Below are positions 1 to 64,000 of a stretch of 64,000 nucleotides of DNA, in pieces. This DNA comes from Candidatus Bathyarchaeota archaeon (GTDB lineage: Archaea > Thermoproteota > Bathyarchaeia > Bathyarchaeales > Bathycorpusculaceae). The translations under genes and the position numbers were made by a program. Location of the stretch: NCBI GenBank assembly GCA_963827165.1, contig CAWGZR010000005.1, positions 288,001 to 352,000 of the forward strand, in the 5' to 3' direction. Each line of letters opens with the position of its first letter. Positions within the stretch are counted from its first letter, which is position 1. The notes beneath the pieces were generated by a model. That model did not search any database, was not told where the DNA came from, and saw nothing but the letters and a program-made list of their open reading frames with translations.

Positions 1-70
1 CCGACCCAGATCCTTGGGTGAAAGAGGTTCTTGAACTTTACAACAGCGTTTCCGGAGGCTTGGACCGCAA

Positions 71-1279
71 ATGAAAGATGACTTATCGGTTATGATGCTT
101 AGTTGGGAGTTTCCCCCAAGGGTCATCGGAGGGATTTCACCTCATGTTTACTTCTTGTCAAAGAACCTTGCGAAGCAGGGAGTAAAAGTCTACGTGGTAA
201 CGTGCGATTTTCCTGATGCACCGACGCATGAAGTGATTGACGACGTGGAAGTTTACCGAATTGACTCATACAAGAATCCATCGCCTGACTTTGCCACTTG
301 GGTCTATCTGATGAACCTTAACATGCAAAAAGAAACAGCGGCCTTAACAAAGAAGATCGGTGGACAAATCGATGTTTTCCATGCTCATGATTGGCTTGTG
401 GCTAACGCGGGAATAGGGCTTAAACATGTTTTCCGAAAACCGCTTCTAGTAACTATGCATTCAACCGAGATGGGTAGACGAGACGGGTTACACAGCAACA
501 CAGAAAAAATGATTCATGAAACAGAAGCATGGCTGACCTATGAAGCGTGGAAGGTTGTGTGCTGTAGCGAATACATGATTTCACATGTCAAATGGGCTTT
601 TGGGCTTCCAAACGACAAACTGGTAATGGTTCCAAACGGAGTAAACACCCAGAACTACAAAAACGGCGCCGGTGTTGACTTGAAAGATTTCAGGAACAAA
701 TTCGCTTTACCTGAAGAAAAAATAGTACTTTTCGTCGGCAGATTAGTCTACGAAAAAGGCATACACATTTTGATCAATGCGGTTCCAAAAATTCTGGCTA
801 AAGTCAATGCGAAATTCATAATCGTTGGCAGCGGCTACATGAAAGAGCAACTCCTGAACATAGTGCGAAGCATGGGGCTTGAGCATAAAGTTCTCTTTGA
901 AGGCTTTCTAGATGAGCAAACCTTGTTAAAACTTCAACAGTGCGCTGATGTTTCCGTAGTACCTTCGCTTTTTGAACCCTTCGGCATCGTAGCCTTGGAA
1001 GCTATGGCGGCGAAAAGCCCAGTTGTGGCGTCTGATACTGGGGGCTTATCTGAAATCATTGAACATGACGTTACAGGAGTTAAGGTTTACCCGAACAACC
1101 CTGACTCGTTAGCCTGGGGAATAAACAAAGTACTTCTTGATAATACCTATAGTCAACGCCTCAAAGAAAACGCTTACAAGAGGGTTCTGGAAAGGTACGA
1201 CTGGGGAAAAATTGCGGAGCAAACCCAGAGCCTGTACGAGGGCGTTTTAGGTGAGTACTCCAAGAGTTTCTGGGCCTAA
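71..1279 (+). CDS. GT4 family glycosyltransferase (glycogen synthase/RfaG-like)
   Basis: N-terminal WEFPP..GG, HAHDW, C-terminal EPFGIVALEAMA GT-B motif. Confidence 0.9.
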   Translation: MKDDLSVMMLSWEFPPRVIGGISPHVYFLSKNLAKQGVKVYVVTCDFPDAPTHEVIDDVEVYRIDSYKNPSPDFATWVYLMNLNMQKETAALTKKIGGQIDVFHAHDWLVANAGIGLKHVFRKPLLVTMHSTEMGRRDGLHSNTEKMIHETEAWLTYEAWKVVCCSEYMISHVKWAFGLPNDKLVMVPNGVNTQNYKNGAGVDLKDFRNKFALPEEKIVLFVGRLVYEKGIHILINAVPKILAKVNAKFIIVGSGYMKEQLLNIVRSMGLEHKVLFEGFLDEQTLLKLQQCADVSVVPSLFEPFGIVALEAMAAKSPVVASDTGGLSEIIEHDVTGVKVYPNNPDSLAWGINKVLLDNTYSQRLKENAYKRVLERYDWGKIAEQTQSLYEGVLGEYSKSFWA

Positions 1280-1281
1280 AG

Positions 1282-2655
1282 CTACTTGCCAATAACCTTG
1301 ACGTTTTCAACTTGAATCCATGGAGAAATCAACTGCCCCATCTGCCGCTCGTTGCTTCCGACTAAACTTACGTTTTTAAGCACTTCAAAAATGTTGCCTG
1401 CCAACATAACCCCTCTACTGCAATGGGTTATTTCGCCTTTCTTTATTTTCCAAGCAGGCGTTGCAACGACCGAGAATTCCCCGCTCACCGGGTTGCTACT
1501 GTGCGCACCTTGCAAGTAATATACAATTAATCCATCATCAACTTCTTTCAGCATTTCATCGCCAGTCTTGTTTCCCGGCAGCAGATGGAAGTTCGTGGTG
1601 TCTATGCTAGGAGTCGATAGGTACCCGCCTCTCCCAGCATTCCCAGTGCTTTCTTTTCCTTCCTTTTTCGCTGAATAATTATCATACAGGAAATTACGCA
1701 AGATGCCTTTCTCGATGACAGCTGTTTTCTGGTGAGGCACTCCCTCACCGTCGAAAGCCCAAGTGCGAAGCCCTCCTGGGAAGAGACCGTCATCGTAAAT
1801 TGTGAGGTTTTCAGAGGCCACTTTTTCTCCGATTTTCCCCTTAAAAGGCGACTGATTCCTCTGCACACTATCAGCCCTAACAGCGTTTATCAGGGTATAC
1901 GCAAAAAGATCCTGTAACGCGAATTGGGTAAGTATAAGAGTGGTGGATTTGGTTTCAACTGACTTGGTTTTCAATGCTGAAACAGCAAGTTTCGCTGCTT
2001 CCTTACCGACCCAAACGGGATCAATCTCGTAGGTTCTTGAAGCGTTAAATTCAAAACAGACGGGCGTGACTAGGTTGCCTTCTTTAGCCAAGGTTGCGAT
2101 GCTGCATTCAACCACCGTTCCCTTGTCGAAACCGGAGATTCCGTTTGAGTTGGCGATTGCGTTAGAAATGTAGGCGCAACCTATTCCGCCCTCAATTGGG
2201 AAGACGCGTTTATCAACTTGACTAGCTGCCTCCAGCATGGTGGAAGCCACATCAACCAATTCCTCGGACTCAAGTTCAACAACTTTGTCGTCGAACGTTT
2301 TTTCCAGCTTAGCGTAAGGCTTCTTTGGTGGCAGTCCCTTCCAGTCAGGGTCGGGTTGGCTTGCTTTTGCAGAGCTCAAAGCACTGTCGATTACATTGTC
2401 AATTGCTGTGGTTTCGTCGATGACGTTCGTGTAAGCGAAACCTACGGCTTTATTGACGGCTACCCGAATGCCTAAGCCTCGATCAATTATCCTGTTTGTT
2501 TTGCTGATTTGGCCTAGTTCAATGCCGATGTTTGTTGCTTGCCCCTCATATGTGTAAGCTTCTGCTTGCATAGCGCCTTTATTCAAAGCTTTGCTTACGG
2601 CGTTTTCCGCTAAACTTACCATTACGTCTTTTTTAAGAACTGCCACCGACAACAA
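1282..2655 (-). CDS. tldE: TldE/PmbA family protein (true start may be a few codons downstream)
   Basis: FDGEG motif, [16 protein letters not shown]; lacks HExxxH; adjacent to tldD. Confidence 0.88.
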
Positions 2656-4018
2656 CCTCTTTTAATCTTATGTGCGGTCCACCATCACAGATAAAAGCTG
2701 TTTGACCTTTACCACACCTGCCTGGATCTAAAAGAAAATCTTTTCCAACGCCATCAACCTCATTCAAGGTTTCAAGTGTGTTACCGCTTATTGACGCATC
2801 ACGCACAAGCGCGCCCACTTCCCCGTTGACTATTTCGTAACCCTCTTGGATGCCAACTTGAAAAGTGCCGTCAAGGTTCGCCTGTCCGCCTCTGAAACTC
2901 TTGAAGTAATACCCTTGTTTGACGCCTTCAACTAGCTCTTCAAACAATTGGTCTCTTGGCTGCATGTAGGTACATCGCATGCGAATTATTGGTTCCACCC
3001 TGAAATCTTCAGCCCTTGCGTTGCCCGTGGGTTTGGCACCGAATTTTTGGGCGGTCTCACGGTTATGCATCAAACCCGTGACGACGCCGTCTTTTATAAG
3101 CAATGTTTTCTGGGTTTGAACCCCTTCATCGTCGTATTTGAATGCGCCAAAAGAGCCTTCGACTGTGCCGTCATCGTAAAACGTGACGAGATCAGATCCT
3201 ATTTTCTTTCCCAAGTTATCTGCTAAGACGCCGCCTGAAAGAGCCAAGTCAGCTTCAGCTAGGTGCCCAAACGCTTCATGAACGAAAACTCCCACAACGT
3301 TCGGACCCAAAACAACAGGAAACTTTCCTCCCTTCAGCGACTTAGCTAATAGCTGTTCAATCGCTCGTTTGGCGACTTTTTCGCCTATTTCCTCAGGAGG
3401 CTGCTGATCAAAGACTTCGTAGCCTGCGGTTGAGCCTAATTCTTCTCGGCTAAAAGTGAAGACCCCTTCGTCTAAGGCCGAACCTGCGACTCTTGCCCAG
3501 ACATACAGCTTATCCTGTTCAATGCTTGAGCCCTCGCTGTTAACAAAATAGCTTGTGCCCGTTAAATCCATATAATCGATCGTGAAACTTTTTATTCGCT
3601 TGTCGTAGCTTAAACCTGTCTTGTTAACGGTCATGGCAGTTTTGATTTTGTCTTCCATCTGAATGTCCGTCGGGTTCTTTTTCGGTTTCGACCTCACGAT
3701 ATCGGTAACAACTTTAGCTTCGACAAGCTTAATCGGCGTTTTAATATGTAAACTCGCCATCTTCGCCATCTTACAGGCATCTGAAACAGCGCTCTCCAAA
3801 ATGATGTCATCCAAAGATCCAACCGAAGCGAACCCCCACGCGCCGTTTACAAGCACACGTAATGCTACGCCGCTTTCAATGCCCTGTTTTGCTGCCTCAA
3901 CCCGCTCTTCTTTGAGAGTTAGCATTGTTTTGTTAATTTTTTGTGCTCGGGCTTCAGCGTATTGTGCTCCGAACTTTTGGGTTGCGACATTGTTGATTTT
4001 GGTTAGAAGATCTTTCAA
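2633..4018 (-). CDS. tldD: TldD family metalloprotease
   Basis: HEAFGH zinc motif, YDDEG, GNARA, C-terminal CGKGQ...GGPH. Confidence 0.92.
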
Positions 4019-4117
4019 AGTTATCTGTCCTTTGTAAAGTGGGATGTTTATCTAGGATTATTTTGTAGGACTTAAACCGTTTTGTCTCTATCTTTCATCT
4101 GTTAGATCTTGTGTGTT

Positions 4118-5446
4118 TTACCAGAAATCAGACATGTTTAGCTGCTTGATTATAGCTATAGGCGGTTTCGGCTTAGCCTTCGGGGCGTCGACGTCAAGGA
4201 CAAGTTGGCCGTAGACCCCGTCAAATCCCGGAGTAACCTTTGCTTCGCCGTTCCTGACTTTGACTACGGCTTGGGCTATATGTATATCCACCAGCTTTGC
4301 CATGTCTTCCAGTGGAGCATCTATTAGAGTTGTGTACTCGTCGCCGAATTTTTCAGTTAACAGATTATAGTTTTTCCAGACTGCTTGGGTAGAGGGAGAG
4401 TCTGTGCCTATCACCGCAGCAATTATTTCGGAGAGCGGGAGCAAACGCATAAAGCCCGGAACGTCTTTTCGTTTGAATTCGGCGGGTCTATCCGCAAGTT
4501 CTTCAACTCGCTGCTCGACGCCCTTTGTGAGTTTTCGGCGGCATACTGGGCAGATGTTGCCGAACTTCATGGCTTCGCTTGGTGACATGGATACATTACA
4601 GTTGCGATGACCTGTCCAATGATATTTGCCGTAAGCTGGGTCAACTTCTATTGTAAACTTGAATCGTGCAGGGTCATTTTTGATTATGGCATCTGTGAGT
4701 TGTTGATAGCTGAATTTTTCAAGTTCGAACACGTTGGCTTCTCTTCCGATTCGCCATGGCCAGAAACTGTGGCAGTCGCTGTTTGAAACCAAAGCGTACT
4801 TGTCAAGGCTGCTGATGCGCCAATTCATCGGAGGATCGCTGCTGAGTCCTGTCTCCAAGGCGTGAATGTGGCGTGTCATATCTTGATAGCAGTCTTCAAC
4901 CGTGTCGAAACCGCTGAAGGCGCCGAAGATACTGAACCAGGGGGTCCAAGCATGCGCAGGAAAAACCATGTTCTCGTTTGAGACGGCCATGATTTCTTCA
5001 ACAAGCTGCGGTGCGGAAACATCCAAGATTGGTCTGCCGTCCGAGGCTAAATCGCCAAACTTTTTTAGGCGATCATTGATTTGATTTGCTGTCTCCAGGC
5101 TCGGCGTCAAAATGACGTGGTGTACTTTTTTGGATTCCCCTTTGTAATCGAATATCGTGCAGACCTCGGTTGTAAGCATGAATCGAACAGACGAATCGAG
5201 GTTGCCCGCGAGCTTGAATAAGCTTGTGTCGGGTTCTTGCATGAGGGTTTCGCTGATTTCTTTGAGCCACTGTGGGTGAGTGAAGTCTCCTGTGCCCACC
5301 AGGTTTAACCCTTTTATTTTTGAATAACGCGCGATTTCTTTTATGCTCATTTGTTCGCTTGTTGCCCTGCTGAATCGACCGTGGATATGCAAGTCAGCTA
5401 TAACTCTCAATGTTAGCGCCCAATCTCTAACTTGAACTTTAACCAT
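4118..5446 (-). CDS. Endonuclease Q family protein (PHP domain plus Zn finger)
   Basis: DLHIHGRFS, GTGDFTHP, PAHAWTPW, ETGLSSD, SNSDCHS, GKYH..GHRNC, CPVC..LTKGV. Confidence 0.88.
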   Translation of the reverse strand: MVKVQVRDWALTLRVIADLHIHGRFSRATSEQMSIKEIARYSKIKGLNLVGTGDFTHPQWLKEISETLMQEPDTSLFKLAGNLDSSVRFMLTTEVCTIFDYKGESKKVHHVILTPSLETANQINDRLKKFGDLASDGRPILDVSAPQLVEEIMAVSNENMVFPAHAWTPWFSIFGAFSGFDTVEDCYQDMTRHIHALETGLSSDPPMNWRISSLDKYALVSNSDCHSFWPWRIGREANVFELEKFSYQQLTDAIIKNDPARFKFTIEVDPAYGKYHWTGHRNCNVSMSPSEAMKFGNICPVCRRKLTKGVEQRVEELADRPAEFKRKDVPGFMRLLPLSEIIAAVIGTDSPSTQAVWKNYNLLTEKFGDEYTTLIDAPLEDMAKLVDIHIAQAVVKVRNGEAKVTPGFDGVYGQLVLDVDAPKAKPKPPIAIIKQLNMSDFW

Positions 5447-5496
5447 TTTAAGGCTTCGCTAAAACAATGGGAAAACTGGGAGAGGGTAGCGAAATC

Positions 5497-6072
5497 TTAC
5501 TGCGACTTGCAGTTTAGCTGATTAGTCCATGCGATCAATGCTTCAATCAGCTGCTTAATTAGTAGCCTTGTTTCTTGATTGGTTAGCTTGCCGCTAGCAT
5601 CCACATTCTCGGGAGCTGAAGAAAGCATGACTTCTGGCTGGTTACATGGCAGCATATTAACTCTAACAAACGATTGGCGAAGGTGATACTGCGCCCTCGC
5701 TCCTCCAAACCTTCCAGTTGACGCGCTCATTATGGCTACGGGTTTATTGGCTAACGCGTTGTCTCGGTATGGTCTGGAAGCCCAATCCATCGCATTTTTT
5801 AGAACGCCCGGGATTGAGTAGTTGTATTCGGGTGTTGCGATTAAGAGGGCGTCTGCATTCCTGATTTTCTCTTTGTACTCTTTTACTCTTTGGGGCAGAA
5901 TGTTTTCAAGGTCTTGGTTGAAGAGTGGTATGCCTTCTAAATCGAAAACTTCTATCGTAATGTTTTCAGGTGCCTCTTCAACTGCTGCCCGGACCAAAGC
6001 TTTATTGTATGAGGCTTTTCTTAGGCTCCCTGCGAAAGCGAGAATTTTGAATTGTTTCTGCGTGAAAATCAC
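5497..6072 (-). CDS. NAD(P)H-dependent FMN reductase (ChrR/SsuE-like)
   Basis: GSLRKASYN, TPEYNYSIPGVLKNAMDW, GRFGGARAQ. Confidence 0.92.
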   Translation of the reverse strand: MIFTQKQFKILAFAGSLRKASYNKALVRAAVEEAPENITIEVFDLEGIPLFNQDLENILPQRVKEYKEKIRNADALLIATPEYNYSIPGVLKNAMDWASRPYRDNALANKPVAIMSASTGRFGGARAQYHLRQSFVRVNMLPCNQPEVMLSSAPENVDASGKLTNQETRLLIKQLIEALIAWTNQLNCKSQ

Positions 6073-6516
6073 CTGTGAAAGATGTCAATGGAAGCAAGCG
6101 GCTGACGGGATTTAAGGCTTTCCAGTTTACGCTTTTTTTATTGCTCACGATCTTTTTGATCTATTATTTGTGAGGTTTTCGGTAGTAAATTTGGGTGCCT
6201 CTGTCTGGTTGATGGCCTCACTTAGGGCTTGTTCTAAGTAGATTTTTTTTTTTGATTTGAGGGCTCGGAAAGCGATTTGCCGGCGGAGAAACCTTTGGAG
6301 AAAATCCAGGGAAACGACTTTGAGGGAGCTTATTCGTGGCATATAGTTGATTCAAATTGGCAATAAACAGTGCGTCATGCAGCTGCATGCACGAAGCGGC
6401 TCTTGGCCACTAAGGCTTATCAGATATTTTTCTCAGAATAGAAACTTCTGAAAAAGATAGTTGGCAATAAACATAATAACATTCTCAACATCTACCTCAA
6501 TAAGGAAGGTACCATA

Positions 6517-6978
6517 ATGCCAACAAAAGTTCTGCTCCAAACAAATATGGGCGATATAACAATAGAACTAAGAAATGATATGCCAATAACCACTGGCAAC
6601 TTCACAAACCTGGTTCAAAAAGGAACATACAACAACACAATCTTCCATCGAATCATCAAGGGATTCATGATTCAAGGCGGCGACCCAACTGGAACCGGAT
6701 ACGGGGACCCATCGATACCCGACATTAAAGATGAATTCACAGCCAACAACCGCAATGACAGAGGCACCATATCTATGGCGAACGCAGGTCCTAACACGGG
6801 CAGCAGCCAATTCTTCATCAATCTAGTGAACAACAATTTCCTAGACCTCAAGCATCCGGCATTCGGCAAAGTCATATCGGGCATGGATGTGGTTGACAAA
6901 ATTGCAGCAGCAAAAACAGACTCAAACGATAGGCCTCGACAAAACGTAACGATAATTACCGCATCAGTCTTATCCTAA
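6517..6978 (+). CDS. Cyclophilin-type peptidyl-prolyl cis-trans isomerase
   Basis: FHRIIKGFMIQGGDP, SMANAGPNTGSSQFFIN, HPAFGKV; AAGGAAGG upstream. Confidence 0.95.
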   Translation: MPTKVLLQTNMGDITIELRNDMPITTGNFTNLVQKGTYNNTIFHRIIKGFMIQGGDPTGTGYGDPSIPDIKDEFTANNRNDRGTISMANAGPNTGSSQFFINLVNNNFLDLKHPAFGKVISGMDVVDKIAAAKTDSNDRPRQNVTIITASVLS

Positions 6979-7056
6979 ACGCTCAACGCTTTTTCCAAAC
7001 AAAAACACAAGGAAAAAGGCATGCGCTACTTGTACCAAAAATAAAAAGTTGGAAAG

Positions 7057-7260
7057 CTATTTCTTCTTCTCTTCTTTCTCTTTCGGTTTCGAACCGATCT
7101 CTACCAGTTGAATGTTAACCTGATAGTTCTTGTCGCCGACCTGCATCTTGCCTTGGCCATAAAAACCTCGGCTTCCCGTGCTGAAGTTTTTCGGATTTAT
7201 GATAAATGGCTGCTTAGTTCCGTTTAGCTGAATAGTCGCCATATTTGGTTGATCACTCAT
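7057..7260 (-). CDS. Small conserved-looking hypothetical protein
   Basis: 67 aa ORF with AGGTGA RBS upstream; FSTGSRGFYGQGK motif; basic tail. Confidence 0.65.
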   Translation of the reverse strand: MSDQPNMATIQLNGTKQPFIINPKNFSTGSRGFYGQGKMQVGDKNYQVNIQLVEIGSKPKEKEEKKK

Positions 7261-7415
7261 TCATCGTCACCTTTGCTCTGGATTATTGTAACTGTGACTT
7301 TTCACCTTTTCGCTTCAATTTGCCTACAAGCATTCAAGCAATTATGCGCTTTGTCTGAAGCAATTAACTAACTACGCATGCATCAAACTGTTTACTTGTT
7401 TACTATATTAGTTTC

Positions 7416-8288
7416 TTATTGGCCAAAGAATGCTCCTAGCTCGGATTGTTTTCCGGTGTTTTTGGTCCTCGTTTTCTTTTGCGCCTCAGTTGTTAACCCC
7501 AGTTTTTCGATAAGTTGGAGACAGTTTTCCGGGGCATAACCGTGATAGTGATTGTTGAAGTAGCCGTAGACTTTTTTGACTTTGCTTGAGGTTTCCTGCA
7601 CTTTTGGAGCCCAAGCATCCAGTTCTTCTTCGCTGTACTTGTAGTCGAACCAAATGTCGTCGCCTTTACCATGCCACCTGAAATAAGCGAAATCAGTGGT
7701 CAAATGGATTTCTGGCGGAAGGAGCGGTTCATCGACAATTGTGTAGGCTACCGCATATCTCTCCAAAAGTCTAAAAGTCGCAGTTTCAGGAAGCAACCAA
7801 GTAACATTCCTGAATTCTACAGCGTACCTAAATGTGGGGTCAAGCAGTTTGAAGAAGTCTTCAAGGCTTTGGGGATTATAGGTGTACTTTGGAGGTAACT
7901 GGATGAGTAAACATGCAAGTTTTCCGCCCAACTGCAGAGGTCTCATTAAATCTAGAAACGCATATAGATCTGCTTTGACGTTTTTCTTTAAACCAAGCAT
8001 ATTGTCATGAGTTATCGTTTTAGGTAACTTAGCGGTGAATACAAAGTCGCTGGGTGAATACTTTAGCCACCCCATGACTGTTCCTTTAGAGGGATTACGG
8101 TAGAAGGTTGAATCTATTTCAGCAGTCTTGAAAACTCGTGAGTAAGCACGGAGTTTGCTCTGTCCGCTCTTAATCTTGTAGAAGTTTCCTTCCCACTCTT
8201 TGTAGCTCCATCCGCAAGTCCCCAAAACAATGTTATCTTCGCTCAAAGTACACGCCCAACTCTTTAACAACTTCATTGAGGTCAGCAT
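7416..8288 (-). CDS. DUF72 (YecE-like) TIM-barrel protein
   Basis: GTCGWSY..W.G.FY, EIDSTFY, LLIQLPP, EFRN, YFRWHG, YFNNH. Confidence 0.92.
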   Translation of the reverse strand: MLTSMKLLKSWACTLSEDNIVLGTCGWSYKEWEGNFYKIKSGQSKLRAYSRVFKTAEIDSTFYRNPSKGTVMGWLKYSPSDFVFTAKLPKTITHDNMLGLKKNVKADLYAFLDLMRPLQLGGKLACLLIQLPPKYTYNPQSLEDFFKLLDPTFRYAVEFRNVTWLLPETATFRLLERYAVAYTIVDEPLLPPEIHLTTDFAYFRWHGKGDDIWFDYKYSEEELDAWAPKVQETSSKVKKVYGYFNNHYHGYAPENCLQLIEKLGLTTEAQKKTRTKNTGKQSELGAFFGQ

Positions 8289-9144
8289 AGTTTTTGTCTG
8301 GGATGCTGCTTAGGAATTCGGATAAGTGGGCTGTCTTGTTTTGTTTTACGTCGATGACTTTCCATCCTTGCTTTTTGATAAGTTCTGATTTGGAAGATGG
8401 AAAGGTTGCATCTTCAGCTAAAACAGTCTTCGCCGACTCTATACCAACAGAAGAAGTTGCGGGCAAGAACTTTCCTGTAGCCAAATGTTGTTGAAACCTC
8501 AAAGCATCAGAGTTCATTCTCAACCCGTGAAATGCCAGAATTAAAGTCTTTGAACCCGTTTCTTCAGTGCGCTGTTGTATTCCCAGCAGTTCATCGTCGG
8601 TGAATTGGTAGATGTTATGTTCTCCCCTACCGAAAAGCCTCGAATACGTAACATCCAATTTGTAGCGGGGCATTTGCTTAGATAGATCAACACTCTGCAC
8701 TATGTTAAAATCCTGCATTAACTGGATAACGCTTGGGGTTATCGTCGCTCGGTATTCCCAAGCAAGCGTTATCCCTTTCAAATTTAACGAAGAAAAAAAA
8801 CCTCTTGTTTCGCTGTCTATTACATAGCCTGCGGGTGTTTCGAGCACCAAATAGGGGGTTTGGAGGATTTCGGTATATTGCTTCATTTTGTAAAATACTT
8901 CGTAGGCTTCGTCGGTTGGTCTTAAACCTATTTTATGAGTTAGATCTTGGTGGCATCGAACTGAAAAAGTAAAGTCTTTTGGTACAGTTCTTCTCCATCT
9001 TTCAACGGTTTGAATCAAGGGGTACTGGTAGAAGGTGTTGTTGACTTCAACAAAATTAAATATTTCACTATAGGTTTTCAATCGGGGCTTATTTGCAACA
9101 TTAAAATAACCCCATCCACCTGTTCCCACAAGATAATCAGTCAA
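8233..9144 (-). CDS. Divergent DUF72 protein with small C-terminal helical (DUF2795-like) extension
   Basis: GTGGWGY, VEVNNTFY, YSRLFG; tail FPSSKSELI...IPDKNYADLNEV. Confidence 0.8.
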   Translation of the reverse strand: MTDYLVGTGGWGYFNVANKPRLKTYSEIFNFVEVNNTFYQYPLIQTVERWRRTVPKDFTFSVRCHQDLTHKIGLRPTDEAYEVFYKMKQYTEILQTPYLVLETPAGYVIDSETRGFFSSLNLKGITLAWEYRATITPSVIQLMQDFNIVQSVDLSKQMPRYKLDVTYSRLFGRGEHNIYQFTDDELLGIQQRTEETGSKTLILAFHGLRMNSDALRFQQHLATGKFLPATSSVGIESAKTVLAEDATFPSSKSELIKKQGWKVIDVKQNKTAHLSEFLSSIPDKNYADLNEVVKELGVYFERR

Positions 9145-9211
9145 TAATTATCCTCAAAAAGATATTGAGGTCTAATTATAATAACATTTAACGAACGATT
9201 ATTTGCCCCTA

Positions 9212-10141
9212 TTATTTAAGAATCCAGGGGTAACTTCGACTTACCGTCTCAACCACCGATTGAGGGGCAACTATACCTTCTTCGCAGATTATCCCATGAA
9301 TGAACCGGCTTGGAGTAACGTCGAAAGCTGGGTTCCTAACAGACAATTTCTCAGGGGCTTCACTCCAAACTTCAAGGGGACTTCGCTGCTCAATCCGCTC
9401 GTACGCCCCGAAGAGTGTTTCTGGGTCGAACTTTAGCAATTCCGAAACCACGTAAAACGGTTTTCTCGCTTCTTGCGCCAACACAGCTATGCTGCTGGTG
9501 CCAATCTTATTGACCACGTCGCCCTCGGAAGTTATGGCGTCAGCACCAACAGCTATGAGGTCGACGTCTCCCATGTAGGACCGCGCGGCTGAATCCACGA
9601 TAAACATGGTTTGAACGCCAAGCTCAACCATTTCCCGAGCCGTTATCCTTCCTTGGTATGCAGGTCGGGTTTCTGTGCAGATTACGCTGAATTCTTTGCC
9701 GTCTGCCTTGGCTTTGGCAATCATGCGAGTCACCGTTGATGAGTGGCAATGGGTAAAAACTAGCATGCCGTCGCAGATGCGTTTGGCACCTATTTCCGCT
9801 GTTCGCTCTCGGGAAGCCTCAAGATTCTGCAAAAACAAACCGACGTTTGACGTAACCAACTCGCGCAGGGCATCGACTTTTTCGGTGCTGCTATTTTGGG
9901 CTTGCAAGATGACGTATCGGAGGGCGTTTCTCATCAGTGGCTCAGTTTCTCTTGAAGCGGAAAGGATAGCTTGGGCTTCTTTGAGCTCAATTAAAAAGTC
10001 GCCTCTGTTTCTTGTCTGTGTGTTTTCCGCAAGCGCTTGGACGGCTTTAAGGGCCGCTATGGCAACGTTTCGTGCTCCTTGAACTTCAAGTCGCGTTATT
10101 CTTTCAGCCGCCATTTGGACTGTTTCACTCATTATTTTCAA
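9212..10141 (-). CDS. eIF-2B alpha/beta/delta family, probable ribose-1,5-bisphosphate isomerase
   Basis: THCHSSTV, TETRP..QG, GADAI...VVNKIGT, NPAFDVTP. Confidence 0.85.
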   Translation of the reverse strand: MKIMSETVQMAAERITRLEVQGARNVAIAALKAVQALAENTQTRNRGDFLIELKEAQAILSASRETEPLMRNALRYVILQAQNSSTEKVDALRELVTSNVGLFLQNLEASRERTAEIGAKRICDGMLVFTHCHSSTVTRMIAKAKADGKEFSVICTETRPAYQGRITAREMVELGVQTMFIVDSAARSYMGDVDLIAVGADAITSEGDVVNKIGTSSIAVLAQEARKPFYVVSELLKFDPETLFGAYERIEQRSPLEVWSEAPEKLSVRNPAFDVTPSRFIHGIICEEGIVAPQSVVETVSRSYPWILK

Positions 10142-10258
10142 ATCCTAACTTAGTTTCTGCTTGATTTATTATTTCGGAGAGAAGCATATAAGCAAATCAG
10201 CAAACTTTTGCATCGCCAATAGTTACCAAGTGTTTGGTCGCTGAAAGGATTTGACGCT

Positions 10259-10696
10259 TCAGATCATGGGTGTTGTCTTTTTCTCGATCTGCTCCCCTAA
10301 CGGGCTGACTGTGACGCGTTTTCTTCCAGAGAGCGCATAGTAGACTACGCCGAGGATGAGGATTATGCCGATTGCAAGCAGCGCTATGGCCACTAACTCG
10401 CCTGCACCTAAAGATGGATTGGTTATTTCGAGTGCCGCTGAAACTCCGAATGTAACTAAGATTAACCCGCTAACTAGATATTTGATAAATCCGTTGTCAG
10501 GTTTGCCGTGCTTTTTAACTTTGAGAGGAGTTTCGGGTTTTTGTTGTTCCACAGTCGGCGTGGGAACCTCTTGGTTTGTCGAAGGGCTAGACATTGGGGG
10601 CGCGGTTGATGCTGCGTCTTTTAGTTGTGCTCCGCAGTCAGGACAGAAAGTCATTTTATCCTCAATTTCGCTGCCGCATTTCAGGCAATAAGGCAT
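10259..10696 (-). CDS. Zinc-ribbon protein with two C-terminal TM helices
   Basis: CxxCG...FCPDCG, Pro-rich linker, hydrophobic C-terminus. Confidence 0.8.
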   Translation of the reverse strand: MPYCLKCGSEIEDKMTFCPDCGAQLKDAASTAPPMSSPSTNQEVPTPTVEQQKPETPLKVKKHGKPDNGFIKYLVSGLILVTFGVSAALEITNPSLGAGELVAIALLAIGIILILGVVYYALSGRKRVTVSPLGEQIEKKTTPMI

Positions 10697-10811
10697 GTTA
10701 ATTCTCCATCGTTAGGGATGTTTTACCCGCTGAAACTATTTAAAAACATTCATTCTTGCCGCCCACAGGGAAACATATATGTGACGAGCGAGCATAGTCG
10801 GTGGGAAACAG

Positions 10812-11324
10812 ATGGGCTTCAAAAGCAAGTTCAACATGCAAACGCTGCCCGAAAAGAAAAAAGAAAACTTGATTTCAGCCCTCTACATAGGTCTTATCTT
10901 AGTTCTTCTCGCAGTAATCTACTTCATCAACCTCCACACAAACCTCTGGAACAACTTCAACCATTTCCTAAACAACTTCATCTTAGCCACCGTTCCAGGC
11001 ACTGGACTGCAGTTGCCCGCTCCAGAAAACCCAGCCGCATACATTGCGCTCTACAACGCCGCGTTCCAATTTTGCCTGGGCTTAGGCATAATTGAAATCG
11101 CGGTTTTGACTCTCAGAGTGTGGGTTTACTCGCCACTTCCAAGAAAAGCGGAAACGATTGAAAACCTTGTTTTCTGGCTCGGAACAAGTTACCTAATACT
11201 GACCTACCTGATTAATATCACAATAATCAGTGAGTGGTTCGTGTTTTGGGCTGGAATAATCTTGATTGGCGGCTTATCACTGGTTGCCAGAGCATTTGTC
11301 CTTAAGGCGACCCGACAGACTTAG
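10812..11324 (+). CDS. Hypothetical membrane protein
   Basis: 170 aa with about 4 hydrophobic helices. Confidence 0.7.
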   Translation: MGFKSKFNMQTLPEKKKENLISALYIGLILVLLAVIYFINLHTNLWNNFNHFLNNFILATVPGTGLQLPAPENPAAYIALYNAAFQFCLGLGIIEIAVLTLRVWVYSPLPRKAETIENLVFWLGTSYLILTYLINITIISEWFVFWAGIILIGGLSLVARAFVLKATRQT

Positions 11325-12085
11325 CCTTTGGTTTTGAGTTTCCACCAGAGATGAGTTACCTGCCAAAACATGCTCCATGAATCCTTAGCTAAATTTACTT
11401 TCGTGCCTACGCCGCTTGTCCACTCGACAGGAATCTCCTTAACCTTAAAACCGTGGCGCTGTGCCCTCACTAAGATTTCTGTGTCCCAAAACCAGTGTGA
11501 CGCCTCAACTTCGCCAAGCAAAGATAGGGCAGCTTCTTTTTTGAAGGCTTTAAAACCGCACTGGTGGTCCTTCACTTTGGAACCGAGCATATGCCTGACC
11601 AGGAAGTTGTAGCTTTTGGAGCTTATGCTTCTTCGCAGGCTACGTTCAACCTTGCTTTCTGGAAGCATCCTTGAACCCGTGGAAACTTCGTAACCTTCAA
11701 CGGAGATCGCGTCAATAAGGGGTCTGAGCGATTTTAGGTCTGTGGCAAGGTCTAGATCCATGTAAACGAGAACTTCGCCGCGGCACTGACGAAACGCGTT
11801 GTTTAGGGCGGTTCCTCTTCCCAACCTTTTTTCCCGGTGAATATGCCTAACAAACGGGTATTTCTTCGTCAGCTGCTCGGAAAGTTCATCTGTTCCATCG
11901 GTGCTGCCGTCTTCGGCGATGACGATTTCATAGGTGTAATCTGTTTTTTTTAGGGTTTGGCTTACTTTTTCAACCGTAGTTTCGAGTTCTTTTGCTTCAT
12001 TGTACGCTGGAAGCACGACTGAAACCAACACTTCAATTTGAGCGTTGGTGTTTTGGATCATCCTAAAATCCAGCCTTTGAACCAC
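11321..12085 (-). CDS. GT2 dolichyl-phosphate hexose synthase (DPM1/Alg5-like)
   Basis: VVLPAYNE, EDGSTDGT, MDLD, DHQCGFK, WFWDTE. Confidence 0.88.
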   Translation of the reverse strand: MVQRLDFRMIQNTNAQIEVLVSVVLPAYNEAKELETTVEKVSQTLKKTDYTYEIVIAEDGSTDGTDELSEQLTKKYPFVRHIHREKRLGRGTALNNAFRQCRGEVLVYMDLDLATDLKSLRPLIDAISVEGYEVSTGSRMLPESKVERSLRRSISSKSYNFLVRHMLGSKVKDHQCGFKAFKKEAALSLLGEVEASHWFWDTEILVRAQRHGFKVKEIPVEWTSGVGTKVNLAKDSWSMFWQVTHLWWKLKTKG

Positions 12086-13878
12086 GTTAAACTGTTGATT
12101 GTTGAGGTTGTCGTGGGGACTCCTGAGATAATGGGGTAGAAGAGTATGAATAATCCTATGGTGGCGGCGAAGTAAGCTACCGCGACGATTTTCATGTAGT
12201 TGTTGCTCCAGTACTTATTCACGATGAAAGCTACGCCTAAGCAGAGTATGGGTACGTTGCTGTAGAAGTGGTAGATGAAGACGACTCGTGTTATGAGGAT
12301 GTATGGCAGCCACTGGAAAAAGAAGTACACCAAGATGAAGACTACTGGCAGGTTCTTTTTGAAGTCGAACTTCCCAATCAAGAATTTCGGAACATAGTAA
12401 ACGGTTAACCCTACAATCACGGCGAAACCAAGCCACCAAAGAGTAGGGTTACCCAAGAGAGTAATCGTTGATTTGAGACCGTTCGGGAAAGGCCCTGCAG
12501 ATTGCAACCAAAGTGGAACATGCGTCCAATTTTGTAGATACGCGGGGGTCTTGCTTAGCGCATTTGAGATTGTGTTTACTGGGTCAAACATGAAGGGCCA
12601 TGTATACCATTGAGACGAGAACGGGTGGGTAGCTTTGAGCGTGGACTGGTAAACGTACATTGTGTTTTGTAAATTGAGGACGCCTACAAATGTTCTGCCG
12701 GTAAGCATGTCGGGAATGTAAACGATAAGGTAAACTACTAGGGCAAGTAACAGGAAACAGACAAGCGTTGAGTACGGATGGTCGAGCACGCCGTAGATTT
12801 TATCGGTGAATTTGCCTTTTAACTTCCGTACCTCGCTTAAACGAAGCACCAGAAGAATTGCGAGTGCCCCGACGAAGCCGAAGAGAACGAGCCACTTCGT
12901 TGAGATGCCTAGCGCCGCGAACATTACGCATAAGAATAGCGGGATGACGCTTGTTTTCCAGCCTTTATCAACAACGTTCTTCAGGTAAATTAAGAAGAAC
13001 AGTTGTGAAACCAACGAGAAAAACACTACGTAGGTGTCCGCTGTCCCCATTCGTCCCATGGTGAAATGCATGAAGTCAAAGGTTAACATGAAGGCTGCTG
13101 TGAAACCACCTATCCAGGTTCCGAACATTTTTTTGCCCGCCAAGTAGATGACGGCGACCATTAGTGTGGCGAAGATGACGCCCATTATTCGCCATCCAAA
13201 GGGGTTAAAACCGAAAATCAAGAGTCCGCCGGCTTGGATCAGCTTGCCGAGGGGAGGATGAGTCCACTCATATGGCGAATGCAAATGAATGTACTGTTCG
13301 GCGGTTCTAACAAAGTAGATTTCGTCGAAATACGTGTTTTCCATATAATCTACAGGGTAATGAACCGTGCTTTGGGCGTTGATAAGGTCGGCTACCGGCG
13401 GGTTTCCCTGCCCGGCGTTGGTGATTGTTTGGATTGTAGCTACGCTGTTGTTTTGGTTTATGACAGCGATTTGGGATAGGGCTGTCGCCAAATATGAGGG
13501 GACGTAGCCAATGTCGACTTTAACGTATTGTGTGGTTTGGGCAACACTTACTTCATCCCATTTGCAATAATCCTCCGACCACGAACCCGAAGAATAAGTA
13601 AAATCGGCGTTGCTCGCAGCCGACGTCCAATTACCCGGCGACCCCGTTGAAACAGTGACGTTGAGCGCGCCTACATGTAATAGAAACATTACTGATTTAA
13701 CATTGGTTTGGACGCCTAGGTTAACATAGAAACTTTGGCCAGCCGTCCAATTAGTCACGGTTGTGGGGTATGCTGTGTAGCCAAGGTTGACCACGGCGAT
13801 TGAGAAGAAAACCACGCAGAGCAAAACGATCGTTAACACGTCTTTTTTGTTCAGGTTTAATCCGAATTCGACATTCAC
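12058..13878 (-). CDS. Dolichyl-phosphate-mannose protein O-mannosyltransferase (GT39/PMT-like)
   Basis: YFDEIY, HPPLGK, FGWR, HPFSSQWYTWP, LGNP, FIYHF; multi-TM. Confidence 0.88.
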   Translation of the reverse strand: MNVEFGLNLNKKDVLTIVLLCVVFFSIAVVNLGYTAYPTTVTNWTAGQSFYVNLGVQTNVKSVMFLLHVGALNVTVSTGSPGNWTSAASNADFTYSSGSWSEDYCKWDEVSVAQTTQYVKVDIGYVPSYLATALSQIAVINQNNSVATIQTITNAGQGNPPVADLINAQSTVHYPVDYMENTYFDEIYFVRTAEQYIHLHSPYEWTHPPLGKLIQAGGLLIFGFNPFGWRIMGVIFATLMVAVIYLAGKKMFGTWIGGFTAAFMLTFDFMHFTMGRMGTADTYVVFFSLVSQLFFLIYLKNVVDKGWKTSVIPLFLCVMFAALGISTKWLVLFGFVGALAILLVLRLSEVRKLKGKFTDKIYGVLDHPYSTLVCFLLLALVVYLIVYIPDMLTGRTFVGVLNLQNTMYVYQSTLKATHPFSSQWYTWPFMFDPVNTISNALSKTPAYLQNWTHVPLWLQSAGPFPNGLKSTITLLGNPTLWWLGFAVIVGLTVYYVPKFLIGKFDFKKNLPVVFILVYFFFQWLPYILITRVVFIYHFYSNVPILCLGVAFIVNKYWSNNYMKIVAVAYFAATIGLFILFYPIISGVPTTTSTINSLTWFKGWILG

Positions 13879-15123
13879 GATGGTTCACCTCTCTCCCCGG
13901 GCGGACTGGGCGGCTCAGGCTCAGCTTTAAGCCAAGTGCGTTTATCCCACATAACTATTGAAGCATATATGAGCATTAATAAATTAATTGCACTTACAGT
14001 CAAAACCACTGGGTCCCCAGTAAGATTCGGAGCGTATGGATGCGAATTAAGCTGGTAAAGCACGTAGGATATGTTGATGAGGAAGGTGGCGGTTAAAACC
14101 GCGTAAATCAGCCTTGCCTTCTTGATGAATGGAACCATTAACGCCATCGCTGCTATCGCGGGAAACATGTACCGTTCATGAATCCTTGTTGGAAGCATGA
14201 AGAACGCGAAGAGAAGCATAAACGCGGCATACACAGCTATAAACTCGCTGGAAGTCTTGAAGCGTTTGTTCAGCAGGTACAGAGTAAATATAGCAAATAC
14301 GCCAAAAAGCGCCCAGCCCACGATGTTGAGGAACCCGTCCGGCACCCACATCCCTGAAATCAAACCCCACAGGTTGAAAGCATTAATTGAAGTGTAAGCG
14401 TACCCCTTGTAAGCTACAAAATAGATGTTGGTCAGGAAAGTGATCGGGCTTCCGCTCCAATCAAAGGGAAGAATAACTACGAAAACCGTTACGGCGAAAG
14501 CAACCACGGAGAGAATCGTCTCTTTTAACCCGTTTTTCTTGTAGATCAAAAACGCAACCAGCGGCGCAAGAGCGATTCCCTGAGGCTTGGTCAAAATCGC
14601 AACGGCGAATGCTGCCGCCGAAAGCTTCGGTTTACTTCGCAGTGCAAGCATCAAAGAGAGTACCAGGAAAAAAGTGTAGATTGCGTCGAACTGTCCCCAG
14701 ACGGCTGAGTCATAGATTACGGCTGGGTTAAAAGCGTAAAGAGCCGTCGCGGCTAATGCAAGTTTAAAACTTGATTGTTTGCGGACAAAAATGAAGATTA
14801 AAGCTGCTGTGCCAAGGTCAAAGATGTTTGGTGCCAACTTGACGATATAAGCTGCGTTGATGCCGACTCTTGACGCCCCGTTTGCTATTGAGCCGAAAAA
14901 CCAGAAAATGTAGACGTTGAAGGGGGGATAATCTGACCAGTTGTTAGAGCCATAAAATGGTCTAATTCCGACTGCCGTTGCCCTGTTGAACCAGGCAAGA
15001 AAGTCGTTTGTGTCAATTGAGTATCCTTTAAGGGGAAAGAGGGCGAGTCTAATTAGGAAGGATGAAGCGAGTACGGCGGCTACAATGGAGGCTTCCCGTC
15101 TTGCAGTGAAGTTAAATGCGCAT
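13875..15123 (-). CDS. GT-C fold membrane glycosyltransferase (GT87/Alg6-like); start lies upstream of the ORF call
   Basis: Frame stays open upstream of 14837 (..YSIDTNDFLAW..SDYPPFNVY..); WGQFD, KPQ, HERY motifs; ATG at 15123 after GAGGGG is 1 nt out of frame. Confidence 0.8.
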
Positions 15124-15505
15124 CCCCTCTATCTAATGGAAAATACTTGCAGTCAGAGAATAAGAAGGTTTTTCAAAATCGCCTCCCAAGTTTTCTGGTA
15201 CAAACCCAACGAACCAAAGCCGAAGCGTCAAAAATATTGGTTGAAACCGCCCTGAAATAGCAGCCGCCAAGCGCCCTATCGAGTGACGGGGCAAGCTTTA
15301 TCGTAACGTGGGCAAACGCTTGACCCTATGTGAAAATTTAGGAACCAACAACCAACACCCTCTTTCTTTAATTTTTTGTGTGGACTACCCTCAACTTTTA
15401 TGTGAAAATATTTAACGGATCAAGTAGCAAATCCCGTTTTTCCCGACAGTTGGTTTTGATTAGAGCCAAGGGTCCTTTCAGATTTTGACGGGTCGATTGT
15501 GAGTT

Positions 15506-15724
15506 TTACGTTACGTATTCGACTTTGCGCTTGCGGTATCTTTTGCATTCTTTAACTATTTTTCCTGCGAATTGCGGCGGATAAAAAGTGCCTAAACCTG
15601 TAACCAACGCAAACTCAGCTGATTGATCTGCACGTACCTCAGAGTATTCGGGGCAACCAACGCACTGGTCAGGGAACTCTTTGAAACACAAATGTTGAAT
15701 TTCCAAAGCCATTCCTCCCCACAA
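15506..15724 (-). CDS. Small Cys-containing hypothetical protein
   Basis: GGAGG then ATG GCT; C..CVGC..C pattern; upstream TTAAATA box. Confidence 0.55.
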   Translation of the reverse strand: MWGGMALEIQHLCFKEFPDQCVGCPEYSEVRADQSAEFALVTGLGTFYPPQFAGKIVKECKRYRKRKVEYVT

Positions 15725-15970
15725 TAACTAAGGCAGTTTAGATATTTAAGAAGGCGGCTCGGTCACCCATAACATTTTTCTTCAGGATGAAAAGAGAAAA
15801 TCAAATAGCTGAATAAGAAATTAAGGTTCGGACATGTTTTTCTACGGGCTTCTGTAGGCTCTCGCTCTTTCGCTATGGAGTGATTGGTCCATGGAAAATC
15901 TGTGAAATGTTTCGTGGTTGCTGCAATTTGGTTCATAAGTTTTTCAGCGTCTTGTTCGCTGTGCCTCTGC

Positions 15971-16351
15971 TTAACGCTCATTGCTCAGGTTCTCTTTAAC
16001 TCTGAACCTCACTATTTCTTTTATCAAGTCAAGCGGGAGCGGTTTATCCAACGGAAACCTAACAGTGCCCTTGCTTACTTCATAATCAGACAGTTTCTCT
16101 TTGAAAGCTTCAACAGCAGATTCCCGTGGGTAGAATCCAATGTGGTCCTTGAAGGCGGCAAACCAAACCAAGTTACCGCGTAATTTGAAGGCGGGCATTT
16201 GGTAGCTGATGGCTTCTTTTGCATCTGGAGCGGTTTCCCTGATAGCTTGCCTTAGCTCCCGTAAAACAGTTTGGATGTTTTGGGGAAAAGCATTGATGTA
16301 CTCGTCAAATGTTTCAAAATGTTTCTTCAAAAGATATACCTCATAAAACAT
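15971..16351 (-). CDS. DUF1801 (YdhG-like) protein
   Basis: DEYI..FP, EAISYQMPAF, FAAFKDHIGFYP, SKGTVRFP. Confidence 0.9.
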   Translation of the reverse strand: MFYEVYLLKKHFETFDEYINAFPQNIQTVLRELRQAIRETAPDAKEAISYQMPAFKLRGNLVWFAAFKDHIGFYPRESAVEAFKEKLSDYEVSKGTVRFPLDKPLPLDLIKEIVRFRVKENLSNER

Positions 16352-16449
16352 CTGACTTAATCAATACTCTTCAGGCTTAGTCTAAAATATCTTTTCCGAA
16401 GCTGAACACAAAAAAAGAAAAAGGATTTTGATTTGTCTTTTGACGTGGT

Positions 16450-17178
16450 TTAGCTTTTGGTTGTGTGTGATTCTATTTGTGCGCCGCAGTTGGAGCAATA
16501 GGCTGTAGTTTGGGCATTTGCCGGCGGAGTAGTTGGCGATGGAGCATTCATGTATGTTTGCGAAGCGTATTGTTGCTGCATCTGCTGTGACTTCATGGCA
16601 AAGAATCCGATGACTGCATAGATCCAGGCGATAAATATCAGAATGAAGCCGAAACCAACCAGTATAGTCAGTATAGAGCCCCACCAAAGTAAGGTGGCTG
16701 CGGTGCCAAACGAGTGTTCTCCTGATTTCTGCTCAAGCGTATTGAAGGTTTGTCTTAAGTGCGTAGCTGCAAGCACGTTGAATATGAAAGCAATTATAAG
16801 AGCGCCGAAGAAGACGGCTAATCCAACTCCGAAGCCGACAGTTAGCGTGAAGCCTGATGAAAACTTAAAGCCAGTTGCGGTTCCAACCCCGATTAATATT
16901 GCTGTAATGGCTACTCCTGCGGCTACTAAAGCAATTATGTAGAATTTGACGCCTGTTAATGAGTTTTGATAGATTTCTTTGTCTTGATAGTAATTTGCAA
17001 GTTCCTTTAGGCCTCGAAGAAGCAGTATTATACCGATGATGCTCAATACCCAGCCTACGTAAGGAACCACGAAGAGTAGAAGCAGTATTGATCCTTCGCC
17101 ACACAAAGTTTTGCTGTATTCGAAACTTGTACCCATTTTGTTTTTACCTCCCAATTTTTGTTTTTTTATTCCTGGCAT
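16450..17178 (-). CDS. DUF996 family membrane protein with C-terminal truncated zinc ribbon
   Basis: GWVLSIIGIILLLRGLKELANYY; several TMs; YCSNCG. Confidence 0.8.
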   Translation of the reverse strand: MPGIKKQKLGGKNKMGTSFEYSKTLCGEGSILLLLFVVPYVGWVLSIIGIILLLRGLKELANYYQDKEIYQNSLTGVKFYIIALVAAGVAITAILIGVGTATGFKFSSGFTLTVGFGVGLAVFFGALIIAFIFNVLAATHLRQTFNTLEQKSGEHSFGTAATLLWWGSILTILVGFGFILIFIAWIYAVIGFFAMKSQQMQQQYASQTYMNAPSPTTPPANAQTTAYCSNCGAQIESHTTKS

Positions 17179-17363
17179 CTTACAAGCTGCATTCGGGATA
17201 TAGCCCTACCATTTAGATCTCTAACGCTGACATTTAGAGCCGTTACTCTAACAGTTAGAGTCATAAGCAAATTGATATGTAACATAGAAAATATGGAAAT
17301 AAAACTAAATTTCACAGTTCGCTTTATCTTCATCGTCGTCGAATAGAGAGGCAGTGGAGTCAA

Positions 17364-17842
17364 GTGTCAAAGCCACGTGGAATAAGCGCTGAAATTCAGT
17401 CGCCGAGAACAAAACTGCTGTACCTCATCTATTCCGCCCCGAACAGTAGAATCAAAGCTGAACCAGGAGTGAAATCAAGTCTTAGTTCCGCGTTGGGCTA
17501 CAAATCCGACGGACACTTTCATTACGACTGGAACTACCTGATGAGCGCAGCCATGATTGAGGAAAAAAAAGGCTACTATGTCGTGACTGACGCAGGAAAG
17601 AAGGAGTTTGCACTTCATTCCACAGCGTCCAGAAGCAACACGGTGATGGTTGTAATAGGAATCGTCATGGTTGGCTTCACCTTCTTGCTTGAATTCGGGA
17701 ATTTACCGAAAATAAGTCTAGCGTTTTTCGGGATAGCGCTCTAATCCTTATTGGTTCACTGTTTTTGATATTAAGCAAAAGAAACAAACCCGAACTACCG
17801 CTTGAAGCGAGAGTATTGCTAAAAGAGCTTAATCGACACTAA
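17364..17842 (+). CDS. wHTH-like protein with C-terminal TM hairpin; apparent frameshift near 17740
   Basis: YYVVTDAGKK wing motif; alternate frame continues LILIGSLFLILSKRNKPELPLEARVLLKELNRH*. Confidence 0.6.
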
Positions 17843-18150
17843 ATTAAGCAAAACAAGGGTAGAAGTGTTTAAGGCAGACACTGGGAGGCAAGGCGCTCAT
17901 TGCGTCTAAATAGCTAGCGACACTTTTCTTTCCCCAAGTGGCGATTTGCAAGAATTCGCAAGGTACTCTCATGTTTTAAAGTCCCTGCGCACGATTACAT
18001 ATCTTAGTCGCTAGCGAACTCAAGCGATAATTCAAAGCGCAGTCGAAACCTGAACTACAAGCATAAAACGAGTTGTTCCAGCACCCAAAAGAGCAAGCAT
18101 TAAAACGATAGCTCCGACTTCAATATCCTTGGAAAACGTGGCTCCTCGAT

Positions 18151-19074
18151 ATGATTGACATTGAGAATCTTACGCGGAAGTTCGGTGACCTAACTGCGGT
18201 TGACAACCTTACTCTTCGGGTGGACAAAGGCGAAGTGTTCGGCTTTTTGGGGCCTAATGGGGCAGGAAAAACCACCACAGTCAGGATGCTTTGCTGCCTG
18301 ATTTCCAAGACAAGCGGCAAAGCCAAAATCGGTGATTACGAGATTGGCAACCCAGAAGACGCGCTGAAGATCAGGAAGATCATCGGGTTAGTTCCTGACA
18401 GTGTTGGTTTATACGAATCCCTTACAGCCTATGAGAACCTGGACTACTACGGGACACTGTACAGGCGGAGCGATTCCCAGCGAAAAGAGAGCAACGAATA
18501 CTTCCTTAAGCTGCTGGGACTCTGGGAGAAAAGAGATGCCTTGGCGGCGACGTTTTCGAAAGGGATGAAGCAAAAACTCGCAATTGCACGCGCACTCATA
18601 CATGATCCCGAGATTCTTTTCATGGATGAGCCGACGGCAAACCTGGATCCTGAGTCAGCTAAGACAGTTCGGGAATTTATTCTCGAGTTGAAAAAGCAGA
18701 AGAAAACGATTTTTCTTAACACGCACAATCTTGACGAAGCACAGAGAATCTGTGACAGAATCGGCATCTTAAACACACGGCTGATGGCTGTGGGTACCCC
18801 AGAAGAACTTGAGCGGTCGATCCACGGTAGAAAGACTGTGATCCAGCTTAGACAGGTGAACAACGCCATTTTGGATTCGTTGAGGAACCTTCAGGTCGTG
18901 AACTTGGTCAGTGAAGGGAACAAACTAACGGTCGATGTCGTGAATCCTGAGGAGGAGAATCCTGAGATGGTAAACGCGGTCGTTGCAGCGGGAGGACTGG
19001 TCGAGACAGTTACGGTTACCAGCAGTTCACTTGAAGACGCTTACTTGAAACTGGTGAGGGAGAATACACAATGA
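18151..19074 (+). CDS. ABC-2 type transporter ATP-binding subunit
   Basis: GPNGAGKTT, FSKGMKQ, FMDEPT, H-loop. Confidence 0.95.
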   Translation: MIDIENLTRKFGDLTAVDNLTLRVDKGEVFGFLGPNGAGKTTTVRMLCCLISKTSGKAKIGDYEIGNPEDALKIRKIIGLVPDSVGLYESLTAYENLDYYGTLYRRSDSQRKESNEYFLKLLGLWEKRDALAATFSKGMKQKLAIARALIHDPEILFMDEPTANLDPESAKTVREFILELKKQKKTIFLNTHNLDEAQRICDRIGILNTRLMAVGTPEELERSIHGRKTVIQLRQVNNAILDSLRNLQVVNLVSEGNKLTVDVVNPEEENPEMVNAVVAAGGLVETVTVTSSSLEDAYLKLVRENTQ

Positions 19075-19802
19075 CAAGCTGGATGCCGTGGAAGATAGCG
19101 CGCAAGGAGCTAAAGGTGATAGGCAGAAAGAGAAGCATCATCTTCTACAATGTTGGGCTTCCCATTCTCGTCGCTGTTGCTTTCTCACTCGTTATCAGGA
19201 GTCAAACAGCCAACGGAATCCCCGATACACTGGCCATTGGTGGCGAATCAATCATTTACATTTTCGTCGTTTTGGCAACTGTTCTTCCCAGCACGATTGC
19301 AGCCTACAGCATAGTGGGTGAAAAAGTCGAGAAAACATTAGAGCCATTGCTTGCCACGCCGACGACTGATGGCGAGATTCTTCTGGGAAAAAGCATTGCT
19401 GCGTTCATACCGCCGATCCTATCCGCATGGATGGGAGCATCAATCTTTATGGCGGCAGCAGATTACATACTCCGTAAGGCTGGGCTAAGCTACTATTATT
19501 TTCCGAACTGGAACGCTGGCGTCATGCTGTTAATCCTTGCTCCTCTTGCAGCAGTTCTCAGTATTGAAGTAGCAGTTATTGCATCATCCCGGGTAAATGA
19601 CGTTCGGGGGGCGAACCAGATTGCAGGCCTCATGTTTATCCCGTTTGTTGTTGTGTTCTTTGCGGGAGCGGAAGGAATTTTTGCTCTCAGCATCCCAAAC
19701 CTTCTTGTTTTCGCCGGCATTGTATCTGTAGTTGATTTGATTCTGTTTTTCGTGAGCCGATCTACCTTTAACCGTGAAGAGATTTTGACAAAGTGGAAAT
19801 GA
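19071..19802 (+). CDS. ABC-2 type transporter permease
   Basis: SIVGEKVEKTLEPLLATP..ILLGK; 6 TMs; ATGA overlap with ATPase. Confidence 0.92.
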   Translation: MTSWMPWKIARKELKVIGRKRSIIFYNVGLPILVAVAFSLVIRSQTANGIPDTLAIGGESIIYIFVVLATVLPSTIAAYSIVGEKVEKTLEPLLATPTTDGEILLGKSIAAFIPPILSAWMGASIFMAAADYILRKAGLSYYYFPNWNAGVMLLILAPLAAVLSIEVAVIASSRVNDVRGANQIAGLMFIPFVVVFFAGAEGIFALSIPNLLVFAGIVSVVDLILFFVSRSTFNREEILTKWK

Positions 19803-19813
19803 TATTAGATCAA

Positions 19814-19966
19814 TTGGCAGCAACCTTAGTTCGCGAAGAAACAGCGAGCACAAAGGAAAGGCTGCTCTACATCGATAATCTTAGGCTACTGGTAATTGTG
19901 CGGGTAGTCTCGATTCACTTGGCTGTGACGGTCTTGCGGTTTTTGACTAATCGTTACAACAAATAA
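19814..19966 (+). pseudogene. N-terminal remnant of an acyltransferase-3 family protein
   Basis: Hand translation ..KERLLYIDNLRLLVIVRVVSIHLAVT.. matches the RxxxxDxxR..H start of AT3 proteins, then stops. Confidence 0.6.
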
Positions 19967-20168
19967 AAATCAAATAAACTAAATCGACCTTATCTACTCT
20001 ATTCCCGCTGATTTCTGAAAGACCTTTGCCCTTGAAATGTATATTGCATCAGTGTTTTGCCTGAAATTTTTCTGGGAAATTTTTTGACACGCCCGCGTGC
20101 TCGAGGCGGGCTATTGTTTGGGAATAACATTTCTGCTCGCGCGGAAGTTTGGGCCGTTTTGTTTTTGT

Positions 20169-21836
20169 TTATGGTGGAGTTACGGTTACTTGGGGGTCGG
20201 CAAACCATGCTGTTCCATGTTCATTTGAGCCTTGGGTATCGCTCCAAACCACTAACCACGGAATTATTGCTATGGGGGTAATGGATTGACCTCCTGAATA
20301 AGCATTACCATAACCAGCTTGTGCTTGAAAAGTCGATGCAACTGTAAAGCTCATGGTAACTTGTGTCCAGGTGTTGGTTCCAAACTGGACATAATCGTTT
20401 ACTGTATTGGTAGGAGTACCAACACCATTTGGAGTATAAATGGGGCATACCACTCCCTTAGCACCATATATGTCAATTCCGATTTCGCCTCCAGCTTGAG
20501 GATTACCTACGTCAGCTCCAAGAGTAGCAGCGGAAGTTTTAATCCAACAACTAAAAACGATTTTGTCACCTGGCGCAACGCCTAGACCTCCATAGTCAAC
20601 TCCGAGGTTAACTGCATTTCCAGTAATTTCCCAGCTGGGAGAGCCTCCACAAGTATCGGTTGTGTCAAGTTGGACATTGAGTGCCGGGCACTGAAGCCAT
20701 TGTGAATCAGTATACCAGTCCCCATCATTAATTGAAATTAAACTATTCTCGACAGGGGCCAAGATAGGTGTTGGTGTCGGTGTAGGAGACGGTGTTTGTA
20801 TCGGCGTTGGTGTTGGCGTTGGGGCAATTGTTGGCGTTGGAGTGGAAGTTGGTGTTGTGGTCGATGTAGGGATGTATGTAGCGTATATACTTGTGGTTGT
20901 TGTTTCGTATCCGGTTGGGGTTCCAAAAGTTGATGTGTACTCGTTTGAGTAGGTGGTTGTTTTCCATACGTGTGTGTTTGCGGTTGTGGAGCTCATTGTT
21001 CCTGTTGCTGATGAGCTGCTTGAGATTATGCATAGCCAGTAGTATCCTGTGGTGAGGGTGCTTTGTGGGAGGGTGAATGTGTTCCATCCTGTTGTGGTGA
21101 CTGTTTGGCTGCTGCTTTGGGCTATTAGGGTGTTTGGTGCGCCGTTGTTGTCTGTGTATATTGCTGCTTTGGCGCTAAAGCCTGTTGTGGTGAAGTAGGT
21201 TGATATGCTTTGGACTTGGCCGCTTTGGGTTAGTTGGAATCTGCTTGCGTCTTTATCGGTGCCAAAATAATTGTTAAGTATTCCAACCGCTGTATTTCCA
21301 AAAGTTGTGGGTGGTAGGGTTGGAGTTGGAGTTGCTGTGGGTGTTGGTGTGATTACTGAGATGGGTGTTGATGTTGGGGTGATTATTTCGGTAGATGAAG
21401 CTGTGGGGGGTCCTGAGGGTGTTGGAACCGCCGTTTGGGTTGAGGCAGGTGTTGACGTAGATATTGGTATTGGCGACGAAGTTGCTGAAGGTGGTGCGGT
21501 AAGTGTTATTGTTGGTGGAGGCTGTGGTACGGCGGGTGGAGGCGTGGGGGGTCCTGAGGGTGTTGGAACCGCCGTTTGGGTTGAGGCAGGTGTTGACGTA
21601 GATATTGGATTTGATGTTGCAGAAATCGGTACAATGGATCTGCTTGAGGTGATTTTTGCGTATCCGTTTGGGTTGGTGTTTGTCAATATATTTGTCATTT
21701 TACCTGTTGAGGTCGCGAGTCCTGAGGCAACGCAGAGTGTGCTAAGGATGAAGATGCCGATACATATTATAGCCGGATCCTTGAATTTCCTGAAGTTTAT
21801 TGAATGAAATGTTTTTCTGAAGGTGCGTATTTTCAT
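20169..21836 (-). CDS. Secreted/surface Ser-Thr-Pro-rich protein with two beta-sandwich-like domains
   Basis: N-terminal hydrophobic helix, long PT/ST linkers, globular segments with aromatic residues. Confidence 0.75.
   Translation of the reverse strand: MKIRTFRKTFHSINFRKFKDPAIICIGIFILSTLCVASGLATSTGKMTNILTNTNPNGYAKITSSRSIVPISATSNPISTSTPASTQTAVPTPSGPPTPPPAVPQPPPTITLTAPPSATSSPIPISTSTPASTQTAVPTPSGPPTASSTEIITPTSTPISVITPTPTATPTPTLPPTTFGNTAVGILNNYFGTDKDASRFQLTQSGQVQSISTYFTTTGFSAKAAIYTDNNGAPNTLIAQSSSQTVTTTGWNTFTLPQSTLTTGYYWLCIISSSSSATGTMSSTTANTHVWKTTTYSNEYTSTFGTPTGYETTTTSIYATYIPTSTTTPTSTPTPTIAPTPTPTPIQTPSPTPTPTPILAPVENSLISINDGDWYTDSQWLQCPALNVQLDTTDTCGGSPSWEITGNAVNLGVDYGGLGVAPGDKIVFSCWIKTSAATLGADVGNPQAGGEIGIDIYGAKGVVCPIYTPNGVGTPTNTVNDYVQFGTNTWTQVTMSFTVASTFQAQAGYGNAYSGGQSITPIAIIPWLVVWSDTQGSNEHGTAWFADPQVTVTPP
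21403..21608. repeat. 65-bp exact intragenic direct repeat (21403-21467 and 21544-21608)
   Basis: Encodes the duplicated PISTSTPASTQTAVPTPSGPPT linker. Confidence 0.85.
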
Positions 21837-22348
21837 TTTTTTTTCTCTCGCGTTCGCCCAGTATAAAATCGAATTTCTTTTTAGCCAAAATCTATTTTAT
21901 AGGTTTTTGAAAAGTCAATTAACGTGTCTTGTCAACTTTGGCAAAACATTGCGAAGTCAAATTGACAAGTTTGCAAAGTTAACTCGTATACATGGCAAAC
22001 GAACACTTGCTAATGTTCAAAACAAAAAAAACCTGAATATTATTGACTATGCAAATAAGCACGTTTGGTCCATCTGCAATATATGCAACCAGTAGCTATG
22101 TTTCAAGAATTAGCAGCTTCTTCTAACTCGACCAAATCCGCGGCAGTCTCATTTTTCTGGTTAGTTTTAGCATTGTATCGTTCTAAGATTCGCACTTGAA
22201 TTGCAAAGCTGAAACAGGTACCTCATAAAGGCTCCACCGCCTTTTCTTATTGTCAGTGTGCGATCGTTATGGAAGATTGCAGCAACGTTACTGAATTCCG
22301 TAACGGCGATCAAGTCTTAAATCAGATTCTTCGGTGATCAGGACCAGA

Positions 22349-22397
22349 TTTGGAGCCTTCGGCGGGATTTGGACCCGCGACCATTACCTTACCAAGG
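22349..22397. repeat. att site (duplicated 3' half of tRNA-Thr)
   Basis: TTTGGAGCCTTCGGCGGGATTTGGACCCGCGACCATTACCTTACCAAGG identical to 26146-26194. Confidence 0.93.
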
Positions 22398-23259
22398 CGC
22401 CCAAATCATTGAGCCAATGGGCTTTAGAGCCTTTAATTGGCCCGATTTCAAAAAATACGTCTACGGAAAGTACCGAAAAACCACAGCAAAAAGAGTCATG
22501 TGTTACGCCAACCGCTATTATCCTATTCTTGAATCTGGCAAAATCGGTGAAATCAACGCTGTCCAATCAACAACTCGGTCAGAAGTAATCAAAAGTCTGA
22601 TCATAATCTCGAAATACGTCGGTTGCTACAAGCAATTCGAAGCCGCCCTTAAGAGCTACGGAATCAAATCAGTCCAGCCGGACGCGCTTGCCGCCTTCGT
22701 CAGAATCTACAGCAACACAAATAACAACCTGGACGAGTGGTTCGCCAAAGTCAAGCCGATACTGACGCCTCCAGAGAACTTGCTTTTGAAATTTTTGCGC
22801 CTGACAGGGCTACGATGCAGCGAGGGCATTGAAAGCTTCAACCTGATAATCGAGCTTTCGCAGAAGGGAAAATTGTCGGAGTACCTAAGCCGCGACATTG
22901 GAATCTTGGGGCATTTCCGGTACAAAGAAAAATTCCTACGCGGCGCAAAGAATGCCTTCATTTCTATAGTGCCTGAAAGCTTGATCGGGGAAATCGTCGG
23001 AGGCCAGCCTGTAACTTATGCAGCCATCACCAAAAAGCTCCAAAGGCGAAAGATTCCGACCCGAATCAGCGAGCTCCGAGACTTTTATGGCACCTTCATA
23101 ATCAGGCATGGTTTGGTTGCTCAAGAAGCGGACTTGCTCTGCGGGAGAATTCCATCAAGCATATTCGTCAGGCATTATTTTTCTCCAGCGATAAAAGAAC
23201 TCAAAGAACGAACGTTGAAACCTCTTGAAGAAATGCTCGGATCTAAAGGCCTTCAATAA
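22369..23259 (+). CDS. Archaeal SSV1-like tyrosine integrase (att-overlapping)
   Basis: TGLRCSE (R), K in RGAKNAF, ELRDF, LCGRIP, VRHY (Y); N-terminus encoded by antisense tRNA. Confidence 0.88.
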   Translation: MDPRPLPYQGAQIIEPMGFRAFNWPDFKKYVYGKYRKTTAKRVMCYANRYYPILESGKIGEINAVQSTTRSEVIKSLIIISKYVGCYKQFEAALKSYGIKSVQPDALAAFVRIYSNTNNNLDEWFAKVKPILTPPENLLLKFLRLTGLRCSEGIESFNLIIELSQKGKLSEYLSRDIGILGHFRYKEKFLRGAKNAFISIVPESLIGEIVGGQPVTYAAITKKLQRRKIPTRISELRDFYGTFIIRHGLVAQEADLLCGRIPSSIFVRHYFSPAIKELKERTLKPLEEMLGSKGLQ

Positions 23260-23489
23260 ATTGGGGGGGTTAGAAAGGGAGAAAGGCTTGCCCGAATTTA
23301 CCTTATCGTCAGAACACAAAAAATACAAATATCATTTTCTTGATTTGATTTATCCTATGTCGCCAAATCTTGGGAGGCCTTTGAAGCTTTTAGTTCCTGA
23401 GTCAAGGGAAGGTGTGAACCGAGATACAATGTTCAAAAGAGGTAGCGTTTATATTGACTTGATCGTTTATCCAGCTTGAGTTTAAAGAG

Positions 23490-23963
23490 ATGCCATTAAT
23501 ATCCTCTGACGTACAAGCGACAGTTACTCTTGCGACTGACATTGCTATAGTAATCTCCCTAGTCGTTGTGGCAATTCAGGTGTACCTCCAACGAAAAGCA
23601 ACAAAATACAATACTTATGAAAAACTAATGAGTGATTTCTCCGCCACCTCATCCATGTTAATTGACCACCCAGAAATCTTAGAAATATATTACAGAGGTA
23701 ACGGAAAACCGAAAAAATGGGACAAATATAGTGAAGCTGAAAAAAAGGCTTTTAGCTTTTTCAGTTCAACTCTGGCACTGTTGGAAAGAGTTTGGTTTGG
23801 CGTACCCGAGAAGGACTGGATCGATTATTATAGCAAATGGGTTAAAGATCTGGCCACTAATGACATCTTTCTAGATGTTTTCAATGATAGCAAGAAGATA
23901 TATGATGTTTCATTCACCCGTGAAATAGACGCTATCATAAAAGGTATTAAAGAAAAAGGCTAG
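23490..23963 (+). CDS. Hypothetical cargo protein with N-terminal TM helix
   Basis: 157 aa AT-rich ORF flanked by diverged ~135-bp repeats. Confidence 0.7.
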   Translation: MPLISSDVQATVTLATDIAIVISLVVVAIQVYLQRKATKYNTYEKLMSDFSATSSMLIDHPEILEIYYRGNGKPKKWDKYSEAEKKAFSFFSSTLALLERVWFGVPEKDWIDYYSKWVKDLATNDIFLDVFNDSKKIYDVSFTREIDAIIKGIKEKG

Positions 23964-24231
23964 CTTTTCTGAGCCTTAGCGAAAGAAGGCCTTCAATTTT
24001 CGGGGGGTATAAAGGAAAAAAGGCTTGGGTGAAAAAATCTATTCATCAGAACGTACAAAAAATAAGAAATAATCTTTAAGCTCTCGCTTCCTACGGGCGC
24101 CAGTTTCTGGAAGACCTTTGTCCTCGCAAGGCATCATCGTATCCGTTTTTGATCGAAATTTTTCGCAAGACGTTCCTATCTCATAAAAATCTCAAAGAAA
24201 AAAACAAAAAGTAAGTAAGCTCCAAACTGGT

Positions 24232-25404
24232 TCACGGCATGTTGCTAGTTGGAAGCATAGATCGAGTTCGTTTCAATTTTTTAATTGTCAATGCCGCCGC
24301 TGAAAGGGTTACTAAAGTCATTGCTGCTAATACAATGAGTGTAGCGGCAGTGCTAAATTCAGGTATTTTCGGGGTGGCAGTCGGGCTGGGGGAAGTAGAA
24401 GTGGTCGGGGTTGAGGAAGCAGATGTGGAGGAAGAAGAGTCGGGTATTACGTAAACTATGTCCGTACTGGAGCTGGCCACGAATGTCTCACTTTGGGCTG
24501 AATCGTAGGCTATGCCTCCTGAGTGATCTCCCGTGGTTACCGTTGCGACTACTTTGTTGCTAATATCGGATATGACTGAGACGGAGTTGGACCCGTAATT
24601 GGTTACGAATATCTCGCCCAAGTTGGAGTCGTAGGCTGAGCCCGTGGGATTGGTTCCTACAGAGATGGTTGCGACTACTTTGTTGCTACTGTCGGAAATA
24701 ACTGACATCGAGTTGGAGCCATAGTTGTCGACATATATTTCGCCTTTGCCAGAATCATAAGTTACGCCCCAGGGTTCGGTTCCTACGGTTATGGTTGTGA
24801 TTACGGTGTTGCTGCTGTCTGAAATTACAGAGACTTTGCCGGAATTGTAGTTTGCCACGTAGATCTCGTGGTTATTGGAGTCATAAGCTATGCCTAGTGG
24901 ACCTGTTCCTACGGTTACGGTTGCTACTACGGCGTTGCTGCTGTCGGATATAACTGAAACGGAACCGCTGTCTCTGTTGGTTACGAATAGTTCGCCCAAG
25001 TTGGAGTCATAGGCTAAGCCTGATGGATCTGATCCTACGTTGGCGCCTGTTGTTGCTGTGTTGGTGCTGTCTGATATGATCCCTACGTCGTTGTTTGCAG
25101 AGTTGGCCACGTATACCTCGCCTTTGCCGGAATCGTAGGCGGCGCCAGCAGGTGAAGTTCCTACGGGCACGTTTGCAATTATGGCCCTACTGCTGCCTGA
25201 TATGACCATGACCGAGTTGCCGGCGTAGTTGACTACGAACAGCTCGTTTGTGCCTGAATCATAGGTTATGTGAACGGGTTCATTTCCCACTGTTATAACG
25301 TTAGTTACCGCAAGTCCGTGGACTGCATCGGCTGCGAGGAGCGTAAGCAAACCCAATGCAAGGACTATCAACAATATTTTCGTTTTCACTCTTTTCACCT
25401 CCAA
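24232..25404 (-). CDS. YncE/YVTN beta-propeller surface protein with PEF-CTERM-like anchor
   Basis: 7 repeats of AYDS..GE.FVTN..S.SVSVI; Ser/Thr linker; IPEFST, TM, basic tail. Confidence 0.9.
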   Translation of the reverse strand: MEVKRVKTKILLIVLALGLLTLLAADAVHGLAVTNVITVGNEPVHITYDSGTNELFVVNYAGNSVMVISGSSRAIIANVPVGTSPAGAAYDSGKGEVYVANSANNDVGIISDSTNTATTGANVGSDPSGLAYDSNLGELFVTNRDSGSVSVISDSSNAVVATVTVGTGPLGIAYDSNNHEIYVANYNSGKVSVISDSSNTVITTITVGTEPWGVTYDSGKGEIYVDNYGSNSMSVISDSSNKVVATISVGTNPTGSAYDSNLGEIFVTNYGSNSVSVISDISNKVVATVTTGDHSGGIAYDSAQSETFVASSSTDIVYVIPDSSSSTSASSTPTTSTSPSPTATPKIPEFSTAATLIVLAAMTLVTLSAAALTIKKLKRTRSMLPTSNMP

Positions 25405-25932
25405 CTAAGCCGAAAAGATAAAACATACAAACTGCTATTTGCACAACCTTTTTCGTATTAAAAAGGACGCTATTTTATAAGTTTAAAAAAAGGAATTAAT
25501 AAAGAGTTCGCTTGATTACTGAGCAGGCAAGCCTGGCTTAGACTCTGCCGTTTGGGCTTCCAGACTTCGCCCTGAGCCGTTTGCAGATCACGCGAAGATG
25601 TTCAGGGCTCTTCCGTCGATGCGATCTTTCACTGAAAGCAAATATCGAGGGTTCTCGCGTCCCTTCAGTCGTCCCCAAGGGATGACACTGCTTATTTTCC
25701 GCCCCAATCAATGTATCAGCGTAATCGATTTAGCCCGAAATTTTCCCGGGAAATTTTTTGACGCGACCACGCTCGAGGCTCAGGAGCGATCAGCGAAGAA
25801 AGTGAAAAGTTCCTAAACAAAAGGTCAGAAGAAAAATGTCTCGAATACCGAACCTGCTAATCCTTTTTTCTCATCGGCTACCGCAAGAAAACCTGCAGAG
25901 GCGATTAAATATCGCTCAAAGCATATTTTTTT

Positions 25933-26244
25933 ATGCTTTCAAAAACGGAACAGGAATTTCTCAGGGATCCATCAAGTTTTAACTCGAACTATCAACGTTC
26001 GTTGCGCTGCCGCCTGAAAGCCAAAGACGCAAAAATGCGGTCGGAACTTTCTTTGCTCAGAGCTACAGAAAACTGCAGCGGCGTTGCTGAATTCTGCAGC
26101 ACCAGTAAAACTTCAAATCAAGACCATTCATTGAATCGGGGCAAGTTTGGAGCCTTCGGCGGGATTTGGACCCGCGACCATTACCTTACCAAGGTAACGC
26201 CCCACCGGGCTAGGCTACGAAGGCGCTTGACGTTGTTATCGTGA
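25933..26244 (+). CDS. Small element-encoded protein running into att (Int N-part or directionality factor candidate)
   Basis: ATG ORF inside the element whose 3' part is antisense tRNA-Thr; diverged homolog at 22262-22335. Confidence 0.5.
   Translation: MLSKTEQEFLRDPSSFNSNYQRSLRCRLKAKDAKMRSELSLLRATENCSGVAEFCSTSKTSNQDHSLNRGKFGAFGGIWTRDHYLTKVTPHRARLRRRLTLLS
26148..26224 (-). tRNA. tRNA-Thr(GGT), CCA encoded
   Basis: Acceptor GCCTTCG/CGAAGGC, anticodon arm TTACC-TTGGTAA-GGTAA, T arm GCGGG-TCCAAAT-CCCGC. Confidence 0.93.
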
Positions 26245-26480
26245 AAGAACTGCTTAATTGGAATAAAACGCTTACGGTTGATGCAACAAAAAAGCTACTC
26301 TGTATTTGATGTATTCTTTTTTTGAAAGTTTCATATGGTCTGTCAAAAGGGAAAAGAGGCAACGTTATTTTAGTAAACGCGGGAACATTTTTCAAAACGA
26401 AACAATGCTAAAACACATCTCAGCGAGCTAATCAAAACCATCGGCTTGCACTTCTACAGGCTTCTCTGTTGACATTTTCC

Positions 26481-26632
26481 AGCGATTATTATGGCTTATT
26501 TTAGCTTAATCTAGCTTATTCTAGCTTATTATGGCTTAAAATAGCGTATTTTAGCTCACAGTTGCAGCCAAAAAAAGCCCCATTCCAAGAAAGCACTCCA
26601 AAACACAAACAAAAAAATTTCCCTGCCAAAAA
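26481..26632. repeat. 10-bp periodic array (7-8 x nnnGCTTAnn) plus conserved tail, copy A
   Basis: atggcttatt ttagcttaat ctagcttatt ctagcttatt atggcttaaa atagcgtatt ttagctcaca, then TGCAG-N7-AAGCCC-N5-CAAGAAAGCAC-TCCAAAACACAAAC. Confidence 0.85.
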
Positions 26633-26725
26633 TATTAGAGTGGTTCACTTGCTCAGGGTGTGATTTGGGGGAAAAGCTTCATATTAATTAGGTACAAGAG
26701 AGTTTACGTCGTTGAATCGGCGGTT

Positions 26726-26813
26726 GCAGGGGTCTCCAAGTCTGGTCAAAGGAGTAGGGCTTAGGACCCTATCGCGCAGGCGTTCGTGGGTTCAAATCCC
26801 ACCCCCTGCACCA
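26726..26813 (+). tRNA. tRNA-Leu(TAG), CCA encoded
   Basis: GCAGGGG/CCCCTGC acceptor, TAGGG-CTTAGGA-CCCTA anticodon arm, long variable arm, GGTTCAAATCC. Confidence 0.95.
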
Positions 26814-26866
26814 TATAATTAAAACGTATAGGGGGTCCGTCCTGGCGATGTTATGGTGTTTTTCTG

Positions 26867-28186
26867 TTATAGCTTGCGTTTTCTAAAGATTTTTGCGCCG
26901 TCGAATTCTGTGACGTATTCAAAGCCTGCTTCTATTAAGCTGCAGATTTCTTTTTCTGTCTTGGCTACTTTTGAGATGTAGTTTGTTTCGCCTTGGAATA
27001 GTGCTTCTTCAAGTTGGACGTATAAAAGTGTGTTTTTGATGTTTTTGTGGCCTAAGTCGTTGCATTACATAGAGCATGTCTTTGGTTTCGTGATAGAGCA
27101 TTGTTCCTTTCCAGTATCGGAAGGTATGGAAGTGGATTTTTAGCAGTCTAGGGTTGCTGAAGCTTGTATGACGGTTCTTTTTCGTTGGTGGTTAAGTGCT
27201 TACCGTAGTTGTCGATTCTCATGTTAGGTAAGTGAAAATATTTTGTCTCCGTAGTTTTTGGGAGCTTTTCGAGCATTTCTAAGAGTTTATTACTCAGGTG
27301 TACAACACGTGGGTTACTGTGTTTTTCGGCTGTTATATTGACAACTTTGCTTTCGAAGTCTATGTCCTCCCATTTTAGCTGCCAGATTTCTCCGCATCTT
27401 GCACCAGTTTCTTTTAGAACTTGCAGGAATGTTGCCATACGTTGAGTGCAGCCAGCTATGAGTTGGTCGATTTCTGTTTCTTTGGGGATGAATGGCAGTT
27501 TACGGATTGTTTGGTATAGCGGTGGATTCCCATGTGCCTCCGACCATTTTTAGGAATGAGCAGTAGGCATCTACAGCGTTGTTTTTTCTGCCGTTGCTCC
27601 AGGTTTGTTTAGCGATTGTTTCTTTGATAGTTTCTGGGTCGTAAAGGTTTGCGCCTCTTTTGTTGAGCACTTGAAGGAGTTTTGTTCTTCCGATGATTGT
27701 GGCTTCGCTTTTTCCGTCTTTTTTTAGCCACCAGGCATATTCGATGATTTTTCCTTTGACGTCGCCAGTTTGGTTTCTCCGCAGAACTTCAAATGGTTGA
27801 TGTTCTGCTTCCAAGTTTTTCGTCTCCGTGACGCATATTTGGCTTGCGTCAACTATGTCGTCTGTGCTTTTTAATGACTTCGATCAACTGTTTCAATTTC
27901 TTTCAAGTTGGCTGCGGCTTGCTTTGCTTTTTCTGTGTCGTTTGGGTCTGAAAATCTGCGTCCGCAGTCTCTGCAGTACCATCGTTGAATTTCATACCCG
28001 AAGCTGTCTTGTCGTTTGGCATCTTTCCAGACCTCTTTTGGATTTGCATAGGGGACATACAGGAAGAATAAGATCTGAACCTGCGTAATCAGTGAATTGG
28101 TTAATCGTTTCAGCAACTGTATCATTAGAGCTTATTGTAGTCACGTCAGTCACGGGAGTCACGGTCAAAATACAGTGGCTATCCAA
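26867..28186 (-). pseudogene. Tyrosine recombinase/integrase with N-terminal zinc ribbon, split by several frameshifts (possibly sequencing error)
   Basis: Fragments CPLC..CRDC, ETGARCGE, hand-translated IHFHTFRYWKGT..LGHKNIKNTLLY. Confidence 0.85.
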
Positions 28187-28250
28187 TTGTTTGTTGACCT
28201 CCAGTATTAGCCTCGCATGTGTTAGCCGTGACCAGTGTGACCTTCGTGAC
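28140..28250. repeat. Two opposed arrays of GTCAC pentamers at 9-bp period (candidate iterons)
   Basis: GTCAC at 28140/28149/28158; GTGAC at 28228/28237/28246. Confidence 0.65.
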
Positions 28251-28334
28251 CGATATTTTACCGTTTGTGCTGTTGGGTTGGTAATCTACTACAAACTCGC
28301 GCAGTCGCTTCTATTTTATCCGCTTCTAAAAAGA

Positions 28335-29703
28335 TTACTCATGGGTTTTGCCTTTAACTTTTATGAATGCAGGTAGTCCTTTTCCTGCGATGTTGAGGCT
28401 GTTTAACGTTTTTCGTATGCATTGGCTGCTCCATCTAAAGTGTTCCTCTATGGTTTTAGTGGTTAGTGGTTTGGTTTCAAGTGCTTCTGTTCCTTGTTCT
28501 TCATCTATTTCGGCGCTATCCAGAAAATAGTATTTTCCCGGTTGCCATTGTGAAAATAAGCCAGCGTCTGTTTTTCCCATAGGTAATTGATAATTAGACC
28601 ATCCATGCTGCCTGCTTTTTCTTCTATTTTAGCGCGTTGGATTGCTTTTGCTGTGTCAGTGATTGAGGTTTTGAGTGTGGGTTCATATTTTGATAGTGCT
28701 AACAAAGGTAGTAGGCTTGCTATTAGTCTGTGGTCGATTAAATCTTCTATCCAGCTTTCTTTGTTTATTACAACCTGTTGATAATAGGTCATGCGAAGGT
28801 ATAGCAGCTTATTCTGTAGAGCTAAGCCTTCCTTGATCATGCTGTCTGTTTCGAGTACTGGAATTTTCTTGTCACTGACTTCGCTGTAGTAGGGGATTGA
28901 TCTGCTTTCTGTTGCGTTGTCGTCAAAGGCTTTTCTTTGGGTTAGTATTGTTAAGCCGAAATTTGCAAATGTATCCGTCTGATTTGCGTTTGTCGGGTTT
29001 TGTCTGCTTAAGGGTGTCCCAGTCGCTCTACAATTTAGGAAATGTACAAGTTCGCTTTGTTCGTTGGTGTTGGCGAAGTCTGCTTCATCGAGAATTAGAG
29101 TTCCTTGCCATAGATCCAGTGGTCTGTAGAGGCTGGGTATTTTGTTTGTTGACATTTCAAAGTAGGGGCGGTAGCATAGCAATCTAAGAACGAATGCTAA
29201 TCTGTTTTTTCCGCTTTGGCTTGGTCCACGAATTGGTATGAGGGGTGCAAATTTTCCGCTGCCTGCTATATCAAATGTTTGGTCAGAAACAAAACGGTCT
29301 ATCCACCATGAACCAACAGAAATCTAGCTAACAGTTTAACTAAAGCATCTGTCCTCGGGGGTCATAGCTTTCTAAGGCGAATTTGTCGATTTCCCCCAAA
29401 TATTCCCTGAAAACTGGTCTCAGTGTATCCGCTTGGAACTATGACTAAGCCTTTTTTGAGTGAGTCGTTGAATACTGGGGTGTAGATTATGTTTTGTCCT
29501 TTGCTGTTGACTTCGCCCAATGAGATTTGTTGTTGTTCATCAAAGGTTTTGGTTGCAAAATTGTATCTTAGGTATTTAGGCGGGTTTTTTCTATCCCAGA
29601 TTTCTTCTGCTATAAACTCGTTTGTTATTACGGTCGGCTTTTGGATGTAGTGGTCTTTTTCTTGTGCTTGCTGCTCGATTTTACTTATTCTAGCGTTCAT
29701 CAT
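28335..29703 (-). pseudogene. P-loop ATPase/helicase-like replication protein, frameshifted
   Basis: Walker A GPSQSGKN (upstream of 29182, same frame) and Walker B TLILDEAD; fragments 29362-29703, 28505-29250, 28335-28580. Confidence 0.7.
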
Positions 29704-30717
29704 TGTTTTCTGGCTCCAGCGTTTATCGCTTCGATGACTTCCATTATTCCTGAACTGCCTTTGAGATTTCCAATGTTGGCACGGTTGTTGAATTGGTAGT
29801 CTACCGTTGAGATAAATTCCGCTGTTTCAAGGCTTGGCGTGTTGGTTCTTTTGCAGAGTTCTTCGATGATTTCTCTTGCTGACTGATGGGCTATGCCTTC
29901 TTTTATGCACATACCGCAGAAGCTCATGGTTAAATCGTTTCTGTAGCCTTCCTTCCAATATTTAGTGAGCGTATTTACTGTGTTTTCTTGGTCTTGGCTG
30001 CTTAGTTTTTTGAATGTTTTTGGTGTTTCAAAGGCTAATTGAACGCTCTTTTTGGTTTCCATGTTTTCGAGTTTTTGCGTTTCGGCTTCGCTGAAGCTTA
30101 AGCCATGTTTGTTTTCGAGTTCTTCGATGGGTAAGGGTTCGAATGTGTCGAGGTGAGCATTCGGCTCCATTTGCTTTCCACTTGATGCTTTCCAAAGGGT
30201 AGTTTAACAAAGTTTCCATAGGGTGTTTGCGGAGTTAGCGAGTCTTGTTTGGGAAATACTTCGATTTGTTTTGGGTTAAGATTTGCCATCTCTAATATGC
30301 GCAGCCCCAGCCAGCGTGCTGCTTTTGCCTGTACCGGAATGAGGAATAATAGCCAAATATGGTATGAGGGGTTGGATAACGAGACGCTTCAAGGATTATG
30401 CAGTTAGGCCATATTCTGGGTGTTTGATTGCCTTCTTTGTCAGTGGTCTTGTGCAGGAGGATGCTTAGGATTTGTTGCGCAGTAGTTTTTGGGTCAGATA
30501 GTTTTTCGGGGTCTAAGTCAAGGCAGAGCCATTTCACAAGGTTATTGAGGTCTAGTTGATAGCTGCCCACCGTGGTCTTTCCGTCTAAATGCTGCCGTAA
30601 TATTTCGTTGGTTAATATTTGGGGTAGTTTGCTGTAGCCTTGCTTTAGTTGTACGCAGTAGCAGTCTGTGCGGTTAACAAACAAGTCTTTGAGGATAGTT
30701 AAGATATCGGTGGTCAT
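29700..30717 (-). pseudogene. AEP superfamily primase-polymerase (TOTE-type-like) with PriCT-like C-terminus, frameshifted
   Basis: HLDGKTTVGSY..WLCLDLD motif I, EVFPKQ..GNFVKLPFGKH, EGYRND PriCT-like segment. Confidence 0.75.
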
Positions 30718-30810
30718 TTGAGTAAACCATCCGGTCTGTTTTTACAAGTCATACATTTTGCAGGGCACATATTGTTGGCATTGGCTTCGTCGGTCCTATG
30801 TTTGGATGGT

Positions 30811-31017
30811 TTATTCGTCTGTTTTCACCTCTCTAACAATCTTTAGGTAGGCAAAATCTTCGTGTTGGTAGATTAAATGTGCGTTTGTTTGTTCAAGAAT
30901 GAAACGTTTGATTCGTTCATTCTCTGAAGGGGTTGTTTTATACACGTTTCCAAAATAACGTAGCGGCTCTATTGGGTTGAGTTTAGGTTTAGATTCTATA
31001 TCTGATTTTTCTATCAT
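30811..31017 (-). CDS. Small hypothetical protein of the element
   Basis: 68 aa ATG ORF co-oriented upstream of the primase. Confidence 0.5.
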   Translation of the reverse strand: MIEKSDIESKPKLNPIEPLRYFGNVYKTTPSENERIKRFILEQTNAHLIYQHEDFAYLKIVREVKTDE

Positions 31018-31369
31018 ATCTGTTTATCCTGAGCTTTTTTGGGCTCAGGAGATTCGGTTTTTAATATGGAGAAAGGGGAACTACTCCTTCATCCATTGTC
31101 GAATTGACCTATCTTTTAAAACAGGTTTGAAAAATGGTGGCCAAGGTCTCTCTCGCCAAAAATTAATTTGATCACAATCTGATTTCCTGCAGCATACGGT
31201 CACACCTTTGGAACATTATCGACCTTATATCAGTTTTTTACGTGCGTGTATTGGACATTGCCACCGCCTTACTTTTCTTTCCCAGACAAAGTTTTGGGCA
31301 AGGATTGAGGTGCAGTCGTCTAATTGTTTTCTAGTTAGCTGCTGTTTTCCCTTTTTGCACCCTTATGCA

Positions 31370-31570
31370 AGAATAATAAGCCTGCATCAGTAGCTGTGTA
31401 TAGCGATTTTATCCCTTGCTTTTGCATTGAAATGTAATGTTTGTTTGTAACTGCTTCAAAACTTTAGTTAACGTTTTTCGGACTCAACCGAGTTTTCTTC
31501 TTTTTTAGTTCGTTGAACCATACCCATGGGTTATCTTTTAAAACCCCTAAAACTTTAAGCTCATTACGGA
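31370..31570 (-). pseudogene. wHTH transcription regulator fragment (boundaries approximate)
   Basis: Across frames: FNELKKK..RLSPKTLTKVLKQLQ...YTATDAG. Confidence 0.45.
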
Positions 31571-31689
31571 ATGCCCAACGTCAACCGATTTACATCCTTC
31601 GGCAGGTGTCCCACAAAATTCCGCTACCGCTTAATTTTGTGAATATAGTAATACTCATGAAAACAAGTGATTGTTTTAGGCTGGTCGTG

Positions 31690-32573
31690 AGGTTGTTTGG
31701 CGGCTTTACCCAGTTCTGGAATATTAGAACGGATTTTTCAGGCAGTTCAGTTCTTACATTTACTGGCCAGTCTAGCTTTAACTACTGTATGCTTAATCTT
31801 TTCCAAAGCAGCTTCTGGGCCAGTTCATCGAAACCTGGTGGGTAGATTTGAGTTTTGAATATCCATGAGAAACCGCCCCTTTGGCGGATAAGTTCAGTGT
31901 AGGGTTTTAGCCATCTAACGGCAAAAATAGGTTTGAGCCCCAAAAAGTTACACATATCAAGCTTAACATCTAATTCTTCTTGTTCAATAATCATAGGTAG
32001 AGTATTTTTTACTTCTACACCAATCTTTAATTTACCAGAGCGGTGTTTCTGCAACAAAATCAAGATTGTGCCCTGTTTGTGCCCATTCTTGGTCGTTGTA
32101 TTTGTTTGTATGCACCCCTGCAATTATGAAGCCTTGTGCACGCAATTCTGCCTTAACTAGTCCTTTCGAAGTGTTCTCCATAAGCTTTGCAGACATTAGG
32201 ATTAGAGTATTTGTCGATAAGTTTGCAGGTTGATTTCTTGATATGCGCACTGTGATTGAGTGTTGAAAAGGGGGTTTATCTAATTTAGCGTTGAAAAAAG
32301 AAAAAACGGCATGACAATATTTTGTTTTTGTCTCACTTTCCCACACCCGCCTCTTCTTCTTTTTTCTCCTCTACGAGTTGTTGAAATCGTTTGGTATGTT
32401 ATCCATAGGAAGCCTGGCCAGCTTGTGAATACGTTTTTGTATTTGCGTCATGTAGTAAGGCGTTTTTTTTCTGCAGCGCCTAGTTTATCTGGAAATAGTT
32501 TCATGACTTCAGGTTTCGCTTTTAAAATTTCGGGGTCAATTCTTGGTGTCTTTACTTGGTTTTCCGATATCAT
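31690..32573 (-). pseudogene. PD-(D/E)xK restriction endonuclease-like protein, frameshifted (boundaries approximate)
   Basis: HNLDFVAE in one frame continues to IGVEVKN in the next. Confidence 0.6.
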
Positions 32574-32934
32574 CTCGATTTCGGTGCAGTACCTAACATA
32601 TTTACTTATAAAGGGTATAAAACCAAAACCACTTTACATAAATATCTTTTTATTTCTTTTAAAATGAATAATCATTGCTTCGTTAAATCATATCCATCAA
32701 GTTGTCGTTTGTTTGGGTTTTGACTTTTGTTTGAGTTCTTCGAGTACGCTGTCGAACTGGCATTTTGTAGGGTTTACTGCAGGGATTGCCTTATCCTGTT
32801 TAGCGTAACCAAATTTGGTTACGGTGTGGTTGCTGGATGGTTAAAAAGAGCTTAAAAGACAAATGACCGTTTTATGGAATCTGTGATGAATAGACAAATA
32901 TCCGTTGCATACACAGAGACAAAGCCCGTGAATA

Positions 32935-33231
32935 GTGCTCGTGGTCACCTCGAAAAAATTAACTTCAAGAATCGAGGAAACTTTTGATTCAGTGAAAAAT
33001 CCTCGAAAAGAGTTTGCTTTGATGTTTAATGACCCTGATATGCTGCGAAAGGTTATAAACGTTATTTATCCTGTTATGGCGGCTGGAGTGTCCACTCAAG
33101 TAATAATGTTAGGGAAACCGTTTAATCTGTGTATTTCAGATGAAAAACTGGATGTTGCGTACAATAGAATTAAATTCATCTTAAGGAGCCTAGAAAATGG
33201 GGTGCTACGATTAAGGAAGTTTCCAACATAA
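32935..33231 (+). CDS. Hypothetical protein
   Basis: 98 aa ORF; start uncertain. Confidence 0.4.
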   Translation: MLVVTSKKLTSRIEETFDSVKNPRKEFALMFNDPDMLRKVINVIYPVMAAGVSTQVIMLGKPFNLCISDEKLDVAYNRIKFILRSLENGVLRLRKFPT

Positions 33232-33553
33232 GGCATATAGTTAGAAAAGTGTTAGAGCGTGAGCCCTCTGATGAGTTCGATTTAGCTGTAGAGTTTGAAA
33301 CTTTACGTGATTACGATTTTTGGAGGATTGGTTTGGGCAGTTGGAGTGGGACCGCAAGATTCCTCGTGATTATACTCGATGGGCGTTTAATCATGCGCTT
33401 GAGGAGGTGGAGGAGAAAGCAGATTATTTAGATTTGGCCGTCGTACAGAAGTTTGAATATGATCGGCTCTTGAGACTTGATGAACGTTATGGAAAGTTGG
33501 ATAGAAATGGAGTGAGCGGGAGAAATAAAGAGAGGAAGAAGACGACTCTGTAA
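33198..33553 (+). pseudogene. Hypothetical acidic protein, frameshifted in homopolymers
   Basis: Fragments 33249-33431 and 33320-33553 join into one plausible protein. Confidence 0.4.
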
Positions 33554-33609
33554 TATTGAGTCTTTTTATTCGAGTTATGCTTATCCCTTTGTAGTGAGCC
33601 ATTGTCCAA

Positions 33610-35096
33610 TTAGTTAGCTCGGGTTCTATTTTCTTTTAGTTCTTCGATGATGCTGTTGAATTGTTCCAGCGCTGATTGCAGGTTTTCCGCTATTTCTGCT
33701 GCTAAGATTTCGGGCGCTGGCAGGTTTTCTGTGTCTTCTAGGCTTTCGTCTTTGAGCCAGAAAATATCCAAGTTTGCTTTGTCTCGTTGCATAAGCTCAT
33801 TGTAGGTGAAGGCTTTGAAACGTTCTGTTTCTTTCCGGTCATGGCGGTTTTTTGGGTTATAGCATTTTATGAAGTCTTCCAAGTCTTTGTAGGCTAACTG
33901 CTTGTTTTTGAGTGTGAAGTGTTTGTTGGTGCGTAAGTCGTATATCCAGAGTTTTTCGTGTCCAAGGTGTTTCGCTGGCTGGTTTGCGGTCAAAGAAGAG
34001 CACGTTGGCTTTTACTCCTTGAGCATAGAATATGCCAGTTGGCAACCTGAGAAGCGTGTGGACGTCGCATTCATGGAGGATTTTTCGTCTTACGGTTTCG
34101 CCTGCTCCGCCTTCAAAGAGCACATTATCTGGCACAACTATAGCTGCTTTGCCGTTAATTTTCAGAAGTGTTTTGACATGTTGGAGGAAGTTTAGTTGTT
34201 TGTTGCTTGTTGTTGCCCAGAAGTCTTGGCGCTCATAGGTTAAGGCTTCTTTGTCTGCTTTGCCATCGCCATTGGTTAGGGTGACGCTGCTTTTCTTGCC
34301 AAACGGCGGATTAGTCAAAACCATATCGTAGCGTGTGCCGGGGTCAGCTAATCAGCGAATCGCCTGTTTCAATAGGGCATGGCTGGTCAACTTCGCCATC
34401 GATGCCATGAAGAAACAAGATTCATAACACATAAGCGCACAACATTGTCAACTATGTCTTTTCCGGTAAAAGTTTTGAATCTGAGGAATCTTTTCTGTTC
34501 CAAATCAAGTTGAAATTAGCTTGAAATATAGTCGTGGGCTGCAATAATGAAGCCGCCTGTTCCGCATGCTGGGTCGTTAATGGTCATGCCTGGTTTTGGC
34601 TCCATAACCTCAACCATAGCTTTAATAAGTGATCGAGGAGTGAAATATTGTCCAGCACCACTTTTGATGTCTTCAGCGTTTTTTTGAAGCAAGCCCTCGT
34701 AGATTTCGCCTTTAACATCAATATCCATCCCAATCCAAGTTTCATTGTTGATGAGTTCAAGTAGGCGTTTGAGTTTGGCTGGGTCTTGGATTTTGTTTTG
34801 TGCCTTGCGGAAGATAACGCCTAACATGCCTTTCTCTTTGCCCAAAGACTTCAAGCAAGTGGCGATAATGGATTTCGAGTTCTGTTCCGTCTTTAGATGT
34901 TAGGCTTTGCCAATCCAAATCCTTGCGGAATAGTTGAATGTTTATTGAATGGTGGCTTAGTTTGCTCATCAGCCATCTTCAAGAAAAGCAAATAAGTCAA
35001 CTGCTCAACGTAATCGCCATAACTAACCCCATCATCCTTAAGAACATTGCAGTAATTCCAAACTCTCTGAACTATCGATGCTGATTCATTTGACAT
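33610..35096 (-). pseudogene. hsdM: Type I R-M methyltransferase HsdM (N6-adenine), frameshifted
   Basis: GAGQYFTPR, DPACGTGG, TNPPFG, LRLPTGIFY, IYDLRTN. Confidence 0.92.
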
Positions 35097-36547
35097 AATG
35101 AGACAACTCCACTTGATTATTATTTTTAGATTTCTATTGTTGAAACGTTCAGCTTTTATGCGTTCTAACAACTTCTCAGCAGGCTCATCAGCAGGGTCTT
35201 GAGGAACAAGTTTCCCTGCAAAAGCGTCTTTTAAAATACTTTGACGAAATTCTCACTAATGACAATTTGTCTTACAGTTTCTTCAGTTTCATCTAATGAC
35301 GAAAAATACGTTTCAACATTTTCACTATTTCCTTTTGTTCAACAAGTGGTGGAAGGGATCGGTATTGATTTCAAGTATTGTCAGGTTTACATATGATTTG
35401 ACCAGTGCCTAGTTACTTCTTTCAGTCTAATATTTGTAGACCAATTGAGAACATAAAAATAATTCAAATAGTTTGGCAATTTTTCACTGCAAATGGATCC
35501 AAACTAATTAATATGTGCTAAACACAAAGTCTTCTTTGAATTCACCAGTTACAGCGGTCTTGACCAACGATATTTAAAGTTCCATTCTGTTCGAAAACAG
35601 AAATCGTCACTTGGCTAACAGATTAGACTGTTTAATTGATTCTCTTCATTTTGGCATGTTACATAGAATCTACTTCAAGACGAGCCTTAACTATGTTGTA
35701 TTCGTAAAACAGGAAATCCTTCGGTGCTATGGAAAAGTTCCTTTAGGATATTCCATCCTCCTGAATATTAGAAGTTTCACCATATTTGTCCAAACCCATG
35801 TTTCAGGCAACTTGGGAAAATCATGAATCTCGTTATTTAACCATATTTTCGGCTATCTTTTTCTGATCTTTTATGCTTTGGTTACCTATTCTAGCAGTTT
35901 TTGATGCTGATTCTATCTGTTCTTTGTGTGTTTTTCGCCATTTTCTGTTAGTTTCCCTTCAAAGGCGTATTTTAGAACTGCTTGGCGGTAACGCTTAAGT
36001 TGCGCTTGCACTGCAGAGCGATTCTACGCCTGCATCGAGAAAAGAAAACAACTCCTCAACTTGCGAACAATACGAACTTGCTCATTAAATGGGAGCAAAA
36101 GGGATTGATAATTTGCGAATTACTTTTATTTCGATAGGTACGTTCCGTTGTCCGAAGCTTTATTCAATTATGCTTTTTTGAAATATTGATAAATGCACAT
36201 AAAATATATGAATTCAGAAAGATTATGGTTCTACAACGACGCATTTATTTCTGGTCACTGACCTCAGCAGCGAACAGTTTTCCTCGATTGATGCCTAGAA
36301 GGAAACCATGACTGTCTTTTTTGGCACAAGCCTTCTGTTCTAGCCCAAGTATTTGAGAGCTTGTTTCGATCTTTAACAATAAATTTCCCAGAATTGTAGG
36401 TCAGTTGGTTTGAGAATGGATAATATTTCCATAATTTCTGAGCAAGCTTGGAGGTGTTGTTCCCGTTACAACATTACCAATTGTTGAGACAGTTTACCGA
36501 CGCCCATCCGTTAGGCAACTGAGGAGATTAGCTATTTTCCTACTCAC
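35086..36547 (-). pseudogene. hsdS: Type I R-M specificity subunit HsdS, heavily frameshifted
   Basis: N-terminal LPNGW, central YRQAVLKYAFEG, C-terminal RQSILKDAFAGKLVPQDPADEPAEKLLERIK; lies between hsdR and hsdM. Confidence 0.85.
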
Positions 36548-39301
36548 TTTGTTAGCACCATGTTTAGTTCTTCTAGTGTTTTGTTTAGTTCTTTTCCGAA
36601 TAGTTGGTAGGCTTTGACTGCTCCGCCTTTCTGGTTAAAGGGTGATAGTTCGAAGGCGTCTATTCCAACGTTTAGGCTGGTGGTTATGTGTTGTTTTATC
36701 ATGTTTAGCCATTCAGTCTGTTCAGGCGTGAATTGTTTGCCATGGCTTTTTTGGTTGTTTAGCCATGCATTAAAGTTGCGGTCTACTTCGTCTGGGAAGG
36801 GCTCTAAAACGTTAGCTGAGCCGACTGCGAAGCGGACAAGAGAAACAATGTTGGTTAAGAGTTTCTGTGGACCGGCACCCAACACTTTTGATTTTTCCAA
36901 CTGTTCATAGGCAAGCCAAACGAGTTCAGGCGTCAAGTTATACGGTGGCTTCTTGATTGCATCAGCGAACTCTTTAATGGCGCCATAGGTTAATTGCCTT
37001 CTTCCAAAGGGTTGGCTGTAAATAATTTGAAGCGCCGTTAACTCATCTTTGTTCTTCTCGATAAAGTCTTTGAAAGATTTAACCGTTAATTTGAGCTTTC
37101 TCAGACGACTGCCTGGATCATGACCCTGCGGAAACCACTTCGTCTTTACTGACGTTGTCGATGGTTTGCTCATTTGCTCTGTTTAATCTCTATGACTTTG
37201 TTTCTGAACTCGGGCATATCAAAAACAGCACACGCAACCTTAGCCAATTCGTCAGCGCCCTTTTTAAATTGTAGGGGGTTGGGTTATCGGTTTTGAAGAG
37301 TTGTTTTGCTTTTTCAAGTTGCTTATCTGGGTCAACAGCATCTAATAATTCATTGATAACTTCTTTGAGCGTTTTCCTCCACCGCTTCGTTTTCAATCTC
37401 TTTGTGGAGCCTCATCCAATTCACGGTCAAAACGGGCAAGCGTCCAGCCAAAGAAGTCAAAGTATCAGTATCCCTAACACCCATAGCAACTGAATCCAAC
37501 AACTTATCAAAAGGAACTACTTCGCTTACGCTCTAACGGGCGGGAATCAGTTTTGTCGCTCTCACAAACACCCACCGCATCAACTATAACAAAATGGGTC
37601 TTGCTTCAGCATCCCCCGTAACCGACTTCAAATCAGTATCGGAAATAGTTCTTGTGCCCCGACCTTTCATCTGCTCAAAATAGACGCTTGAATGAATATC
37701 ACGCATAAACAACAAACACTCAAAAGGGCGAATGTCTGTGCCTGTAGAAATCATATCCACTGTAACCGCAACCCGTGGATTATACGAGTTTCTAAAGCTG
37801 GCAATCAAAACCTCAGTGGGTTCTCGCTATTGGTGCGGTAAGTAATTTTCTTGCAGAAATCATTTCCTTTGCCAAATTCTTCACGAATAATCTCAACAAT
37901 GTCCTCAGCATGGCTGTCATCCTTAGCAAAAACCAAGGTTTTAGGAACTTCTTTCGCCCAGGAAAAATCTCCGTAAACAGTTTGTCTCTGAAAGTGCGGA
38001 TAACCGTTCTTATCTGATCCTTAGCTACAACACTGCGGTCAAGCGCCCTAGCCTCATACTCTAAATCATCAGCTAACTGCTCCCAACGTACTTTGCGGCT
38101 TAGCTTATCACGTTTGTCAACATAAAAGCCAGCCTCAACCTTGCTGCCGCCACCAGTAATCTTTGTGTTAATGCGGTAAACATCATAGCCAACATTTACC
38201 CCGTCAGCTACGGCTCGGTCATGTCCATACTCCATAACAAATTCTGGTTAAAGAAACCCAAAGTTTGCTTAGAAGGCGTCGCCGTTAACCCAATGATGAA
38301 TGCGTCAAAATACTCAAGCACTTGACGCCACAAGATGGTAAATCGAGCGGTGGCACTCATCAGTAATTATCACATCAAACATTTCAAGAGGAATCTCAGG
38401 GTTATACACTACGTCAACGGGTTTAGTGTCTTTTTGGGGTAACTCAAAAGAGGAGGCTTCCTCGTTTTCCTCCAAAAAATCCTCACCGCGAAGCATAGCA
38501 TAGAGCCGTTGAATAGTTGTAATGCAAACTCTGCTTACTGAATCAATATTACGGGAAGTTAACCGTTGAACATTATACAACTCGGTGAACTTGCGGCCAT
38601 CATCAGGCGTTCCTATATTGCTGGAACTCCTGCAAAGTCTGTTTGGCTAAAGTATTGCGGTCAACTAAAAACAAAACCCGCCGAGCACCACCAAACTTTA
38701 TCAAACGGTAAACTTCGGTAACTGAGGTAAACGTTTTGCCACTGCCAGAAGCCATTTGAATTAACGCTCTGGGACGCGAATTAGCTAACGACAACTCCAA
38801 GTTCTCTAAGGCTTCAACTTGGCAATCACGCAACCCCTCCTTGATCAAAGGCGACATAGACCGCAAACGCTGCCTAAGCGTGCTCTCCTCATGCACCCAC
38901 TCATGCAACGTCTCAGGCTTATGAAAAGCAAAAACATGCCTCGAACGGCAATCGGGGTCACGCAAATCCCTAAAAAACGTCTCTACTCCCGTGCTTTCAT
39001 AAGCAAAGGGTAAAACATCGCCAACATGGGGGATATTCTGGGGCAAACTATGCAGATACTTCTCTGTCTGCTCCGAAACCCCACTTAAAGTCGTGCCTTC
39101 AGACTTAGCCTCCACAACACCTATGGCATGACGCTCAACAAATAACAAATAATCTGCAAACCCAGCTCCACTCAAAGGAAACTCGCGAACCGCAACGCCA
39201 ACACCGGCACCAAGGTTCAAATCCTTGTAATCCTGCACTAACCATCCTGCAGCTTCAAGCAACGCATCAATTTTTTTGCGAGCGGATTCCTCTGGTTTCA
39301 T
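36544..39301 (-). pseudogene. hsdR: Type I R-M restriction subunit HsdR (EcoEI-like), frameshifted
   Basis: ADYLL..VVEAK nuclease, MASGSGKT, DECHR, GLTATP, VDMISTGTD, QMKGRGTR. Confidence 0.92.
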
Positions 39302-39538
39302 GTTAGGGCAACACCATTTTTGGCTTGATTTAGTTATAGATGAATGCTTTAACTTTTAACACTTCTTAATTTGCTATCAAAAAATAAACCCCCAACTAAG
39401 AAATTAATACCTAAAAACAACAGGTCACAGCAGTCACACTGGTCACGGTATTTTCTTGCAGGAGTTTACTGCCGATATTGAAGGGATATACAGTCTTTTA
39501 CGGCTGGAGCTACCGTGGATTCCATTGTTAATTTTTCT

Positions 39539-39757
39539 ATCGCCTTTTACGATGCTTTAGCCGACGACGAAAGCGCTAAGCAGGTTCTTGGCGATAAAAC
39601 TTTGCAGGTTATCGCAAGAGAACTTGTAGACATGGTTAGAAAAAACGTGACCATCGACTGGACTCTGCGAGATAGTGTATAAGCGAAATTGCGAGTGATG
39701 GTTAAGCAAATACTCAAAAAATATGGTTACCCACCCGACAAACAAGAAAAAGCCCTT
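39539..39757 (+). pseudogene. C-terminal relic (DUF3387-like) of a second, different HsdR
   Basis: [58 protein letters not shown] with one in-frame stop. Confidence 0.8.
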
Positions 39758-39850
39758 ATTCTTGGAAAAATGGGGTGGTGCATTAAACTAGAGTAATTTT
39801 TGATAGTTCAAGATTAAACAAAAAATAAGGGAGGGGTTGGGTATTATGAG

Positions 39851-40066
39851 TCAAGTGAAGCTTTCAAACATTGCCCAAAACATTGCGGTATCTCCAGAAA
39901 CCGCAACTCCGCTACTGATTACTTTGTATCCTTCTGATGCTTTTTTGTTAAGTGCTTTGTTCCAGTCCTCTAACTCTTTTGTTTCTTGCCAAGTTCCTTT
40001 TTCGCCTTTTGCTAACCCTACAATCGTGGGAATATGATATGGTCGGTACATAGTCGTATATTTCAT
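39851..40066 (-). CDS. Small hypothetical protein
   Basis: GAGGG RBS, ATG, LNKKASEGYKVIS motif. Confidence 0.55.
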   Translation of the reverse strand: MKYTTMYRPYHIPTIVGLAKGEKGTWQETKELEDWNKALNKKASEGYKVISSGVAVSGDTAMFWAMFESFT

Positions 40067-40120
40067 TCTAATCCCTCACATGATAACCTATATTATCCAT
40101 TTCTCTTGTTTTAAATTGAT

Positions 40121-40564
40121 TTATTCTACCCAGTAAGTTCTGTAATCGTAGCCATCTTCAGTTTCGGTGCCTGTTTTGATAAGCCCTTTTTTAGCTAGTT
40201 TGGTCCCAGAAAATGCATTGCCTCTACTTACATCCCCCTTGTTCCTTCCATCAAAAAGCGTTGGGAACCGTTTCATCATCTCTTCAGCTAGTTGTTCTGA
40301 CCAAGCCGCATTAGCTTTGCCATGGTGTTTTTCATAGAGAACTGTTAACATAGCTGCACTATGTTGGTTATCCTCATGGTCAGGGTAGAGTTTTTTTATT
40401 TCTTCGGAGAACTCTTGTTTGATTTCTGATTGTTGTTGGGCGAGCTGAACTCCTTTGTATTCACCTAGGACTTTGTTTAATTTCGCTATCAGCTCAGGAA
40501 TATTCTTGGCTTTTACGGTTACAACTATTTCGTTATTTTCTACTTCCATTTCACTTCGCCTCAA
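40121..40564 (-). CDS. Hypothetical protein, possible C-terminal wHTH
   Basis: LAKKGLIKT..RTYWV wing-like end. Confidence 0.55.
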   Translation of the reverse strand: MRRSEMEVENNEIVVTVKAKNIPELIAKLNKVLGEYKGVQLAQQQSEIKQEFSEEIKKLYPDHEDNQHSAAMLTVLYEKHHGKANAAWSEQLAEEMMKRFPTLFDGRNKGDVSRGNAFSGTKLAKKGLIKTGTETEDGYDYRTYWVE

Positions 40565-40695
40565 TTTTTACCATTGTAAGTGAAATCACCACATCAATAG
40601 TAACTTCACCTTAACAATAATGTTATATTATAGTTACTTAGTATTTAACTATACTGATACCTAAAAATTAAAATGAAGTGAGGAAAGGCTGAAAA

Positions 40696-41642
40696 ATGAG
40701 CATACAAACAGATATTGACTCTTTAAAAGTCGAATTAAAACGGGTTAATGACAAATTAACTCAAATATCTACAACATTAGATTTGCAACAAAGGCGTTTT
40801 GAAACCTTTTTTGAAATCCAAGATACATCAATTGAGGCTATGTCAATCATTCGCTATTATGCTTCTAGGGCTGAAAATATGACCGCCCATGAATTAAAGG
40901 AAGGAATTATGAGTTGTCTTGAGCGATTAGAAGAAATTCGCTGCTCGACTCAAGAAGCAAACTTGCAGGAAATGGTTCAAGAAAAACAACAATTCATTTT
41001 TGGCGCACTTCTAGATTTTGGCAAAACGAAAAAAAATTCCTCCAGGAGAAGTATTCACTTTAATCAACGAAACGCTTGGTCCTCAAGGAACAGAAGCAAC
41101 AGTGAACATTAATGAAGTTGCCAGAGTCTTCGGGGTAGCAGAAGCATCAAGCTGGAAAACATTAGTTGGTTCATAAAGTTCACAAAATCGACGATGTAGA
41201 AAGTGTGAATTATGAGTGTAACGGGAAAGCTATCCGAGCAATATGTAAGTTACTGGTATGGAAAACAAAACCCGCCTGTTACCTTTAACAAAAAGCATTC
41301 GAAGGGGTGTGACCTAAGTCCACTAGCTATGAATTACATGTGGAAGTCAAAGGCACATCAGAAATAGAATTCAGTAAATTTCGACCATATTTTACGCTCG
41401 CACAGCTAGATTTAGCCATTGCAAAAGGTCGAAATTACAAAATTCACATCTTGCTAGGAGTCGATGATTTTGGAAACCCAAATGAACATTGGATTGCAGA
41501 TGGCACCGTTTTTAGCGGTTATGCTAATTTTGTAATAGCCACAAAGAAATTCTTAGAAAACTGGAAGACAACAAGTAAAGAACAACTAAAACCTGATGTC
41601 ACGGTATTTTTGAGAAATTTGGAAGGATTTAAAAAGATTTAA
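40696..41642 (+). pseudogene. Coiled-coil protein plus DUF3883/NOV-C-like PD-(D/E)xK nuclease domain, frameshifted
   Basis: Coiled-coil N-part (40696-41112); C-part with HVEVKGT..FTLAQ. Confidence 0.5.
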
Positions 41643-41689
41643 CCCTTTTCTGGAAAATCGCTCTTTCAGATACACAAGCAAATGAACAA

Positions 41690-41985
41690 ATGAGCGCCCT
41701 TCCCGCAACCATAATTTCGGTTCACCCAGAAACAGGAATGACAATGGTTATTCCCTTTACTAAAAACCCAGATTGTATTCGCTTTTCATAATCATATCTA
41801 GTTTAAGAAGCCAAATACAAACGGAATCATCTTGATTCAGTAGCCTTAATTTTTCAAATGCGGTGCTTAAGCAATTCCACGGCGAGATTCCTATACAAAA
41901 TGGGAACTATTGAAGATACACACCTTTATCAAATCAAAACGCTCATAAAAAACTACTTGGCTATCGGAAGCAACAATTACCCTAA
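41690..41985 (+). pseudogene. PemK/MazF-like toxin fragment
   Basis: Across frames: GMTMVIPFT..PNTNG..DSVALIFQMRCLS..KMGTIEDTHLYQIKTLIKNYL. Confidence 0.55.
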
Positions 41986-42050
41986 CTTGGCTTTTTCACT
42001 CTTAAACTAAACTGTACTAAACAGAATTTTGTTTAGTTCAGCGATAAAAG

Positions 42051-42542
42051 TTAAACGTTTTTTGTTATACTAGCCGCTCGAAGATATCGCATTGAAACGG
42101 TCAATCGATTTCTGCTTAAGCTGTTTTTTATACCGTTGTTTATTTTTGTATCTCCTTTTCCTCTGCTTGCATGGCCAAAGCGGGCAATTTTCCAATTCTT
42201 GAGGTTTCCACGTATAATCTGGGGGTTGCTTGTGACTATGTAGAAAGGCATTTTTGTCTGCGAAGTGTAGAGCTCAGCTATGAAGCTTAAAAGCAGCTTT
42301 CCAACGCCGATACCTTGGTAATCAGGTAAAACAACTAATCTGCTTACTCTATAATAATTTGACTTCATACGAGTGTGAACTACAGCGATGAATGCTATTG
42401 GCTTATCCTGATAGACTGCTATGTAGCACCGCGCAGTTGAAGCCAATGAGCCGTTTAGATAGTGATAGTGTCGAAACATCTTCCAAAGAGAAGCGCCGCA
42501 CCGATAAACCTTGAGTTCAACGGGCGGCCGACTTCTTTTTTT
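42051..42542 (-). CDS. GNAT (Mom-like) acetyltransferase domain, in -1 frame relative to the upstream ABC ATPase
   Basis: WKMFRHYHYLN, RVSRLVVLPDYQGIGVG acetyl-CoA motif, TSNP; frame open back to the A7 run. Confidence 0.85.
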   Translation of the reverse strand, partial: KKRSRPPVELKVYRCGASLWKMFRHYHYLNGSLASTARCYIAVYQDKPIAFIAVVHTRMKSNYYRVSRLVVLPDYQGIGVGKLLLSFIAELYTSQTKMPFYIVTSNPQIIRGNLKNWKIARFGHASRGKGDTKINNGIKNSLSRNRLTVSMRYLRAASITKNV

Positions 42543-43135
42543 CGGCTAAACTCCATTGTGTCAGTGCAGAAAACCCAGTCTGGCTCTAACCAATCAACCA
42601 CATCGTAATGGCAAGTAACAGCTATGAACTTCATCTTTGATCGTCTGACAGCCTTGCTGATTGCATATGCGCTTACTTTAGCTATTTCCCTATCAACAAC
42701 GCTCGTAAACTCATCAAAAACAATCAAAGGTTTATCAAAGCATAGGGCATGGGCTATGTCTACTCGCATCTTTTCCCCTTGGCTAAGACACTCATAGCTT
42801 TTAAGCCAGTCAGGTGGAGAAGCAAAACCCACACTGCAAAGAGCTCTCGTAATCTCACCGGTCTCAAGCTGCTCGGGAAAATCATCCAAGACGCATTTAT
42901 GTGTGTATTCAAAGCCTCTTATGTACGCATCAGGGAAAAGCTGCTTAGCAATGCTTGTTTTACCCGAACCACTACGACCAACAATGATGCCAACTTGCCA
43001 CTCATCATCTTCAATAGGAAGAGAGCCTTTGAACTGCTTCTCCAACTTAACATCTGACAACGTATAGCTGCCTACAACACTTAGCGCTCTAAAAGTGTCG
43101 GCTTGATCCCAATGTTTTACAACGTCAAAATCCGT
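42455..43135 (-). CDS. Soluble ABC-type ATPase of a ParB-ABC-GNAT module (start at TTG 43060 or ACG 43135)
   Basis: GRSGSGKT, LSQGEKMR, FDEFTSVVDR, TCHYD; no permease nearby. Confidence 0.88.
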   Translation of the reverse strand, partial: TDFDVVKHWDQADTFRALSVVGSYTLSDVKLEKQFKGSLPIEDDEWQVGIIVGRSGSGKTSIAKQLFPDAYIRGFEYTHKCVLDDFPEQLETGEITRALCSVGFASPPDWLKSYECLSQGEKMRVDIAHALCFDKPLIVFDEFTSVVDREIAKVSAYAISKAVRRSKMKFIAVTCHYDVVDWLEPDWVFCTDTMEFSRKKEVGRPLNSRFIGAALLFGRCFDTITI

Positions 43136-43674
43136 AGCTTATACCCCTCCAACTTTAGCTTCTCAAAAATACTTTTCTGATTAACTTCATCCTTGCACTC
43201 TACGATTATTTCATAAGTCTCAGGAATAGAGAGCGAGACGTCACGTTCGCCTAACTCCTCAGGCAATTTCTCACCTATTGATTCAAGGAGCGCCTTTAAA
43301 TCATCTTTTTCACCCATCTGCAGTATGCGTATGTACTCGACGTTGTCCAACTCTTTGTTGTGTTTGCCTTTTAGCTTGTTGAGGATTTGCCTAAGCATCC
43401 TTCTATCCACATCACTGACTGGTAAGCGCAGAACGGGCGCGTAGAACTCGCTATGCTGCTTGCACACTTCAGCTCGTTGCTCGCCATCAGCATACACGCC
43501 GTCCTTGTTAGTTATTATTGGGTAAGCCCAACCGTACTTTTGCAGACTATGCCAAATCTGCTCTTGCTGCTTAACTGTGGTTCGGTTAGGATTGTTCTGG
43601 TCTGCAGTTAAAAGACGAATATCTTCACAAAGGGGCATAGGCTTCTGGAATTCTAAGGGTAGTCTTATTTTCAT
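43117..43674 (-). CDS. ParB/sulfiredoxin N-terminal domain protein
   Basis: NNPN, SLQKYGWAYPII, DGEQR, LNKLKG. Confidence 0.8.
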   Translation of the reverse strand: MKIRLPLEFQKPMPLCEDIRLLTADQNNPNRTTVKQQEQIWHSLQKYGWAYPIITNKDGVYADGEQRAEVCKQHSEFYAPVLRLPVSDVDRRMLRQILNKLKGKHNKELDNVEYIRILQMGEKDDLKALLESIGEKLPEELGERDVSLSIPETYEIIVECKDEVNQKSIFEKLKLEGYKLRILTL

Positions 43675-43702
43675 TCATGAAACATTCGGTTTAAAACTAA
43701 GA

Positions 43703-44131
43703 TTATTGGTGCTTCTTTGCTTCCATTAACGCTTTAAGCTCAGCAATCTCGTTTGCTGCATTGGCTGATTTTATCTTGTGATCCTGTTTTTCCTTTAGCG
43801 TCTCTAACCCAAGCAAAGCTAAGAGACGTTCAGTTATGTCCACCATTTTAGAAAGGTAAACGGGTTTCTGAGCTTCGCTTGCCGTTTGGAAGTGAAGGCT
43901 TGCCATCCGGTAGAAGTAGTCATAGCGGTTAATCACCATGAGGCGAGCTTTATCCAAGTTGAAGACTTGGGTTAAGACAGGTTGCCAAGTATCGCGGGTT
44001 TCTGCGTCATAGTAGATATTTCTCTCTGAAGTTTGGTATTTTTCGCTCAGTAACTTCACAATTTCGCAGAGCGAGAAGCCTTTAGCTTCAAGCTTTAGAA
44101 ATTCTAAGCGTCTTTCTAAGACTTCATTCAA
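43703..44131 (-). CDS. HTH protein (terminase small subunit-like by position)
   Basis: RRLEFLKLEAKGFSLCEIVKLLSEKYQTSERNIYYD HTH plus helical C-terminus. Confidence 0.6.
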   Translation of the reverse strand: MNEVLERRLEFLKLEAKGFSLCEIVKLLSEKYQTSERNIYYDAETRDTWQPVLTQVFNLDKARLMVINRYDYFYRMASLHFQTASEAQKPVYLSKMVDITERLLALLGLETLKEKQDHKIKSANAANEIAELKALMEAKKHQ

Positions 44132-44853
44132 GCGAAAGCCTCCAAAATTGAAATATGGATTTCATTGTCACTATAGTCTGTAGTTCGCCTTAGCATGTCG
44201 CCTTCTAACTTTACATTTCGCTTTTGCTCTTCAGATAGGAATTGGTATGGTTCCTCGAGGGTTGGAACATGGTATTTTCTGCAGATTTTAAAGTAGGCTT
44301 CCACTATCTCAAATATGTCACTGTCAGGTAAGCATTTTCTAAAGCTGTCAACGTTCGGTGCATAAGTCCAGTTTAAGGTTACATGGTGATAGAGGCGCAA
44401 ACAGATTTTCTCATATTCTAAAGATTGTGCCTTCAAGACATCCAACTTTTCATAAATAACTTTCATCTGTACTAGTGTTGTGAAGAAAAATTGGCTTCTT
44501 GGGTCTTTTTGCGCTTTACCCACGTCAATCTGCAGTGGTTCTTCTGGGGGTTCGTCCCAAACTATTCCAAGATGTTTTGATTCTTGCTGTGTCTGAGGAT
44601 ATTTTTCGATTAGGTATTTGCGCATCTTCGCATAATTGACAAAGACTGCCCACTCTGCTCCAGAAATCAAGGATAAATCGTTGCCTTCATTATCCACTTC
44701 TTCTGGAAACAATTGTTGCAGCGTACAATTTTTTGGATCTATACCCTCGTGCTTCAGCTTCTCGGCGACTTGAGGCGAAAACGCCTTAGCCTCATGGAGT
44801 TCCTTGTTTTTTTGAACCTCTTCGCATGTTTTTTCTTTGAAGTCGTCAAACAT
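44128..44853 (-). CDS. Hypothetical protein, first gene of the module operon
   Basis: 241 aa intact ORF with ATGA overlap to the next gene. Confidence 0.7.
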   Translation of the reverse strand: MFDDFKEKTCEEVQKNKELHEAKAFSPQVAEKLKHEGIDPKNCTLQQLFPEEVDNEGNDLSLISGAEWAVFVNYAKMRKYLIEKYPQTQQESKHLGIVWDEPPEEPLQIDVGKAQKDPRSQFFFTTLVQMKVIYEKLDVLKAQSLEYEKICLRLYHHVTLNWTYAPNVDSFRKCLPDSDIFEIVEAYFKICRKYHVPTLEEPYQFLSEEQKRNVKLEGDMLRRTTDYSDNEIHISILEAFA

Positions 44854-45120
44854 AATTTAGATCCTAAATGTTACCATATCTTTTCTCGATTTATTCGGAT
44901 TATAACCTGAAAGTGACTTAGCTACACGAGCCATTTGTTTTGCTTATTCTCTTTACTTCCGTTTCTCAATGCCGAACGCTAATGCTCAAGGATTGAAGTG
45001 ACAAAAGCCTTAACCCTCGATCTTTAACAATTCAAGTTTATATGCCTGATTTTTTTAAGGAAAAAAAGAGAAAGAGGCTGCGAAGAAAGGGTAAAATTGG
45101 CGATATCACCTGCTTCTTGG

Positions 45121-45159
45121 GGGTTCAAATCCCACCCCCTGCACCAATATAATTAAAAC
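45121..45159. repeat. att site (tRNA-Leu 3' end duplication)
   Basis: Matches 26788-26825 with one inserted A. Confidence 0.92.
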
Positions 45160-45331
45160 TGTAAACACGCGTATTTCCGCAAAATCAGACCTATCCTTAT
45201 CGGCTCTAATTATTTTTGTAAACGAAAATTTATGGCGAATATTAACAGCTCAATTTGAGACACGAATTTCTTCTCAATAGTTTTTTAAGGCGATATGCCA
45301 ATAACTTTCCATTCGCTGTAGGCATTTACCT

Positions 45332-46483
45332 ATGGGTCGGGAGTTAACCAGTATTCACTTCACGGGATGCAAAATCATGAATAAAAAATTGTCAGTAGCC
45401 ATTTTTGTAACGTGTTTTCTTTTTTCACTTATACTTTTTTCACAAATATCCTATTGTCAAACATCAACACCAACCTCTACAACACAGCCAACCCCAACGA
45501 AAGGATCAATATTTGGAGGTTCCAATGCCTTATTGCTTATTGTCGGAATCGTAGCAGTTATTGCAGTAGTTGTTGGACTTACGTTTGTATTTGTTTTAAA
45601 AAAGGGGCCGAATGAAAAGCGCCTCAGTGGTTTTTCACCCCGTGACTTCGAAGCCTGGGTAATAAAGAAATTCAATGGTAAACCAGGCGACCCGTCTTGG
45701 GGAGTAAATGGGTTTACTGAGGGAGGTCAACCTCTTTTGATTAAACAGTCCGGCCCAGTCAGCTTGGCCGAGGTTGAAGCTTTCGTGAAAGTGTTAGTTG
45801 ACGGAAGGGCACAAATGGGCACAATTGTAGCGTTCGATTTTGACAACGATGCCTCTGAAGGAAAAATAATAGCGATGGATAATGGGGTTGAACTTCAGCT
45901 AATGTCCATAAATGAGCTTGTGAATAAGCGCTATGCTGATAGGATTAAAAACCTTGCGCGTTCACAGGTTACCTTTGAGGTGCCGCCTGCATATATGGCG
46001 AATGACCAAATGACTCGAGAAGCGCCCATTAATGAAAGAGCGCCAATTGAGCCCCAAAAAGAGGATCTGAAACCTCGGGTCTTCATATCTAATAGCAAAA
46101 CTCAGGTCTCCAATCAAGTGATGAAAATGCTAGATTTTCTGCATTTCGACTATGTAATGGGAGATAAAGAAGAAACAACCGTGCCAATTCCTAACAATAA
46201 ATTTGGAATGATGAAAGATTGTGATTGTGCAATAATAAATATCGCTGCCGCTGAACAGGAGAGGAGGTACAGTGGACTTTACGTCTTAAATACTAATGTC
46301 ACCTCTGAAATCAACGCAGCCTATCTGAACTACAGTAGGCAAGTTATTTTGTTGGTTGAGAGAAAAGTTGACTTGCCTGCAAATCTTAAGGGTCTGATAA
46401 GAATTGAGTATGATAGTGATGATTTATCTTTCAACGTTGCAATGGATCTCAAGGACGCATTGGAAGGCTTTAAAAAACTGTAG
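45332..46483 (+). CDS. Membrane-anchored fusion: signal/TM, degenerate Mrr-like nuclease fold, TIR-like nucleotide-binding domain (start probably 45377)
   Basis: Two hydrophobic helices; SPRDFEAWV..GVNG..LLIKQS..GTIVAFDF; RVFIS..CDCAII..NVTSEINAA..ILLVE..LPANLKG. Confidence 0.75.
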   Translation: MGRELTSIHFTGCKIMNKKLSVAIFVTCFLFSLILFSQISYCQTSTPTSTTQPTPTKGSIFGGSNALLLIVGIVAVIAVVVGLTFVFVLKKGPNEKRLSGFSPRDFEAWVIKKFNGKPGDPSWGVNGFTEGGQPLLIKQSGPVSLAEVEAFVKVLVDGRAQMGTIVAFDFDNDASEGKIIAMDNGVELQLMSINELVNKRYADRIKNLARSQVTFEVPPAYMANDQMTREAPINERAPIEPQKEDLKPRVFISNSKTQVSNQVMKMLDFLHFDYVMGDKEETTVPIPNNKFGMMKDCDCAIINIAAAEQERRYSGLYVLNTNVTSEINAAYLNYSRQVILLVERKVDLPANLKGLIRIEYDSDDLSFNVAMDLKDALEGFKKL

Positions 46484-46533
46484 CATTCTCATCTCTCAAA
46501 TCAAGTTTGGACCAAGCTCTGTAGTCTTATTGA

Positions 46534-46556
46534 GGTTCAAATCTCGCCCTGCACCA
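46534..46556. repeat. Degenerate third copy of the tRNA-Leu 3' end (old att)
   Basis: GGTTCAAATCTCGCCCTGCACCA vs GGTTCAAATCCCACCCCCTGCACCA. Confidence 0.65.
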
Positions 46557-46662
46557 AATCAAATACTTCCGCATAAAAAGCAAATGGATAGGCAAATGGG
46601 GAATAAGTTGCGCAAGACTTAAGCGCCCAATTCTATTTACTCAAATAAGATAAGGTTTCTTT

Positions 46663-46902
46663 ATGGTTCACAGAAGGGTGCGAGGGGGAAAATTCAAGAT
46701 TAAACATGTTGATAGGCAACCCCCGGTCGCGGTGGGTGACGAATTAGAAGTGAACATTACCGACCTGTGCCCAAGCGGGGATGGGATGTCGAAAATTCAA
46801 GGCTATATCATAACGGTGCCGAAAGCCAAGCCCAGAGACCGCGTAAAAGTAAAGGTCACACAGGTCGGCGAAAAAACGGCAGTCGGCGAAATAATCAAGT
46901 GA
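46663..46902 (+). CDS. Single TRAM-domain RNA-binding protein
   Basis: PPVAVGDELEVNI..GDGMSKIQGYIITVP..DRVKVKV. Confidence 0.88.
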   Translation: MVHRRVRGGKFKIKHVDRQPPVAVGDELEVNITDLCPSGDGMSKIQGYIITVPKAKPRDRVKVKVTQVGEKTAVGEIIK

Positions 46903-47006
46903 CTCTCACCAGACTCAAAAGAGATTTATCAATCAGCGATTAGATTGTGAGAAACCTTAAAACGGGGGTGGCGAAACCACTGCTAGCCAGTTGACGGGTC
47001 ATCTAA

Positions 47007-48227
47007 GTGTTTGGCGTCTACAGAGGAATGTCGACACAGGCAAAATACCTAATCTATTCCTCGGTGCTGCCTTCAGTAGCATATGGGATGTTCTACACCG
47101 ACATAGCCTATTTTCTCACGACAGTTCAGGGTCTAAGCTTCAACCTTATGGGGCTCATCGTCACAATCATGGGAGTATCCACATTTGCCACGAGCATTCC
47201 CATGGGCATCGCAGCCGACAAATACGGCAGAAAACGAATCCTCATATTAAGCAACGTAATAGCCAGCCTCATAATAGCGGTTTTTGCTCTGACCACAAAT
47301 ACAGCGTTGTTGGTAACGGCGGCTGTTTTTGAAGGCGTTTCAGAAGCGGCTTCTTCAGCGTCCGTCAGCGCGTTACTTGCAGCGAAAGCAGAGGACACGA
47401 AAAGAAATAGTGTTTTCTCCATGTTCGGTTTCGCCAACAGCACCGCTTTCGGCATAGGCGCGGTTGCAATCTTGGCGACATCCTCGATGGCAGCGTTCAC
47501 AAATAAAGAAAGCCATGTTCTTCTTTACGTCGTACTTGCAGCGCTGAGCCTCTCCTCAACATTAATAATGTTGAAAATCACCGAGTCAAAATCCTCCAAA
47601 GCCAAAGCGTCGCTAAGCGAACTGCTTCCGAGAAAATCCAAAAACGTTTTAATCAAATATGTCTTAACTGGCGCCATTATCGCTGTGGGAGCGGGCATGA
47701 TTATTCCCTTGATGACGGCTTGGATGAAAGCCCAGTACGGCATACCTGACTCTTTGAGCGGCCCAATACTAGGCGTGTCAAGCATTATAGTAGGAGTATC
47801 CACGCTTGCAGCTCCTTCACTTGCGAAAAAATTTGGAGCTATAAAAGCCATAGTAATAACCGAGGGGGTCTCAACCATCTTTATGTTTGCAACGCCGTTA
47901 TCTCCGAATTACATTGCCGCCAGCGTAGTTTACACTTCAAGAGCTTTTCTGATGAACATGTCAAGTCCGTTGGCGCAATCGATGATAATGGGGTTGGTTC
48001 CCGAAGACGAACGCGGCGCAGCTTCGGGCATAAGCGCTGCACTTTGGAGATTGCCCAACGCGTTAAGTTCATTCGTCGGCGCATACCTTATAGGCATAGG
48101 ATTCTTAGCTGCGCCATTTTTCTTAGCGGCGCTATTATACCTGATCTCTATAGGTTTATTCTGGTATTTTTTCCGAAAAACGAAAATGCCTGAAGAAAAA
48201 GATAATCCTCAGAGTGAACTAAAATGA
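47007..48227 (+). CDS. MFS transporter
   Basis: GIAADKYGRK motif A, about 12 TMs, VPEDERG. Confidence 0.92.
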   Translation: MFGVYRGMSTQAKYLIYSSVLPSVAYGMFYTDIAYFLTTVQGLSFNLMGLIVTIMGVSTFATSIPMGIAADKYGRKRILILSNVIASLIIAVFALTTNTALLVTAAVFEGVSEAASSASVSALLAAKAEDTKRNSVFSMFGFANSTAFGIGAVAILATSSMAAFTNKESHVLLYVVLAALSLSSTLIMLKITESKSSKAKASLSELLPRKSKNVLIKYVLTGAIIAVGAGMIIPLMTAWMKAQYGIPDSLSGPILGVSSIIVGVSTLAAPSLAKKFGAIKAIVITEGVSTIFMFATPLSPNYIAASVVYTSRAFLMNMSSPLAQSMIMGLVPEDERGAASGISAALWRLPNALSSFVGAYLIGIGFLAAPFFLAALLYLISIGLFWYFFRKTKMPEEKDNPQSELK

Positions 48228-48688
48228 ATGAGTTCAAAATCTTCATTGCAAAAACCGAAGACTCCGAGCTTCTAGTGAGGCACAGGCTAGGCATGTGGAA
48301 AGATATACGTCCCGAATTGAGTGAAAACGCTAAGAATATGGAGGAGACAACTCGCACATGGATTAAAGCCAAGCTGTCGGAAGGAGAACTAATGGGGTTC
48401 ATAGCCAAAACACAAGAAGGGACAGTCGCTGGAAGCGGATGCATTTGGCTTAGAGAAGACGCCCCCCGACCGTTCAACGTGCGCCTTGAGTCACCCTATT
48501 TTATGTCCATGTACACGGAGGAAGATTTCAGGCGGACCGGGGTTGCAAGCATGATTGTCCAGTGCGCCATCGACTGGTCCAGAGTACACGGCTACAAGAC
48601 CATTAGCCTCCATGCTTCGGAAGCCGGAATCCCGCTGTACGAGCGGTTCGGGTTCAAACAGACAACCGAAATGCGGCTCATGCTCTGA
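48224..48688 (+). CDS. GNAT family N-acetyltransferase
   Basis: MYTEEDFRRTGVAS, LHASEAGIPLYERFGF. Confidence 0.9.
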   Translation: MNEFKIFIAKTEDSELLVRHRLGMWKDIRPELSENAKNMEETTRTWIKAKLSEGELMGFIAKTQEGTVAGSGCIWLREDAPRPFNVRLESPYFMSMYTEEDFRRTGVASMIVQCAIDWSRVHGYKTISLHASEAGIPLYERFGFKQTTEMRLML

Positions 48689-48764
48689 CATATTTCTGTT
48701 TAGCATTAGCTTTACCGTCTGCGCGATAATTTTTTATCCCTGACCGAACGTCTAATGGGTAGAC

Positions 48765-49010
48765 ATGATGTTTATGAGAGAGTCAAGCTGGAGATTGTTT
48801 GGAGCTGCGTTAGCGGTTTTAGGGGTTGTCTTCCTGCTCGGGGGATTAGCGGCTTATTTGGGCGATCATCCGCAGTATGAGGCAGTTTTGACTGTCTTCG
48901 GCGGGATTTTCCTTGTTTTTGGCGCAGGCTTGGTTGTAATCACTTTCTTTGAGAAGGACAAAGGTGATGCAACAAACATTAAAGCACCAATGAAAAAGAA
49001 AAAATCGTAA
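48765..49010 (+). CDS. Small two-TM membrane protein
   Basis: Two hydrophobic helices and a basic tail. Confidence 0.6.
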   Translation: MMFMRESSWRLFGAALAVLGVVFLLGGLAAYLGDHPQYEAVLTVFGGIFLVFGAGLVVITFFEKDKGDATNIKAPMKKKKS

Positions 49011-49140
49011 TTGACAACTTACCAAAAAAAGGACAGGTATTTAGCTTGCTCTACAAAGCTAAATGGAATCTGCATTTTTCTCTTTCTGGAAATATTCTTG
49101 AGTGCCTTCGCTTTGCGGTCTGTTGAAAATCTTCTTTGTT

Positions 49141-49603
49141 TGTCAAGTATTGTCAATTTGTGTCAAATCAGGTCATTTTATGTCAATTCAGGTCAAATTG
49201 TGTCAAAAAAAGTATCAACCTGCAAATGATTCGAGCTTCCAAACAAAAAAACAACCCAAAACACAAATGGAAAATCACAGCAAAATACTTCCGTCAGAAT
49301 CGAAGACTGTGAAGAACGGTAATGGACTTCTGTAGACGTTAAAGGACTTTGGGAGACGGTAAAGGACGGTGAAGGACGGCAAGGGACGGTAATGGACTTT
49401 TAGGGACGGATGCTGCAGATAATCTAAGCCCCCATGCAAAAAAGCAATGCATTACACAAACAAAAAATTTCTCTACCAAAAAACGCGGACCCAACGCTAA
49501 CAAATCTGCGGTCCTATCTTATGATCTATTTTTGACTTTTTGAGATGTTTTGGGAGAATAGTTGCAACCGATCCAAGCCCCAAACCAGAAAAGCAACCAA
49601 AAC
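49141..49603. repeat. Three tandem array-plus-tail modules (copies B, C, D)
   Basis: B: 7 x nGTCAAnnnn (49141-49210), tail from 49221; C: 11 x nnnnGACnnn (49301-49410), tail from 49414; D: eroded array, tail from 49563. Confidence 0.85.
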
Positions 49604-49693
49604 GACTTGTTCAATGACGCCGACACAAAAACTTTTGCGCCAAAAAGACGCCAGCAAAATATCAAAGCTTAACAGACCCAAAAAAGGTTTGGG

Positions 49694-51583
49694 CTACTTT
49701 ATTATCCGAGTGTTGTAGGTTTTCAGGTACGTTTGGTGTTGTGAATCTTGCGGGTAGGTTTCGCTTGATGGGTATGGAAAGCTTGTCATGGTTTGGAACG
49801 GAAGCGGGTTAACAGTAAAGGGCACGTAGGGTAACCCGTTGCCTTTAAACCAGCAGTTGGCAACCACGAAGTAGTCTCTTACCCAGCCTTTTGGAACAGG
49901 AGGCAAATCCGCTAGAAACTGGATTGAAACTACGTCTCCTTGTCGCCCGATCACGAATTGGTTGTCAGTAGACTGCTCCAGCGACGTGACATCGCCGTAC
50001 TTTGTGAAAGCGCCGCTGGAAGTTGAGTTGGAACCGTATGCCTGAGACAAGACAGCTGATGAAGGCGTTAGGGTGTATACATTCATATCCTGCTGAGGCG
50101 ACGTGCTTACACCGATGTAATCGAATTGGAACAGTTGGTAATAGTTTATTCTGAGCATGAAATTGTTAGTTGGGAACAGCCCGGTCAAGTTCACGTCGAA
50201 GGTCTGGTCAGTAGTTGCGGGAATAGGAAATTCTCTATTCTCTGGAACGTTTACCCAGCTTCCGTTCGCAGCCATCACCTGCATGTACGGCGGCGGCGAA
50301 GGCATCACACCCGGCTTGTTGGCGTAACTCATAAAATTCTCGCCTCCTGCGCTGGTGCTTGGCCATTCAGTACGCGCCGCAACCACCAAGTCGATATTCG
50401 TTGCACCCGACAAATTACCGAGATTAAGCGTTAAGTTATTCCATGTCCACCTGTTGGCCGTGGTGAAAACTCCATCCAGCTTAGAGACTTGCGGAAGAAC
50501 GTTTTGTCCCTCCCCGTTGATCGCTGAAACCGGCGTCGAAAAGTGGTTGTTTAAAGAATAGATTGTTCCCTGACCAGAAAGGTCATTAACGAATGTGCTT
50601 TTGGTCGAGAAAACATCCGTACCAGCGGGGTGGTCCACAGCCAGCAGTTTAACCGAGTCCAAATAGAAGATTTCGTTTGTGTCTTCAGCGATTTGCATGT
50701 TATAAAACCCGTTGAGAGGCTGCAGCTGAGTTGAATCGAGCTTTATGTAATCATAGGGGTAATTGTAGGAGAAAACCATTGAGCCGTCAGGATTGAAGTA
50801 CTCGAGAAAACCTAACCAGCCCGTACCATCATTAACGTCTGCCGCGTAACTGTAACCGGTTCCGTTCCACGCGTAAAGTTCAGGGCACGAAGTCGGCGCT
50901 GTCCTCGCATAATTTCCGACTTCATAAGTTAAGCCTTCAACATCGAACGCTTGGGTAAGGCTAGTAGACCCACCGTTCCATCCTGAAAAGCCATAGGTAA
51001 CCAATCCCCATTCACTGCTTTCAACTTGCTGTGAAGCTGGAACGGTAATAGTATGGGTGCCAACAGGCACCAGACCTGAGAATCCAGCGGTATACGAGAC
51101 GCCATCCAAACTAAATTTGATCCCTGGTATGTTCATGATAACATTTAAAGTATGCATGCCAGTCGGAACTACGTTAAACGTGTTAGCTTGCCCTCCCCCA
51201 TTCAAATTGTAGCTTCCAACGGCGCTCTCGTTCAACAAGGCAGTTACATTCAAAATAGTGCCTCCTGCCATCTGAATGGGAACGCTTTGCACTATGGCAC
51301 CATTTACCGAGAAAGGAAACAGATAGCTGATGTTTCCGCTCCCTCGATTCCTTACTTCAACTGAAACGGTGATGGTTTGGTTAGGCCACGCTTCAATCGG
51401 GTTAATGAATAAATTTGAAACAGTAACCGAGCTGGGTAACGCGGTTGGCGGAGGGGCAGCCGTAGGTTTAGGAGGCGCAGAAGGAACAGCAGGCGTAGGC
51501 GAAGGCGCATGCGGTTGGGAACCAAAATAGTTGTTTTCGTAGAAATATGCAATGGCATCTCCTGCCGCGATCAAAATCAACAC
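49694..51583 (-). CDS. Large secreted/surface protein: Ig/CARDB-like domains plus SCP..WNG domain as in ASPIC/UnbV-associated proteins
   Basis: Pro-rich linker, VEVRNRG Ig-like, TSCPELYAWNG, E..YLDSVKLLAVDHP, YNTR end; frame extends upstream to RLAINKIQAAIIVVL. Confidence 0.75.
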   Translation of the reverse strand: MLILIAAGDAIAYFYENNYFGSQPHAPSPTPAVPSAPPKPTAAPPPTALPSSVTVSNLFINPIEAWPNQTITVSVEVRNRGSGNISYLFPFSVNGAIVQSVPIQMAGGTILNVTALLNESAVGSYNLNGGGQANTFNVVPTGMHTLNVIMNIPGIKFSLDGVSYTAGFSGLVPVGTHTITVPASQQVESSEWGLVTYGFSGWNGGSTSLTQAFDVEGLTYEVGNYARTAPTSCPELYAWNGTGYSYAADVNDGTGWLGFLEYFNPDGSMVFSYNYPYDYIKLDSTQLQPLNGFYNMQIAEDTNEIFYLDSVKLLAVDHPAGTDVFSTKSTFVNDLSGQGTIYSLNNHFSTPVSAINGEGQNVLPQVSKLDGVFTTANRWTWNNLTLNLGNLSGATNIDLVVAARTEWPSTSAGGENFMSYANKPGVMPSPPPYMQVMAANGSWVNVPENREFPIPATTDQTFDVNLTGLFPTNNFMLRINYYQLFQFDYIGVSTSPQQDMNVYTLTPSSAVLSQAYGSNSTSSGAFTKYGDVTSLEQSTDNQFVIGRQGDVVSIQFLADLPPVPKGWVRDYFVVANCWFKGNGLPYVPFTVNPLPFQTMTSFPYPSSETYPQDSQHQTYLKTYNTRIIK

Positions 51584-51837
51584 GACAATAATGGCCGCTT
51601 GAATCTTGTTAATTGCTAAACGTGAAGTATGAATGAAATCGCCTCCAATAAATCCTCAACACAATGATTCAAAACTCCTCATTTTTGCTAAAATCAGTCC
51701 AAATCTGGGTTGTCGCAAAGTGCAATATCTTTTAAAGGAACAAGTACGATTTGTAGTTTACTATTTTACCCGGTAGCCAAATAAAACATAAAGGGTTACG
51801 AGTAGTTAAAAACGAGAATTCGGTTGAAAGTAAACGA

Positions 51838-52497
51838 ATGAAGAAGTTGAAGCTTTTGGCAATCTTAATTTCAATAGTTATTTTGTTTGCTTTGATCGTC
51901 AGATTTCAACCGTGGAGTCCACTAAGCGCAAACGAAGTAACACCAATTCGAGTGGCATGCGTCGGTGACAGCATAACCGCAATAACGGGATACCCCTCCG
52001 ACCTCCAATCATTGCTTGGCTCGGGATACACTGTCGGTAACTTCGGCGTCAACGGAACCACTGTTTTGCTTGATTCTTGGAATCCTTACATGAACCAGTC
52101 TGAATTCCAAAAAGCCTTAGATTTCAAGCCAAACATTGTCGTTATAATGCTGGGAACAAACGATGATCTACAGATGCTTCGTCCATCGAACACAAGCTTC
52201 GAAGAAGACTACACAAAACTCATCTGCGCGTTCCAGCAACTTGAAAGCAAGCCGAAAATCTGGATTGTTACGCCTCCGCCGATTTTCAGCAACAGCTCGG
52301 ACTTAAGCAACGCCTATTTCAAAGGGACGATAATTCCTAAAATCGAGGACTTAGCGCATAAGACGAATTTGCCGTTAATTGACGTATACGCGGCTTTCGG
52401 GAATCATTCGGATTATTTCGTGGATGGTGTCCATCCTAATAGTGAAGGGGCAGCTCTTATTGCATCGGAGGTTTATAAAGCTATAAACCAAAAATGA
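51838..52497 (+). CDS. SGNH/GDSL hydrolase with signal peptide
   Basis: GDSIT, NFGVNG, LGTND, DGVHP. Confidence 0.92.
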   Translation: MKKLKLLAILISIVILFALIVRFQPWSPLSANEVTPIRVACVGDSITAITGYPSDLQSLLGSGYTVGNFGVNGTTVLLDSWNPYMNQSEFQKALDFKPNIVVIMLGTNDDLQMLRPSNTSFEEDYTKLICAFQQLESKPKIWIVTPPPIFSNSSDLSNAYFKGTIIPKIEDLAHKTNLPLIDVYAAFGNHSDYFVDGVHPNSEGAALIASEVYKAINQK

Positions 52498-52563
52498 CTC
52501 GGGGAGCCTGAGACTCTGCTTTGATAATCGCCAAGTTTTTACCTCTCCTCAGCGTATTATTAC

Positions 52564-52788
52564 TTGAGGGTGTTGACCATGGCTGTTCTTGAATGCCCTT
52601 TTTGTTACAAACCTTTTGAAGTTGAATCACCTGATAAATTTCATATGGCGTTTTCATCAGCAAAGCCGATCCGAAGTAGTTTTCATGGTGATGTCGTGAA
52701 AATTAAGGTTAAGTGCCCAAACTCAGAATGCAAGAGGACATTTACTGTTTTCTGGTATGCACCACTAGAATACTTTAACAGGGTATAA
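52564..52788 (+). CDS. Small zinc-finger protein (start probably 52579)
   Basis: CPFC...CPNSEC. Confidence 0.65.
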   Translation: MRVLTMAVLECPFCYKPFEVESPDKFHMAFSSAKPIRSSFHGDVVKIKVKCPNSECKRTFTVFWYAPLEYFNRV

Positions 52789-53448
52789 CTGATGTAAATT
52801 TTCAAGCGAGAAAATCTTTGAGTGAAAAAAATATTATTGAATTTTGCTGCAGTAAAAATTAAGCAGGTTGGGTCTAAGCCTTAAGATGTTTCACGGCCCA
52901 TTGAAGCCATGTCCTTGTCGCTTCATGGTCTTTCACCGTTTTGACCACGTCACTCATAGCTCCACTGCTACATTGCTACGCCCAGCCCATTAAAGCAAAG
53001 TCTTTAGCGCATGCCAATTTTCCGCTGTTTTTATTGGCACACTCCTTGCTTCAATGCATTCGCATTTAAAGCGTGCTTCCCAACCTGCAAGATTACAATA
53101 GGCGTAGGTTTTATAAAACATATTTTTAACAGTCTTAAAGCAATAAACCATTGTTTAAGCATGTAAAAAAGTTCTTTTCTATCCAAACGATCGCTTATCA
53201 CTTGTAACTAATTCCAGTGTTCAGAAGAAGGAGGCTATCTGCTTTGACACAAACTGCGCAATTTAACATGAATAATGCAATTATTTCTAAAATTGAACGA
53301 AACGAGCGCCAGCCTGACGGGCTGTTCGCACGCGATCACGCCCAATACTGCAGGTTCCAAAACTTTTTATGCGACCACCAGATAAATGCAAAGTTTAAAA
53401 ATGCTCCTCTTCACTATTTGGTTCATTAAAACTTGCTGAGCGCTCTTC

Positions 53449-54141
53449 ATGTCTTTGATTCCAGAAGTATCTAACCCATTTCTGGCGGCGTTTGCTGGCG
53501 GATTACTCTATGGATTGGCTGTTTGCACTGCCTCATGCCTGCCCTATTTGGCAAGTTACATCGCGGGAGTTGGCGCGGGATTCCGCAGAAGCATAAAGAT
53601 AACGGCGATTTTTAATAGCGGCAGAATATTGGCTTACGCTTTGATCGGATCATTAGTCGGTTTGTTTAGTGGATTATTCAGGCTTGCCCTTTCTGGCTCA
53701 GCTACTTCGCCTTTCCAAACTTACTCAGCCATCGGATTCGGCGTTTTGTCCATAGCCATAGGTACAAGCATCATCATCAAATCAAGAGCCCCATGCGAAT
53801 GTACCCCCAAAGACACCAAAAAATTGGCGGAGCCAACCAAAATGGGCAGGTTCGGATTTGATTATAAAGCTTTCACGTTAGGCTTGGGCAGAGGGTTAAT
53901 TCTATGCCCGCCACTTGTGGCGCTTCTGGTTTATTCTCTGCCTTTTTCTACTCCACTGGGAAGCGTTGGGTTGGCAGTTTTGTTCGGCTTAGGAACCGCC
54001 CTCTCGCCTATGCTTTTGTTGGGAGGCGTTACGGGATGGCTTCTTAACAAGGCGCCATTGCTAAGAATGTGGATATCAATCGGCGGCGCAGCCGTACTAA
54101 TTCTGCTGGGGATAGTAGCGTTGGTTAATGCTTTAATTTGA
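53449..54141 (+). CDS. DsbD_2/TauE-like membrane protein (cytochrome c biogenesis/heavy-metal related)
   Basis: CTASC, FNSGRILAY, GLILCPP, LFGLGT. Confidence 0.8.
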   Translation: MSLIPEVSNPFLAAFAGGLLYGLAVCTASCLPYLASYIAGVGAGFRRSIKITAIFNSGRILAYALIGSLVGLFSGLFRLALSGSATSPFQTYSAIGFGVLSIAIGTSIIIKSRAPCECTPKDTKKLAEPTKMGRFGFDYKAFTLGLGRGLILCPPLVALLVYSLPFSTPLGSVGLAVLFGLGTALSPMLLLGGVTGWLLNKAPLLRMWISIGGAAVLILLGIVALVNALI

Positions 54142-54430
54142 TCCAAGAAGGCTGATCTGGAAATCGGTCGAAAGACAACAGCCGCTTAACGCTAGTTTTC
54201 GCAGTTGAAATAACTTTATTTTTATGTTGAAAGAGAAAATCAACAAACAATAGTTTGCAGGCTTCGATGTTGTTCTACCATATTTGAAGCCTCTGGTGTG
54301 TCTAGTCGGCTGGAAGGATAGATGAGATAAACGAACATGACCAAAGAAAGTTTTAGTATTTGTATCCAAAACTAACACAAGAATTGGTGCATAAAACAGC
54401 AAGAGGAAGCTAAGCAACTAAAAATGAGGT

Positions 54431-54661
54431 TTAGTAGAAGTTGCGTGCTTCTTTTCTTTTCTCTGCTTCCTCATAGAACCGCAGAACTTCATCGATTATT
54501 TCAACGTTTGATAGCAGCATGCGTCTGCAACAGTATCGTTTGATGCCGAGGCTGTCAAGGATGTCGCTGGCGTTTTCGCCTGTTTTGATTCGGCGCGTGA
54601 ACTCGTCCCATTGATCGCCGACCAGTTTGCCGCAGGTGAAACATCTAACGGGAATAATCAT
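54431..54661 (-). CDS. rpoN: RNA polymerase subunit Rpo10 (N)
   Basis: [19 protein letters not shown]. Confidence 0.97.
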
Positions 54662-54670
54662 ATTTTTTCC

Positions 54671-55081
54671 TTACCTGTAACTCTTCTGTTCCTTGGACCG
54701 TGCGCCCGCTCCACCGACCTTTTTGGTTTCTTTAGCCCTGCTGTCACCGACAATCATTGTGCGATCGTATTCGCTAAAGACGGTTCGTAGATGAGTGCTT
54801 TTTGTCCACTTCAAAAGCGCGTTTGCAATGGATACTCTGGCTGCTTCTGCCTGACCCATGTAGCCTCCGCCGCTGGTTTGCACATCCATGTCTAGCTGTT
54901 CCCAGACTTCTTTGCCTGCCTGAAGCAGCGGCTCCATTATTTTTGCTTTCGCAACGTCGGGTTCGAAAATTTCAACAGGTGTCCTGTTTATCCGCACTTT
55001 CCCTATGCCTTGCTTAACTACGGCTCGGGCGACTGCGGTCTTTCTTTTTCCACTGACAACTAAAACTTTTTTCGCTGGCAT
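54671..55081 (-). CDS. rps9: 30S ribosomal protein uS9
   Basis: GKRKTAVARA, GGG..GQAEA, QKSYR. Confidence 0.97.
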   Translation of the reverse strand: MPAKKVLVVSGKRKTAVARAVVKQGIGKVRINRTPVEIFEPDVAKAKIMEPLLQAGKEVWEQLDMDVQTSGGGYMGQAEAARVSIANALLKWTKSTHLRTVFSEYDRTMIVGDSRAKETKKVGGAGARSKEQKSYR

Positions 55082-55083
55082 AA

Positions 55084-55536
55084 TTATTCACCTTTGCTCC
55101 AGCCTATTTCTTTCGCCATTTCTGCAAGGGTAAAATGTGGCCCTTTCAGGTTGGCAGATGAGGCTTCTTCAAATGTAATCATTTCTTTGCCTTTCAGTTC
55201 CAGTGGTACGCCCATGAAAACTTTGAGTCGTTTAAAAGCGGTTTTACCTCTAGGCTGCTTGAACGGAACCATGCCTCGCACGGTTTTACGCAGATATTTA
55301 TCTGGTCTACGATAATGAAATGGACCACGTTCAGGTGCGCCTACTTCAAGAAACTGTTTGGCTTCTGCAACTTTGCTTTTCTTTTTGCCTGAGAAAACGG
55401 CTTTCTCGGCGTTAAGAATGATAACCTCTTCTCCATTTAGGAGTCGTTTGGCAACTTTACTGCAAAGTCTGCCAACTATTAATCCTTCAGCGTTAACGAG
55501 AGTAACTGGAGTTTTTGTTGTTTGCATATTTCTCAC
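55084..55536 (-). CDS. rpl13: 50S ribosomal protein uL13
   Basis: GRLCSKVAKRLL, RGPFHYRRPD, VRGMVP. Confidence 0.96.
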   Translation of the reverse strand: MRNMQTTKTPVTLVNAEGLIVGRLCSKVAKRLLNGEEVIILNAEKAVFSGKKKSKVAEAKQFLEVGAPERGPFHYRRPDKYLRKTVRGMVPFKQPRGKTAFKRLKVFMGVPLELKGKEMITFEEASSANLKGPHFTLAEMAKEIGWSKGE

Positions 55537-55895
55537 CGAATGATTTTGATGTTTGCACCCTTGGGATTTTTTTCTAAGAGTTCAGGAATGGAAAGGTATT
55601 TTCCTTTAGCGGCAACAAGTTTTGCTTTGGCTTTCTCAGAAACACCAAATGAAGCGATCGTTAACGAGTGGTTTATGCTGCCGGATCCCAAGATTTTGCC
55701 TGGAACAACCACTGTTTCAGCGCGTTTTGTGTTCCTGTTTATCGTGCTCAAATTAACTGAGATGCGGTGACTGCGTGTTTTGGAAAGGTATTCTGCAATA
55801 TCTAGCCAGATAGCTGCTTGTTTTTCTTTGCTTTCTTTCTTGAGCAAATCGATAAGTTGGATTAATTCGGGATTTGTTGATTTTGACTCTTTCAT
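55533..55895 (-). CDS. rpl18e: 50S ribosomal protein eL18
   Basis: TNPEL, VNLSTIN, VVPGKILGSG. Confidence 0.96.
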   Translation of the reverse strand: MKESKSTNPELIQLIDLLKKESKEKQAAIWLDIAEYLSKTRSHRISVNLSTINRNTKRAETVVVPGKILGSGSINHSLTIASFGVSEKAKAKLVAAKGKYLSIPELLEKNPKGANIKIIR

Positions 55896-56719
55896 TGCGA
55901 TTCAGCCTTTAACAATTCTTCAATTTCATTTAGTTCTTTACCTAACGTTTTTGTGGCTTCTTGGAGGATTCGTTCTGGAGGAAGCGCACCTGTTGACTCG
56001 ATAGTCATTATGAACGCGTTCTTTTCCCATTCAATCTTAAGTGGTGAAGGCTTCTTGGGGCAAGCTTCAACGCAATCCATGCAGAGGTTACAGGCCAAAA
56101 GATCCCTGACATCAACTTTGTCATCTTTAACCGCCAGCACCTTTTTGGGGCAGACGTCGGCGCATTTCGCGCAGTCTTCGCATTTTTCTGCGGGGGCAGT
56201 TATCTTTGGATAGTACTTGTATACGCACATTGAAACGGGCTGCCACTTTGCATGGACTTTGCCTCTTCCCAAACGTGCATAAGCTTCAAGCTTGAGTTTC
56301 TGGTTTTTGGCAAGCTTGATTATCGGTATTTTATCTGACACTGGAATAATTTCTGGGTTTTCAGATACGATTTCACCTGAGTAAACCGTTCTGGTTCCTT
56401 CTTTGGCTTCTGCGTCAATCGTGAGTGTCACTCGACATTGGGGGCAGCCAAATTCACTTTGGCATTCACATTCTTCAGGAAGGTTATAAGCATCTAAATC
56501 GGTTTTTAGGGGTGTGAGACCTAACCTGTGAGCGATTATTTCATCCTGCAAAATAGAGCTGTTCTCAATCATAACGACTTCTTCGATCGCCATTGTTGGT
56601 ACTTCAGCAAGCGCTATGCGACGCAGAGCGTTCATTAGCGGAACATCCGCATCTCTTATGATTATGCGGAGGTTGATATCGTTTTTTTCAAGGATTTCCA
56701 TTTTCACTTGCTGAGACAC
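55892..56719 (-). CDS. rpoD: RNA polymerase subunit Rpo3 (D) with ferredoxin-like domain
   Basis: NALRR, DEIIAHRLGL, HAKW, CxxCxxC...CP twice. Confidence 0.96.
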   Translation of the reverse strand: MSQQVKMEILEKNDINLRIIIRDADVPLMNALRRIALAEVPTMAIEEVVMIENSSILQDEIIAHRLGLTPLKTDLDAYNLPEECECQSEFGCPQCRVTLTIDAEAKEGTRTVYSGEIVSENPEIIPVSDKIPIIKLAKNQKLKLEAYARLGRGKVHAKWQPVSMCVYKYYPKITAPAEKCEDCAKCADVCPKKVLAVKDDKVDVRDLLACNLCMDCVEACPKKPSPLKIEWEKNAFIMTIESTGALPPERILQEATKTLGKELNEIEELLKAESQ

Positions 56720-56810
56720 TCCAATAAAGTTACCGTAATATGTGTTGCGTTCAATAGAGATATGGGTGCATTATTTCAATTTTTCTGTCAATAAAGAAGG
56801 GAAACTGAGT

Positions 56811-57215
56811 TTAGACTCTTCTTCCTCTTCTGCCGCCGGGTCTTCTTGTGCCGTCATGGGGTATTGGTGTGACTTCTTCGATGCGTTCAATACGGAACCC
56901 AAACCTTGCCAATGCACGAATGGCTGCTTGGGCGCCTGGACCAGGGGTTCTTGGTCCGCTGCCTCCAGGGGCTCGGACTTTGATGTGAATAGCGGTTATG
57001 CCTTTGTCTCGGGCTACTTCAGCTGCGCCAGTTGCCGCTCGCATCGCAGCGTATGGTGATGATTCCATGCGATCTGCTTTGACGAACATGCCGCCACTTG
57101 TTCGGGCGATTGTTTCGGCACCTGAAATGTCAGTGATGTGTATTAGCGTGTTGTTGTATGAGCTGAATATGTGCACGATTGCCCATTTGTCGTTTCTTTT
57201 GCTGTTGGCGCTCAG
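56811..57215 (-). CDS. rps11: 30S ribosomal protein uS11 (probable CTG start overlapping the rps4 stop)
   Basis: [34 protein letters not shown]. Confidence 0.95.
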
Positions 57216-57802
57216 AATCTGCCGCCTCCTCTTCCGCCTCTTCTGCCGCGTTGTGGCTGCCTAATTTCAACCTGCTTGGCGACGACTGTTAAGCCCGCGC
57301 GTAATGGGTGTGCTTGGTTTGCTACGGCGCTTTCAGGTGAATAAATAATTTTGGGTTCATCGAGTTTTGCAACCATGTAACCGGGTATTGTTACTCGGCG
57401 GTTGTCAATGGTTACGTGTCCATGCGTGATTAATTGGCGTGATTGGAAGACGGTTCTAGCTAAGCCTTTTCGGAAAACTATGGTTTGAAGTCTACGCTCC
57501 AAAATGTCTTCTATAGTTAAGTCTAAAACGTTGTCTAAAACTGCGGTTTCTTGCAGGATTCCGATTTTCTTTAGTTTTGTTAGCAATTCATTTTCCATTT
57601 TTGCTCGTTCTTCGGGAGTTTTGCTGATAAGTGATCGGGCGATGCCTCTGGTTTTAGATAAGGTTGTTTTGTGACGCCAAAGTTCATGCTTGTTGCGCAG
57701 ACCGTACTGACCCAGGAGTTTAAGTTCTTCCTGGAGGATGTCTTTGCGCCAGCGGAACCTTGGCGTATCGAACTTTTTACGTTGCTTCTTTGGATCACCC
57801 AT
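57212..57802 (-). CDS. rps4: 30S ribosomal protein uS4
   Basis: [31 protein letters not shown]. Confidence 0.97.
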
Positions 57803-57804
57803 AA

Positions 57805-58296
57805 TTATTTGCCTCCTTCGGCAGGTGCAGCTCCGCCGGGTTTCTGCAAGAGTGTCTTCTTCTTGACGCCTAAAGCTTTGCCTGCTCTTCCAGTGGTTTT
57901 CGTGTGTTGACCACGGACTTTAAGGCTGTATGCATGGCGGTATCCACGCCAAGACCTGATGTTTTTAGCGTCATCAATATCTTGTTTTGTCCTTAAAACC
58001 AAATCAGCGCTTAAAAGATGCATGTCTTTTCCTGACTCAGAATCTTTTCGCCTGTTAAAAAGCCAAATCGGAATGCTGTACTTTGCCGGCTCCTTAATAA
58101 CATTCTCAATCTTTGATATGTCCGACTCTGTAAGGAAACCCACTCGCAGATCAGGATTCACTTCTGCCTTCTTCAAAATTGCGTTTGAAAGGCTCATGCT
58201 AACGCCTTTTATCTGTGCGATAGCGTAAGAAGTCTTAAGGGTACCTGGAACGTCTGTACCCATAATGCGAAGTATATAACGATATTCCTGTGACAT
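57805..58296 (-). CDS. rps13: 30S ribosomal protein uS13
   Basis: NRRKD, SWRGYRH..LKVRGQHTKTTGR. Confidence 0.97.
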   Translation of the reverse strand: MSQEYRYILRIMGTDVPGTLKTSYAIAQIKGVSMSLSNAILKKAEVNPDLRVGFLTESDISKIENVIKEPAKYSIPIWLFNRRKDSESGKDMHLLSADLVLRTKQDIDDAKNIRSWRGYRHAYSLKVRGQHTKTTGRAGKALGVKKKTLLQKPGGAAPAEGGK

Positions 58297-58350
58297 GCTA
58301 AATTTTCATCCGTTTTTTACATTGAAAGCATATACGAAATGAGACAGTGT

Positions 58351-58367
58351 TTATTTAAACCTTTTTG
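58351..58367 (-). promoter_or_regulatory. Putative BRE-TATA promoter of the rps13 operon
   Basis: Minus strand CAAAAAGGTTTAAATAA about 55 nt upstream of the ATG. Confidence 0.55.
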
Positions 58368-58412
58368 ACTCGAAAAACTTAACTGAGGTTTAGGCACGGA
58401 AATCCTGTGAAA

Positions 58413-60723
58413 TCAATATTGGTCTTTTTCATCTGCCACTTCCTCCAGCCGAGTTGTCTTTGGATCAGTTAACCGAGCTGATTGGTCACCGGTTTGGTCG
58501 CTTGCAAGTTTTTTCTTTCGCCTGCTCTGATAATAAATCGCTGCCGACAAAACGGCAGCGCCTGTGACTGCTGAGCCGACCGCTATGGGAAGAGCATCTG
58601 AAGCGGGAGTCGTCACTTTGTAGGGACGCATCATCTCGTTATCCTCGTGCTCCAGGAGATGGCAATGCCAAACGTATCCTGGTCCCGCAGTTGCGTCGAA
58701 TGGAAAGCCTGTCCCGTCTTGCTGTGCAAATCGCACTCGGAGGGTTACAACTTCACCCGAGTTTACTATAATCGTGTCTTTCCAGCATTGCTCTTCCGGC
58801 TGAGGTTGACTTATGGTTGTGTTTAGGAAGGATGAGAGTGATTGAACGTTTTTTGTCGGGTGATTAAAAGGCGGCAGCCCGTTGATTCTTAGCCATTCGT
58901 CTGTATATGATCCCGCCGCACCCAATGTTTGTCGCTGGACAAGTTGAAACTGCACTAGATGAATGTGAATAGGGTGAGCGTCCATAGTTGGGTTAACTAT
59001 TACCCAATCCTCGGTTGCTCCTAACTCAGGCATTTCTGAGGTTGATGCATCCCAAGTTTGCCCGTCTAAGAAGGGCTTCAACAGTCGTTCCGTTTGAATC
59101 GGCAATCTCATAAAGCGTCAAAGTTCGATGCTTTATCGGTTTGGGTAACGTAGGAAAAGCGGATCCTGCAAGCGTGGGATTGAATGGATTTGGTGCTGAA
59201 CCGATACTAAAGGGCGCGATTCCTAGTGCGTCGTTGGCTGTGAACTGCATTACCTCGCCCTCGGTTGTGGATGGTGAAAGCAATGCGGTGTTTTGAAGGA
59301 TGACCTTTTCGCCTGGAGCGAGATTGGAGAAGTCAACTATTACATCCGCGCGTTCAGCAGGTGCTAGGGATAATGAGGTCACGGAGACCGGCGCCCTCAT
59401 GTAACCGCCGTCACTTCCAATCTGGATGAAGGTCATAGCGTTTGAGAAAGCGAGGGCATAGAATCGTGTGTTTGACCCATTTAAGAATCTAAGGCGATAT
59501 TGTCCTCTATCAACATTCATATTGGGCCATGCTTTGCCGTTTACCATTATCACGTTACCTATGAAATTGTTAACCCAGTACGGATGCGTGTCAGTTGCTG
59601 AACCGACCGATGGGTAGCTTAAAGAGCCGTCGCTGTTGAAGGTTCTGTCTTGAATCACTAAAGGCATCTCGTATTTTCCAGCGGGCAACTTGGCAGCAAC
59701 CTGGTCGGCGCCGACGGGTTCTCTTATCAGGTAGAAACCTGCAAGCCCAGACAGCACATTTAGTCTGGTGACACCTAAGGCGTGATCGTGGTACCACAAG
59801 GTCGTTGGCTGCTGCGAATTAGGATAATAGTATACAGCGGCGTTTGAAGAGGTCTTTTCAGCCGTGTAATATGTTTGGCCATGCTTTCCGTCTGATGTGA
59901 ACCATTGGTTTGGTCCTCCATCAGAGTAGGATTGGTTTTCTCCTCCATGGAGATGAGTTACAAGCGGAACCAGAGATTGTGCGTTTGGATAACCGGGAGG
60001 ATATGCGGGAAAAGGCGCAGCGGGCATCGAGTTGTTGCTGGGGTTGGCCCAGTGGATGGTGGGGTCGACTGAAAACATATACGAGGATGTGATGTTGTTT
60101 TGCCACTGAACTTGAATTGGGATACCTCTCACGGCTTCAAAAGTGGGTCCAGGCGTGGTTTGAATGGAGCCTAATGATGCCCCAGTTATTGCATCAGTGG
60201 CTGAACCCGCATAACCCCAAACCGGAGTAAGCAGGTTCATGGAGGGGGGAAGGATTTGTTGATTAAAGCTTTCCATGCTTACTGCGTAGTCATGTCGAAT
60301 AACTTTACCTTGATTTGTTACGATGTTAGGTTGGTAAACAGGCGGTGGACCGACCAGCTGATTCTCGAATTGTGGAATCATAAGAGGATCAAGAGAAGAC
60401 AAGCCAGCGCGGGCTGCACCAGGGGATTCCATTTGTGCGATTAGCCGTTTTGAAGGATTAAGAAGTTGATTTGTCGTCGATGCAAAAGCCAAAGGTTTCA
60501 GAGAATCTGATAAGAAAATCGCAGTTAACCCAGCGCCTGCTGTTAGAGCGGTCAATTTCAAGAATTCCCTCCGATTCAACCCTTGATGGCCCACCGCCGC
60601 AATCCCAGCCTCTTTGGCCGTTGAAGAAGATACAGGTCTACCATTAGAATCTGAATCCGCTGACTCAATTGCTGATCGTTTTTTGAATTGGAAACTTCGA
60701 TAACTCAATCGTCGATTCACCAT
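58413..60723 (-). CDS. Tat-exported multicopper oxidase (CotA/bilirubin oxidase-like) with C-terminal TM anchor; one frameshift near 59070
   Basis: NRREFLK, THLHGG, WYHDH, HPIHIHL, WHCHLLEHEDNEMM. Confidence 0.9.
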
Positions 60724-60900
60724 TTTAGCACGAAAAAATGTTTGAATCAGGTTGTGCTCTCAAGGTTGAGAGAACCGAGTTGTTTTAAGAACGTTTGTGA
60801 CTGTATAGTAACATCAACAACTTTTCGTAGAGTTGGATAAATTTGTTTTTTGGGGCGAAACCTAAATACTTTCATTGCAAGCTTTAAACTGAAGAGAATA

Positions 60901-61155
60901 ATGGACCTCATAACAGTCATCGGTTTGGTCGCCGCGGCGTTCACTACGATTGCTCTTGTTCCGCAGTTGATGAAAGTATGGAAAACCAAGTCAACCAAAG
61001 ACATTTCGACAGGGATGTTTACGCTTTATTGCGGTGGCGTATTTTTGTGGTTTGTATACGGGACTTACATAGGCGACTTGCCCATCATACTCGCTAATTC
61101 TTTAGCATTTGTCCAAGCGCTTGCAATCCTGATTTTCAAGGCAAAATACAAGTAG
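60901..61155 (+). CDS. SemiSWEET/PQ-loop transporter
   Basis: TTIALVPQLMKVWKTKSTKDIS, WFVYG, PIILAN. Confidence 0.92.
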   Translation: MDLITVIGLVAAAFTTIALVPQLMKVWKTKSTKDISTGMFTLYCGGVFLWFVYGTYIGDLPIILANSLAFVQALAILIFKAKYK

Positions 61156-61164
61156 CAACATAGT

Positions 61165-61431
61165 TTAAGCTTCGCTAACCACGTCAATAACGTTCAGTGC
61201 TGTGCTTATCCACCTTAAATAAGCGTTCAAAGTCGCCCGCAACGCAACGGTGTCCTCAGCATCAACCGCCAAAACAATAGACAAGCCATTAGCCTCAAGT
61301 GTCACCGAAGCGCGTCTAGACACATTACCTTTGGCTTCAGGGTCAAGTGCCTTTAGAAGCGTTGCCAATTGCTCTTGAGATCGGAGTTTTAACCGGATGA
61401 TGGCTTTGGCTCTCGCTGACAGGAGGAACAC
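61165..61431 (-). CDS. pcc1: KEOPS complex subunit Pcc1
   Basis: ALDPE..RASV..AEDTVALRATLNAYLRWI. Confidence 0.88.
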   Translation of the reverse strand: MFLLSARAKAIIRLKLRSQEQLATLLKALDPEAKGNVSRRASVTLEANGLSIVLAVDAEDTVALRATLNAYLRWISTALNVIDVVSEA

Positions 61432-61789
61432 CTATATCTAAATTGCAGCTTCAAAGTTATAAACGAGCCCAAACCAAAATTACTTAGGTTACATCCAGGA
61501 TTAATTTTTGGCGTAAAAATTCGCTACAGCTCTAAACGACCTTTTTTGGTTCTCAAGCATATCGGGGAAGGACTTCTGTGTTTCTCAGCATCATAATATT
61601 TACGAGGCTGACTTTCCCATGTCAAGATCAAATCGCGGGTCATCGCTTTAAGAAGTAATTTGTTAAAAGAAGTGGAATGCGAAGGCGCCTTTAAGGTTCA
61701 TTATGAATTTGCTTCGAGTTATTAAATTCTGTTAGCACCCTTCTACATTTATTCGTGATGGGAAATACTGAAGTTTCTGTTTCTAAAGA

Positions 61790-62554
61790 GTGCCCGTTTG
61801 GGAAAGCCAAAAATTATGGATTCTGAAAAGCCTTATAGCCAAAAGAAATTATTATTATGGATTTGTGGGAGGGCCAAGCGGCATTTATAGAAAAAGCTTT
61901 GCATGTGGAATTTCCATAGCTGCATTAATTCTCACTTTGATGTGGGTTTGCCCAAACACGTCGGCACAGACCAACTCAGTATTTGGGCCCGCCACCAAAT
62001 TCAGAGTTCCGGCCTACAATGGTGTCATCAGCTTTGCAACAAACGGAAGCTACATGTCAGCCACATTTGCGGATAATACTTGGACCTTTAAGAACCTCCG
62101 CCTTAACGGGTCACAACCGCTAGATAACCTTGAAATTTCAACTGAAAATTCTAGCGTCACGATAAACTCTTACCAGACTGTAACCTTTGGTTTTCCAAGT
62201 GAATTCCTGAACATTTCAGTTCAAGGCAAAGGGCAGCAAGTCATTAACATGGGCGTGGGCGCCTTTTCGGGAACCAATGTGGATTGGGTTGTTGCCTCCA
62301 ATGTCACCTTTCTGAACAGCGGTTGGAGCGTATCGCATAACGGAACGGTAACTTTAACGGGGTTAACTGGAAACCTAAACATTATTTACTTCAATTTCAC
62401 GAGCCAAATAGGATCTTCCAACCTACCATTCTATAAGGCCCATTCAGTCGCGATCGCGGTAACGATCGGGGTAATTGCAACTTTTGGTGCTGCCGTGGTT
62501 GTTCGGGTTGCAGTCAGAAAGCGTACAGGAACGGTGCGGGGTGGGCAAGCATGA
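61790..62554 (+). CDS. Secreted beta-rich protein with C-terminal TM anchor
   Basis: Signal-like helix, Asn/Thr-rich body, TM plus basic tail; ATGA overlap with the next gene. Confidence 0.7.
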   Translation: MPVWESQKLWILKSLIAKRNYYYGFVGGPSGIYRKSFACGISIAALILTLMWVCPNTSAQTNSVFGPATKFRVPAYNGVISFATNGSYMSATFADNTWTFKNLRLNGSQPLDNLEISTENSSVTINSYQTVTFGFPSEFLNISVQGKGQQVINMGVGAFSGTNVDWVVASNVTFLNSGWSVSHNGTVTLTGLTGNLNIIYFNFTSQIGSSNLPFYKAHSVAIAVTIGVIATFGAAVVVRVAVRKRTGTVRGGQA

Positions 62555-63774
62555 CATGGACGACCCCAAGCTACATAGTGCTTCCGATCTACGTTGCAAT
62601 AGTGGTCATCGGAATCTTGCTTATCTACAAGTTGACCAAAGACAAAACCAAGAACATAAGCTCTCTTAGGCTCTTCGTTCAAATCGCAGCCGTCTTCGCG
62701 CTTTTCATGGGCCTAATCTTAGGTCCCTTCGATGTCCCCCTTTACTCACCCCTGGGAATTGCGCCCAGGAGCTTATTGCTAGGTGGCAATCTGCTGGGAA
62801 ATCAGTTCCCCGACGGCATTTCCTTCCCAGTCTTAGCTTGTTACTACCCCAACGGACGAACTGTCACATGTCCAATCTGGCAGATTCAAGCATATATTTT
62901 CCCATTTTGGAATTACGCAAGAGGCTACGATGTAGTTTACTCAACGTCTGGTCTTGAGAAAATTGGCATAGTCATCGGCCTAGTCGCGATTGCTGCCATA
63001 ATTGCAGGCAGATTTTTCTGCGGTTGGCTTTGTCCCTTCGGCCTCTATCAGGACGTGTTGACACGTGTACGTAAGGCAACTAGGCTCAAGCACCTGACTT
63101 TTTCTGAGAAAACAAACAGAGCGCTAGCGCAATCAAGATGGATCATAATCGCTGTTTTCCTCATCCTCAGCGTCATGTTTGCGTCATACGAGATTTTCGG
63201 TCACCAGTTGATTCCAGGCACGACGCCTGGCGGACCCGAAGGAACGGAGGCAGGCAACGTCGGCTTCCTTAACGAGCCATTCTGCCTGGTTTGCCCCATG
63301 CGCCCGCTCTGCGTTTTGATTGAATGCGCTGTAGGCTCCATGAAGCTCTCTTACGTGTCCCAGATCATATATGGACCGCTAGCGATTCGCGGAGGCTACA
63401 TTTCATCCATAAACATCGCAGTTCTAATCGCAATAACAGCTTTAGCTTTAGCATACAGACGGTTTTTCTGCAGAATCTGTCCTTTGGGCGCCCTAACAGC
63501 AGCGTTCAGTGCTTACACCCCGTTCAGGCAAATCGCAATTACCAAGTTGGAGAAGAACGAGGAGAAATGCACCAAATGCGGTGTCTGTAAACGAGTCTGC
63601 CCAACCCAAGCCACAGACGTTTACGAGAAGAAAGGCGGCGACGTAACAGAATCCAGATGCATCCTATGTGCACGGTGTGTTGAAGCATGCCCATATGAGG
63701 ATGCGTTGGCTTTGAAAGTAGCGGGGCAAACTGTGATGCACTCAAGAAACTGGCTGGAAAAAGAATCTTCTTGA
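62551..63774 (+). CDS. NapH/MauN-like membrane 4Fe-4S polyferredoxin
   Basis: GRFFCGWLCPFG, FCRICPLG, two CxxCxxCxxxCP clusters. Confidence 0.88.
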   Translation: MTWTTPSYIVLPIYVAIVVIGILLIYKLTKDKTKNISSLRLFVQIAAVFALFMGLILGPFDVPLYSPLGIAPRSLLLGGNLLGNQFPDGISFPVLACYYPNGRTVTCPIWQIQAYIFPFWNYARGYDVVYSTSGLEKIGIVIGLVAIAAIIAGRFFCGWLCPFGLYQDVLTRVRKATRLKHLTFSEKTNRALAQSRWIIIAVFLILSVMFASYEIFGHQLIPGTTPGGPEGTEAGNVGFLNEPFCLVCPMRPLCVLIECAVGSMKLSYVSQIIYGPLAIRGGYISSINIAVLIAITALALAYRRFFCRICPLGALTAAFSAYTPFRQIAITKLEKNEEKCTKCGVCKRVCPTQATDVYEKKGGDVTESRCILCARCVEACPYEDALALKVAGQTVMHSRNWLEKESS

Positions 63775-63850
63775 GAGGGAATTAGCGTTTTTCTCACCCT
63801 TGTTGGCCAATGGGATCTTTGACTTTAATGTTAAATGACGGTGGTCGCTT

Positions 63851-64000
63851 GTTGACTTTTGTTGACGTTAGTTGACTTTAGTAGACTTTTATTGACTTTA
63901 GTTGACTTTTGTTGACTATTGTTGACTTTGGTAGACTTTAGTTGACGCAACCTGCAGACAATTCAAGCCCTAAACCAAAAAAGCAATCCAAAACACAAAC
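63851..64000. repeat. 10-bp periodic array (10 x GTTGACnnnn) plus conserved tail, copy E (runs off the window)
   Basis: gttgactttt gttgacgtta gttgacttta gtagactttt.., then TGCAG-ACAATTC-AAGCCC-TAAAC-CAAAAAAGCAA-TCCAAAACACAAAC. Confidence 0.88.

Follow-up and report, generated by a model that had tools for sequence, protein, structure and literature searches.

The window, by which is meant the whole 64,000-nucleotide stretch analysed (Candidatus Bathyarchaeota archaeon, assembly GCA_963827165.1, contig CAWGZR010000005.1, positions 288,001 to 352,000), encodes on its minus strand a ParB-like protein and, downstream of it, an ABC-type ATPase and a GNAT acetyltransferase domain, the latter in the -1 frame relative to the ATPase (Table 1). 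The surrounding element, of approximately 27–45 kb, carries fragmented genes for an integrase, a primase, HsdM and HsdR, and no packaging genes were found downstream in what is a decayed integrated element. In 177 of 224 related loci a homologue of the ParB-like protein immediately precedes the ATPase. Both halves of the ATPase-GNAT pair are spanned by a single profile, phrog_11143 (357 positions), the ATPase corresponding to 30–200 (E 6e-56) and the GNAT to 217–352 (E 7e-24), and the two domains are joined in one protein of the window only via a frameshift. The last 26 residues of the frame-0 product represent a tail translated past the slip site, and the predicted transframe product comprises 175 + 161 = 336 residues.

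Table 1. Features of the ATPase-GNAT locus, in window coordinates.
Feature	Position	Strand	Evidence
ParB-like N-terminal domain protein, 185 aa, upstream partner	43117..43674	-	phrog_620/phrog_498, E 6e-12 to 1e-13
ABC-type ATPase, frame-0 termination product, 201 aa from TTG	42455..43060	-	PF00005 E 2.7e-8; phrog_11143
GGAG, Shine-Dalgarno-like, 8 nt 5' of the heptamer; candidate 5' stimulator	42550..42553	-	
TAG closing the -1 frame just 5' of the run	42546..42548	-	
Slippery heptamer A_AAA_AAA (A7) in 0-frame register, G next at 42535	42536..42542	-	
-1-frame part of the fusion: 19-residue linker/beta1/alpha1 RSRPPVELKVYRCGASLWK + 142-codon GNAT ORF (42051-42479)	42051..42536	-	PF13508/PF00583; phrog_11143
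Spacer GAAGTCG, 7 nt; differs among relatives	42529..42535	-	
Predicted stem-loop GCCGC-CCG-TTGAAC-[TCAAG]-GTTTAT-CGG-T-GCGGC	42495..42528	-	folding

Sequence searches against NCBIfam and the PDB returned generic ABC nucleotide-binding domains only; the fold search likewise gave ABC nucleotide-binding domains, with TmcA (2zpa) as a two-domain analogue at a TM of 0.37. A weak PADLOC match to mad3 (7e-13) was seen over the ABC signature region. A natural in-frame relative (L020, 361 aa) was modelled with AF2, standing in for the fused protein of the window; in this model (pLDDT 84) the slip site falls in a low-confidence linker, and strand beta1 and helix alpha1 of the GNAT lie upstream of the position matching the ATG of the window.

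Around the run, frame 0 of the ATPase reads ...GAG TTT AGC CGA AAA AAA GAA GTC... and ends at a TAA (42457–42455). As the TAG just 5' of the run closes the -1 frame, an earlier shift is impossible; directly after that TAG the -1 frame starts, reading PKKRSRPPVELKVYRCGASLWKMFRHYHYLN... as far as the GNAT stop at 42051–42053. Coordinates and frames thus confirm the anatomy proposed in the first-pass annotation (heptamer, 7-nt spacer, hairpin and -1 reading into the GNAT), including a frame-0 stop soon after the run, the position of which has to be corrected from about 25 codons to 26 codons past the A7 run. The same annotation had regarded this as the canonical geometry of a programmed -1 ribosomal frameshift (-1 PRF), with which the measurements agree: the heptamer is in register, the spacer lies within 5–9 nt, and the predicted folding energy of the 66-nt stretch, -28 kcal/mol, lies below the mean of shuffled sequences (-16.5; z -3.96), one of 200 shuffles being equally good. 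The 3' end of the 16S rRNA in the genome of the window is ...GATCACCTCCT. With ARAGORN a tRNA-Lys(CTT) and no tRNA-Lys(UUU) was detected in a set that is itself incomplete (36 tRNAs, or 41 allowing introns). Runs of exactly seven A or T number 1460 in the 3.13-Mb genome, so that an A7 alone is commonplace.

It is the conservation of the slip site, not its mere existence, that goes beyond chance. The GNAT is in the -1 frame in 177 of the 224 related loci, with a run of A7 in 155, A9 in 16, A8 in three, A10 in one and no run longer than 4 in the remaining two; the three A8 runs were made by a CGA to CAA substitution that leaves the register unchanged. In the close set, defined as the 180 loci with an ATPase identity of at least 60% (158 distinct junction sequences), 175 loci carry the -1 split, three are in frame and two are +1. 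The genome of the window itself holds eight copies (57–100% identity), all of them -1, six with A7 and two with A9. The best 120 database protein matches (80–98% identity) are all short frame-0 products of 196–282 residues; fused database proteins of at least 353 residues reach an identity of 72% in a single case and of at most 64% in the others. In a tree of 41 rows the -1 loci form one clade with a support of 97/97, and the in-frame tips number two. The concern of the first-pass annotation that close homologues might all be in-frame fusions is thus dispelled, and the conserved split and slippery site that it proposed to seek in an alignment of homologues are both there.

The arrangement of the signals is kept as well. 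Of 148 distinct junctions, 145 have the frame-0 stop at a distance of exactly 26 codons past the run, and 133 have a stop in the -1 frame 3–4 codons before the A that is read twice. The register of the heptamer is identical in every locus of the A7 set, and a few relatives present other slip motifs in that register, namely A_AAA_AAG (L229 and L051) and A_AAA_AAC (L230). Because it has been kept in well over a hundred relatives, the A7 split is, judging from these alignments, a genuine recoding signal and not a sequencing error.

Codon usage at the site departs from that of the rest of the gene. AAA AAA is invariant in all 103 distinct A7 genes, the ratio of AAA to AAG elsewhere in the gene being 1245:1062; the preceding codon is CGA in 95 and AGA in eight of these genes, and its third base is consequently always A. 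Among the A7 genes with Glu at the codon within GGAG, 84 use GAG and 5 use GAA, compared with 712 GAG and 758 GAA elsewhere in the gene. In a synonymous test on the same 103 genes (approximately 340 codons each), restricted to the 128 codons of four- or six-fold degeneracy at which the residue is conserved, the median codon entropy was 1.76 bits and the seven lowest values (codons CCC, GGC, CCG, CTC, GTT, CGG and CGA) all fell 0 to +49 nt from the site. Synonymous constraint in the gene is strongest at the slip codons and in the arms of the hairpin. Two of these codons, GTT (+23) and CTC (+29), lie outside the conserved outer stem described below. Selection on the overlapping frame-0 tail could be an alternative source of the synonymous constraint.

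The extension read in the -1 frame behaves as a protein-coding sequence. Past the overlap, the entropies of the GNAT at the three codon positions in the -1 register are 0.73, 0.54 and 1.49, a pattern that marks it as a protein under purifying selection in that register. The consensus of 32 in-frame fusions, F.WRS.VQ.RP.L.L.IH....S.W..F..HHYLS, fits frame 0 until the run and then the -1 frame, where the R..RP of the linker hardly varies and the W is invariant. The -1 extension is therefore both under selection and a homologue of the C-terminal portion of relatives encoded in one frame.

The A7 clade shows hardly any variation in the outer 8 bp of the stem-loop (GCCGCCCG / CGG-T-GCGGC, in which a single T is bulged): 117–133 of 133 sequences keep the outer pairs, and among 134 A7 sequences the minimum free energy fold includes the outer stem in 130 (mean dG -17.9). 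The inner helix is specific to the window and its close kin and shows mismatches in relatives, e.g. AT 94 / AC 38 and CG 85 / CA 39 (n = 133), so that of the hairpin drawn in the first-pass annotation the outer part is shared by relatives and the inner part varies. The covariation that was to be looked for among homologues was not found, the score of the hairpin (0.076) equalling that of shuffled alignments (0.077) in a comparison of low power given how little the outer pairs vary; pairs changed on both sides numbered 3, against 1.9 expected. RNAalifold did not find a consensus structure in 149 mixed A7 and A9 sequences, and when 15 distinct A9 junctions were folded the hairpin was missing from 14. 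Mapped on the tree, run length and hairpin give about four independent contrasts, three to four in the expected direction and none in the opposite one (sign test, p ~0.125), which is suggestive of an apparent trade-off between a short run with a stem and a long run without one. Pairing over a longer distance, between the GAGTT upstream and the loop AACTC, was considered and rejected, since this GAGTT is no more than about 11 nt from the heptamer, a position that the ribosome would enclose.

Four other explanations of the split were weighed. The one closest to ribosomal slippage is programmed transcriptional slippage, in which the archaeal RNA polymerase would stutter on the A run (a T run in the template) and add one A to some of the transcripts, and which we regard as improbable but worth serious consideration. 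The inserted A would yield a protein identical to that of a -1 ribosomal slip, and the A9 runs of 16 of the 224 loci, nearly all hairpin-less, have the length from which slippage is efficient in bacteria; in Mg-chelatase cassettes the frameshift output grows with the run (PMC3711429). The window and 155 of the 224 loci, however, have only A7 and not the long run of about 9 or more that such slippage calls for, and the conserved hairpin sits 3' of the run at the spacing of a PRF. The RNA elements known to stimulate transcriptional slippage arise in the nascent transcript on the 5' side of the run. Furthermore, in relatives the frame change is retained at A_AAG_GGC or at a T5 run, motifs little suited to polymerase stuttering. 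The assumption of two ordinary overlapping genes, with no recoding at all and the GNAT translated from its own ATG (42479) or through re-initiation, agrees with the two separate CDS annotated in GenBank records of related Firmicutes phages and with the presence of an ATG in the window (MFRHYHYLN), an ATG being found at that position in 83 of 148 distinct junctions and three codons earlier in 25; counting ATG, GTG or TTG, 127 of the 148 have a possible start between the site and the GNAT core. It is nevertheless quite unlikely, as the other 21 have none of the three between the site and the F.RYHYL motif, and the 19 codons before the ATG are conserved in the -1 frame, where they match the linker and the beta1 and alpha1 segments of in-frame fusions. 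According to the model, a start at the ATG would delete beta1 and half of alpha1 of the GNAT, and such an arrangement would leave the invariant AAA AAA and the -1-frame stop directly before the run unexplained.

The remaining two explanations place the cause in the DNA. That the run is really an A8, misread or misassembled, or that the gene is dead within a decaying element, might be suspected from the fragmented genes named above, from the assembly in 14 contigs and from breaks within the ATPase body in two of the eight genomic copies. This explanation is very unlikely, given that A7 with the -1 arrangement recurs across numerous assemblies and collections, in 155 of the 224 loci, and that purifying selection acts on the GNAT in the -1 register. 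Reads were checked on Logan contigs: a contig from an independent run, X2 (196 nt, 42366–42561), shows no difference from the window and reproduces A7, contigs of relatives from run X7 span the run and have no indel there, and the contig from the RNA run X11 covers 42800–42954 only, outside the slip site. The warning of the first-pass annotation that homopolymer errors are common in this element was not borne out, since its other genes are broken mostly away from long runs; five of ten frame-switch overlaps in the element are without an A/T run of at least 5 or a C/G run of at least 4. Least probable of all is phase variation, in which the A run would be a contingency tract toggling the fusion by replication slippage. 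The family does include runs of several lengths (A7, A8, A9 and A10), and the close relative L020 is in frame by means of A10; it is, however, the only one of the 180 close loci in frame through run length, the other two in-frame loci having 1-nt insertions downstream of the run and the three A8 cases being the register-keeping substitution. Moreover, ON and OFF lengths would be expected side by side, whereas the X2 and X7 contigs that cover the site have no indel at the run.

Among characterized systems, the site is most readily compared with the -1 frameshift of Escherichia coli dnaX (tau/gamma), which uses A_AAA_AAG with an upstream Shine-Dalgarno-like element and a downstream stem-loop. 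The two have in common an in-register heptamer of lysine codons, a G+C-rich stem-loop shortly downstream, possibly a Shine-Dalgarno-like element (GGAG in the window) and two products per gene, and the relatives L229 and L051 use exactly A_AAA_AAG. In dnaX it is the shifted frame, ending almost at once, that yields the shorter product, whereas in the window the shift appends a complete GNAT domain and the shorter product comes from the unshifted frame; in addition, the host is an archaeon, the Shine-Dalgarno-like element is only 4 nt long and the hairpin is without covariation support. The alpha-L-fucosidase gene fucA1 of Sulfolobus (Saccharolobus) solfataricus is, in the relevant part of the review PMC8211752, the sole experimentally shown archaeal -1 PRF. 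It is likewise an archaeal gene of two -1 overlapping ORFs with an A-rich heptamer and a putative stem-loop, and in the same account it is split in two strains of one species, other Sulfolobales homologues being full length with a run one A shorter. The split in the window is, by contrast, the conserved state of a clade, as seen in the close set. In the Mg-chelatase cassettes of Antonov et al. 2013, a conserved -1 transition on a variable poly-A tract (A7, A9, A11) joins domains that are fused elsewhere, in bacteria and in Methanocaldococcus/Methanococcus, with a frameshift output of 10% for A7, 40% for A9 and 63% for A11 (passages of PMC3711429). These cassettes belong to another protein family, and those passages describe no downstream hairpin, whereas the clade of the window pairs short runs with one.

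The ABC ATPase-coupled GNAT has been predicted to be part of a phage DNA-base acylation system (Iyer, Zhang, Burroughs, Aravind 2013, cited in PMC7824862). As in that system, the ATPase and GNAT of the window adjoin a ParB-like protein, and the example given in PMC7824862, from Tenacibaculum phage pT24, shares 39.5% identity over 75% of the ATPase; on these similarities the module (ParB-like plus ATPase-GNAT) is assigned to this virus-borne family, whose function is itself a prediction. The pertinent section of PMC7824862 deals with fused proteins, without reference to frameshifting. The same -1 split is present in all five Firmicutes phages examined (Streptococcus prophage 315.4, MismyG, Javan420, Lactococcus P335 and an Oenococcus phage), with the motif GGTTTTTC or A_AAG_GGC; these motifs are too short or insufficiently homopolymeric for stuttering by RNA polymerase. 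In the three Streptococcus phage records among them (315.4, MismyG and Javan420) the ParB-like gene again lies upstream. The gene at this place is labelled ParB in 315.4 and MismyG, 'DNA modification methylase' in Javan420 and the Oenococcus phage, and 'unknown' in P335. Literature searches covering main texts found no paper on a frameshift in ATPase-GNAT genes, and the main texts of papers on Bathyarchaeia and archaeal proviruses do not mention ABC, GNAT, ParB or frameshifting.

Taken together, the ABC ATPase and the GNAT are probably one gene read via a programmed -1 ribosomal frameshift. The majority of ribosomes would keep frame 0 and terminate 26 codons on, yielding the 201-residue ATPase with its short tail, and some would slip by -1 with two Lys-tRNAs on A_AAA_AAA. 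The slip may be aided by the G+C-rich stem-loop beginning 7 nt downstream and perhaps by the GGAG 8 nt upstream, if it pairs with the 3' end of the 16S rRNA. The slipped ribosomes would produce the 336-residue ATPase-GNAT fusion, the counterpart of proteins that more distant viral relatives encode in a single frame. Both the ribosomal nature of the slip and its efficiency are inferences. As the first-pass annotation had supposed, the site would then set the ratio of free ATPase to fusion, and both products may be needed, e.g. for mixed ABC-type dimers with fewer GNAT than ATPase domains.

A wider proposal, which we offer tentatively and hold to be somewhat doubtful, is that the frame change itself, and not any one slippery motif, is conserved across the viral ATPase-GNAT clade of Firmicutes phages and Bathyarchaeia elements. 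The signal would have been replaced several times (T5, A_AAG_GGC, A9, A7 with a hairpin), while its place in the inter-domain linker, and that of the frame-0 stop within the YHYL codons, stayed fixed, and the reason might be to set an excess of GNAT-less ATPase subunits, e.g. in asymmetric ABC-type dimers. If this were true, the family would represent an anciently conserved, cross-domain recoding event and a natural series in which run length is traded for RNA structure.

To the one experimental case of archaeal -1 PRF given in the consulted part of PMC8211752, the site in the window would bring more than 150 natural sequence variants, and its counterparts in phages of tractable bacteria would permit a direct comparison of what archaeal and bacterial ribosomes require of a frameshift signal. 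Thousands of database entries, now 'ABC-transporter ATPases' with an orphan acetyltransferase, would have their annotation corrected. Finally, the predicted DNA-acylating enzyme is implied to exist in two forms, which may be relevant to attempts at its reconstitution.

The first-pass annotation described a heptamer, spacer and hairpin where the ATPase frame meets the -1-frame GNAT. Re-reading of the sequence bore this out, and the surrounding 66 nt have a folding energy of -28 kcal/mol (z -3.96 relative to dinucleotide shuffles). From the codon after the TAG that closes it upstream, the -1 frame reads PKKRSRPPVELKVYRCGASLWKMFRHYHYLN... into the GNAT, and frame 0 stops 26 codons past the A7 run. 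The run alone means little, since the 3.13-Mb genome (44.5% G+C) contains 1460 runs of exactly seven A or T. Two products are predicted, an ATPase of 201 aa and a fusion of 336 aa (175 + 161 residues, from TTG). Upstream of this TTG (43061-43140, minus strand) the ATPase frame remains open for 26 more codons, to a TAA; relatives whose protein is 207-226 aa long include the encoded stretch (..DFDVVKHWDQADTFRALSVVGSYT), which has no ATG, GTG or TTG in the window copy. The start of the ATPase in this copy is thus uncertain, or its N terminus is shortened.

Features of the recoding site, its host element and the further copies in the same genome
Feature	Position	Strand	Remarks
ParB-like gene	43674-43117	minus	first of three consecutive genes
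ABC-type ATPase ORF	43060-42455	minus	second gene; 201 aa from TTG; Pfam PF00005
GNAT acetyltransferase ORF	42479-42051	minus	third gene; -1 frame relative to ATPase; Pfam PF13508/PF00583
TAG closing -1 frame	42548-42546	minus	
A7 run	42542-42536	minus	heptamer A_AAA_AAA in register; ATPase frame GAG TTT AGC CGA AAA AAA GAA GTC
7-nt spacer	42535-42529	minus	
Hairpin	42528-42495	minus	as drawn in the first-pass annotation
Integrase fragment	27148-27438		
Archaeo-eukaryotic (AEP) primase fragments	29700-30717		
HsdM in pieces	33610-35171		type I restriction-modification; several frames
HsdR in pieces	36544-39301		type I restriction-modification; several frames
383-aa protein	45332-46483	plus	just outside element; N-terminal hydrophobic segment
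Seven further copies in window's genome (contig:position)	C12:76274-76873, C13:38897-39499, C9:315756-316352, C11:189811-190359, C3:302001-302621, C10:404853-405453, C5:28939-29533		57-84% ATPase identity

The frames of the ATPase and GNAT halves were compared by tblastn in 224 related loci, of which 64 came from viral contigs, 80 from metagenomes and 80 from species-representative genomes, the last nearly all MAGs titled Bathyarchaeota or Bathyarchaeia and often with several copies per genome. The GNAT lies in the -1 frame at 177 loci (155 with A7, 16 with A9, three with A8, one with A10 and two without a run longer than four), in frame at 45 and in the +1 frame at two. Close homologues that were all in-frame fusions would, by the first-pass annotation, have refuted the recoding, and this is not what was found: among the 180 loci (158 distinct junction sequences) with an ATPase at least 60% identical to that of the window, 175 are -1. 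Three of the remaining five are in frame, owing to an A10 run in L020 and to downstream 1-nt insertions in L132 and L139, and the other two (L128 and L135) are +1 with extra indels; the three A8 runs arise from CGA>CAA and leave the register unchanged. All eight copies in the window's own genome (57-100% identity; six A7, two A9) are -1, two of them also being broken inside the ATPase body. The 120 best matches in a collection of 5.8 billion proteins (80-98% identity) are all frame-0 products of 196-282 aa with a common tail end, and fused proteins with 353 or more residues occur once at 72% identity and otherwise at 64% or less. The reading of the split as a sequencing error was refuted by this comparison, the same -1 split being found across related loci. 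A 196-nt contig from an independent sequencing run (X2), which may nevertheless be the source sample, is identical to 42366-42561, and contigs of relatives from run X7 span the A run with no indel there. Five loci with the Bathyarchaeia-type module (L097, L109, L130, L136 and L141) come from MAGs with bacterial titles (Anaerolineaceae, Phycisphaerales, Gallionella and Alphaproteobacteria); either these short contigs were mis-binned or the host range may be wider.

An alignment of 119 distinct full-length genes, 103 of them strictly A7, was drawn from those loci where each half had a single full-length match (138 before dereplication; the others of the 180 were dropped). All 103 have AAA at both lysine positions of the heptamer, as against an AAA:AAG ratio of 1245:1062 elsewhere in the gene, and the preceding arginine codon is CGA (95) or AGA (8), so that the position before AAA AAA is always A. 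Codon entropy had a median of 1.76 bits over the 128 codons that are four- or six-fold degenerate and whose residue is conserved, and the seven least variable all lie 0 to +49 nt from the site (CCC +20, GGC +47, CCG +17, CTC +29, GTT +23, CGG +41 and CGA 0). Across the three codon positions, entropy was 0.42, 0.27 and 1.35 in the ATPase and 0.73, 0.54 and 1.49 in the GNAT beyond the overlap when read in the -1 register, a pattern indicating that this reading of the GNAT is maintained as protein. Third-position entropy was lowered to 0.68 inside the overlap. Of 148 distinct junctions, 145 have the frame-0 stop exactly 26 codons past the run, and 133 have a -1-frame stop 3-4 codons upstream of the re-read base.

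In viral relatives the two halves form one protein, as the viral family phrog_11143 (357 positions) spans both (ATPase, 30-200; GNAT, 217-352). An alignment of 32 in-frame fusions, namely L020 and distant viral relatives 29-40% identical to it, gave the linker consensus F.WRS.VQ.RP.L.L.IH....S.W..F..HHYLS, with which the window agrees through EFSRKK in frame 0 and from RSRPPVELKVYRCGASLWKMFRHYHYLN onward in the -1 frame. The AlphaFold2 model of L020 (mean pLDDT 84.1) places the site in a low-confidence linker (201-210), followed by GNAT strand β1 (210-214) and helix α1 (216-225). Both elements precede the point that corresponds to the window's ATG, so a GNAT started separately there would, according to the model, have a truncated fold; in 21 of the 148 distinct junctions no start codon occurs between the site and the GNAT core. 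NCBIfam and PDB sequence searches returned only generic ABC nucleotide-binding domains, which Foldseek also found, with the two-domain ATPase-GNAT enzyme TmcA (2zpa) at ranks 9-10 (TM 0.37), an architectural analogue only. Viral proteins predominate in ESM Atlas clusters of 355-400-aa ABC_tran+Acetyltransf proteins. At 177 of the 224 loci a ParB-like gene lies upstream of the ATPase, and other neighbours vary.

An ATPase tree was built from 82 rows, comprising every in-frame or odd locus and 35 close -1 loci sampled at random. In it the -1 loci form one clade (support 97/97) with L020 and L132 as sole in-frame tips; in-frame forms fill the remainder of the tree, and L051, on a long branch, is a -1 case of its own. 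Matches to the ATPase were found in 76 GenBank phage records, all below 60% identity. In all five Firmicutes phages examined (Streptococcus prophage 315.4, Javan420, MismyG, Lactococcus P335 and Oenococcus vB_OeS_unk162; L236, L239, L240, L238 and L237), which carry the same ParB/ABC ATPase/GNAT module, the GNAT is in the -1 frame and the frame-0 stop falls within the same YHYL codons, yet an A run is absent. The motif CAG GTT TTT C (T5) is common to four of them and to viral contig L021, whereas ACA AAG GGC (A_AAG_GGC) stands in the Oenococcus phage; presumably these are the slip positions. Their records contain a 225- or 226-aa 'ABC transporter' and a short downstream ORF as two CDS, with no slippage annotated. 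The jumbo phage Tenacibaculum pT24 (L241, NC_049383.1) matches at 39.5% identity; it is the example named in a passage of PMC7824862, which treats the GNAT-ABC ATPase pairing of phages as a predicted DNA-base acylation system, after Iyer et al. (2013). At its locus (2130-2145) ATPase and GNAT share one frame, broken by an in-frame TGA inside the GNAT, and the record has two CDS.

The outer eight pairs of the hairpin (GCCGCCCG with CGG-T-GCGGC) are retained in 117-133 of 133 distinct A7 junctions, in which the spacer and 3' flank vary freely and the inner helix is often mismatched. Pairing cells amounted to 86.4% on a 149-sequence alignment versus 27-60% in slid controls; covariation on that alignment scored 0.076 versus 0.077 for shuffles, giving no compensatory-change support, and RNAalifold found no consensus structure for the mixed A7 and A9 set. 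Synonymous constraint on the arms could come instead from the overlapping frame-0 tail. In minimum-free-energy folds of the 45 nt after the run, the outer stem was present in 130 of 134 A7 sequences (mean ΔG -17.9, median z -2.56) and in one of the 15 with A9 (mean -6.2, median z +0.48). On a tree from which the columns of the site itself were excluded, run length changed about four times, and stem loss goes with a long run in 3-4 of four independent contrasts and never the opposite way (p ~0.125), which suggests that a long run may compensate for loss of the stem. Outside the conserved stem, GTT +23 (95/96) and CTC +29 (99/100), in the predicted loop and inner helix (42513-42522, minus strand), are near-invariant, a constraint that neither the hairpin model nor the other tested ideas explain. 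A GGAG lies 8 nt upstream of the heptamer, its codon being GAG in 84 cases and GAA in five versus roughly even use elsewhere; it can pair with the terminal CCUCC of this genome's 16S rRNA and may play a role in the slip.

The site is very probably a conserved programmed -1 recoding site, and it is probably the ribosome that slips. A ribosomal slip is favoured by a heptamer whose register is valid in every case (A_AAA_AAA; A_AAA_AAG in L229 and L051; A_AAA_AAC in L230), by the structure at canonical spacing 3' of the run and by the same frame change in relatives without any long run. Transcriptional slippage, the polymerase adding one A, may contribute: it is favoured by the A9 relatives without the hairpin and by the published rise of frameshift output with run length in Mg-chelatase cassettes, for which a passage of PMC3711429 gives 10% (A7), 40% (A9) and 63% (A11) in E. 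coli. Phase variation at the DNA level is unlikely, as in-frame run lengths are almost never seen (one of 180 loci). Literature searches found no paper describing the ATPase-GNAT frameshift seen here; passages of PMC8211752 present fucA1 as the sole demonstrated archaeal -1 programmed ribosomal frameshift, with halovirus and Mg-chelatase cases as predictions.

The module is carried by an integrated element of ~18 kb (roughly 27-45 kb) beside tRNA-Leu (26726-26813). The protein encoded just outside it weakly matches the CAP12/Pycsar TIR effector domain (PF10137, E 1.7e-4, under the family cut-off). The first-pass annotation had called homopolymer errors common in the element; five of the ten frame-switch overlaps examined have neither an A/T run of at least five nor a C/G run of at least four, and it thus looks decayed, not mis-called at homopolymers. 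ParB/ATPase/GNAT is the intact part of the element, and the seven further copies in the genome place this module in a multi-copy element family.

Follow-up and report, generated by a model that had tools for sequence, protein, structure and literature searches.

We propose that the 10-bp-phased arrays and constant tails described here are inserted upstream regions of a gene family encoding a small double-AbrB protein, and that they probably act as protein landing pads with one box per helical turn, occupied in trans where a copy has no gene; we give this reading a probability of about 0.5. The main new result is the polarity of these modules, whose tails mostly face conserved gene blocks and whose array sides mostly face variable DNA. 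Also new are window sites that are empty in a relative, boxes that are kept in gene-less copies, arrays that are swapped at the tail, and capture between transposon ends. We found no description of the family in the literature on Bathyarchaeia repeats, IS/MITEs and AbrB/MraZ or in that on archaeal boundary elements, and Bathyarchaeia are absent from the main text of a 2026 survey of archaeal IS.

Window copies and the genome-wide family

A sequence-only reading of the window (the whole stretch of 64,000 nucleotides that was analysed) had placed five same-orientation tails at 26563, 49221, 49414, 49563 and 63953, each directly preceded by an array of 10-bp period. We verified all five starts, on one strand and in the same orientation, together with the arrays and the cores given for them. 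As minor corrections, tail B reads AGCTTC where AGCCC had been given, and tail D is divergent from about 40 bases onwards. The features are:

26481..26559, plus strand: array A, about 8 phased units with a GCTT-type box, likely operator boxes
26563..26620, plus strand: tail A, directed toward tRNA-Leu (26726)
48765..49010, plus strand: ORF of 81 aa, membrane-protein-like, lying to the array side of B and without a Pfam family above cut-off
49138..49217, plus strand: array B, about 8 phased units with a GTCA-type box, gap-free match in a strain contig
49221..49278, plus strand: tail B
49301..49410, plus strand: array C, about 11 phased units with a GAC(G/T)-type box
49414..49472, plus strand: tail C, then a linker typical of D-type modules
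49520..49559, plus strand: array D, short and eroded, GA(T/C)-type
49563..49603, plus strand: tail D
63849..63949, plus strand: array E, 10 phased units with a GACT-type box
63953..64000, plus strand: tail E, continuing past the window end, with a GC(G/A)T-type module stacked behind it

The array type of E is also the one found before an intact gene of the linked family at C7:3043 of this genome (G000), and a sixth module lies behind E, slightly past the window end, at G000 C5:352160. An Rfam search of the window returned two tRNAs and nothing else. As a separate observation, a 16-base motif recurs at four loci (G000 C2:33036, C5:337644, C5:684122 and C10:353842), 80-84 bases beyond the start of the tail; window copy D is among them, with the motif 81 bases on.

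The genome is assigned to Bathyarchaeia by the sources of its homologues. Across its 3.13 Mb, a profile of the 46-bp tail alone gave 96 matches above 16 bits and 93 above 22 bits, compared to none in the reversed genome. The 93 strong matches and one further copy carrying an indel make up our set of 94 modules, which occupy 66 loci (45 single, 14 double and 7 triple); two weak loci without an array were left out of the spacing tests. Upstream period-10 identity reached at least 0.5 in 78 of 92 strong tail matches and in 3 of 973 control intergenic stretches, and the array autocorrelation peaks at lags 10, 20, 30, 40 and 50, with no peak at 21, 31, 32, 42 or 52. About 10 box types occur in the genome, stacked in varying order. 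Eroded and truncated copies are present as well. The orientation of modules relative to adjacent ORFs is random (18/18/18/12), which led us to reject the module as a promoter or terminator of neighbouring genes. We also rejected the tail as a coding sequence, given stops in both candidate frames in many copies and single-base indels (profile inspected by eye).

The sequence-only reading had further suggested a non-coding RNA family, or arrays that an enzyme would build by iterative templated synthesis, and a constant tail that adjoins a variable repeat and ends sharply near +50 to +60 would suit either. We nonetheless consider both extremely improbable, given that neither strand of the modules carries a folding signal (z-scores -1.9 to +1.8) or a hairpin signal, that no Rfam match was found, that arrays B and C show no gain or loss of units in strain contigs (contigs only, in which rare variants would escape), that sister copies have the order of unit variants in common, and that the sole reverse transcriptase match of the genome (G000 C3:147878-148521, minus strand) is split into two frames. 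Hypervariable unit number or content among strains, by which CRISPR or enzyme-made arrays would be recognised, was likewise not seen in the strain contigs. A further explanation starts from the base composition of the arrays, in which a G/C-containing box recurs every 10 bp between runs of A/T. Archaeal histone-positioning patterns resemble such an alternation, so that the arrays might be histone-positioning or intrinsically bent DNA whose link to the small gene is incidental. This is very improbable, since the boxes are sequence-specific and type-stable, several array types have spacers that are A-rich and not T-rich, and an array precedes every gene copy in this genome.

A linked gene family for a double-AbrB protein

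The linked gene family encodes a 92-aa double-AbrB protein with a PHS018/MraZ-like fold. This genome has 7 copies of the gene (5 intact, 2 broken), and every one of them begins 72-193 bp from a tail that lies on the opposite strand, with the array immediately in front of the gene; on the minus strand, the complete unit thus reads tail, array, gene. One more gene fragment (E 0.27) has no module. The earlier remark that no cognate gene is adjacent is correct within the window, but fails at these 7 other loci. The loci fetched from this and other genomes contain 144 distinct gene matches, 131 of which had enough upstream DNA for a tail check, and a module lies upstream on the opposite strand at 109 of these 131 (pooled). 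Among 119 other genomes of the genus, we found the tail pattern in 38 and the gene in 70. The gene occurs in 37 of the 38 tail-positive genomes, against 70 of 119 overall, in a sample of related and thus not independent genomes. In a class-wide draw, 10 out of 151 genomes carried the gene. The family includes 5-15 paralogues with different boxes, with up to 12 boxes per array. It counts against our reading that this genome, 94.5% complete, yielded no gene behind an array of type A, B or C, and that the 109 gene loci with a tail include none with an array of type A or C.

The predicted structure of the protein (pLDDT 89) has PHS018 as the best match in a fold search (TM 0.72), with a probability of 1.0 for MraZ, and the best sequence match is also to PHS018 (2glw, E 9e-4). 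The protein thus has two SpoVT/AbrB repeats. Pfam returned 0 families for 5 proteins of the family, and NCBIfam, run on 73 members, returned no MraZ model and weak matches to an AbrB model for 3 of the 73. Among 612 neighbours of the 131 gene loci there was no constant partner gene and no recurring mobility gene; the commonest neighbour is a carB-like gene (17 of 131 loci), followed by PIN- and HicAB-like genes (our reading). Box type tracks protein clade, and the columns of highest information in the protein comprise predicted contact loops (16, 18, 58, 60) as well as clade markers. A protein-box recognition code beyond kinship was unsupported, as the tree control comes down to 3 independent pairs, with which the match of box type and clade is inseparable from co-inheritance. 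We also noted tandem duplications of about 1.5 kb at three loci (L064 in G012 C1, L069 and L070), each with a short-array gene copy, in genomes without module expansion.

MraZ is described with 4-bp boxes, 6-bp spacers and a start site in box 1 (PMC12957436). Like MraZ at the dcw promoter, the family joins a double SpoVT/AbrB fold to boxes that stand immediately in front of its own gene and repeat with a period of exactly 10 bp (PMC12957436), and in short-array loci a promoter motif lies just upstream of the first box. The two differ in protein length (92 aa here, about 140-160 aa in MraZ) and in context, with no dcw operon (mraW, ftsL, ftsZ) and no constant neighbour here, as well as in the roughly 90 gene-less, inserted, stacked and oriented copies and the 5-15 paralogues of the present family. 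The module likely works like an MraZ operator; the family is not a member of the MraZ system, because it has no profile match and no dcw context. PHS018 of Pyrococcus horikoshii (PDB 2glw) is described as uncharacterised, and an alignment alone is the basis for predicting that it recognises DNA (PMC4333400). It equals the present protein in length and is its best match in sequence and fold, whereas no array or dispersed element is mentioned for it in the available part of that source (PMC4333400).

The tail itself may derive from a promoter. We scored the loci with a BRE/TATA-like motif matrix, a crude one derived from the upstream regions of 41 tRNAs. Among 24 short-array gene loci, 15 reach or exceed the tRNA 10th percentile, and the motif peaks within the tail, roughly 24 bases ahead of the first box. 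The mean score of the TATA-like motif is negative both for 85 long-array gene loci and for the modules of this genome; of these 92 modules, 9 reach the tRNA 10th percentile, and none of the five window copies is among them. Because the motif peaks in short-array gene loci and scores negative in long-array loci and modules, the tail is likely a promoter-derived region in which the TATA part has mostly decayed and the distal half is kept. The ancestral unit would have been an autorepressed promoter from which transcription began in the first box, as it does for MraZ, and in the expanded lineage the TATA part would have decayed while the boxes and the distal tail were retained.

The boxes of gene-less copies are also conserved: in 19 independent pairs of such copies, box positions differ at 32 of 456 and spacer positions at 91 of 456. 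This fits continued putative binding, although conversion between units, and not selection, could alternatively account for it. Gene-less arrays would be bound in trans by paralogues, in phase. The idea of a protein-loading platform acting in trans, raised from the window alone, gains from both results, with a cognate gene of predicted DNA-binding fold behind the module at the 7 other loci and boxes conserved over spacers in gene-less copies. If the boxes are bound in this way, the modules are a natural library of at least 10 operator types with paralogous 92-aa readers, and would offer a direct route to the specificity of the AbrB/MraZ fold.

Insertion sites, array exchange and transposon ends

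All three window loci (A, B-C-D and E) are empty in the relative G085, and the B-C-D and E sites are empty in G110 as well. At the A site, the spacing from tRNA-Thr to tRNA-Leu is 218 in G085 compared to 558 here. The B-C-D site measures about 1,020 bp here and about 200 bp in both G085 and G110, and the roughly 820 bp missing in these relatives include the 81-aa ORF (48765..49010). Several G110 stacks occupy sites that are empty in this genome, and at three sites the array types differ between the two genomes. Array type and sequence are linked at 0.8 at position -1, and by +1 this linkage has fallen to about 0; five recent copies in G105 have a common tail and extension with two array types, joined at -2. 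Together, these observations show an exchange of arrays at the first bases of the common tail.

In two relatives, G105 and G016, a tail start precedes 14 of the 16 IS-like right ends that we examined by 114-240 bases. The 16 right ends (G105, G016 and this genome) gave 6 complete TIR-bounded units of 278-620 bp with a perfect or near-perfect 9-bp duplication; the target duplication matches at 9/9 positions at L318, 8/9 at L315 and L331, and 7/9 at L322. Non-autonomous units with IS701/ISC1217-type ends hold one or two modules (L318, L322, L324, L330 and L331, in G105 and G016), and the flanks of L324 and L330 are exchanged, which suggests that copies have recombined with each other. In this genome, the same end terminates a DDE_5 / DDE_Tnp_2, ISC1217-type transposase gene, and one query for an intact transposase for the G105 ends gave 0 matches in G105. 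In this genome, TIRs with duplications around modules are not above null (4 of 66 loci compared to 12 of 130 null pairs), so that the route of spread here is one that we only infer. The enzyme inventory of the genome consists of 7 tyrosine-recombinase matches and the split reverse transcriptase, with no Y1 transposase, and none of these enzymes is linked to modules. The modules of G105 and G016 resemble IS701/ISC1217-type MITEs in lying inside inverted-repeat-bounded units with 9-bp duplications; unlike in such MITEs, the module is cargo and not the terminal repeat, and no such ends bound modules here. The modules are therefore not a MITE in this genome, and ride in MITE-like units elsewhere. 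A match to IS or MITE ends, which the sequence-only reading had set against its own proposal, thus exists in two relatives as secondary capture and is lacking in this genome.

We propose that copies spread in two ways, by being captured between the ends of IS elements and by recombining through the tail that they have in common; the latter is the putative route in this genome, and would replace or stack arrays. With such a mode of spread, each copy would mark a junction of inserted or replaced DNA with conserved DNA. A copy would pass between lineages most easily when its tail side is the homologous flank, and would survive at the edges of conserved blocks, where the tail flank gives homology and the array side gains or loses DNA. 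Alternatively, the gene-less copies might be selfish or neutral MITE-like debris that is irrelevant to protein binding, with polarity arising from insertion or survival bias. Insertion polymorphism, eroded and truncated copies, random orientation to neighbouring genes and, in G105 and G016, the IS-end capture with its target duplications and exchanged flanks all agree with debris. We consider it improbable, as spacers change three times as much as boxes in pairs of gene-less copies, this genome has no TIR/duplication signal, and debris would be expected within variable regions, yet tail-side synteny is nearby at all G110 loci compared (see below). As a side observation, about 25 kb of this genome are present twice at 89-96% identity (G000 C3:43337-70157 and C6:1-25810), as a segmental duplication or through a strain mixture in the assembly.

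Polarity toward conserved gene blocks

In this genome, neighbouring modules that face each other with their tails (15 pairs) lie at a median distance of 17.7 kb, 13 of them within 25 kb, whereas those that face each other with their arrays (8 pairs) lie at a median of 61 kb, with 1 within 25 kb (rank test, p 2.7e-4). The 25-kb threshold was chosen after viewing the data of this genome and was then fixed for the others. At this fixed threshold, five other genomes gave 13 tail-to-tail and 1 array-to-array neighbours (p 1.5e-4) and five further genomes gave 8 and 1 (p 0.013), based on module lists that are incomplete, as the pattern used recovers 56 of the roughly 93 modules here. Over all 11 genomes, 34 tail-to-tail neighbours within 25 kb stand against 3 array-to-array ones. 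The enclosed blocks of 2-27 kb carry ribosomal, translation and replication genes (our reading of ORF lists). This orientation rule, tail into conserved DNA in 11 genomes, connects a regulatory cassette with genome architecture, and is a candidate for how an abundant uncultured archaeal lineage separates or exchanges core and variable DNA.

The comparison with G110, at 22 loci within the fetched 1.16 of 3.0 Mb, shows the same polarity. The alignable fraction of the 3-kb flank is 0.89 on the tail side, 0.59 on the array side and 0.62 in control gaps, and the tail side exceeds the array side at 17 loci compared to 5 (p 1.2e-4). The median length of collinear runs is 9.8 kb on the tail side, 0.8 kb on the array side and 1.8 kb in the control; the tail-side excess is gone by about 20 kb, and array-side conservation equals background (p 0.5). 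None of the 22 G110 loci lacks nearby tail-side synteny, compared to 26% of control sides. The reverse comparison is weaker and has the same direction (0.70 versus 0.52 over 6 kb, 20 versus 10 of 34, p 0.03; over 3 kb, p 0.055). The G+C content is marginally higher on the tail side. A picture in which modules mark the end of an island explains only in part an enrichment of the tail side next to an array side that equals background.

Two further explanations take the polarity as a function. According to the first, modules are selected boundary elements, at which polymerised protein forms oriented barriers or loop anchors around the 2-27-kb core-gene blocks. The excess of tail-to-tail neighbours, the gene content of the enclosed blocks, the decay of tail-side conservation over about 20 kb and the boxes retained in gene-less copies are in its favour, as is one inward-facing pair, 22 kb apart, at a carB-like and a DUF255-like gene (C5:885511 and C5:862778), whose members are alike at 0.90 and 0.96 within two species compared to 0.73-0.76 between them. 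This pair is an apparent single case of concerted evolution. We regard boundary elements as unlikely, since partner arms are generally no more alike than non-partners (at least 0.8 alike in 3 of 16 versus 7 of 72, p 0.13-0.38; p 0.40 in the own genome), sites turn over between congeneric species, and 81 of 119 genomes of the genus have no tail-pattern match. Matched pairs, or concerted evolution in general, were not upheld, as a module-level p of 0.005 did not hold per locus. Inversion between inverted pairs was rejected too, with a pair in G135 C4 and the carB pair being collinear with this genome on both sides. Four genomes carry a module at the site behind the carB-like gene, and four array types are represented there (G000 C5:885511; L060, L061, L062 and L063).

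The second takes the modules as polar start sites for DNA transfer or packaging, similar to mimics of an oriT, at which an enzyme acting in trans would mobilise the tail-side DNA. The pWBG749-family oriT of Staphylococcus aureus comes in subtypes that are recognised by their own small accessory proteins (SmpO), with gene-less mimics used in trans (PMC8136818), and the modules match it in having several site subtypes around a constant core, a putatively cognate small protein, and gene-less copies that would be used in trans. The likeness is anatomical: the modules are chromosomal and archaeal, and have 10-bp-phased arrays instead of GNNNNC sites. Besides this anatomy, mixed-type stacks of varying order, tail-side collinearity (median 9.8 kb versus 1.8 kb in the control) and replacement at fixed sites would suit a transfer origin. 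It seems rather improbable, given that no mobility gene recurs among the 612 neighbours of 131 gene loci, that two tail patterns had 0 matches in viral contigs, which gave one partial gene match only, and that the genome has no Y1 transposase and the modules no hairpin signal. A broader formulation, in which the roughly 90 oriented arrays and the MraZ-like paralogues of this Bathyarchaeia lineage make up a chromosome-organising system whose inward-facing cassettes fence core blocks of 2-27 kb, as an archaeal equivalent of oriented boundary elements, or else polar entry sites for the exchange of these blocks between cells, is possible though doubtful. The landing-pad reading, with survival favoured at block edges, remains the one that we prefer.

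The surroundings of the window copies hold several genes of separate interest. Directly behind tRNA-Leu lies a tyrosine integrase in two pieces (27148-27814, minus strand), and pieces of a broken type I restriction gene extend over 36544-39301; the split integrase and the broken restriction genes suggest a decayed island that integrated at tRNA-Leu. A 383-aa protein (45332-46483, plus strand), the C-terminal part of which gave a weak CAP12/Pycsar TIR-like match that falls below the cut-off (E 1.7e-4), is a possible defence effector. Finally, a secreted-looking protein of 629 aa without a Pfam match (49694-51583, minus strand), whose end abuts tail D, is kept in both G085 and G110.
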